DNA of 62,981 nucleotides, filler included, from Rozella allomycis CSF55 (GCA_000442015.1; 5 parts of 5 records of this genome joined end to end with filler, not necessarily neighbours in it); one strand, 5' to 3'; shown: positions 1 to 62,981, counted from the first letter of the whole stretch. Numbers and translations are program-made. Notes: a model not told the origin generated them from the letters alone.

Positions 1-20575: not shown

Positions 20576-22489
20576 CACAGCAACTGAAAAAGAAGGCAAA
20601 TAGTCACCACCGAGATCGATGATATAGGTGGCCGCTGTGTTTATGTTCACGTCTTCGTGCGAATACAAAAAATGTATACTTGTGTTCTCATTCGCGTAAT
20701 GACAAGCCGGCATGTGGAAGATAGCCTAGAAAAGAATGGAATACTACTTTTTGAAATTTTAACATCCATCATTTGATCTTTAACATCCATCATTTGATCT
20801 TTAATAACAGTTACAGTAATTATGCTTCCTTTAAAAACCTTAAGCCTCGTTTCATGTTCAAGTGTCAAAATTGCGCCTAAAGGAAAATTTTCTGCAAAAT
20901 GGTTGGATTACGACGTGTCGTAGTCGGAATGTACAGCCTGTTCTGGACAGTTACGTTCGGACTTGGGGGCAACAAAATCGCCAACAGAATAGTTTCACCC
21001 ACATAATCTCTTGCAATTTCGTTTATTTTGTCTTCAAATGCTCCTCCTAAATCCTTTTTAGCTTGCTTTCGTAGAGAATTAATATTTTTCCGAAAACGTT
21101 TGCTATTCAAAGCAAAAGCATCATTTTTATCCTGAAAAATGCTCTCATAGGAATTTTCTGAAGACTGTCATTGATTTAAAATGTCACAACTATTCACTCC
21201 ATAACTTTTCACAATCGATGCAGATAGACGAACAAATACCTGACGTTAATAGCGATTGATGACATTTCTTTGTTCCGGGGTTTCAGACAGCAGAAGTTAT
21301 TTGTAGACATGTTGACTGATACTGGCGTTCTGTTTACGTGAATTCTTACCATAGGCCTGTTTTGTTTCTAGATGTTTTGTAATCTTTAATCTATGTCTCA
21401 AATATTCGCGATTTGTGGCACCCTTTTTCTTATCTTTGTCATCATTAACTACCATTTTCAACAGTAAAACCTAAACAGATTATGAGAACAAAATTTTTGA
21501 GCATGTTTAATTATTAGCTTTCCTTACATTGGTTTGAGTTGTATTGCAAAAAGTGTTTGGTAGTAAAGTTGAAAAAAATGGACAGGGGGGACACCTGTAG
21601 TAAGGTCACAACTTATAAGTGCAGGAGCAAAAAAATATATTAATTGACATGTGAGATTAACTTTTCTGATAGTGGTTTGTGGTGGATTTGCAAAAAGTGA
21701 TTGGTAGTAAAGTGGAAATGGGTGAGGGACCCCTGTAGTAAGGTCACAATTGATAAGTCTCAGGATTGTACATTATATAAGCATTTTAGAATTTGTAAAT
21801 TTTTGTTTCGATGCGTCATTTAAGTAATTGATTTCTCCGTCGCATATTACGGGTGAGGAGTCTTGACGGATCCCAGGCCGTATTGTCAAGTACCTTTGCA
21901 TGATNAGGAGAATGAACACACTTTGGCATTTAAATTTTCCTAGCGCGATTTCAGCATCGATAATATTGGCACCCAGGCCACGCATTATTAGCCGGGTGCC
22001 GTTACATACACTTGAGACGGATCTAAATTACATAACAAAATTATTGGTATGCCTATTTTAAGAACTAATTTGTGGGCGGGTAAGCCATTGACAGTAAGNC
22101 ACTTTTAATGGATTTTCATTGCTGAAATTGAGAACTGATATGTCGTTCATAGATCTTGCACGCGAAAAAGCCACATAAAGTTGTCCATGAGTAAACACAG
22201 GACCAGGTAAAAAAAGATGCCTACCTTTTTCAACGTCTGACCCTGCGCTTTTTTATGGTCATGGCAAAGCACAATCTGACAGTAAATTGCTTTCTTCGTA
22301 ATACAAATGGTAAAGTAGTTTGTAAGGGACCACAATGCGGGGGTTACACACTCTATGGCCTTTAAATTTGCCACGCGCAAATTTAGCATCGATAAGATTG
22401 GCACCCAGGCCACTAATTATAGGCCGGTTGCCATTACACAACCCTTGGGACGGATCTAAATTACGTTACAAAATTATTGGCATGCCTAT
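20576..22489 (-). mobile_element. Helitron fragment (copy 1): Pif1 helicase C-terminus, internal ~130-bp tandem repeat and decayed 2OG-Fe(II) oxygenase cargo
   Basis: CNG-RPII-GLGANLIDA and KAQGQTLKKVGI helicase motifs; colinear similarity of ~20576-21900 to ~25215-26520. Confidence 0.85.
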
Positions 22490-22490
22490 N

Positions 22491-23860
22491 CATCATAGTT
22501 TGCCACTAGAACATATATCATTTCCAAAATTTCAGAAGCTTCACTCGAAATCTCCGGAAATTTGTCATTCACCATCTTGCCCTGAATACAAGTTTGACAC
22601 TTTTCATCCTCTTCAAATTTTTCTTTTCCGTCCATGCCACGAACTCTTTCACATTTATTTGTTTCTTTCAATCTTTCAGCATTGATATGTCCAAATCTCT
22701 CATGCCATATATGACACCCTTTCTGTGACATCATTGCCACTTCACTCATATTAATTTGATCAATATCCAATTCATATAGATTACGCTTACTAATTTTCTT
22801 TGCTACACCAATAAATTTATTGTAATTTTTCAAATTACAATCATTCTGTTAAAATTCCACCGAACATCCATCATTTTTTGTAAATTCTGAAATTGAAAAG
22901 AGATTTGTATTCAACTGTGGAACATGTATCAAAAATTCTGTATTTTATCCCCCTTGCCAACAGCCTTCACTAATATGGCAATAGCTGTTTCAACTTCAAC
23001 ATTATTTACTTTGGTATAATTCGTCATATGCGTACTCATAGTAGAAAAATGTGCTGAAGCACCAGAATCAACAACAAAATAATGATATAAGTTTTCTTTT
23101 ATTTTCTTGCATTGTGCCTTGTAATGTCCAGGTTTTTTGCATTGAAACAAACTATTTCATTCTTGTTTTTTCTCATAAATATCATTCAAATCGCATATCC
23201 TTAAAATCTGTTCTTGTTTCTAAACTAGTAATTATACTCATGAATTTTAATAGTAGAAAATTCAGAAGTAATATGTTTCTTATCACTGGGTGCAAAGCCA
23301 CATCACTTTCTTCCAATGTTCTTAAACCTTTTAAAATCAACAATAGATTCTTCAATAGATTTTCAAATAGGCTTGACTAAAGACTTAACTGCTTTCACTA
23401 TTGAACTTCCACTATTCTTTCCATGTGCACATTCAAGTGCTTTCCATGTTTCACCAGATGACTTTGCTCTTTTTATATGTTCAATTTGAGATTCAGACAC
23501 TAATAAAGTAATTGTTGCCAAAGCATCAAGGTAATCTTCGTTTTTTTCTTTTGTATAATTCAAATCTTTTTCACTATCATTATTTTCATTTTTCATATTC
23601 ACCTCACCATTGTTTTCTCTACTATTTTCCATAGTTTCATCACTGAATAAGCTCTTGTGTATAGTGACCACGAGGAGTAGTTTTCACTTGTAAGTTTAGC
23701 TATCGTAAGGTCCATATTATTGCCTGGGCTCATAACTTGTTAAAGTAAAGTCACAAGAAGACTGAACTGAAATCACCAGGGTAAAGAAAAATTTATTTAC
23801 CATATTTCAAATTGCGTCCTAGAGTCTTCATTACTAGTTTCCTGACTTAGGGCTCCAACA
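22491..23860 (-). mobile_element. 5' part of a Ty1/Copia LTR retrotransposon: LTR, PBS, gag, zinc knuckle, protease, GAG-pre-integrase
   Basis: gag start MDLTIAKLTSENYSSW at 23715; CFQCKKPGHYKAQC knuckle; FVVDSGASAH protease; WHERFGH...CQTCIQGK. Confidence 0.9.
23738..23860 (-). repeat. 123-bp 5' LTR (TGTT...AACA), followed by PBS AGTTATGAGCCCAGG at 23723-23737
   Basis: TG/CA inverted termini; the PBS resembles the copia-type GGTTATGGGCCCAG internal tRNA-iMet primer site and lies just before the gag ATG. Confidence 0.8.
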
Positions 23861-24779
23861 GAGTTTTAACTGTTAGTGCAGAAAAAGTCAAACTAAAACC
23901 AGTTGAATGACATAATTCTCCGACAAAAAGAGCGCCTAACGGCCGTGTAGTTAAATTTTGGTCAGATGACGAATTAGATATGTCTTTTGACAAACCATCG
24001 CGAAAGAGCAACCCGCGCCTATTGATAGCGAAATCCCGACTATCCCCCTTCCGAAGTATTATAGAATTATTGCGGACATAAATGGAGAAAGCAAAAAAAT
24101 TGCGGACATAAATGGAGAAAACAAAAAACTAGATGGCGCCGAATTCGTAAACCACTTGCGTTAATGGTTGCATACAATAATTACCTAAATGTGACGAATC
24201 CCGGCGAACGCAAATTTGAAACAACCAATACAGTCCTTCGAACATTTCATAAACTGGTTACCATCATTGACAGAGACATCAATTTAATTCACAAAGGCAA
24301 ATCTAGCTCTGATTTTTAAAAGGATGTGCAAATAATTTTTGACGAAATTGAAGAAAGATCAGACTGGACCTATAAATATATTTTGGAACTTTAAACTTCC
24401 AAAAAATATAATCAATTTTTTCAATCAAACGAATTTTTCTTACAGTCAGTATCTCGTTGATTGAATGATATTATTCGGGTGTCAAATGTCTAAGTACTGA
24501 ATTAACTTATTTGCGGATGAATCCATAGGGTAACAGGAGAGAATTACACCTGTCGTGAACACATGCATGTCTGCAAATGCTCGTATTTATCCTCTAGTCA
24601 TAAATTGTTACTATAAATTAGTATTTACTCCGTATTTGAACGACAGTCTATTAGGTAACAGGCGGGGGTCCCTCACCTTGCAGGACTATGATTCCTTAGT
24701 AGCAATTTAGTTTCACTGGCCTGTTTAACCTGATGTCAGTATTTCATACCTTTAGGATAGTATGTCTCTATTTTGCAAA

Positions 24780-25060
24780 TAATTATTTACTTGTTTGCAA
24801 AAGTTTTACCCTGGTCTTGTTGTTGTAACGGTTGCATTAATGTCGGAAGCGGGATGTCAAAGACAGGGTGTCCATGCTAATTATAGTAGGGACAGGATTG
24901 ATGAATAAGCGGACCAATTTCGACTTGCCGCAATTATGGCGTTAGAAAACAACTTTCGGGAAAGTATATTTACAGGATGTTTAAACAAAATAAACGCCAT
25001 CACCAAACAATCAATTGAAGTCCGTAACATTCCAAAAGGATTTATTCTCTTTTTTCTTGT
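24780..25060 (+). pseudogene. Third, diverged 2OG-Fe(II) oxygenase paralog, truncated at the Helitron 3' end
   Basis: VALMSEAGCQRQGVHANY...LAAIMALEN...IPKGFILFFL aligns with VELKSECNCPEQAVHSDY...LGAILALEH...IPKGSIAFFL; one in-frame TAA. Confidence 0.7.
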
Positions 25061-25061
25061 A

Positions 25062-28000
25062 CTAGCGGTTGTGCTCGCTTCGCTCGCATTGTACTATTTG
25101 TAGCAAAAAACATAGTTCATTAAAACAATTAATAGATTTATTTATATGCGCTATTGGCTGGGGTTGAGCTTGCTAGCACTGCGAGAATTATAAGCATATT
25201 CATTGTTTTCTGGGGCCACAGCAACAGAAAAAGAAGGCAAATAGTCATCTTTCTCTTCGAGATATACGTGGCCGCTGTGTTTATGTTCACGTCTCTGTGC
25301 AAACACAAAAATGTATTCTTGTGTTCTCATTCTCGTAATGACAGCCGGCATGTGGAAGATAGCCTAGAAAGAATGCAATACTACCTTTTGGAATTTTAAC
25401 CTCCATCATTTGTTCTTTTGTAACAGTAACAGTATTGATGCTTCCTTTACAAACCTTAAGCCTCGTTCCATGTTCAAGTGCCAAAATTGCGCCTAAAGGA
25501 AAATTTTCTGCAAACTGGTATGACAACGACGTGTCGTAGTCGGAATGTACAGCCTGCTCTGGACAGTTACATTCCGACTTGAGCTCTACAAAATCGCTAC
25601 CAAAAAAGTTTTCACCGACATAATCTCTTGCAATTTTGTTCATATTGTCCTTAAATGCTCTTCCCAAATCTAGTTTAGCTTGCTTTCGTGGTGAATTAAA
25701 ATTTGTCCGAAAACGTTTGTTATTCAAAGCAAAAGCATCACTTTTATGCTGAAAAATGCTCTCATAGGAATTTTCTGTAGACTGTAATTGATTTAAAATG
25801 TCAGAACTATTCACTCCATAAATTTTCACAATCGATGCAGATAGACGAAAAATACCTCACGTCAATAAAGATTTATGACATTTTTTTTGTTCCGGGGTTT
25901 CAGAGAGCATAAGTCGTTTATAGACATGTTGACTAATACTGGCGTTCTTTTTACGTAAATTCTTATCATAGGTCTGTTTGTTTCTAGATGTTTAGTAATC
26001 TTTAATCTTTGTCTCAAATAATCGCGATTTTTGGCACGTTATTCTTCTCTTTGTCGTCAGTTACTATCATTTTGCAACCAGGGTATGACGACTGTAAAAT
26101 CTAAATAGATTATGAGAACAATATTTTTGAGTATTATTAACTTTCCTGATAGTGGCGTCTGGTTTTTTTGCAAACTCATTGACAGTAAAAATGAGATAGG
26201 GGGTCACCTGTAGTAAGGTCACAACTGTAAAGTGCAGAAGCGAAAAATATATTAATTGACTTGTGCAATGAACGTTCCTGATAGTGGTTTGCAGCGGATT
26301 TGTAAAAAGTGTTTGGTATTAAAGTTGAGATGGATAGGGGGGACAGCTGTAGTAAGGTCACACCTGATAATTCTCAGGATTGGATACACAATATTAGTCT
26401 TTTTAAAATTTGTTTATTTGAGTTTTGATGGGTCATTTACGTGATTGATTTTGCCGTCACATATCATGGGGGAGGAGTCTTGACGGATCCCGGGCCGTAT
26501 TGTCAAGTACCTTTACATGATATGCTATGTCAAAATCTCACGATAAACAACGTTTTTGACTTGTGATGGATTTTGATTGCTGTAATTGAGGACTGAATCA
26601 TAGATCTTGCACGCGATAAAGCCACATTGTCCATGAGTGAACACAGGACCTGGTAAAAAGATGGCTACCTTTTTTAACGTTTGACCCTGCGCTTTGTTTA
26701 TAGTCATGGCAAAGCACAATCTGACAGGAAATTGCTTTCTTCGTAATACAAATGGTAAGGTAGTTTGTGAGGGGCTTAACACAATGAGGAGAATGAACAC
26801 ACTTTGGCATTTAAATTTTCCTAGCGCGATTTCAGCATCGATAATATTGGCACCCAGGCCACGCATTATTAGCCGGGTGCCGTTACATACACTTGAGACG
26901 GATCTAAATTACATAACAAAATTATTGGTATGCCTATTTTAAGAACTAATTTGTGGGCGGGTAAGCCATTGACAGTAAGCGTGTACATAAATTCAGTGGG
27001 AAACAATCTGGCTTCTTCTTCATCTTCGACGCTATCAGGNGTCTTCATCTTCGACGCTATCAGCACTATAATATGTCTTTGCAAAACCCTTGAATTAACT
27101 CACCTATTTTATGGTTTATTAAATCAACATCCCAATTGTTCGGCGTTAAAATAGCACGTTCTGTAAGATTCCGTATTCGATAGATTTTGATGTAAGTCGG
27201 GAACGACAGTTGTCCATGTTGTTGTTCTCAATGACAATTTTTCGTGGTAGCATCATTAGANTTTAAGAACAAATTTGTGGGAGCATCATTAGATTCTCGG
27301 CAATGTTAAAAAGTTTTCCTTCTCCGATTCCTATTAGGTAGTTTGTAAAGTCAATGTTCAGAGCCCTATTGTTAGATGTTAGATGAAAGCGATAAAATTG
27401 TGGCCAAATATATTAGTGTTGCAATGTTGCCGCTAAAATATCATGTCTGCTACCTCTTAGTACGACGGGCAATATTTGACGAAAATNGTGTTGCCGCTAC
27501 AATATCGTGTTTGCTACCTCTCAGTACGACGGGTAATATTTGACGAAAATCTCCCCCAAACAGAACAGGCACACCGCCAAACAATTCATTGCAATTGCGC
27601 ACATCCCGTAAACCAATGGAATATCGACGACATATCCCAGACAATAAGAGACGTAGTTCTGAAAAGGTCCACTAACTGACCTTGTACTGGTATGTTGCAT
27701 GTAGCATGAGCATCTAATGTCAAAGGANTTACGGTCTCAATGGCATATCGATGACACATAGGTATTTCGGCCCAGACAAAAAAAGACGTACTTCTCAAAA
27801 TGTCCGGTAACCGGCCTTGCACTGGTATGTTGCATGTAGCATGAGCATTTAATGTTAAAGGAATTTTGAATTGATAATGAGCTGTGCGTCCCCCTTGCAA
27901 CAAATACGCCGCGATACCGCTGAATGCCACAGCTAGAACGATCTTACCCTTACTTCTAAGATAAGCCAGAATGGAGATGGATAGGGGGACACCTGTAGNG

Positions 28001-29630
28001 CAAAATATTTTCTAACGATTCTAAGTCCTGAAATGTAACTAATTGACTATCTTCTAAGTGCACCGGTAAGCGATATATTGCATGAGAATGGCCATGTNGA
28101 CTAACTTACCTTTACTTCTAAGATACGCTAGAATGACCGTGTACAGGAATGTTTTGCAAGAGCCACCTGGGCTATCCACTAAACAACTCTTCTGATCGCC
28201 ACCGTTAAACACTACATTAGTTACATTGTCAAACACGGCTTGTTGCTTTGCGTCCAATTGCTCGATATTTGGCAACCCTGCATCTATTTCTTTTGCCGAA
28301 TAATTCAATTCATCGGCGATCAAGTTATTGTCATTAAAGGCATCATCTGTATTTTCATCGGCATGATCGTCATATATATGTGGGAGAGCTGGAATTGTAT
28401 GATAGAGATTACCTTGAAAACTAAGTAGTTCACGAATAGCTATGGCTGCTTTGTTGTACCTTTCAATGTCCGGCAAGTTGTCAAAATCTTCTGAAAGGNT
28501 TACTGAGATCCACCGGCAACCCACCGCAGCCTGTATGTTACGTCCCATGGCCACCCAAGGTGGAAGACTCCCAGGGTGAGTTTAAATATAGATCGAGAGT
28601 TTTACAAATGANTGTCAGTATGGTAACAACTTTTGATGTACGTGGTGGGAATGGTTTGGGATAAGCTTTGGTACATGTGGGTGGTCTGTGTGGATCTGTT
28701 TGACTCATGCATGGAGATCTGACCGCAAATGCCATGAACCATTTGAGTCGCAACTAAATCATACAACTCCGGTTGGATTTCCCTGAAAGGCTGTAACAAG
28801 TTTATCAAAGTCAATTGGGTCGCATGGTTTGGATGATTCATCTAAAGTATGTAAAATGTGAGCATGCGGTACGGTAACACTCTCTTTTGACATTCCACAA
28901 CATACATAAAGGCAATGACTTTTCCAAACATATTGTTTTTTGTGAGGTCCTGAATGATCAATTGAAGTTTTTGGTTAAATACAAGGGCGCCAATGTCAGG
29001 GCGATCTTGCGCTGTCTTGTTTAACATTAGGTTGTTCTTAATTTCAGGCCAGGCAGGGGTATAAGTGACAGTGATAACCAAATCTGGCTTTCCAAACTCA
29101 AGTACTATTGCCATTGAATCCTGGTATGATTGCAGCAAGCTCTAGGACCTGCGGTAAAGCTTGATGGTATACGTTCATTATGATTCGGAAAAGCATCCTG
29201 AAGGCCTTGGTAAAGTTCAGATCATATTTCGCGCTGATGAGTTCTAAAATAGTTTAATCGTCATGTTTCAATTTTGGAGTATTTATCAACAATATATTGT
29301 TGGAAAAGTTTTCGAATGGGATGATTTCTGCGGCCTTCAGTACAAAGATGTAAATAAAACGATGTCCATTGAAGTGTCGTTACACGTCGGCCTCTTGTAT
29401 TCATAAAATTGGGTGTCCATCACTATGCGGAAACAAAAGATGATATTGTAAAGGGTCGTAGTGCCTACTCAACTCGGACATTTCTTTCAAACTGTTATCA
29501 CGATGTCTAAAAATACTTTCACCCCTGTTTGTTACATTCTCCTTATCATTTATTAAAACGGCAACATCATCAGAAGTAGGTAGATTATATATGCTATAAA
29601 TCCAATCCGTTGACTCTACGAACATGCCAT
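25062..29630 (-). mobile_element. Helitron (copy 2): decayed Rep-helicase, internal repeats, oxygenase cargo and an intact-looking 3' terminus
   Basis: YNLPTSDDVAV, YDPLQYHLLFP, YQDSMAIV..FGKPDL.IT, VVECQKR-LP, DSPGGSCKTF, GGRTAH, FGGDFRQILPV, RRKQFPVRLCFAMTINKAQGQT; 3' end GCGAGCGAAGCGAGC-ACAACCG-CTAG|T at 25062. Confidence 0.93.
25287..25829 (-). CDS. 2OG-Fe(II) dioxygenase-like (double-stranded beta-helix, PhyH-like) Helitron cargo; probable frameshifts at both ends
   Basis: HxD motif QAVHSDY, distal His in GYLPHAG and terminal Arg in NTRIH; lies between the helicase stop and the Helitron 3' CTAG. Confidence 0.7.
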   Translation of the reverse strand: MKIYGVNSSDILNQLQSTENSYESIFQHKSDAFALNNKRFRTNFNSPRKQAKLDLGRAFKDNMNKIARDYVGENFFGSDFVELKSECNCPEQAVHSDYDTSLSYQFAENFPLGAILALEHGTRLKVCKGSINTVTVTKEQMMEVKIPKGSIAFFLGYLPHAGCHYENENTRIHFCVCTET

Positions 29631-29999
29631 ATCAATTAATTTCAAAATCCTTCTAAAATAATAATTATGTAATAAAAATATATTTTAACTATCAATTGGC
29701 GAAGTTTTTTTTATTTTGTTAAGGGCGATTCGAACAGCTTCCAAAACTCGGGTAAGGAATAAAGGTAGATTTCCGTTGACGAAGTCAACGGAAAAATAAA
29801 TTTGGTCACTACAAAATATCAAAAATTTGGGCCAAAAACCGCAGTTGTGAGCCAGATCGAGAGTTGGAGTATTTGTCAACGGCAAAAATTATACGCCCCC
29901 TTCTGAGACTTATAATTCTTGTTGTTGACAAAATTCAACTAGCAACAGAATGCCTTCTAAATAGTTAAAAAAGACAAAAATAGTTATTTAAAAAAGAAG

Positions 30000-30099
30000 N
30001 NNNNNNNNNNNNNNNNNNNNNNNNNNNNNNNNNNNNNNNNNNNTTAATTAATTAANNNNNNNNNNNNNNNNNNNNNNNNNNNNNNNNNNNNNNNNNNNN
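30000..30099. other. Artificial contig linker N-TTAATTAATTAA-N (also at 33243-33342, 44899-44998, 59164-59263)
   Basis: Identical 100-nt N-padded six-frame-stop spacer occurs four times; genes are truncated at these points. Confidence 0.97.
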
Positions 30100-30562
30100 T
30101 ATAAAACTTTGCTTTTGGAGTTAAATCTTTCGCTCTTCCCCTGAACTTTACCAACTCTGGTGATTCACAATCACTATCAAATTGATTCACATCAAATTAC
30201 CAATGGAACTTCTTCTCCCATTTCATCACCTCGTCCCAAACTCCCTCATTTAAAAAGTTGTGAACATCGACCATCATATCAACATCTGCGGGATCTGTTT
30301 CGTAGCCTTTTCTTCGCAATGCATTATAAAACATTCGAGGCGATGGATATTCCCACAATTTTTCTGTATCTCCTCTGGGAATTGTAGACATTTCACGCGA
30401 ATTAGACAAATCTTCTGCCGTCACAGATGATGCTGCCTCCAAAGTGCTCGAATATGGCATTTGGGTTAATGGGTTTATTGATTCATTCTGATTGTGATCA
30501 ATTGGACAAGATTTAACATCTTGGTTATGATTCACCGGACATTTAGACTCTTCTGAAACCAT
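30100..30562 (-). CDS. CYC3: Cytochrome c/c1 heme lyase (HCCS family), 3' truncated by the contig end
   Basis: Two CP heme-regulatory motifs (CPVNH, CPIDH), STIPRG, WEYPSPRMFYNALRRKG, VHNFLNEGVW. Confidence 0.9.
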
Positions 30563-30664
30563 CCGAATCACAAAATTCCTAAACGGGATTTCAGAACAGC
30601 GATGTCAAAATATCTTTGTTATGATTAAATTTGAAACTGCATTAGGTTAAATTTGTAGATAAGT

Positions 30665-31985
30665 TTATTCAAAATTTTTGGATGAAAAAGATGTTGACGA
30701 ATGGAAAAAAGGGTGAGATATACTCGCCAACGCAGATATTCGCCTGGTTTGATTATAGTTTAGCAATTGTTTAATCAAATCAAGAAAATGGTATTCAAAT
30801 TTTATCTTTGGGTTTATAAGTTCCTTTGTTATCTTCTTGACTCTTAACCCTTACTTGAATCGTCTTTGCATTGTTTACGTATTTTTCTTCAACATTTTTT
30901 GAGGCAGATCTATTAACCTTGTATTTTTTAGTAAAGAAATTCTTAAATGAAGATTGATCCACGCATTCTATCATCTCTTTTGGAAATGGGCCAAGAATTT
31001 TCTCCATTAGTGCCAGATGTTCTACATCGTCATGTGTCTTGAACAACAATTTTCCAGTAAATAATTCAACTGAAATACAACCAACAGCCCAGATATCACA
31101 CGCAAATGTCCATCCAAGCTCTTTTTATCTAAATAAAGTTGTTTTACTAAGAATAACTTCGGGAGGTCTATAGTAGCGAGTGGATACGATGCTTTGATAA
31201 TTGTGTTGACTGTTGTACACCGCAGTCCCAAAATCTATTAGTACTATCTTGGTATTGTTCATTAATCTGTAATGGCCGAGTGTCTTGAAAAAAAATGGAA
31301 GGTTATATTTACTGATGAGTTTTGCTCAACGGTGAATTGATCATGTACAAAAAGAATGTTTTCTGGCTTTATATCGGTATGTATTATATTTAATGAGTGT
31401 ATAAATGCAATGGCTTTCAATAGTTGTTGGCATATACTTTGGATCTGAAATAGAGGATACGGCTGGTAGGAATTTAATCTAAGGAATTCGAATAGACTTG
31501 GGCCATAAATAGGGAAAAGCATGCATACATGGTTTCCAAGGTTGAAGTCCTGCAAAAGTGTTATGCACCCCCTTGTAAATTATCTGATGGAATAATTACT
31601 GAGTCCCTTCAACATCATGATACCGTAGAACTTTTAGAATATCAAGTTCACTTTCAGCGGATCTTTTATATTTGTCTATTCCTTTTATGACTTTCAAGGC
31701 CAATTTTTCTAATGTGGCAATTTCCTCAACTCTAAATACCTCACCGTACATTCCTTTTCCAATAATATCTTTAATTTTATCTATACATGATTGAATATTA
31801 ATTTTACATTTTGCATAAATAACGTCATCTATTTTCAAAATACAATAACCATCTGCGGTCATAGACATTCTGGACAAGGCCTTATAAACAATAAGTTTTC
31901 AAGTTACTTTTCCAGCTGAGCAGGAAAGATTTAGATTATTCCTTTGTTGGCTATTTCCAACGCGCGGTGCGGTAGATACGGACAT
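30665..31985 (-). CDS. KNS1: LAMMER/CLK dual-specificity kinase, multi-exon
   Basis: IGKGMYGEV, ALKVIK, HTDIKPEN, IDFG, EHLALMEKILGPFP (LAMMER motif). Confidence 0.85.
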
Positions 31986-32182
31986 TAACCGCAAACTGGA
32001 AAAATCAAAACAAAAAATAAGTAACGTGAAATCGAATAATGGGAATAGAAAAGTAATAAATCAAAATGTTATGCACGGCAGACAGAATTTCAAATTCATA
32101 CCCATAATAACAATTCAGCCATAAGTCAAAGTCTACAAGAAAGTCTTTATTGAAGGAAATGAGTTCTTTTTGCTTAAAACNA

Positions 32183-32770
32183 TGTATAAACGCAATGGCT
32201 TTCAATAGTTGTTGGGTTATACTTTGGATCTGAAATAAAGGATATGGCTGGTAGGAATTTAATCTAAGGAATTCGAACAGACTTGGGCCGTAAATAGGGA
32301 AAAGCATGCATACATGGTTTCCAAGGTTGAAGTCCTGTAAAAGTGTTATGCACCCCCTTGTAAATTATCTGATGGATTAATTACTGAGTCCCTTCAATAT
32401 CATGATACCGTAGAACTTTTAGAATATCAAGTTCAGTTTCTGCGGATCTTTTATATTTGTCTATGCCTTTTATGACTTTCAAGGCCAGTTTTTCTGATGT
32501 GGCAATCTCCTCAACTCTAAATACCTCTCCATACATTCCTTTTCCAATGATATCTTTAATTTTATCTGTACATGATTGAATATTAACTTTACATTTTGCA
32601 TAAATAACGTCATCTATTTTCAAAATACAATAACCATCTGCGGTCATAGACATTCTGGACAAGGCCTTATAAGCAATAAGTTTTCAAATTACTTTTCCAG
32701 CTGAAAAGGAAAGATTTAGATTATTCTTTTGTTGGCTAGTGCCAGCGCGCGGTGCGGTAGATACGGACAT
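32183..32770 (-). pseudogene. Partial tandem duplicate of the LAMMER kinase 5' half, ending at the N gap at 32182
   Basis: Near-identical ORFs 32381-32662 versus 31596-31877 with scattered substitutions. Confidence 0.7.
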
Positions 32771-33342
32771 TAACCGCAAACCGGAAAAATCAAAACAAAA
32801 AATGTGTAAAGGAAATCGAAAGCTCGGAATAAAAAGTAATAAATAAAAATGTTATGTAATATGTAGACAGAATTTTATACACATAAAAACAATTCAGCAA
32901 TTAGTCAACGTCTACAAGAAAGTCTTTATTGAAGGAAATGAGTTCTTTTTGCTTAAAACAACCATACTTTTTTCATGTGATATATATCCACGAATGAATC
33001 CCTTTGTTAAGAATGGAAGGTATCATACATTATTTATCATGGTTGCAATTTTACATTCTATAGAATCTAAATCAGCAGCAGGTATGTTTAATTGTCGCAG
33101 AATGAAAACAATCGACTTTATTGGAAGGCGGTATTCCATATTCGTGCTTTTAGATATTACTATGTATCTATATCAATTATCAATTATGATTACATTTTCT
33201 TAAATAAATTTCGATACAGAATATCTTTCATTTGCATTTGAANNNNNNNNNNNNNNNNNNNNNNNNNNNNNNNNNNNNNNNNNNNNTTAATTAATTAANN
33301 NNNNNNNNNNNNNNNNNNNNNNNNNNNNNNNNNNNNNNNNNN

Positions 33343-33886
33343 TTAGTTTTTCTACTAGGCGGTAATAAAACTGGGGAACTTGGTTTTGGAAGATCCTGAC
33401 ACTTAATACTTTCATTAATTACCTGTGAAAATGCAGACAAGGTGTGTGCTGGGCGTGGAGGGAAATATGGTTTTTCCTTGGGTAAATTAGTTGGTATCGG
33501 GGGAATCGGTTTCTTCTCAATTTTTTTCTCTGGGATCTGACATAGATATGTTTCATTTTTCCGGTTTATTTCATGATAGAGTTTTAAAACATCGATAACA
33601 GCGTCTGGTCTATGAATTCTTTCCATTAGTGTGATCCCTGAATGATCTAGTAATGTTTTCCAATCTTCTGGCAGACCCTAAACGCATTATCATATACATT
33701 GTTAATTACCTCGAAGTCACCAGTGGAAGGATTAAAACCAACATGTACTTCATGCGTAAAATTTATAGGCCCTGAAATTTCAAGCTTTCTATTATCTGAA
33801 TTGCCTCCAAATATTTCTCCAGCTTTAATAAAAAATGATTTGAATACATTATGCCCATTCCCTTCATTTTTTCCGGTTACGTCCAT
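33343..33886 (-). CDS. N-terminus of a PAK/Ste20/Cla4-like protein (CRIB domain), truncated by the contig end
   Basis: ISGPINFTHEVHVGFNPSTGDFE|GLPEDW CRIB/PBD motif followed by a Pro-rich linker. Confidence 0.8.
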
Positions 33887-34016
33887 TCAATGGTGGCTAG
33901 GGTCGGAAGAATTCAAGGGGAAATAGATTAATCAAAATTGATAATATGGGCATCAAAAAAATGATACGAAAAACAAAGATAAGTGAATATTGACAGAGAA
34001 CAACATCTATACTTTA

Positions 34017-35402
34017 TTAATCACTTTTGACTTGTTTTGCCATGTTCTTCGTATGCGTCATGTATTTCTTTACACATTCGATGTAACCAGATGCCATGTT
34101 ATATTGTATCCCATGCTTAATGCACAATTCTTTAACAATAGGCTGAATATAACGAAGGTGACAATGATTCACAGTTGGAAACAGATGATGCTCTGCCTGC
34201 ATATTAAGACCACCGGAAAAAAGATAATGCAAATAACTTTGTTCCCCAAAGTTTTGGGCTGTAATAATTTGATGAACATACCAATCCTTACTCTTGTTAA
34301 TAGTGTCGGGACTTAAATGGTTGATTTGAGTATTCACCATGAAACAAAATGAAAAAATAAAGGAAGGAATAATAGTAAATGCTAGTTTCGTAATGAAATT
34401 TGCTTCTTGTAAAACATAAAAAGGCCACAATAGAACAACTACAGCTGTAAAGAATCTAGAAGCCAAATGAGCTAGAAGGCGCATTTTTGAAAAGGGAACA
34501 ACGGGAACTGCATCATTATAAGAGAGACAACCTTTAAAATAAGCTTCATATTCATTTGCTATACAAAGACCAAATGTTATCGACATTAGCCAATGTATAC
34601 CCAAGTTAAGCCAGTTTGCCTGAAATTCATGAGGATTCTTCCATTTCATTTCTGGGTGATCTCTTCTGAAATCTTTAGTGTGCGCGACATCTGGATCTCG
34701 ATGTGCAATATTTGGATACGAATGGTGACCAACGATGTGTTGGACAGCCCACGTAGATGGGGAGCTAAAGTATGGAAATAAGTAAGATACGCCAACATTA
34801 ATCCATGGCTTTGATGAAAATCCATAATGTGAAGCGTCGTGAAAGACATTTGCAATAAATAGCCATGTAAATATCGGAAAAGTAAATAATGATATAAATG
34901 ACGCTTGCAACAAGTAAATGAAAGATATCATAAACGGTACACATAATAAAAGTAACTCAAGCTTCTTCATGGGTGTTGCTTTAATCGCCTCCTTCATAGT
35001 CATCTTTCTTCGCTTTGCTTCATTAGCAAAATAGTTTCTGACAGAGGTTACCAACTCTTTCGCAAATTCAGACCCACCTTCAGGCCATTCAAATAAATCT
35101 TCTACTTTTTCAGCATTGTGTCCAAGTGTGTCTGAATCTATTTCTTCCAAGGTTTTCAAATTATTTATCATCTTTTGATCCGTGATCCTATATTGATTGA
35201 GTGTTGAACGCATAAGTGATTTTGATGAGAACTGATGTTGACTCTCGAAAAGAACGGTTCCATCTCTTCCAGCCACCAAAGATAGTGCTTTGGCTCCACC
35301 TGGATGCTTGTTCAAAAACGGTGTGAGATCATACCACACCCCGTGTATTCTTGTAATTAAGGTTCCGGGAGAATGCACATTACGTAAATTTGTTGTTGAC
35401 AT
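34017..35402 (-). CDS. Cytochrome b5-fused front-end (delta-5/6-type) fatty acid desaturase, intronless
   Basis: HPGG heme motif; His boxes HDASH, HIVGHH and QAEHH. Confidence 0.93.
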   Translation of the reverse strand: MSTTNLRNVHSPGTLITRIHGVWYDLTPFLNKHPGGAKALSLVAGRDGTVLFESQHQFSSKSLMRSTLNQYRITDQKMINNLKTLEEIDSDTLGHNAEKVEDLFEWPEGGSEFAKELVTSVRNYFANEAKRRKMTMKEAIKATPMKKLELLLLCVPFMISFIYLLQASFISLFTFPIFTWLFIANVFHDASHYGFSSKPWINVGVSYLFPYFSSPSTWAVQHIVGHHSYPNIAHRDPDVAHTKDFRRDHPEMKWKNPHEFQANWLNLGIHWLMSITFGLCIANEYEAYFKGCLSYNDAVPVVPFSKMRLLAHLASRFFTAVVVLLWPFYVLQEANFITKLAFTIIPSFIFSFCFMVNTQINHLSPDTINKSKDWYVHQIITAQNFGEQSYLHYLFSGGLNMQAEHHLFPTVNHCHLRYIQPIVKELCIKHGIQYNMASGYIECVKKYMTHTKNMAKQVKSD

Positions 35403-35680
35403 GATTTTCGCTTATCAACAGTATTTTGCCAGGGTGCCATATCCATGATTAGAAATATTAGAAATAGAATGTGATATATATTGAAGTTGAAAACACACTG
35501 TTTGTCATTTTTAATAGTTTTAATAGTTGTAATAGTCTTACATTTAAACTAACAAAGAAACTGAACTTGAAGATGTATAAACATGTACGATGTATGCTAT
35601 ATTTAGTATATTATTAAACTTGACACACATAAGATAAGCATTGTGACTATTTGAATATTCTTTTCTACGAAATTTCTCTA

Positions 35681-38016
35681 ATGAAGAGAACGACTTATGA
35701 GCAGCCAAAACCAATAAAAAATAGTTATGTTTCTATAGGAAAAGCATTTGAGGAAGATGAAGAAGGGAAAGATCCAAACAAATTCGTTCCTTTATGGAAA
35801 CAAACAGTAAAGACAGACTTGGTTTATAATTGAATAGGCCACCGATGAGAAAGGGAGGAGAAGGTTTCACGGAGCGTTTACTGGAGGATTTTCTGCAGGA
35901 TATTATAATACTGTTGGTTCAAAAGAGGGTAACTATTTATTTGCAACGAAATAATAGGTTTTACTCCGTCCACTTTTGTGTCATCAAGAAAAAATCGAGC
36001 AGAGAAGAAGGATAGAAATAGAGAAGACTTTATGGATGAACAAGATTTGATGGAATTTACTGGTGGAAATCAATTGAAGGCTACCGAAACTTTCGAAAAT
36101 CATTTACAATCAAGGAAAAGAAGAGGGGAAATGTTATCCGGTGCAGGAGTTTTAATGGCTGGAAGAGCTATTGATGATATTATAATCCCAAAGGAAGAAA
36201 ATATTGGGCAAAAATTGTTAAGAAAAATGGGGTGGAAGGGAGACAAAGAAATTGGCCCAGTTACTCAATTATTGAAAGAGGAGGAGAAAATAAAACGCGA
36301 ACAATCATTAAAACTTCCAGGGTTAGAATTACAAGACGAGAATGCTTCTGAATTGAAGAGTAGAAAGACTGAAAATTTTAAAATTGGACTTAGCGTTCTG
36401 GAAGAAGAAGAAATGGAAGATGAAGATATTTATGGTGAAGATGACATGTCGAAATACGACATTTCTCTATTAACTGAGGAAGACTTGGAGAAAAAAGTTA
36501 AAATGAAATCAGAATTTCTAAACAAAAACAAGAAAAATATACAATTTGAAACGTCTGACAGATTTAAACCAAACAAGGAAGCGAAAGGCTCCGATGGGAA
36601 AATCCCACTTCCTGGGTTTATTTTATCAAATCTAATTGATCTAGATGACATGACGTAAAATTATTTGTTTTCTTTTAGGTAGCTTTACTAGGCCAGTCAT
36701 TCCGGATTCATGGGTCCCTAAAAAAGAAAGAGAAAATTCCAATATCAAAAATAGTCAAAAAAGATTAGATCCGACTGAAGTAAATATTATGCTAATGAAT
36801 GTTGTAGAGAGGAAAGCTTTTAGGGGAAGAGGAATTGCCAGGTGATCAAAGAATGGATCCAACAATCGCTGAAAAGGCGTATGAACAAAGCCATCAATTA
36901 GATCCCGATAGACATAAATTAGATCCGAAAATGGCCGCTGCTGCGTTACAAGGTTTCATTCCATTTGGAAAAGAACCAGAAAAGCAAAAAAGGTACAAAC
37001 AATTTCTTTATTTAAGCGCCCAACTTTCAAAAGATCCAATAGACTTCCCTTTGGATTACACTGAAGGTGATAAAGAACACGAAAAGAATGAATTTTTCAA
37101 AGCCGCTTCAATTTTTAGACCTTTAATGTCTTCCATGGCTCAACGGTTTGTAACCGCTTCTGATGTCGACACAAAGTCTGATAAACCAAAACCTGGATTG
37201 CAATTCGTTTCTGAAAATTCTCAAAAGAAGGAGGAAGTTAAAAAAGACGAATTCCTACCCGATGTAATATAAAGCTATAAATTTAATAAGGATTTTGTTC
37301 AAAAAACTATAAGAGAACACGTGTTAGCAAAAAAATTTGGAAAATTAACAAGAAACGAATATCGATTCATTCCAAATAATATTTTATGCAAGAGAATGAA
37401 CATTGCAGGCCCAAGTGATGACAATTCAAGACCATTATATTCAAACACCTCCATAAATACTGTTAATCTTTTATCTCCAGGGAATATGTTACAGCTAATG
37501 GCTGATCACGACCAAGCAAGAAGATTTTATCAATCTGCATATCAAATTAACGAAGAAGCAAATCCTGCAGTAGATGATGAAAATAACTCAGACGCTTCCA
37601 TTGACGATTCTAATGTCAATAATTCTCTACCAGAAGAAAATACGACTAAGCCTTCCATTGATGTCTTCAAATCTATTTTCGAGGAAGACTACGAATCCAA
37701 TGATGACGATGACGAATTAGATTTCGTTAAATCCACACAAAGTTTTCCGTTAAAACCAACTGATTCATTTTTACAAAACATATTCAATGACCAAGAAATG
37801 AAATCTGTGCAAGTCAAAAGCAACAATGATATTGATAACAACAATTCACGTCATCCAGTGAGGGAGAGGGCGCCAAGTCCCAAAAAGTCCAAGAAGCGAA
37901 ACTATCGAACCAAAGAAAAGTGTATTTTAGAAGATGGAGACGACGGTTTGCTGTTTGATGTTTCAGATTATGTGAAAAAATCAAAACGCCCCACTGCTTC
38001 AAACTATTTTGAATAA
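35681..38016 (+). CDS. GPATCH1: G-patch domain protein 1 (DUF1604 + G-patch), multi-exon
   Basis: [69 protein letters not shown]. Confidence 0.9.
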
Positions 38017-38141
38017 AATACCTTCTTATCTCGCTAGATTTGCCTGATCTTTTTTTTATTTGAAATAACAGATTGCGAGTTCAATAATATGACTTTTTTC
38101 ATAAATATTTTTCTGTTATTTATTGCATTTCGAGAAACTGA

Positions 38142-39423
<1,282 letters not shown>

Positions 39424-39448
39424 ATAAATATTTTTATACAAATCCAAT

Positions 39449-40168
39449 TTATTGAACCCAACAACATGAACTGTTTGTCTTCTTGGCGACTTTGTAGAAT
39501 TGCTTTGATTGACTACTTAATTGCTCGCTTTGTGCGACCAAATGGTCCAATTTTTCGCCCCTTTCTAAAACAGATTCAATTGTTTTATGCTGTGGTTTAC
39601 CTTATAAAATGATTACCAGGATAACTTTCGTTTCATCCAGTTCTTTTTGGACCTTTAGAATGCTATCAGCGTTTTCTGGTCTTTGATACTTTGCAATGTA
39701 CTCTTTCAATTCGGGAAAGGAAGTCTCAATTTTTTGGCCAAACTTTGTTATGTAATCATCCAAAATCTTATTGATTAGAGAAAATGCCACTCTTGCGGGG
39801 TATTCGGTATCGCAAATAATTACGCATGACAAAGGGCTTGAAGGATGTGAGTAAACATGCCCTATATTCCCTTTAATTACATATTTTTCAGGGTACCTTC
39901 TTCTTGCACACTTTGTCTAACAGCCGGTTGGGTCCTTTCAGATAGAGTACATGAAAAGAACTTTAGGAATTCTTGTACACTTTACAGGTATTTTACGTAA
40001 AACTAGTTACCTTTGATGAAAGCCAAAGATGTAAATACCTAAAATTGACATTTATGAATAATACCTTGATCTTTGAAAAAAAGAAAAAGAAGATAAATCA
40101 TACTCTCCGCAGACTAACTTGTTAGGAACTGCAGTCTTGTCTATAATGCTTATGGCGAGGATCTTCAT
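39449..40168 (-). CDS. YKT6: Longin R-SNARE Ykt6
   Basis: [44 protein letters not shown] and C-terminal CCWVQ prenylation motif. Confidence 0.95.
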
Positions 40169-40189
40169 TTTCCAAATTTCCGAGTCAAC

Positions 40190-41736
40190 ATGCTTGGCAT
40201 CAAACGTCAGCAGGTTCAAATCGATCAAGATAGAAATATACACTCTAAACTTTCATTTTATAGAACGCCCCCTTTAAAGGAAATCTCATTAGACGAGTTT
40301 GAAGATCTTGCCTTCACTAGAATTCACTGTAATAAGGTTTCTATTCACTAGAAAAGTGCTGAGACATGTTGAATCAGCTGTTATTAGGTCTCTAAGGGAT
40401 GAAGAGCTGAAACAGTTTATTTCAAAGGTCGAGGAAAAGACTCTACCGTTGCAAACAGTTCAGCGGGGAATAGACATCAACTATGAATCTCAGCGAGAAA
40501 AAGATAATATTTCACATTATATTTTGAGACTTGCATTTTGTAGAACGTATCTAATTTGGGGATTTGAAATTTTAGTGATGACTTGCGAAAATGGTTCGTT
40601 ACTCAAGAAACTGTGCTATTCAGATACAGATATCTAAAGTCAAATAAAGAAGAAAGAGAAGCTTTAATAAAAGATCTTAAGTTATCTTATCCAGTAATGA
40701 CGGAAGAAGAAAAGAAATCCTATTTTGATTTCCTAAAAATAGCTACACCACAAATGAATGCTATTGAAGCAGAAACGGAAATCTTTTATAAAGTACGCTT
40801 TATATATTTTTAATATTAGGTTCCTTTTGAAGAAGCTAGCGAGCTTGTTCAAAAGCGAATTGTCTATATTCGCCACGGTGTTGCGTTTGTTCCACAAAGA
40901 GAAATTTTATCTATTATTCTTTACCAGTTTAAGCTATCTTTGGAATCAGATCTTCAGGTTACATTTGCTCTTATTTTTCAATAGATGTGTTCAAAAATGC
41001 TACCGAAAATTGAGGACGATGATAGAGTTTCATCCATAATAAGAAACCTGATGAACCATTCGATTGAAACGACAGATACTGCTGTGTCTGTTTCTGGTTC
41101 CCTTTCGTCCGGGGAAGTCGACAAGGCATCAGCTCATTTTCCTTTATGTATGGCTCATTTGCATAAGAAATTGAGGGAAGAATCACATTTGAAGCATGGA
41201 GGACGCATGCAATATGGATTGTTCTTAAAGGTAATATTGAATTGAAATTTTTTAGAGTCCATTGGTCTTTCGTTGGAAGAAGCCCTTGTGTTTTGGCGCC
41301 AAGCTTTTAGCAGGAAAATTACGGACGATGGCTTTCAAAAGAACTACGCTTATAATATTCGTCATAATTATGGACAAGAAGGTATTTCTATACTTGCTCA
41401 AATATAGGTAAAAGAGTCAGCTATCCTGGCTATAATTGTCTCAAGATAATTACATCTAACTCGCCATCTGCTGGTGATCATCATGGATGTCCATTTAAAC
41501 ATTTTGGGGCTGATTCGTTAAGAGAAAATTTATCTCGATACCGCCTTCCGAATTCTCTCTCGCCTCTTTTAAATCCTGTACAAGTTGAAGAATTAATGGG
41601 ATTGGCGCAGAAAAATCATTTTCAAATTGCTTGTACAAGGCTTTTAGAATACAGTAGAAATGAAGATAATTTGGAGACAGTCATAAACCCTGCACAATTC
41701 TATGAACTATCAAAAACATCAACTCTTAAAAAATAA
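40190..41736 (+). CDS. PRI2: DNA primase large subunit, multi-exon
   Basis: FYRTPPLKEISLDEFE, KDNISHYILRLAFC, FPLCM..LH, HLKHGGRMQYGLFLK, YNIRHNYG, HGCPFKH. Confidence 0.95.
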
Positions 41737-41804
41737 AAATTNTATCAAAAAAATCAACTCTTAAAAAATAAAAATTTGTTTTTAATTTTAATGGGGTAAT
41801 TTTT

Positions 41805-42789
41805 TTATTTTTTCGACAAGACTCTCAAAATTTCTAAAATTTCTCGTTCCTTTTGGGGATCCTTGTTTTGATCTTCGTGAAAGTATTCTTTAAAAATTGA
41901 CTTGAACAAAATTTCACAATAATCACGAATGATTTTTTCAAACTGCTCATAACATTTCATATCGTATGAGAATTTATCAACCTATTTCACTTGAAAAGCA
42001 AATTTACCAAGGCCGCTATGAAATCCGGATTGGAAATATCCGATAATATCTTTTTCGCCTCCTGGGACTCTTCAGAATTTAATTTAAAGTTAAATTCTTG
42101 TTCTTCAAAATTTCTAGCAACCATGGACAATCTTTTTTCTACTCTGGTGACCATGTGTTCCCATTGATCTTTTTCTTTCATTAATCTATTCTGGACCTTT
42201 TCATACAATTCCACCGTTTTAGTTGTAGTCATATTAACTGGATTTGGTTGAACTATCACTGAGGATTGAACGGCCTGAAAAATTAGCATAAAAAACATAT
42301 TACAGGTCTTTCCAACCAATTACATGAAATTTCGCCTTCAATTATTGCCTTGATTGTCTTTTCTTTATGTTTGCTTCGCGTGGAGTCTTTCTCTGAAGCA
42401 CACTGGGCCGCCCATATCAATAGCTGTTTCATTCTAAGTGGATCTGACAATTCTGTTGATATGTGATGGCAATACTCCGAGGACGACACAGAAGAATGAG
42501 GTGGAACTATTATAAAACCTTTGTCAATTTACCTGTCGATGCTGACGCAAACGATAAAGATTGCCTTCGCCCTCTCAATGCTATTGTACTGCGCCTTTTA
42601 GACGATTTAATAATAGGCATATATCTTTTTTCTTGTTCTGGTTCCTTCTTTAGAGGTACAACAATCTCTGTAGTCGCAGACGCTCCATTATTCGACACAA
42701 ATTTAAAGCCGAAATCTTTTTTAAAATCAATTTCACAATTCTAAATTAGATTAAATCGTATTCCTTGCCTTTCTCTTCGGTGGAGGCAT
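41805..42789 (-). CDS. DSN1: Mis12-complex kinetochore subunit Dsn1/Mis13-like
   Basis: RRST..RGRRQS basic Aurora-site region, HISTELSDPLRMKQLLIW, ISCNW, PNPVN. Confidence 0.7.
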
Positions 42790-42831
42790 TCTAGAAAGTG
42801 GCGCGAAATATTTCGAAATTTCAGATTAAAA

Positions 42832-44898
42832 ATGGAGCCTTTGTGTGAAGAAACTCATCTTAATGAATCTGTAGCATTCCAGCAAACAGATGCTGGCATT
42901 TCTAAAATGATACATAACAAAATGAGCAAAGTGTTAAGTAATATTACTTGCTTTTGTTAAATAGTCATCTACACAGGCGGTACTATCGGAATGAAATACA
43001 ATGAAAAAAGAGGTTATATACCAGTTCCAAATTATATGTACGACAAACTAGCATCTATGTCTCAATTTCACGACGTTTCTTTTGTGCCTCCTATGAAAGA
43101 AACTCAGCTTTCGGCACTTTCTAGTCCAAACCCTGCAAAAAACAAGTCAGTGTCATTTAAATTGCCGAACAAGCCTACTGTGAATAAGAATAAATTTTTG
43201 GTCACTCCTCCGTCAATTCATCAAAAGAGGGTCATGTACAGCATCTTAGAATATTCACCATTGTTAGATTCGTGTGACATGTCTATGGATGAGTGGATAC
43301 GTATAGCTACGGATATTGAACTAAACTATCACTCTTACGATGCATTCATTGTGTTACATGGAACAGATACGATGGCATACACTGCAAGTGCCTTGTCATT
43401 CCTCCTTGAGGATCTCGGCAAAACAGTTATTGTCACAGGTGCGCAGGTAAGTCTAATTACATCGTTTAAAAGGTTCCTATTGGTGAAGTTCGAACTGATG
43501 CTACAAATAATATACTGGGGGCTTTAATGGTTGCAGGGCATTATCAAATTCCAGAAGTGGGGCTATTTTTCAATAATAAATTGTATCGAGGAAATCGAAG
43601 TGTAAAAGCGAACGCTATGGATTTTGATGCTTTCGAGAGTCCAAATCAAAAGCCCTTAGTAAAGATGGGAATTAATATAAGTAAGAATTGTTTTAAAAGA
43701 ATATAAGATGTAAATTGGGGTCTTGTTTTAAGGCCAGACAACATATCTCAAATGAGGGCTCAAAAAACAATGAACTCCAACGTAGGGTCCTTAAGAATAT
43801 TTCCTAGTATTTCTGAAACAACAATCAGGTCATTTCTCGCACCACCAATGCAAGGTGTTGTTCTTCAAACATTCGGTGTTGGAAATGCACCAACTAGACC
43901 AGATCTTCTATCAGCTTTAAAAGAAGCCTCAGACCGAGGGGTTGTTATTGTTAACGTTAGTCAATGTCGCAAAGGAAATGTTTCTGATGTTTATGCCACC
44001 GGAAGAGCCTTAACCGAAGTCGGCGTAATTCCAGGTAGTGATATGACATTGGAGTGTGCGTTGACCAAACTGAGTTATCTTTTAGGAAAAGGATATCCGC
44101 CTGATGAAGTCCGTCGTTTAATGAAAAAAAGTTTACGGGGAGAAATGACATCTAGCGTCGATAAAAATTTGTTTTCATTCTCGAATTCAGAATTTTTAAA
44201 AAATATTTTCTCGGCTGTGAAAGCTGAAAACAGCCAAGAAAAAGATTTCGTACAACAATCAATTTTCCCCGTCCTTCATATTTCTGCTGCTTCCAAAGGC
44301 TGCAAAGGAATTCTCGAAAAACTTTTGAATGAAACAAATTGCGCCTACATTAATTGTTACGATAGTAATGCTAAAACAATGCTTCATGTCGCCTCTGCAA
44401 AAGGACATTACGAGCTAGTTGAATATTTGATTATGGCAGGGGCTAATGTTCATTTGAAAGACTCTGGAAACAAGAACAGTGTAAGTATTTAATGTAGATT
44501 TTCTAGTTAATAACTGCAATCATGAATAATCAAATAGAAATTGCAACCCTTTTAATAAAAGCGGGTGCGCGCATAACCGTTGACGATAATTCGATACAGC
44601 TTTTCTTTAGGGCAATTGAGGCTGGAAATGACCGTTTAATAAAAGTTTGGTTAGATTCAGGCATAGATATAAATTTTCAAAATATTGAAGGCAAAACAGC
44701 TCTACACAAGGCAGTCTTTAGCGGGGACATTGCAATTGTTCAGCTCTTACTAAACGAATGCAAAGATCGGATTCAAAAAAATTTGAAAGATAGATGGAAT
44801 AGACGACCGGTGGACGTAATAGATAGTTTATTGAAGTATAGGATGCCGCCTTTTTTGGATACTTTGACATTGTTAATTTATTATTCGAAGATCAAGAA
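42832..44898 (+). CDS. ASPG: L-asparaginase / 60-kDa lysophospholipase with C-terminal ankyrin repeats; 3' end at the contig edge is uncertain
   Basis: IYTGGTIGM, LLDSCDM, VLHGTDTMAY, TFGVGNAP, ankyrin repeats KTMLHVASAKGH and GKTALHKAV. Confidence 0.92.
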
Positions 44899-44998
44899 NN
44901 NNNNNNNNNNNNNNNNNNNNNNNNNNNNNNNNNNNNNNNNNNTTAATTAATTAANNNNNNNNNNNNNNNNNNNNNNNNNNNNNNNNNNNNNNNNNNNN

Positions 44999-45557
44999 GC
45001 TTTTCATTTGCTATTTTAAATTTAATGAATAGTCCATAGCCACACTGAAATATTATGCGATTATTGCAAATCCTGTTAAAAGAAGGATGGCAGAAAGAGC
45101 TTGTGTCGTGTTTAACTTGACGGCATTGGCTATATTGCAGGTATGGGTTATATACGATATTGTCTCTCAAAAGACGCTGCCACCAAAATACTCTTATTGG
45201 AATGTAATGCTTCTTTTGGTTCAAACTCTACAAGTGTTTTGCATGGGCCCCGTCTTCTTTGTCTTGAAACTACGCAACCAGATAAAACAATTTGACAATA
45301 AAAAGCAGAGTATCAAGGATTTGCTGGATGTTGTTAATGGCATGAATATTGGATTCTTTGTTTTCGGGGCATATGGAATTTGGTCGTCGGTAAATTATAA
45401 CGGGACGATCTTCTTGGCGCCCAATGTGGTTATGACTCTTAATTTGATGGTAGTGGTTGAAAATATTGGTGACTTTATGCTGAAATACAATGCTAACAGG
45501 TCAAAGTTTCAAACCAAAAAGACTGAGAAGAGTACATTGCAAAGCACGGTGAAATAA
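44999..45557 (+). CDS. 3' part of an orphan multi-pass membrane protein (paralog 1)
   Basis: Several hydrophobic helices; strong similarity to 46610-47134. Confidence 0.65.
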
Positions 45558-45699
45558 AGAAACAATGATTAGCCATTATTATTTATTAATTATTTCTCAC
45601 TATTTTTAGTAGCACACTATCTGTTGGCAAAGAAACCGATTTCTGGTACAATATCAAATTTGATTTTCAGAATCACATTTTTATTTTTTTTATATTTTA

Positions 45700-45990
45700 A
45701 ATGTATACCATTAATTTAATAATCGTATTTATAAAGGATGAGTCAAAATCACCAAGGAGTCGAACCTTGCCTCAACCTGAAACCCACAGAAAATTCGGAA
45801 ACATGGTTGGGGATCGAACCATAATTTTTTTTAAATATATACAATTAAGTCAATAATCGTATTTATTAAGGATGAGGGATCCACATCGTCAAAGTCACCA
45901 AGGAGTCGAACCCTGCCTCACCCTAAAACCCCGGAAAATTCGGATACATGGATGGGGTTCGAACCATGCACCTAGACGTCCAAAAGTGCC
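45700..45990 (-). repeat. Two tandem ~140-bp copies of a tRNA-like repeat, each with two GGTTCGA B-box-like motifs
   Basis: + strand AATAATCGTATTTAT-AAGGATGAG...TCACCAAGGAGTCGAACC...GAAAATTCGGA.ACATGG.TGGGG.TCGAACCAT occurs twice. Confidence 0.7.
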
Positions 45991-46240
45991 TTAGTTTGCC
46001 CGGACAGTCATTAATTCTGTACGGAGAATTGAGAAATTACTTTTTTCTCGGACTTTTTCAAAGGTCCAAAAAATTGAAAGGAAGCCCAGCCGACACTTAA
46101 AATCTGAGGTTCCAGACATTTGAGTCATATTTCAGCTGCCATTGAATAAGTCCTCTAAAATGAATCAAATATTGAAAGCTCAAAAAGAATCAAAAGTCTA
46201 AGCCTGTTTTGATCAAACTCTACTAACAATTTGAAAGAAA

Positions 46241-47134
46241 ATGGCTGCGAGAAATGTTTTGTATCTGGCAACCACTTATATTGTTGTGTATGTTGTATCT
46301 AAGTGGCAAATTTCTTTTAACATGACAGAATCACAAGCACCGCGTCAAATATTCTTCATGAGCGGAGCGGGATTTGCATTTACTTTGCTTAACGTAACTA
46401 TAATAATAATCAGAGTCATCATTGATCTAAAACTAAAATCAAAGTCAAACAGGCACTGGATAGCCGCCACATTTGCTCTTACAATACCGATGTATAGTGT
46501 CACGCACATTTACGCGATCTTCAACCCCGAGCTACTGACAACAAGTCACGGGATATACATATCATATAATCTGGCAGGAATTACGGCAGGTATCATGTTT
46601 GTTTTCTTGGCCACGCTAAAATATTATGCGATAATTGCAAATCCCATTAAGAGGAAAATGGCAGAAAGAGCTTGCGTCATAGGTAACCTGGTGTCATTAA
46701 CAATATTGCTGGTATGGGTTACCGTCGAAATTGTCTCGCAAAGTGTCATGCCGCCAAAATACTCAAAGGCCCTGAATGTTGTACTGGCTTTGGTTCAAAC
46801 ATTACAGATTTTTGGCTTGGGCCCCATTTTCTTTGTCTTAAAACTACGAAACCAAATTAAACAGTTTGAAAGCAAAAGAGAAAATATCAAGGATTTGCTA
46901 GATGTTGTTAATGGCATGAATGCTGGGTTCTTTATTGTTGGGATATAAGGCCTATGGTCTTCAACCACTTATACTGGGACAATATATTTTGCACCGAATG
47001 TGGTTATGTTTCTTAATTTGATTATACTTGTTGAAAATATCGGAGACTTTATGCTTAAATACAACGTTAACAAGTCAAAGTTTCAAACCAAAAAGACTGA
47101 GAAGAGCATGACCTTGCAAAGCACGGTAAAATAA
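46241..47134 (+). pseudogene. Orphan multi-pass (about 7 TM) membrane protein paralog 2 with a premature TAA at 46946-46948
   Basis: GGG ATA TAA GGC aligns with GGG GCA TAT GGA of paralog 1; the frame continues with APNVV..LNL...VENIGDFMLKYN to TAA at 47134. Confidence 0.7.
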
Positions 47135-47157
47135 AGAACGTATGTTTGGCTATACAA

Positions 47158-48690
47158 TTATTTATTATTATTACAAGTACCAAAATATCTATTGGCAAAG
47201 TTTCCAAATCCTGGTACGATATAGAATTTGTCGTTAAGAACTTGATCCACTTGAGAAACTACAATTTTGACTTTGGGAAAGGCGTAAGAAATTGAATGTA
47301 AACCCAACGGGGCAGCTAATAAACACATGAAGATTATATTTTCTTCGAGTACAAAATGATCTAATAAAACTCTATGAATGTAATTGAATAAAATAATATT
47401 ACCGTATTGCCATGATTGCTGCAGCTCCGGTAGCAACAGACACATCCATAAGGAGAACTTTTCGACTAGAGATATCCGAAGGCAACTTACAAAAATGAAG
47501 CTATAAATCCCCTCCAAAGTACTTACTTGCGGGTCTCCAGTCTTTGTGTCAGTTTGAATCAAGAGTTTTCCAATTTTTATATCTTTACAAACCTGCCTTA
47601 AGCTAACTTCCATAGCCACTCCAGCCCTTTCAATTGAGACTCCGCATATTTTATCTGCCATTGTGAAGCCATGATAGGTTTTTCCAATAGGTGTTATGAC
47701 ACTCTTTTCGTGGAACTTTAGCAATGTTAATGCCTTTTCCACCACCATTCGGCACATCCTATCAGAGGAGAATATAAACTCATCTCTATTTGTGTTCTTA
47801 TCTCGTATGGTTGTCATTAGAGAAACAACCTGAGGTTTTTGCTCTAGCAAAATCACCGATTCTGGCAATCCATGTTTTCCCTCATGTAGTTTAGCCAACT
47901 CCGATTTGAAGCTAACATTTTCTTCTAATTTTCGTTTTATCATTTTCAGTAACAAATCAATTGCGACTAGAAGAAATGAACATGAATATGCTACCATTGT
48001 TCTCCAATCCTCTTGGAATGATTACATCCGCGTTCTTTAAAGTTGGCCTAATGTAATCATCGAATGCTGGTTTGACATATTTATGATACTGATCTAAAAC
48101 ACTTTGAACACTTCGCCCTCTTGAGGCAATGTCTCGCTTCAGTCTTCTCGCCAACCGAACATCATCATCGGTGTCTACAAATATTCTAACATCCATCATT
48201 TCAAATACTTTCTTATCATAAAGCGCAAATATTCCTTCAAATATTATAACACTCGCACCATAGATTTTTTGAGTCGTCGTCAGTCGGGAATGAGTAGTGA
48301 AATCGTACATTGGAATATCCACTATTAATCCTTGTTTAAGCTTTGATAACTTTTCATGGAGCAAGTCAAAGTCAAATGCATCTGGATGGTCAAAGTTGTA
48401 TTCATTTCTAGCGGCTCTTTCTCTGGCCTCTTGATTCAAATTTTTGTAAAAGGAATCCATGGAAATAATAACAACCCATGGGACGTTCATTTCTCTAATT
48501 ATGCGGCTTGAAATACATAAAATCCAACAATTTACTTGGAAACTGATGTTTTTCCTGATGCTGAACCGCCAGCAATGCCAATAAGAAAGGCATCTCGAAT
48601 GCTTGAGCCGTCGCTAGTATACCATGGTGGTCTTCCAGACCTTGGGATGAAACCATTGGAGGCCTCATTAGGTGATGTAGGATTTGACAT
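47158..48690 (-). CDS. URK1: Uridine kinase with C-terminal UPRT-like domain, multi-exon
   Basis: GRPPWY, IGIAGGSASGKTSV, NFDHPDAFD, FVDTDDDVRLARR, GVSIERAG, IVPGFGNFANRYFGT. Confidence 0.95.
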
Positions 48691-48745
48691 TTCTGTCGCT
48701 CAGCCACGAAATTGAATTGTCAATTCTTTAATCTATTAAGAATGT

Positions 48746-50916
48746 TTATTGAGTATTATGCAATTCTCTTTTGGCCTTTAATCATCACTTTTTTCTTGAA
48801 AGTGTATTTCTTGATAAAATATAAGGTGGCCACGTAGAATGGAAGCTTTATTGGTGACATGAGGAACATCATTAAGCCATAAAAGACACAGAGCATAAAT
48901 CCATTGATTATCTATATTTTGTTGCGGTATTTATTACGTGATATAGAATGATAAGAATAAAGAACATTCTGACATACCACCTTCTATATATTGGCAAATA
49001 ATCCTTTAAATCTGAATCCGAAGTAGTGTGTAATTCGTAAGAGCAACAGTAAAGTGATAAATAGATTATCAATGGCAAATAGAAAGAAGAAATCTCAACA
49101 AATGAATACAAGTAGGAATCGAGCATTGGTATAAAATCACCATTAATGACAAAGCCGTATACAAACATGTACGAGACTGTTGGATTTGAGGGAGCAAAAG
49201 TTCCAATCAAAAGAGGACCTACTATGAAGTACGCACCATAAGCAAACAAAACAAGAAATACATCATTTCTCTCAGACAATTCAGTAAACCTGAAGAAAAA
49301 GGATTGGATTAACCACTTTGAGTTAAATGATAGGGCTTTAAAAAGGCTTAAGTCAGACTTTTTCTTTAAGTATTTTTCATGCTTTTCGGCTAAACCTCTG
49401 CTGAATTTATTTCTCCAATCTGGGTAATTCTTGTGTGACTTCAGGTATACAACGTACAACTTTGGAATTAAAATACACCCTACAAAACTTAAAAAATAGA
49501 AACACCAAAATAGAAATTGAAGAATTAACCCAATCCTTGATTCCAATATTATGTTCCCAGTTGATTCAACTTCACTTCTAGTCAAATCAAGAGAAAATTC
49601 ATTTCCCACGCTTTTGTGTTTTCCGTGGACATCGGCGACTGTAATTTTAATAGTATGGATGCCTTTGGCGTATTGATGTGGATTCCATTCAAGACTCCAT
49701 AAATTTGTATCCAAAGTTCTTTTAAACTTTGAAGGCAACATTTTTCCATCAATAAAGCATTGAATATTTTTAATATTTGCTGAATTAAACACCAAGATTC
49801 GAATGTGAGAGGATTCCTTAATCAAATGTATAGGTTCTTTAGATGGCATCAAAAACCGCGAGTCTTTTGGATTCAAAATGACAATATGAAGATCATCATA
49901 TATATTCCCATCATAAAAAGAAAGCAAATCGTGATCAACAGCTATAATTCTAAACTGAGAATTCTCTTTCATATCACCGATTTCCAACTCTGTTAGTCCA
50001 TTAGGATGCAATGCATACATTTCGTGCGCTAAACCTCCGATTAACTTGTGCAAATGCCCACATAGAAGCATAGATACATCAGCAGTCATATTTTGGAATG
50101 TTCGTTGAGAAAGGTCTTTCGGTTTCTTGAACATCATGGTGGACAATGGGTAATGATTAGAAATAAAAATATGGTTTGAATCTTTGGCACTCTCCAAGTT
50201 TATCTGCAAATTGTGTAAATCGTAATCATCAAAATATCCAAAGAAATTAAACGGCCTCGCTGCCCCGTAATTTGGACATCCATCCAAGCTTATAACAGAA
50301 TACTCGCCAAATGGAAACCTTATTGTTTTAACATATTCCATCTTCTTTGATCTCGAATATTTTTTGAAAAAGTTTAGCGGAGAAGTCGCTTCAGGAACAT
50401 CAAAGCAATCATGATTCCCTCTAACGTCAAACCATTTATCGCTTGTGATATTGTGTTCGTCAAGAATTTTTTGATACATTTTCCATTCAATTTCATGTTG
50501 ATACGATGCCAACATATACTTGTCCTTGGCGTCAGTGAGGTCACCGCTAACTACCACAAAGGAAGGACCAACAAGTTTCATTGTGTTGGAAAGAAAGTAC
50601 CTCAGATTTTTTATATTAGAGGGGACATAACGGCTAACATGAAGGTCAGATATCTTATATGACATAACAAAGCGCTGCTTACATGGACAAAATAGAATAT
50701 ATTTCCGTATTTTTCGTTCAATTTTGCGTTTTTACTGTATTTCTTTTCCTTTTGAAGCACATTCTTGTCTAATTTATCCATTTCACTAGACTTAAACACC
50801 TCGTACTGAGGATGGATAACAAAATTATTCAAACGTTGATATAGGAGATAAATCCATTGATAGCCAATTAAGGCGTAAAATAGAATTCTTAACGTGGTTC
50901 TGAATGATATCGTCAT
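48746..50916 (-). CDS. TMEM62: TMEM62-like metallophosphoesterase membrane protein
   Basis: ISDLH, SGDLTDAK, DVRGNHD, PFNFFG, LCGHLH, ELEIGD, DHD plus C-terminal TM helices. Confidence 0.88.
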
Positions 50917-51049
50917 ATGTAATGCAATGTGATTGATTACGAAATTTACTTTTCAAAAACAATCCACAATCGCATTCATTAGCAGTTGCCCTAATTTGAA
51001 TGATAATCCACATTCGCTAATTTAAATTAGAAAAAATCCTAAATCCTAA

Positions 51050-52081
51050 ATGCGAGCATATCTTTTTCCAGGACAAGGTTCGCAATTTGTGGGGATGGCA
51101 AAGAATCTCTACAATATTTATAATCCTGCCAAAGTTTTGTTTGATAAATGTGAAGAAGTCCTAAAAATTCCATTGAAGACATTAATGTTTGACGGACCCT
51201 TAAGAGAATTGACAAGACCTTCCGTCGCACAACCTGCTATATGCCTTCATTCCTTAGTATGCCTTGATTACTATAAATCTCGTAATCAAGATATCGTTGT
51301 CGATTACTTCTTGGGCCATTCCTTAGGCGAATACACAGCTCTTATTGCGGCGGGATTATTGAATGTTGATGATGGGATGAAACTTGTACATCAAAGAGGG
51401 TTGGCAATGGAAACATGCGTAGACAAACTAGAGAAAAGTGATAGAAAATTCAAGATGACTGCGATAATTTTAAGACCTTCGAAAGGTAATTCATTAGGCT
51501 ATACATAAATCGGATATAAATGAAGTAGAAGATATTGTGAATAGTTTAGATTCAAAATTTAAGCTACGGGATGAGTGTTGTAATATTGCAAATATCAATT
51601 CAGCCAGACAGGTATGCAGTCCCATTAAGTAGTATAGGTCATATTAACTGGCACAAAAGATGCCGTGCGTGAAGCATGTCATGAACTAGAAAAAAAGTCT
51701 GTCGCTGCCCGTGCGATTGACTTGAATGTAGGAGGCCCATTTCATTCCAGATTGATGAAACCAGCGGCCGTGGAATTTGAGAAATATATAAGGAATGTAG
51801 AAATAAAAGAACCTTCTGAAGCTAAAGTTAAATTAATCTCAAATGTCACTGCAAATGAAGTAATGCTATAACTCAACATTTAGCAGTACAATAATAGTCA
51901 AGAAATCAAGGATTTACTAATACGACAGATATACACTACTGTAAGATGGTCTGATTGCATGAAATTTTTAACTGAACAAAAAGTAACCCATTTTACAGAA
52001 TTTGGGCCCAAGCCCATTTTGACAAGACTGGCAGCCATGCAATATCCTCAATCAAAGTTCCAGTCGATTAATGATATATAA
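51050..52081 (+). CDS. MCT1: Malonyl-CoA:ACP transacylase, multi-exon
   Basis: LFPGQGSQ, AQPAI, GHSLGEY, RGLAM, GPFHSRLM, VRW, EFGP. Confidence 0.93.
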
Positions 52082-52116
52082 AAAATTAAAAACATAAATT
52101 AACAATATATTTTATT

Positions 52117-53620
52117 CTAAAATAATTCGGTTGGAGCAGGATAAGACAATGCAGCAGGTTTGTTTACCCTTTTCATTTGTATTTCTTCTTCCAGCATGCC
52201 GATGTAGGAAATGCCGTTAAAATCTTCCAAAGGATACTCTGGTTTATTCATTTTCTCTTGAAATATTTTAGACATGGTGGCCACTTGTGGATGGAAATGA
52301 TTTTGAAATGTTGTCAGCTCCCACAATGAGCTTTTAATTGCATTAGCTTTTGATGGATCCAATGTTTCATGATCGTAAGGATCTGATTCGTTCATTTCAA
52401 CTCTTTGTATCATTGGGAGCAAAGACTCGTGCTTTTTCATTATATTATATATGAATGGAATGAGCCATAGTATACTTCCTGGAGGTGCAAATAAGGCTAA
52501 TCTGGCCATTCTTTTCACAAATCTAATTTTAATTCAAATGAAAAAAGTTTACGCTGCAATTAAATAAGAAGGAAGCAATGGAGAAGATAAGAAAATTTCA
52601 AGCAAGTGAAATAGTCTAGGACGATATCTAATTGTGAAATTAGGGTTTATCGAATTACTTGACATGAAATATCCTATGGTCAAGCAAGGCATACAGCTTA
52701 ATATAGAAATCAGGATAATCAAGATTGTAATGAGTGATGAGCACAAAGAGTCCATTTAAGGCCAACAAACTTAAACCACTTCCTAAATTATATGTATCAG
52801 TTAAGTAATCAATAAGAAGCCTAGGATTGGACATCAATGGAAACACTCTATCGTTGATTCGCAAAAGAATAGCGCGATGCGCATCCAAACGGTCTTCAGG
52901 AATCTTTTGCAAAAACTTAAGCCATAAATTGGAATAAAGTTGGCGCTGATGAGACATAACTTCAGAAGAGCCCATTGGATCAAAATATAAATTCGCTTCA
53001 TTTCCATTTAATTTTTTAATACTTAAAAGCATGGTTAAGATGTTATTAAATTGTAAAGCGTCATCAAAATTCTCAATTTTAGCCAACATGCCATTCAAAG
53101 CCTTGAAAGAATAATATCTAAAGTCATCAAATTGAGATACGTAATCATGAATCATTTTTTCAGCCATTGCAGCATCTGTTGAAATAACAGTTTTGAACAG
53201 AGAGTAAAATCTAACTACTGGAAATGATTTTTGCTCAGCAAGGCATTCATTTTGCCATTCCAGTTTAATACAAGAAAGTAGTGCTTGAAAAGCAATAGAT
53301 TTATACTTCAATGCATCATTGTCTTTTAAAATCTGAAACATTAATTCCACAAAGTTCTTGAAATTATCCGTCAACCACAAAGAAACTTGTTTTTTAGCTT
53401 CATTTTCGATAGTTGATGTCAATTTTGGCACAGTGAAAAAAGATCCTTGACTGTGATAGTGATTGAAAATTCTCATACAAGATTCACTTGTAAAAAGGAC
53501 TAATTCTGCGTCCGAACATTTTGTTAGAGCTTCCATCAGCTTGGTTAAATTATTTAAATTTTTGGGGTTGCTGATAATACTAGATTCTAAAGATTTTAAT
53601 TCTTTTAGAGAAAACTTCAT
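52117..53620 (-). CDS. NOC4: Nucleolar complex protein 4 (CBF/Mak21 domain)
   Basis: PRLLIDYLTD, LLALNGLF, NLDYPDFYIKLY, KRMARLALFAPP, SSLWEL, HFHPQV. Confidence 0.92.
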
Positions 53621-53697
53621 TTCGACCAGGGTTAAAGTAAAATTTACGGCGATAAAAATAAACTTATACATAAGAATGATAATGAAAATAATTATTT

Positions 53698-54834
53698 TTA
53701 TTTAATGCCTTTATCTTTTTTCGATTTTTTGGATTTCTTTTCCTTTTCAGATGTGCCATCTTTGTCATCGTTTTTCTTCTTCTCTTTATCTTTCTTCTTT
53801 TCCTTTTTCTCTTTCTTCTCCTTCTTCTCTTTACTTTTCTTTTCCTCTTTTTTCTCTTCAACTTTCTGTTCCTCATTAATTACAGTTTGCTTTTCATTGA
53901 CTTTTTCAGCCGGTACGATTTCATCGTCACTTTGTTTCAATTTCTTTGACTTTTTCTTATCCGCCTCTTTTGAATCCGAATGGTCGCGTTCTTTTCTCTT
54001 TTTCTCTTTTTTCATCTTTTCCGTATCGTCGTGGGTTTTAAGAGTTTGATCATTAGTTGATGGTGAATTTTCATTAGCTAACGTTAAATCATTTGTATCA
54101 ACGATATTATTGCTCTCCTTCATATTATCACCGGATTGGATGGTTTCTGCCTTCTTGTTCAATTTATTAATTCTTTCCATCCTTTTCTTTTCTTTAACAA
54201 CTTCCTTCACTTCCATTTTCTTTTCTCTTTTCGCCAAGTCATTATTTCGTATTTCTTCATGCTTGAACACAAAATCAAAGATTGCTTTCCAATGAACATT
54301 CAAAATTTCTGACCTTTCCACGCTAAGGAAGATATATTCTTTTGAAAATTGTTCCACTTTTGATCCTACTTCATTTAAGACTTTAGTGGCTAATATTTCA
54401 GTAGCATGATAATTCCCTGACTTGTCCTTCGAAGCCGCATCCTTGAGTTCTGAAGGAATCATCTTAATACCAACAAAACTTGTGAAGTTCATCAATTCCG
54501 GTGTGATTTCAGGAAATTTCTGTGACACTAATTCCTCCTTGACCAAATTTATCCACTCTTGGTCTCTAGGTTTCTTCACATCTTTGCCAGTCAAAAGCTT
54601 AAATACAATTTTTCGAAAATCTAATAACAATTTCCTTAATGCTACAGGGTCTGGAACATTGCTTAGAATGCCACCCTGAACATGTTCAATCCAAAGGTCC
54701 GCACGATAATCACAAAGCTCCTTTTTTAAAGAGGAGAGTTCGCCTTTAGCGATCATTTCATTGGCATCTTTTCGTACAGCGTTTATCGCTTCTATGATGG
54801 TTTTCGTATAATCAGAAAATGAATTTGTAGCCAT
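53698..54834 (-). CDS. Unknown protein with a helical N-domain and a KKE-rich low-complexity tail (nucleolar-like)
   Basis: 378-aa ORF from ATG 54834; Lys/Glu repeats at the C-terminus. Confidence 0.7.
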   Translation of the reverse strand: MATNSFSDYTKTIIEAINAVRKDANEMIAKGELSSLKKELCDYRADLWIEHVQGGILSNVPDPVALRKLLLDFRKIVFKLLTGKDVKKPRDQEWINLVKEELVSQKFPEITPELMNFTSFVGIKMIPSELKDAASKDKSGNYHATEILATKVLNEVGSKVEQFSKEYIFLSVERSEILNVHWKAIFDFVFKHEEIRNNDLAKREKKMEVKEVVKEKKRMERINKLNKKAETIQSGDNMKESNNIVDTNDLTLANENSPSTNDQTLKTHDDTEKMKKEKKRKERDHSDSKEADKKKSKKLKQSDDEIVPAEKVNEKQTVINEEQKVEEKKEEKKSKEKKEKKEKKEKKKDKEKKKNDDKDGTSEKEKKSKKSKKDKGIK

Positions 54835-54859
54835 TTTCAAACCTAGCCACAATATTTTT

Positions 54860-55965
54860 ATGAGAGTGCTAGAATTATTTGCAGGTGTTGGCGGAATGGT
54901 AATAATAATATAAGATTAAAATTTAGAAAATTGCGTACCAAATGGCCTTTTCTGATGACAAGGAATCCACTTTTGAGCCGATCGAAATTCTACCAGCGGC
55001 CATTACTGTCTATAACACTCATTCCATATCTAAGCATCGCGCCAAAAATATAATTGGACTCAAAATTCATGATGTAGACAATTTTGATATGTGGACTATG
55101 TCCCCACCTTGCCAGCCTTACACAAAGCAAAAGAGTAGCAAGGAACTTGACCTAGATGATAAGAGGTCAGATTGCTTTATGCATTTGTTGACTTTATTAA
55201 GAGGAGTATCCAAGAGGCCAACATATATCATAGTTGAGAATGTGGCACCCTTCTATGTACGAGTCACATATATTTTGAACTTAGAACGGCCAGGGACGAA
55301 TGGAGCTCCTGAAAGTCTTAAAAGATCTGAACTATAATATAAGCGAATACATCATTAATCCTAAAGATTCGTTGAATATTCCCAACTCTCGAAACCGATA
55401 TTACCTTCTCGTATGAATTATAACCACGAAACATAAGGCACGTTTAAACAAAACGTTTGATAATGAAATTTTACAGACAAATCTTCCCGAAAGCAAATTG
55501 AAAATGGAGTATTCAGCATTTGTTCGAGACTATTTATTAAAGAATGTTCCCCAAGAATGCGAAATCACATTGTCGACGAAATGCAAGCGGGGTAGTCTGT
55601 TCGGTAAATTCATGTAACATAAATATCTAGATATTGTCGATTTAAATTCTACCAGCACCATGTGCTTTACAAAAAACTATACCAAATATGCAGAGGGGAC
55701 TGGTTCAGTTCTAAAAACTAGTGATCAAGACATCGCGGCCATTTTTGAAAACCACTGCGTTCGAAAATGTGAAGGAGATGAAAATTGCTGCCTTAAGCAG
55801 GTTGGTCTTCGTTATTTTGCCCCAAAAGAGATCGCGAACTTAATGGGATTTCCTGATTGGTTCGATTTTCCCGCCAGTACAACGATGAAGGAGCAATACC
55901 GAATGATTGGAAATAGTATAAATGTTTCAGTGGTTTCAAGTTTAATAAAGCATCTACTTTCTTAA
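54860..55965 (+). CDS. TRDMT1: DNMT2 tRNA C38 cytosine-5 methyltransferase, multi-exon
   Basis: MRVLELFAGVGG, MSPPCQP, VENV, IPNSRNRYY, CFTKNY...GTGS (DNMT2-specific CFT), LRYFAPKEIANLMGFP, GNSINV. Confidence 0.93.
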
Positions 55966-55982
55966 TTATATCGTCAAAGAGT

Positions 55983-56256
55983 TTATTTATCTACTTTTTT
56001 CAACTTGGCTGTGCTAAATTCTGTTTTAGGTCCTTCAATAAGCTTTGGTGCAATGGTGGGCTCTTTTCCATCATAGTCTGCGGGTTTCGGCGCATTTCTT
56101 AATTTGGCCCCAAATGGATTTGAAGGTGCGTTGGTAGCTTCCTTTGAGGGGGAGCTTAATTATGCAAATTAAATACTATTACCTGATGTTTGGTTGTTTC
56201 CCATCATAATCAGCAGGGCGAGAAACAGTTTTCAATTTCGGAACTTCAAACGACAT
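55983..56256 (-). CDS. 81-aa repeat microprotein with three F-x(2-3)-KL(K/R) motifs (thymosin/WH2-like); intron 56155-56182
   Basis: Spliced ORF MSFEVPKLKTVSRPADYDGKQPNISSPSKEATNAPSNPFGAKLRNAPKPADYDGKEPTIAPKLIEGPKTEFSTAKLKKVDK; the internal repeat is conserved at protein level; stop overlaps AATAAA. Confidence 0.75.
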
Positions 56257-56476
56257 CGGGACTCGGAGATTTTAGCAAGTGAAAATGGTTTCTATTCATG
56301 TTTTAAATATAGATTTAAGATTTTATTTTTTGTCATTTTTATCGCCAGTTCATTGATCCTTTTCGGTATGGCTGCCTGCCTTCAAAATGTAATGTAGTCT
56401 GCATGAATTCACTAATTGTTTTCAATTATAAGTGAATATTAATGCAAATAAAAAGCGAAATATAGATTTATTTGTA

Positions 56477-58516
56477 TTAAACAACATCCCTGTGGTACGA
56501 TGACTTCCGCATATCAGCAAGTTTCTTTCTTTCTTGTGCTATTTGTTGCTCTAATTGTAAAATCAAAACATTTTGATTCATCTCCGAAACTTTAAGGTCA
56601 TGTAAAGACATCTTTGAATAATCATCATTTTCTTTCGTTGTTAATTTAAAGGCAGTTGAAACCTTTTCCAGCAAGGAAATTGATAAGCGCTTCACCTCCG
56701 CTCCTGCACTCTTTAAAGATTGAATAGATGAGGTCGTTATTTCCATTTCGACGCACGCTGAAGCAATAAGTTGAGCTGTTGAAGCTGTGACTTCTTGGCA
56801 TGAAACAATCAGAAATTCCGATGACGTTTCTCCTAATAATACTTTGTTTGCCGCTTCTACCATTACTTTAGCCATGACTGAAACATGCTTGGCAGCAGAA
56901 ATTAAGCCTTGAGTCCAACGGTTAATCTTTTTATAGGAATCGGGTAAAGTAACGGCTACCTTTTTAAAACTTACTTCATTTTGGCACTCTGTTGCTCTTT
57001 GAATCAGTAAGGCTATGCTGTCGACTAATAATTGTACTTCTTTAGCGATTTCCGAGTGAACGGTCGCAGAAAAGGATATAGTCAATTTAGCAGCATGATC
57101 TTGGGAGTATAGTATGGTGTCTTTAATCATAGCAAGGTCATCCTTGGATTCAATGAACAATTCTAATCGAGTTTTGATTTTTCTGCATCCGTCTTCAATT
57201 ATGGACTTTTGATGTTCCAAAGGCAAAGAGTCCAGTGTACCACTTTCCATATCCTGAAAATACTGAATACAAATATGAACCAAGTCATTAAATTCCGAGG
57301 GATTTGCATTGATTTGTGAAGAGAACAAAGTGAAGTAAACCAGCACCTTTGGAACATTTACAATGACATTCAATCCATCATTAGTTTCGATGTACTCTAA
57401 CATAGACTTACATAGATCTTCTAACGCATATTCTAAATCAAGCTTAAACAACTCAATCGAATTTGTTGACGAATGTCCCAAGCTAGATTCTTTTAAACCT
57501 TGAATATACATTAGAGCTTCACATGCCCCTTTAAAAGATGAATTAATACAGCCTCGCACGAGGTTTGTCGAGTTGCGCGAAACCTCAACCATTTGATTTT
57601 GAAGAGATGAATTAACAGAATTCAAACTATCTTTGGCTGACAACAATTCATTCTGCGTAAGTTCAATTTGTTTTTCCAAATTCCTCACCTGTAACATCAG
57701 CTGCGACTTTTGCCCTTCCAAGGATTCGCAAGATGATTGGGCTTGAGCATAGAGCATCTTAAGTTGTTCCAATTCATCCAGCGTTCTTTGATAAATATCG
57801 TTCATTGCATTTTTTTCTTGCTCATTTTTCATATGGAGTTCATTCATTTGAGAATCTCTTGAGCTTAAAATAAGACTAGCCTGTGATTGTGTTTTCGTCA
57901 GTTCTCCTTTGACTTGAGATAACTTGTTTTCGTAATCACTAACACTATGACGTAATTGCTGTTGCGCTATATGTTTTTCCCGGGCAATGTTTGCGAGTTC
58001 CATTTCTTTATCCCTTAATTTCTGCTCGTACATATCTTTTGACGCCATATTTTGATTAGCTATTGCTTGAATAGTAGTGGTTCTCTCGACCATAGCGTCA
58101 TAGTCACTTCTCAATTTTTGGTGAAGAGAGGCAAGTGCATTATACTTTTCTTGCCACAAACTTATTTGTTGAGCGTAGTTTTGATTTTCAAGTATATTAT
58201 TGCCATTAATATTGTATTGTTGTGCTCTTTGCATCGTTTGCTGCATGGCTTGAATATTTGAACCCTATTTACTTCAAAAACTGCAAGTTACGTTGTTTCC
58301 ATCACTTGAATTTGTTTGTATCATCCTTTGCTGTACTTGATACATTTGAAAGCTTTGAACATGTGAATTTGTGTTATTAGTAGGTACCATGTTAGTATTT
58401 GGAATCAAATTGTTTTGTACGTACGGTTGATTTACGTGATTTATATTGGAACCGATTGGGAGTACGGGCATTCCATTTGAATCGAATTGGTTAAACTTGT
58501 TGTTATTATTATACAT
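56477..58516 (-). CDS. Sla2/HIP1-like coiled-coil + I/LWEQ (THATCH) protein with an N/Q-rich N-terminus and no visible ANTH domain
   Basis: RWTQGLISAAKHV, LIVSCQEVTASTAQLIAS, EMNQNVLILQLEQQIAQERKKLADMRK; short intron near 58266-58295. Confidence 0.8.
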
Positions 58517-59088
58517 GTCGGAGTATAAGATATTAATTAAAATTTGATGAAATATATTTCGCTTGATTACTAATAATTTGATAATGAATTTACTTATAAC
58601 CGGGTTTGTAATTTAGTTTTTCTTAACGTGAATGTTTAAATTTGTCAGTAATGGCGCTTAGGTCTCGGGATCAAAAAATGAAGAAATTTGATATTTTTCC
58701 CTTTCTGTATGGAATCAACTGGAGGAATGGACGTAGATTCTTTGGCTTTCCTTAGAAGTATCACGCATGTAGTGTCCAATGACCAATGTGCAAAATACTG
58801 AAACTAATGTGGTATACAACAGGCTCAGATTAAAGATAAGTTTTACATTGGCAAAAAGGAATGCATCAATGCAGCATCAATGATTCTGAGAAGCCCCCTA
58901 AGTCTAGTGCGCGGTATGGCCTGGTATTGTTGTGCGGTATGTTAGATTTGCAGTTGTTTCACCTGCTCTATCGATTCTCGGCTAGAGTGGAATGAAGACC
59001 TTTGGTCAAAAGTATACTTTAATAAAATCAACATCTACTTTATATTGAATTGACTCGGTTAAAGTTATTTTCTGAACTGACTGCACAT

Positions 59089-59160
59089 GGATACGTAGCT
59101 CAGTGGCAGAGCTTTCGACTGCAGATCGAATGGTCGCTGGTTCAATTCCGGCCGTGCCCT
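59089..59160 (+). tRNA. tRNA-Cys (GCA)
   Basis: D-arm GCTC-AGTGGCA-GAGC, anticodon arm TTCGA-CTGCAGA-TCGAA, T-arm GCTGG-TTCAATT-CCGGC, U discriminator, followed by a T run. Confidence 0.93.
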
Positions 59161-59263
59161 TTTNNNNNNNNNNNNNNNNNNNNNNNNNNNNNNNNNNNNN
59201 NNNNNNNTTAATTAATTAANNNNNNNNNNNNNNNNNNNNNNNNNNNNNNNNNNNNNNNNNNNN

Positions 59264-59492
59264 TTCTGATATAATGATTGTTTCTAAGGCTGAATTAGGG
59301 GACTATGCAAAATCCAAGGTAAATGCCAAAAAGAATTACTACGGCGAACCGAAAGGTGATGGATGCGTTAAGGCTGTTGTTGTGGTTCCAGTAAACGTCG
59401 GCTATGGTGGCAAAGTGAAAGCATTTTCTTATCAAAGACAAAAGAATATAAGGCGAAATAATTTAGCATCTCAAAATAAACTACATGTTTGA
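59264..59492 (+). CDS. 3' end of an orphan membrane/secreted family member
   Basis: AVVVVPV...AFSYQRQK resembles AIVVIPV...AFAYQRHK at 62310-62395. Confidence 0.45.
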
Positions 59493-60219
59493 TTCATTAT
59501 CATATCATTATCCCATGATGATGCAATTATTTGAGAAACAATTACTCACGGCATTTGACAATTCAGTCTTTTCGAGTCTTCGACTGTAAACGTTTGCTTA
59601 AAATGATCTTTAAATCTTATTCAATGCATTCTAATATGTTATACTTAACTAGATTGAAAGTTTCAAATTTCGGATTTAGCATTTTCAGCAGGTATTGACT
59701 ATTGATGTGGTGAACATCACAAGCCTATAGAAAGAAAAGAGAGTTATTCCGCTACCTCTAATAACGGTACAGAAAGTACATTATAATGAGCTAACGCAAG
59801 TGCTTGATGCTTATAAGCAAGATTAACGAGAAACCAAAAAGGCGCTTTAAAGATTTGATATGACCGTTGGGCAGGATGTGTTCTTTGTTTATATTTAATA
59901 TAACATGCAAGCAGAAGAAGGGCATTGAATTGATAACAGCCAAAGAGCCACTAATCCTTGATAATGAGATTTGGGACTGACAAATTAACAATTTAAAGAC
60001 ACTTAATGGACCATGCGGATATTTCAATTATCCAGATTCAAATGGCCAATGAATTCTGTGAAGTACGTCATATGTGGAAAACAATTTGGATATTTACCCT
60101 TTGACCTTTTCAATTTTCGATATATGTGCCTCTGAATGATGAACATAGAAGTCTTTATTAATTATTCAATTCTATATAATAGGTATCTTCTTCCAAGGCG
60201 CTAAAATTTGACTACCTAC

Positions 60220-62422
60220 ATGCGTATTTTGATTGGCGCTCTTTTGTGGTTCAACTTCTATGTTGTATAAAATGCAGCAAATCACCTCAAAAGCGTTCCT
60301 CTAAAGGTGGTAAGTCGGGAATGATTAAACTCGGTGTTCTTGGAACTTTGGTCGCAGGATTATCTTCGGTTCCATTTGTGAGTGCAAAAGATCAGCCTGC
60401 TCAAGAGGAGGTCAAACTTGCCTCAAGCGTTGATATTGATATATTGCCTGACCCAGCAGTTTTCGTGCCGCCTGTGGCTCTCCACAATCCAGATCCTGTT
60501 CCCGACTTCAAGGCAGTTATCAGTGGGCAGAATGTAAAGGATTTAGAAACACAGTTATCATACGATGAGCCTCCGACCCAAGCAAAGCCATTTATTGCTA
60601 TTAATAATGACGTAGGTGCGAGTTCGGAAATAGAGGGTGATCCTTCAACAAATGGGCATCTTAAGTCGAATCTTGTAAAGAAATTGACAAGTATTAAAGA
60701 CGCGACATTAAAAGAAATGATCCGTGTTATGCTGGAGCCAGTTGCATATTCTTTAAATATTGATGAGTTATTTATTAAAGAGTTTAAAGCAATGAAGACT
60801 TCAGACCAAAAGAAAAGGTTGTCAGAGATGTTATCTGAAGCGAATGAAGAAGATGTTGAAAGAGTTTGGCAAATATTGAATGACGATTCTATGAGATTGA
60901 GAGTCAAGGAATATTTGATAAAAGAGTAATAATAGCTCAAATAGGTGAATTTAGTGCAGGCCCAAAATTTAATGGCTCTTTCGTTTTATCACAATCCTTT
61001 TTCCTTTTTATTGCAGCTTTGGTAGCAAATGTAAGGTTTCCTGGTCAAAGTCAAGCCACCACTAACACTTGCAGAAATATTATCTTTGCTATACTACCTG
61101 TGTACTTATTTTCATTAGTAGTGGATATGCCATATCAAATGCTGGGGCAGAAAAAATTGGTGACAAATGTAAGGAACAATCCATACTTTGACGTACAAGA
61201 AGCAATCTCAACAGGGAATGTCGCGGGAAAAGAAGTTAGTTTCCATGAAAAAAATAATGGCATAGCTGTGGTTTTTGCCGACAATTCGCTTGCAAATGCT
61301 GCCGGTGCAACCAGGACATCAGTCAATAAGGTTATTGCCAAGAAGCCTGCTGTTGTCACTATTAACACTAAAAGTCCGTCGTGTTCTTTTGCGAAAGATA
61401 ATACTAATGTAAGTTTAAGTATTATTAACGACTTTCAAATTCATAATCAAAATTATGAAGAACGAAACGCAATCTTAACGCATAATATACTCCGTGAAAA
61501 AACGACGAAGATAGACAATAACGGAATTACTGTGACCGTGGCTGATAGTGCAACTGCAAACGCTCGCGTATCGACAAGCGACACACAAAGTCCCTGTTCT
61601 CTTGCCAAAGATAGTACTAGTGTCCTTTTAAGTAATATTGAAACCTTCAAAGTTTCTGCTTTAAGTCTTGAACAATTTAACAATTCTCTCCCTGATTTTG
61701 CAAAGATCTCTAGCGACTTGAGCAAAATTGATAAAACAGAATTGCGTAAGATAAATGATGCTGTCGCTGATGCACTGAATGTCGAACCTGCCGTGCCTTC
61801 TAATATTGCTTCTACTTGGAGCCATTACAGGAATATAATAGAGAAAAGTACGCCAGTCATCACGCAAAAGTTTATGGGTATTGTATATTACATTATTTCT
61901 ATGATAAAAGAAAGCTTGCAATTTTTAGGTGATAAGAAGTAAAAAGACTAATTTTATTTAACAAGTATTTCCTGGGATTACCTTGTTGCCTCTGTTAGCT
62001 TTCTCGCCGCTCACTATTTGTCGTTGTTTAACTATACTATAAGTGGCGATAAAGTGGAAGAAAGTAATGATTCAAACGTTAAACAACCTGATATACAAAG
62101 CGAATTGGCAGCAAAACCAGTTACTAAAGATCTAAAAGAAGATAAAGCCAAAAGTGAGGTTGCCGAAAGTGCCACTGACAACCACTTTGAAATAACGAAG
62201 CCTGAAAAGATTACTAACGTAGAAAGGTCTGTCTATAAACTTGAACCTGTTAACGGGGACAACTCAAAAGCCAACGTTATGTATGAAGAATCTGAAGATC
62301 AAGGCAATAGAAACGCCATTGTTGTTATTCCTGTCGTACTAGGTATACTTGGCGCTATCGGAATCGGAGCATTTGCGTATCAAAGACACAAAGGTAGAAA
62401 ACACACTTATTTCGGCCCATGA
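60220..62422 (+). CDS. Orphan signal-peptide plus multi-TM surface protein, probably one gene with short introns and two single-base frameshifts (error or pseudogenisation)
   Basis: ORFs 60246-60929, 61019-61942 and 62018-62422; the 27-nt intron GTAAAAAG...AACAAG joins the last two in frame; C-terminal TM plus basic tail. Confidence 0.5.
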
Positions 62423-62532
62423 ATAATGCTTGAAAATAAAATAGATTAAGAAATAACGACTGCAATATTTTTTTATTTACTCCCTAACTCGGTCATTTGC
62501 AGCTGATCTATCAGACGCCACATCTACAACAT

Positions 62533-62981
62533 ATGCAATTTACGGTCTCCACACTTGTTGTGTTACAGTCTTTATTATGTGTAGAATGCAGCAAAATAGA
62601 TCAAAAACTTTTTTCTAAAGATGCCAAGTCGGGAATNTCAAAAACTTTTTTCTAAAGATGCCAAGTCGGGAATGACAAAGCTTGGTATTCTTGGAACTTT
62701 GCTTGCAGGAATTTTTTCAGCTCCACTTGCCGGTGACAGACATCCACACGCAAAAGAGGGTATTATAAGCAAAAAAGAAGCTTTCAGGACGGCTAAACCA
62801 GAGGTTGAAAAATATATAGCTGTTCAAGCCGACAGTGCTTTGGGCCAAATGGAAAAACCAAAATTTGCATTTGATAAAATTACACCTACCCCGCCTATTG
62901 GCATTAAAAGCCCGTGGACTCCTGCTCAAGATGATACAAAAGTGCAGTTAAGCAATATTGAGCGCTTTCTTCCTTTGTCAA
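62533..62981 (+). CDS. 5' part of the next orphan family paralog (N gap at 62637; runs off the window)
   Basis: MQFTVSTLVVLQSLLCVECSK...KSGMTKLGILGTLLAG matches CIKCSK...KSGMIKLGVLGTLVAG. Confidence 0.6.

Follow-up and report, generated by a model that had tools for sequence, protein, structure and literature searches.

A predicted PhyH-like Fe(II)/2-oxoglutarate dioxygenase gene between the helicase and the 3' terminus of a Helitron1 family in Rozella allomycis, with a relative on a Mutator-like element

A Helitron1 family of Rozella allomycis CSF55 very probably carries, as cargo, a gene for a predicted PhyH-like 2-oxoglutarate (2OG)-Fe(II) dioxygenase. The gene's family also rides a Mutator-like element, as shown, with assembly caveats, for one element bounded by a target-site duplication (TSD). 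The window is the whole stretch of DNA analysed, 62,981 nucleotides in length. Its first 29,999 bases represent contig C625 of an 11.86-Mb assembly that consists of 1,059 contigs and contains numerous single-N joins. The nearest named proteins, with 67-100% identity over the parts that match, are annotated as hypothetical proteins of Rozella allomycis. The features discussed here are as follows.

20575-22489, minus strand: second, older copy of the family, with the helicase end, the repeat and a broken cargo but no 3' terminus (82.7-83.5% DNA identity)
24759-25057, plus strand: older decayed paralog of the dioxygenase family (41% protein match; HMM match at 24759-25055)
25062-25089, minus strand: 3' terminus of the Helitron1, with the palindrome-like motif GCGAGCGAAGCGAGC followed by CTAG, inserted before a T (25061)
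25151-26070, minus strand: cargo, a pseudogene of the PhyH-like 2OG-Fe(II) dioxygenase (ATG at 26070, stop at 25151; aligned with C683, C543 and copy 2)
25317-25547, minus strand: putative catalytic codons in P0001 numbering, His176 at 25547-25545 (H-x-Asp178), His241 at 25352-25350 and Arg252 at 25319-25317
26136-26370, minus strand: imperfect direct repeat with two units of ~137 bp (blastn self-match of 70.7% over 99 bp)
26525-29604, minus strand: RepHel gene, broken and 5'-truncated, with numerous stops, frameshifts and single-N assembly joins

The Helitron1 in the window is decayed and extends on the minus strand from ~29604 to 25062. Its broken RepHel gene contains both the Rep and the Pif1 helicase domains that characterise Helitron1 (HLE1), with matches above the cut-off to Helitron_like_N (PF14214) at 28872-29138 and 29174-29329 and to PIF1 (PF05970) at 27311-28260. 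Similarity to a sister copy on C229 ends at 29604, while C229 itself runs on; the 5' end of the element (A|TC in HLE1) was not found, since the window copy is truncated at ~29604 and the sister copies reach contig ends. The order of features downstream of the helicase agrees with that described in an earlier note on this DNA: the helicase frame stops at 26525, followed by the repeat (26370-26136), the cargo (26070-25151), a spacer of 89 bp with the terminus, and CTAG|T at 25062/25061. The internal tandem repeat mentioned there is the imperfect two-unit repeat, which TRF did not call; the copy on C683 has three units with 88-89% identity. CTAG occupies positions 25065-25062, and in all nine tabulated family termini the next base is a T in otherwise unrelated flanks, with seven termini ending in CTAG, one in TTAG and one in CAAG. 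These 3' ends thus also show the CTRR end and the insertion before T that are typical of HLE1. GCGAAGC is known to form a stable mini-hairpin, and the terminus had been described as containing such a hairpin. The palindrome-like motif is indeed conserved just before the CTRR sequence, but a hairpin was not predicted there by ViennaRNA, and the folding energy is no better than that of shuffled sequences (z 0.18; 106 of 200 shuffles fold equally well).

The element has inserted into the older paralog at 24759-25057, which is cut off by the 3' end of the Helitron; a copy on C861 without this interruption matches it at 82% on the DNA level. Elsewhere in the window, positions 31398-32959 consist of two tandem 785-bp segments that are 92.6% identical and represent an allele or an assembly duplication; judged from the translation, each presumably contains the first part of a gene for a CLK-like protein kinase.

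A DNA search gave 23 matches. The helicase end is held at seven loci, and four of these contain the cargo, namely the two window copies, C683 and C543. At C593 and C38 the sequence breaks off before the place of the cargo, while C229 contains the helicase end and the terminus without the cargo. The helicase end, the cargo and the terminus occur in this order at three loci (window copy 1, C683 and, across an N run, C543), and the flanks of the three loci differ. The cargo therefore travels with the element, as had been proposed, and the linkage does not reflect a segmental duplication. In C616, which has the cargo and the terminus at 74-75% identity, these are interrupted by 4.7 kb of inserted sequence with a 9-bp duplication (8/9).

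The same order of features had also been reported for the second copy in the window. The helicase end, the repeat and the cargo do recur at 20575-22489, but this copy has no Helitron terminus and instead runs into the reading frame of a Copia reverse transcriptase (GYSPASSDPCIY..YVDDLII). It is located between a Copia gag/integrase, with PF13976 at 22489-22848, and the Copia reverse transcriptase. A CTAGT sequence near 20557 was considered as an alternative Helitron end and rejected, as it is part of the coding sequence for the reverse transcriptase. Across 20575-23800, the copy replaces the middle of the Copia element, with gag/pre-integrase upstream and reverse transcriptase downstream. The segment at 21903-22098, located between two single-N joins, is 99.5% identical to 26784-26979 and was probably misassembled from copy 1.

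In the two cargo-less copies on C229 and C704, the repeat is joined directly to the last 88 bp of the element. They share the junction, which connects 26217/26218 to 25148, just past the stop codon of the cargo. A shared deletion seems to us the likelier origin, since a repeat unit is cut at the junction and the gene is present in the more diverged copies. Since the two copies have this junction in common, the cargo is dispensable for at least some of the spread of the element.

The window copy of the cargo gene is dead: compared with the copy on C683, it is interrupted by a stop at codon 72 and lacks a single base at three positions. On C683, the frame stays open over 270 codons until an N join is reached, and the cargo of copy 2 (ATG at 21455) has stops at codons 53, 96 and 183, several frameshifts and a 21-bp duplication. 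The HxD...H...R motifs noticed earlier (QAVHSDY, LPHAG and NTRIH) are all located in an open stretch of 189 codons in copy 1 (25856-25287). An intact relative of 309 amino acids, P0001, is 92% identical to the window cargo. The dN/dS values among the close copies range from 0.91 to 1.65 with wide intervals, 0.91 and 0.98 among them, and those against copy 2 from 0.51 to 0.70 with intervals that extend to ~1 or beyond (to 0.99-1.26 for the values of 0.61-0.70). The recent Helitron copies have decayed neutrally after insertion, and earlier constraint is signalled at most weakly.

Protein searches of the assembly gave 23 matches in one case and 19 in the other, spread over a total of 17 contigs; they belong to subfamilies with 27-48% identity. 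One subfamily (C656, C162, C762 and a stub on C639) is located ~190 bp inside a conserved end, ...TTAGCC. This end and a partner end that starts with GGGTAG flank perfect 9-bp duplications (9/9) at C704 and C806. Such ends also bound C656:378-15741, where the 9-bp duplication matches at 8/9 positions. MULE (PF10551, E 1e-12) and SWIM (PF04434, E 4.9e-8) domains are found right after the left end of this element, and the dioxygenase paralog is placed just inside its right end, co-oriented with the transposase. The DDE transposase with its SWIM finger and the target duplication of ~9 bp place the carrier among the Mutator/MULE elements, and long terminal inverted repeats were not seen on it. With eight single-N joins and nested elements in the interval, it is the target duplication that supports its continuity. 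For the remaining subfamilies, the matches on the 17 contigs did not reveal a carrier element.

Within the MULE-borne subfamily, the comparison of C656 with C762 gave a pS of 0.65, a pN of 0.19 and a ratio of 0.29 (CI 0.18-0.46, 78 codons), and that of C656 with C162 a pN/pS of 0.53 (0.34-0.85). Between subfamilies, dS is at least 1.2 or saturated and dN is 0.43-0.76, values that are biased by the protein-guided codon alignment, which lowers pN/pS at saturation. These codon comparisons show, with moderate strength, that the older lineages have been under purifying selection. The dN/dS check called for in the earlier note thus revealed neutral decay in the close copies but not in the older lineages.

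The gene may of course be a passive passenger, that is, a host-serving or virus-derived gene that was captured by end bypass, is useless to the elements and owes its conservation to a time before capture. Neutral decay of the close copies and the existence of cargo-less derivatives are as expected from such a passenger, the paralogs are often found in nested repeat clusters, into one of which the window copy has inserted, and gene capture is common in Helitrons according to the sections consulted of the HELIANO study (PMC11417382). However, copies of the MULE-borne subfamily that have an element end in common show purifying selection, and no single-copy, intron-bearing host paralog was seen among the protein matches in the genome. 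The gene also has the same terminal, co-oriented place in two unrelated element classes, which counts against passive hitchhiking, and we consider the passenger explanation unlikely. Carriage by two classes instead points to an enzyme retained by mobile elements for their own use.

Several other arrangements were observed around the paralogs. Inside the C656 element, the segment 5436-10380 (L106:5857-7969, L046:2-807) contains virus- or Polinton-like pieces of a C962R-like AEP primase and a superfamily-3 helicase (PF23162, PF00519), as well as part of a hAT element and another MULE that has inverted repeats of its own. At C806:94099-95499 (L043:5600-7000), a paralog directly follows a helicase fragment that is 96% identical to an HLE2-type gene on C601, with a single N between them, and HLE2 as a third carrier class is only suggestive. 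A downstream motif tried as proof of this link failed, as it recurs at 11 places and, like the end of an LTR, begins with TGTCA. At C1019:245-1976 (L214), a paralog from another subfamily is truncated and abuts tandem repeats that match C694:8112-9700, where they stand upstream of a separate Pif1 gene. Finally, C639:35204-36010 (L048:5699-6511; C639a) contains an open paralog of 265 amino acids that lacks the 2OG-binding arginine and nearby conserved residues and, going by these residues, is possibly a catalytically dead, domesticated copy.

A HMMER search of 1.84 billion representative sequences gave 271 matches at E<=0.001, 150 of which were listed, and 123 sequences were aligned (A1), with most fragments and long proteins left out. 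H176, D178, H241 and H254 are invariant in A1. In the set of 159 domains used for the trees, H176 and D178 are present in all 159, and H241, R252 and H254 in 157. The metal triad is kept in eight of the nine genome-labelled paralogs, and the ninth is a fragment. PhyH (PF05721) is matched, weakly, by 50 of the 123 A1 members at E<=0.01 (best 3e-7), while P0001 itself has no PhyH match at E<=10 and no Pfam match. Searched against the PDB, the A1 profile gave 31 matches at E<=0.1, among them SptF, AndA, FtmOx1 and OkaE.

The AlphaFold2 model of P0001 (pLDDT 87.7, pTM 0.81) has an N-terminal helix at residues 5-42, followed by a double-stranded β-helix (DSBH) core. The best structural matches in VIA are PhyH-like chains, with TlxI and AsqJ at the top (Z 15.2; rmsd 3.0 and 3.7 over 181 and 194 residues), followed by prolyl hydroxylases (Z 13.3-13.7) and AlkB chains (Z 10.2-11.1), and the Foldseek matches of the model agree with those in VIA. 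The case of a missing DSBH fold, named earlier as a reason to give up the dioxygenase reading, thus did not arise. The predicted fold, the HxD...H triad, intact in the best copies, and the 2OG-binding arginine support the assignment to the 2OG-Fe(II) superfamily, and, on the strength of the model, P0001 is a PhyH-like DSBH 2OG-Fe(II) enzyme (H176-D178-H241, R252), not a PhyH orthologue. It shares the DSBH, the HxD...H motif and the single 2OG arginine with PhyH-like oxygenases (PF05721; TlxI/J, AsqJ, AndA, FtmOx1, EctD and PHYH). However, the P0001 family differs from the solved enzymes of this group, with which identity is 10-18%, by an additional invariant His254, a conserved R-x-Q and Cys, a long basic N-terminal helix (19 K+R in the first 60 residues of P0001; pI 9.4) and, on the Rozella side, a mobile-element context.

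The earlier note had drawn an analogy to the TET/JBP enzymes of other fungal transposons. An enzyme similar to TET/JBP or AlkB could oxidise methylated bases (5mC or 6mA) in the DNA of the element and so undo methylation-based silencing; Helitrons expose single-stranded DNA, and the protein is basic. The placement is also the same as in the rusts and Pezizales, where Helitron1 elements carry TET/JBP genes according to Kojima 2025 (PMC12730594). At the family level, the analogy did not hold: the Tet_JBP and AlkB-type 2OG-FeII_Oxy_2 (PF13532) models matched none of the 123 A1 members at E<=0.01, neither TET nor AlkB is among the 31 PDB profile matches, and the AlkB chains score well below the PhyH-like chains in VIA. 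TET/JBP chains are absent from the 50 VIA rows listed, beyond which a further family may still be similar. The AlkB motif is RxxxxxR, and a second arginine is not found six residues past R252, where P0001 has Ser and the family consensus Asp. Membership of the cargo family in TET/JBP or AlkB is consequently not supported by the profiles.

The genome context speaks against 5mC as a target. The search for PF00145 in the assembly gave four matches at two loci (C631 and C504; L131-L133), both of which we take to be DNMT2-like by motif, and no matches other than these. C-to-T changes occur at 7 of 222 CpG positions versus 21 of 939 elsewhere, and the CpG observed/expected ratio is 0.88-0.91 in the element versus 0.82 in the window, so that CpG decay is not seen. 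Because only DNMT2-like genes were found in this incomplete assembly and because CpG decay is not seen, 5mC is an unlikely target of the enzyme, and its oxidation as an anti-silencing route, as had been suggested, finds no footing here. Base oxidation as a whole appears distinctly improbable to us.

Outside the genome, 16 IMG/VR loci encode members of the family, 10 of which are labelled GVMAG, and 80 of 99 metagenome loci were kept. The giant-virus and metagenome PhyH-like proteins belong to the same family as the cargo, being among the 271 representatives, and the Atlas clusters closest in structure come from Nucleocytoviricota. No match to the family was found in the phage records searched. 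The viral members are ~200-250 amino acids long, compared with 309 in P0001, and among the 87 of 96 selected ORFs scanned near the viral matches, the neighbours vary (rhodopsin at four loci, glycosyltransferases at four, translation factors, capsid). No methyltransferase or base-modifying neighbour was found among these 87 flanking ORFs at the 16 viral loci. In the giant-virus loci L119, L121, L123 and L127, the family gene is located directly downstream of a viral rhodopsin gene. When 13 transposon sequences were used as tblastn queries on 96 viral and metagenome loci, the only matches were to Pif1-like helicases, at three loci, and no transposase was identified by Pfam in 63 ORFs that flank the outside relatives. 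Diverged family members are also present on eight metagenome contigs that have a record prefix in common (L189-L191, L194, L196-L198 and L208), which suggests a multi-copy unit in one eukaryote; L189 and L196 share neighbour genes of no known function, and no transposase domain was found on the eight contigs.

The genome-labelled paralogs largely group together, eight of nine at 0.98 in a FastTree phylogeny of 159 domains and seven of nine at UFBoot 81 in an IQ-TREE phylogeny of 31 domains. A viral donor of the cargo was considered and not retained, as the nearest outside sequences in the trees are unnamed metagenome proteins and neither a donor nor a direction can be assigned. Among 26 longer relatives scanned, one contains SET and PHD domains, one a PHD domain (below the cut-off), one an Ulp1 domain and two C2H2 domains (weak).

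The enzyme might alternatively modify a small molecule, a lipid, a glycan or a protein prior to glycosylation, and have been spread by the elements since it is useful to the parasite in the host cell. The top structural matches are all biosynthetic oxygenases (TlxI/J, AsqJ, AndA, FtmOx1), and glycosyltransferases are found near the gene at 4 of the 16 viral loci. However, the low identity to those enzymes means that no substrate can be transferred from them, no biosynthetic cluster surrounds any of the genome copies examined, and the basic N-terminal helix and the broken state of most copies likewise speak against such a role, which we regard as quite unlikely.

We instead favour a nuclear role from which the carrier elements benefit, and the proposal in its entirety, from capture to benefit, is in our judgement evenly balanced. 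The Helitron1 family has taken up an intronless gene for a predicted PhyH-like Fe(II)/2-oxoglutarate dioxygenase and carries it between RepHel and the 3' terminus, in the same orientation, which means that it is copied in every full rolling-circle transposition. The gene's family is common to several repeat families of the genome, including, with the assembly caveats given above, the Mutator-like element, and the data show with moderate strength that the gene was kept under purifying selection in source lineages and decays once a copy has inserted. Judged from the conserved residues, the enzyme would bind Fe(II) via His176, Asp178 and His241 and 2-oxoglutarate via Arg252, and hydroxylate a C-H bond, which is the established chemistry of the superfamily. 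A nuclear substrate is favoured, on indirect evidence, because of the basic N-terminal helix and the SET, PHD and Ulp1 fusions in relatives. That the enzyme acts in the nucleus on a chromatin protein or nucleic acid and hydroxylates or oxidatively demethylates a mark other than 5mC, to the benefit of the carrier elements, falls a little short of an even chance; all the nearest solved structures act on small molecules, which goes against the proposal.

Helitrons with a 2OG oxygenase are already known in kind, and the addition made here is the PhyH-like class and its sharing between Helitron1 and MULE. The earlier note missed the Mutator-like carriage as well as the published Helitron-borne oxygenases of two other classes. 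Kojima 2025 (PMC12730594) describes the passage of TET/JBP genes among 11 lineages of fungal DNA transposons, with Helitron1 and Helitron2 among them. The Rozella cargo resembles these in that a 2OG-Fe(II) dioxygenase is found in Helitron1 and is shared by unrelated transposon superfamilies of one genome. However, the Rozella enzyme is PhyH-like and not TET/JBP by profile, and there is no sign of 5mC silencing in Rozella, which is not a member of Dikarya, unlike the hosts in that study, and is not mentioned in its main text; MuDR is outside the 11 carrier lineages given there. The other class is the AlkB-type 2OG-FeII_Oxy_2 (PF13532), captured by Helitron-like elements, almost only HLE2, in the sections consulted of the HELIANO study (PMC11417382). 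As in those elements, the oxygenase is stably carried in a separate ORF, whereas the Rozella carrier is HLE1 and the enzyme PhyH-like; PhyH is absent from the HELIANO supplementary file searched. No report of a PhyH-class cargo in a Helitron or other transposon was found in the literature searched, which lay outside most subscription journals and Repbase, and none of the sharing of such an enzyme between Helitron1 and MULE in the same literature, outside the supplement of PMC12730594. The main text of PMC13533422 contains no mention of Rozella, dioxygenase, PhyH or Helitron.

The known eukaryotic chromatin demethylases belong, to our knowledge, to the JmjC, TET/JBP and AlkB branches. The family may tentatively be seen as a third transposon-borne counter-silencing class beside TET/JBP and AlkB, namely a nuclear enzyme that hydroxylates or demethylates a chromatin protein or RNA and is passed between Helitrons and Mutator in a genome without canonical DNA cytosine methylation, an extension that we find rather doubtful. 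If mere hitchhiking accounts for the pattern, it would be a case of ordinary gene capture. The intact 309-residue P0001 makes the proposed reading directly testable, and if it is true, the retention of a PhyH-branch enzyme with many giant-virus relatives in two unrelated classes of transposon would indicate that a route of modification or silencing has so far gone unrecognised.
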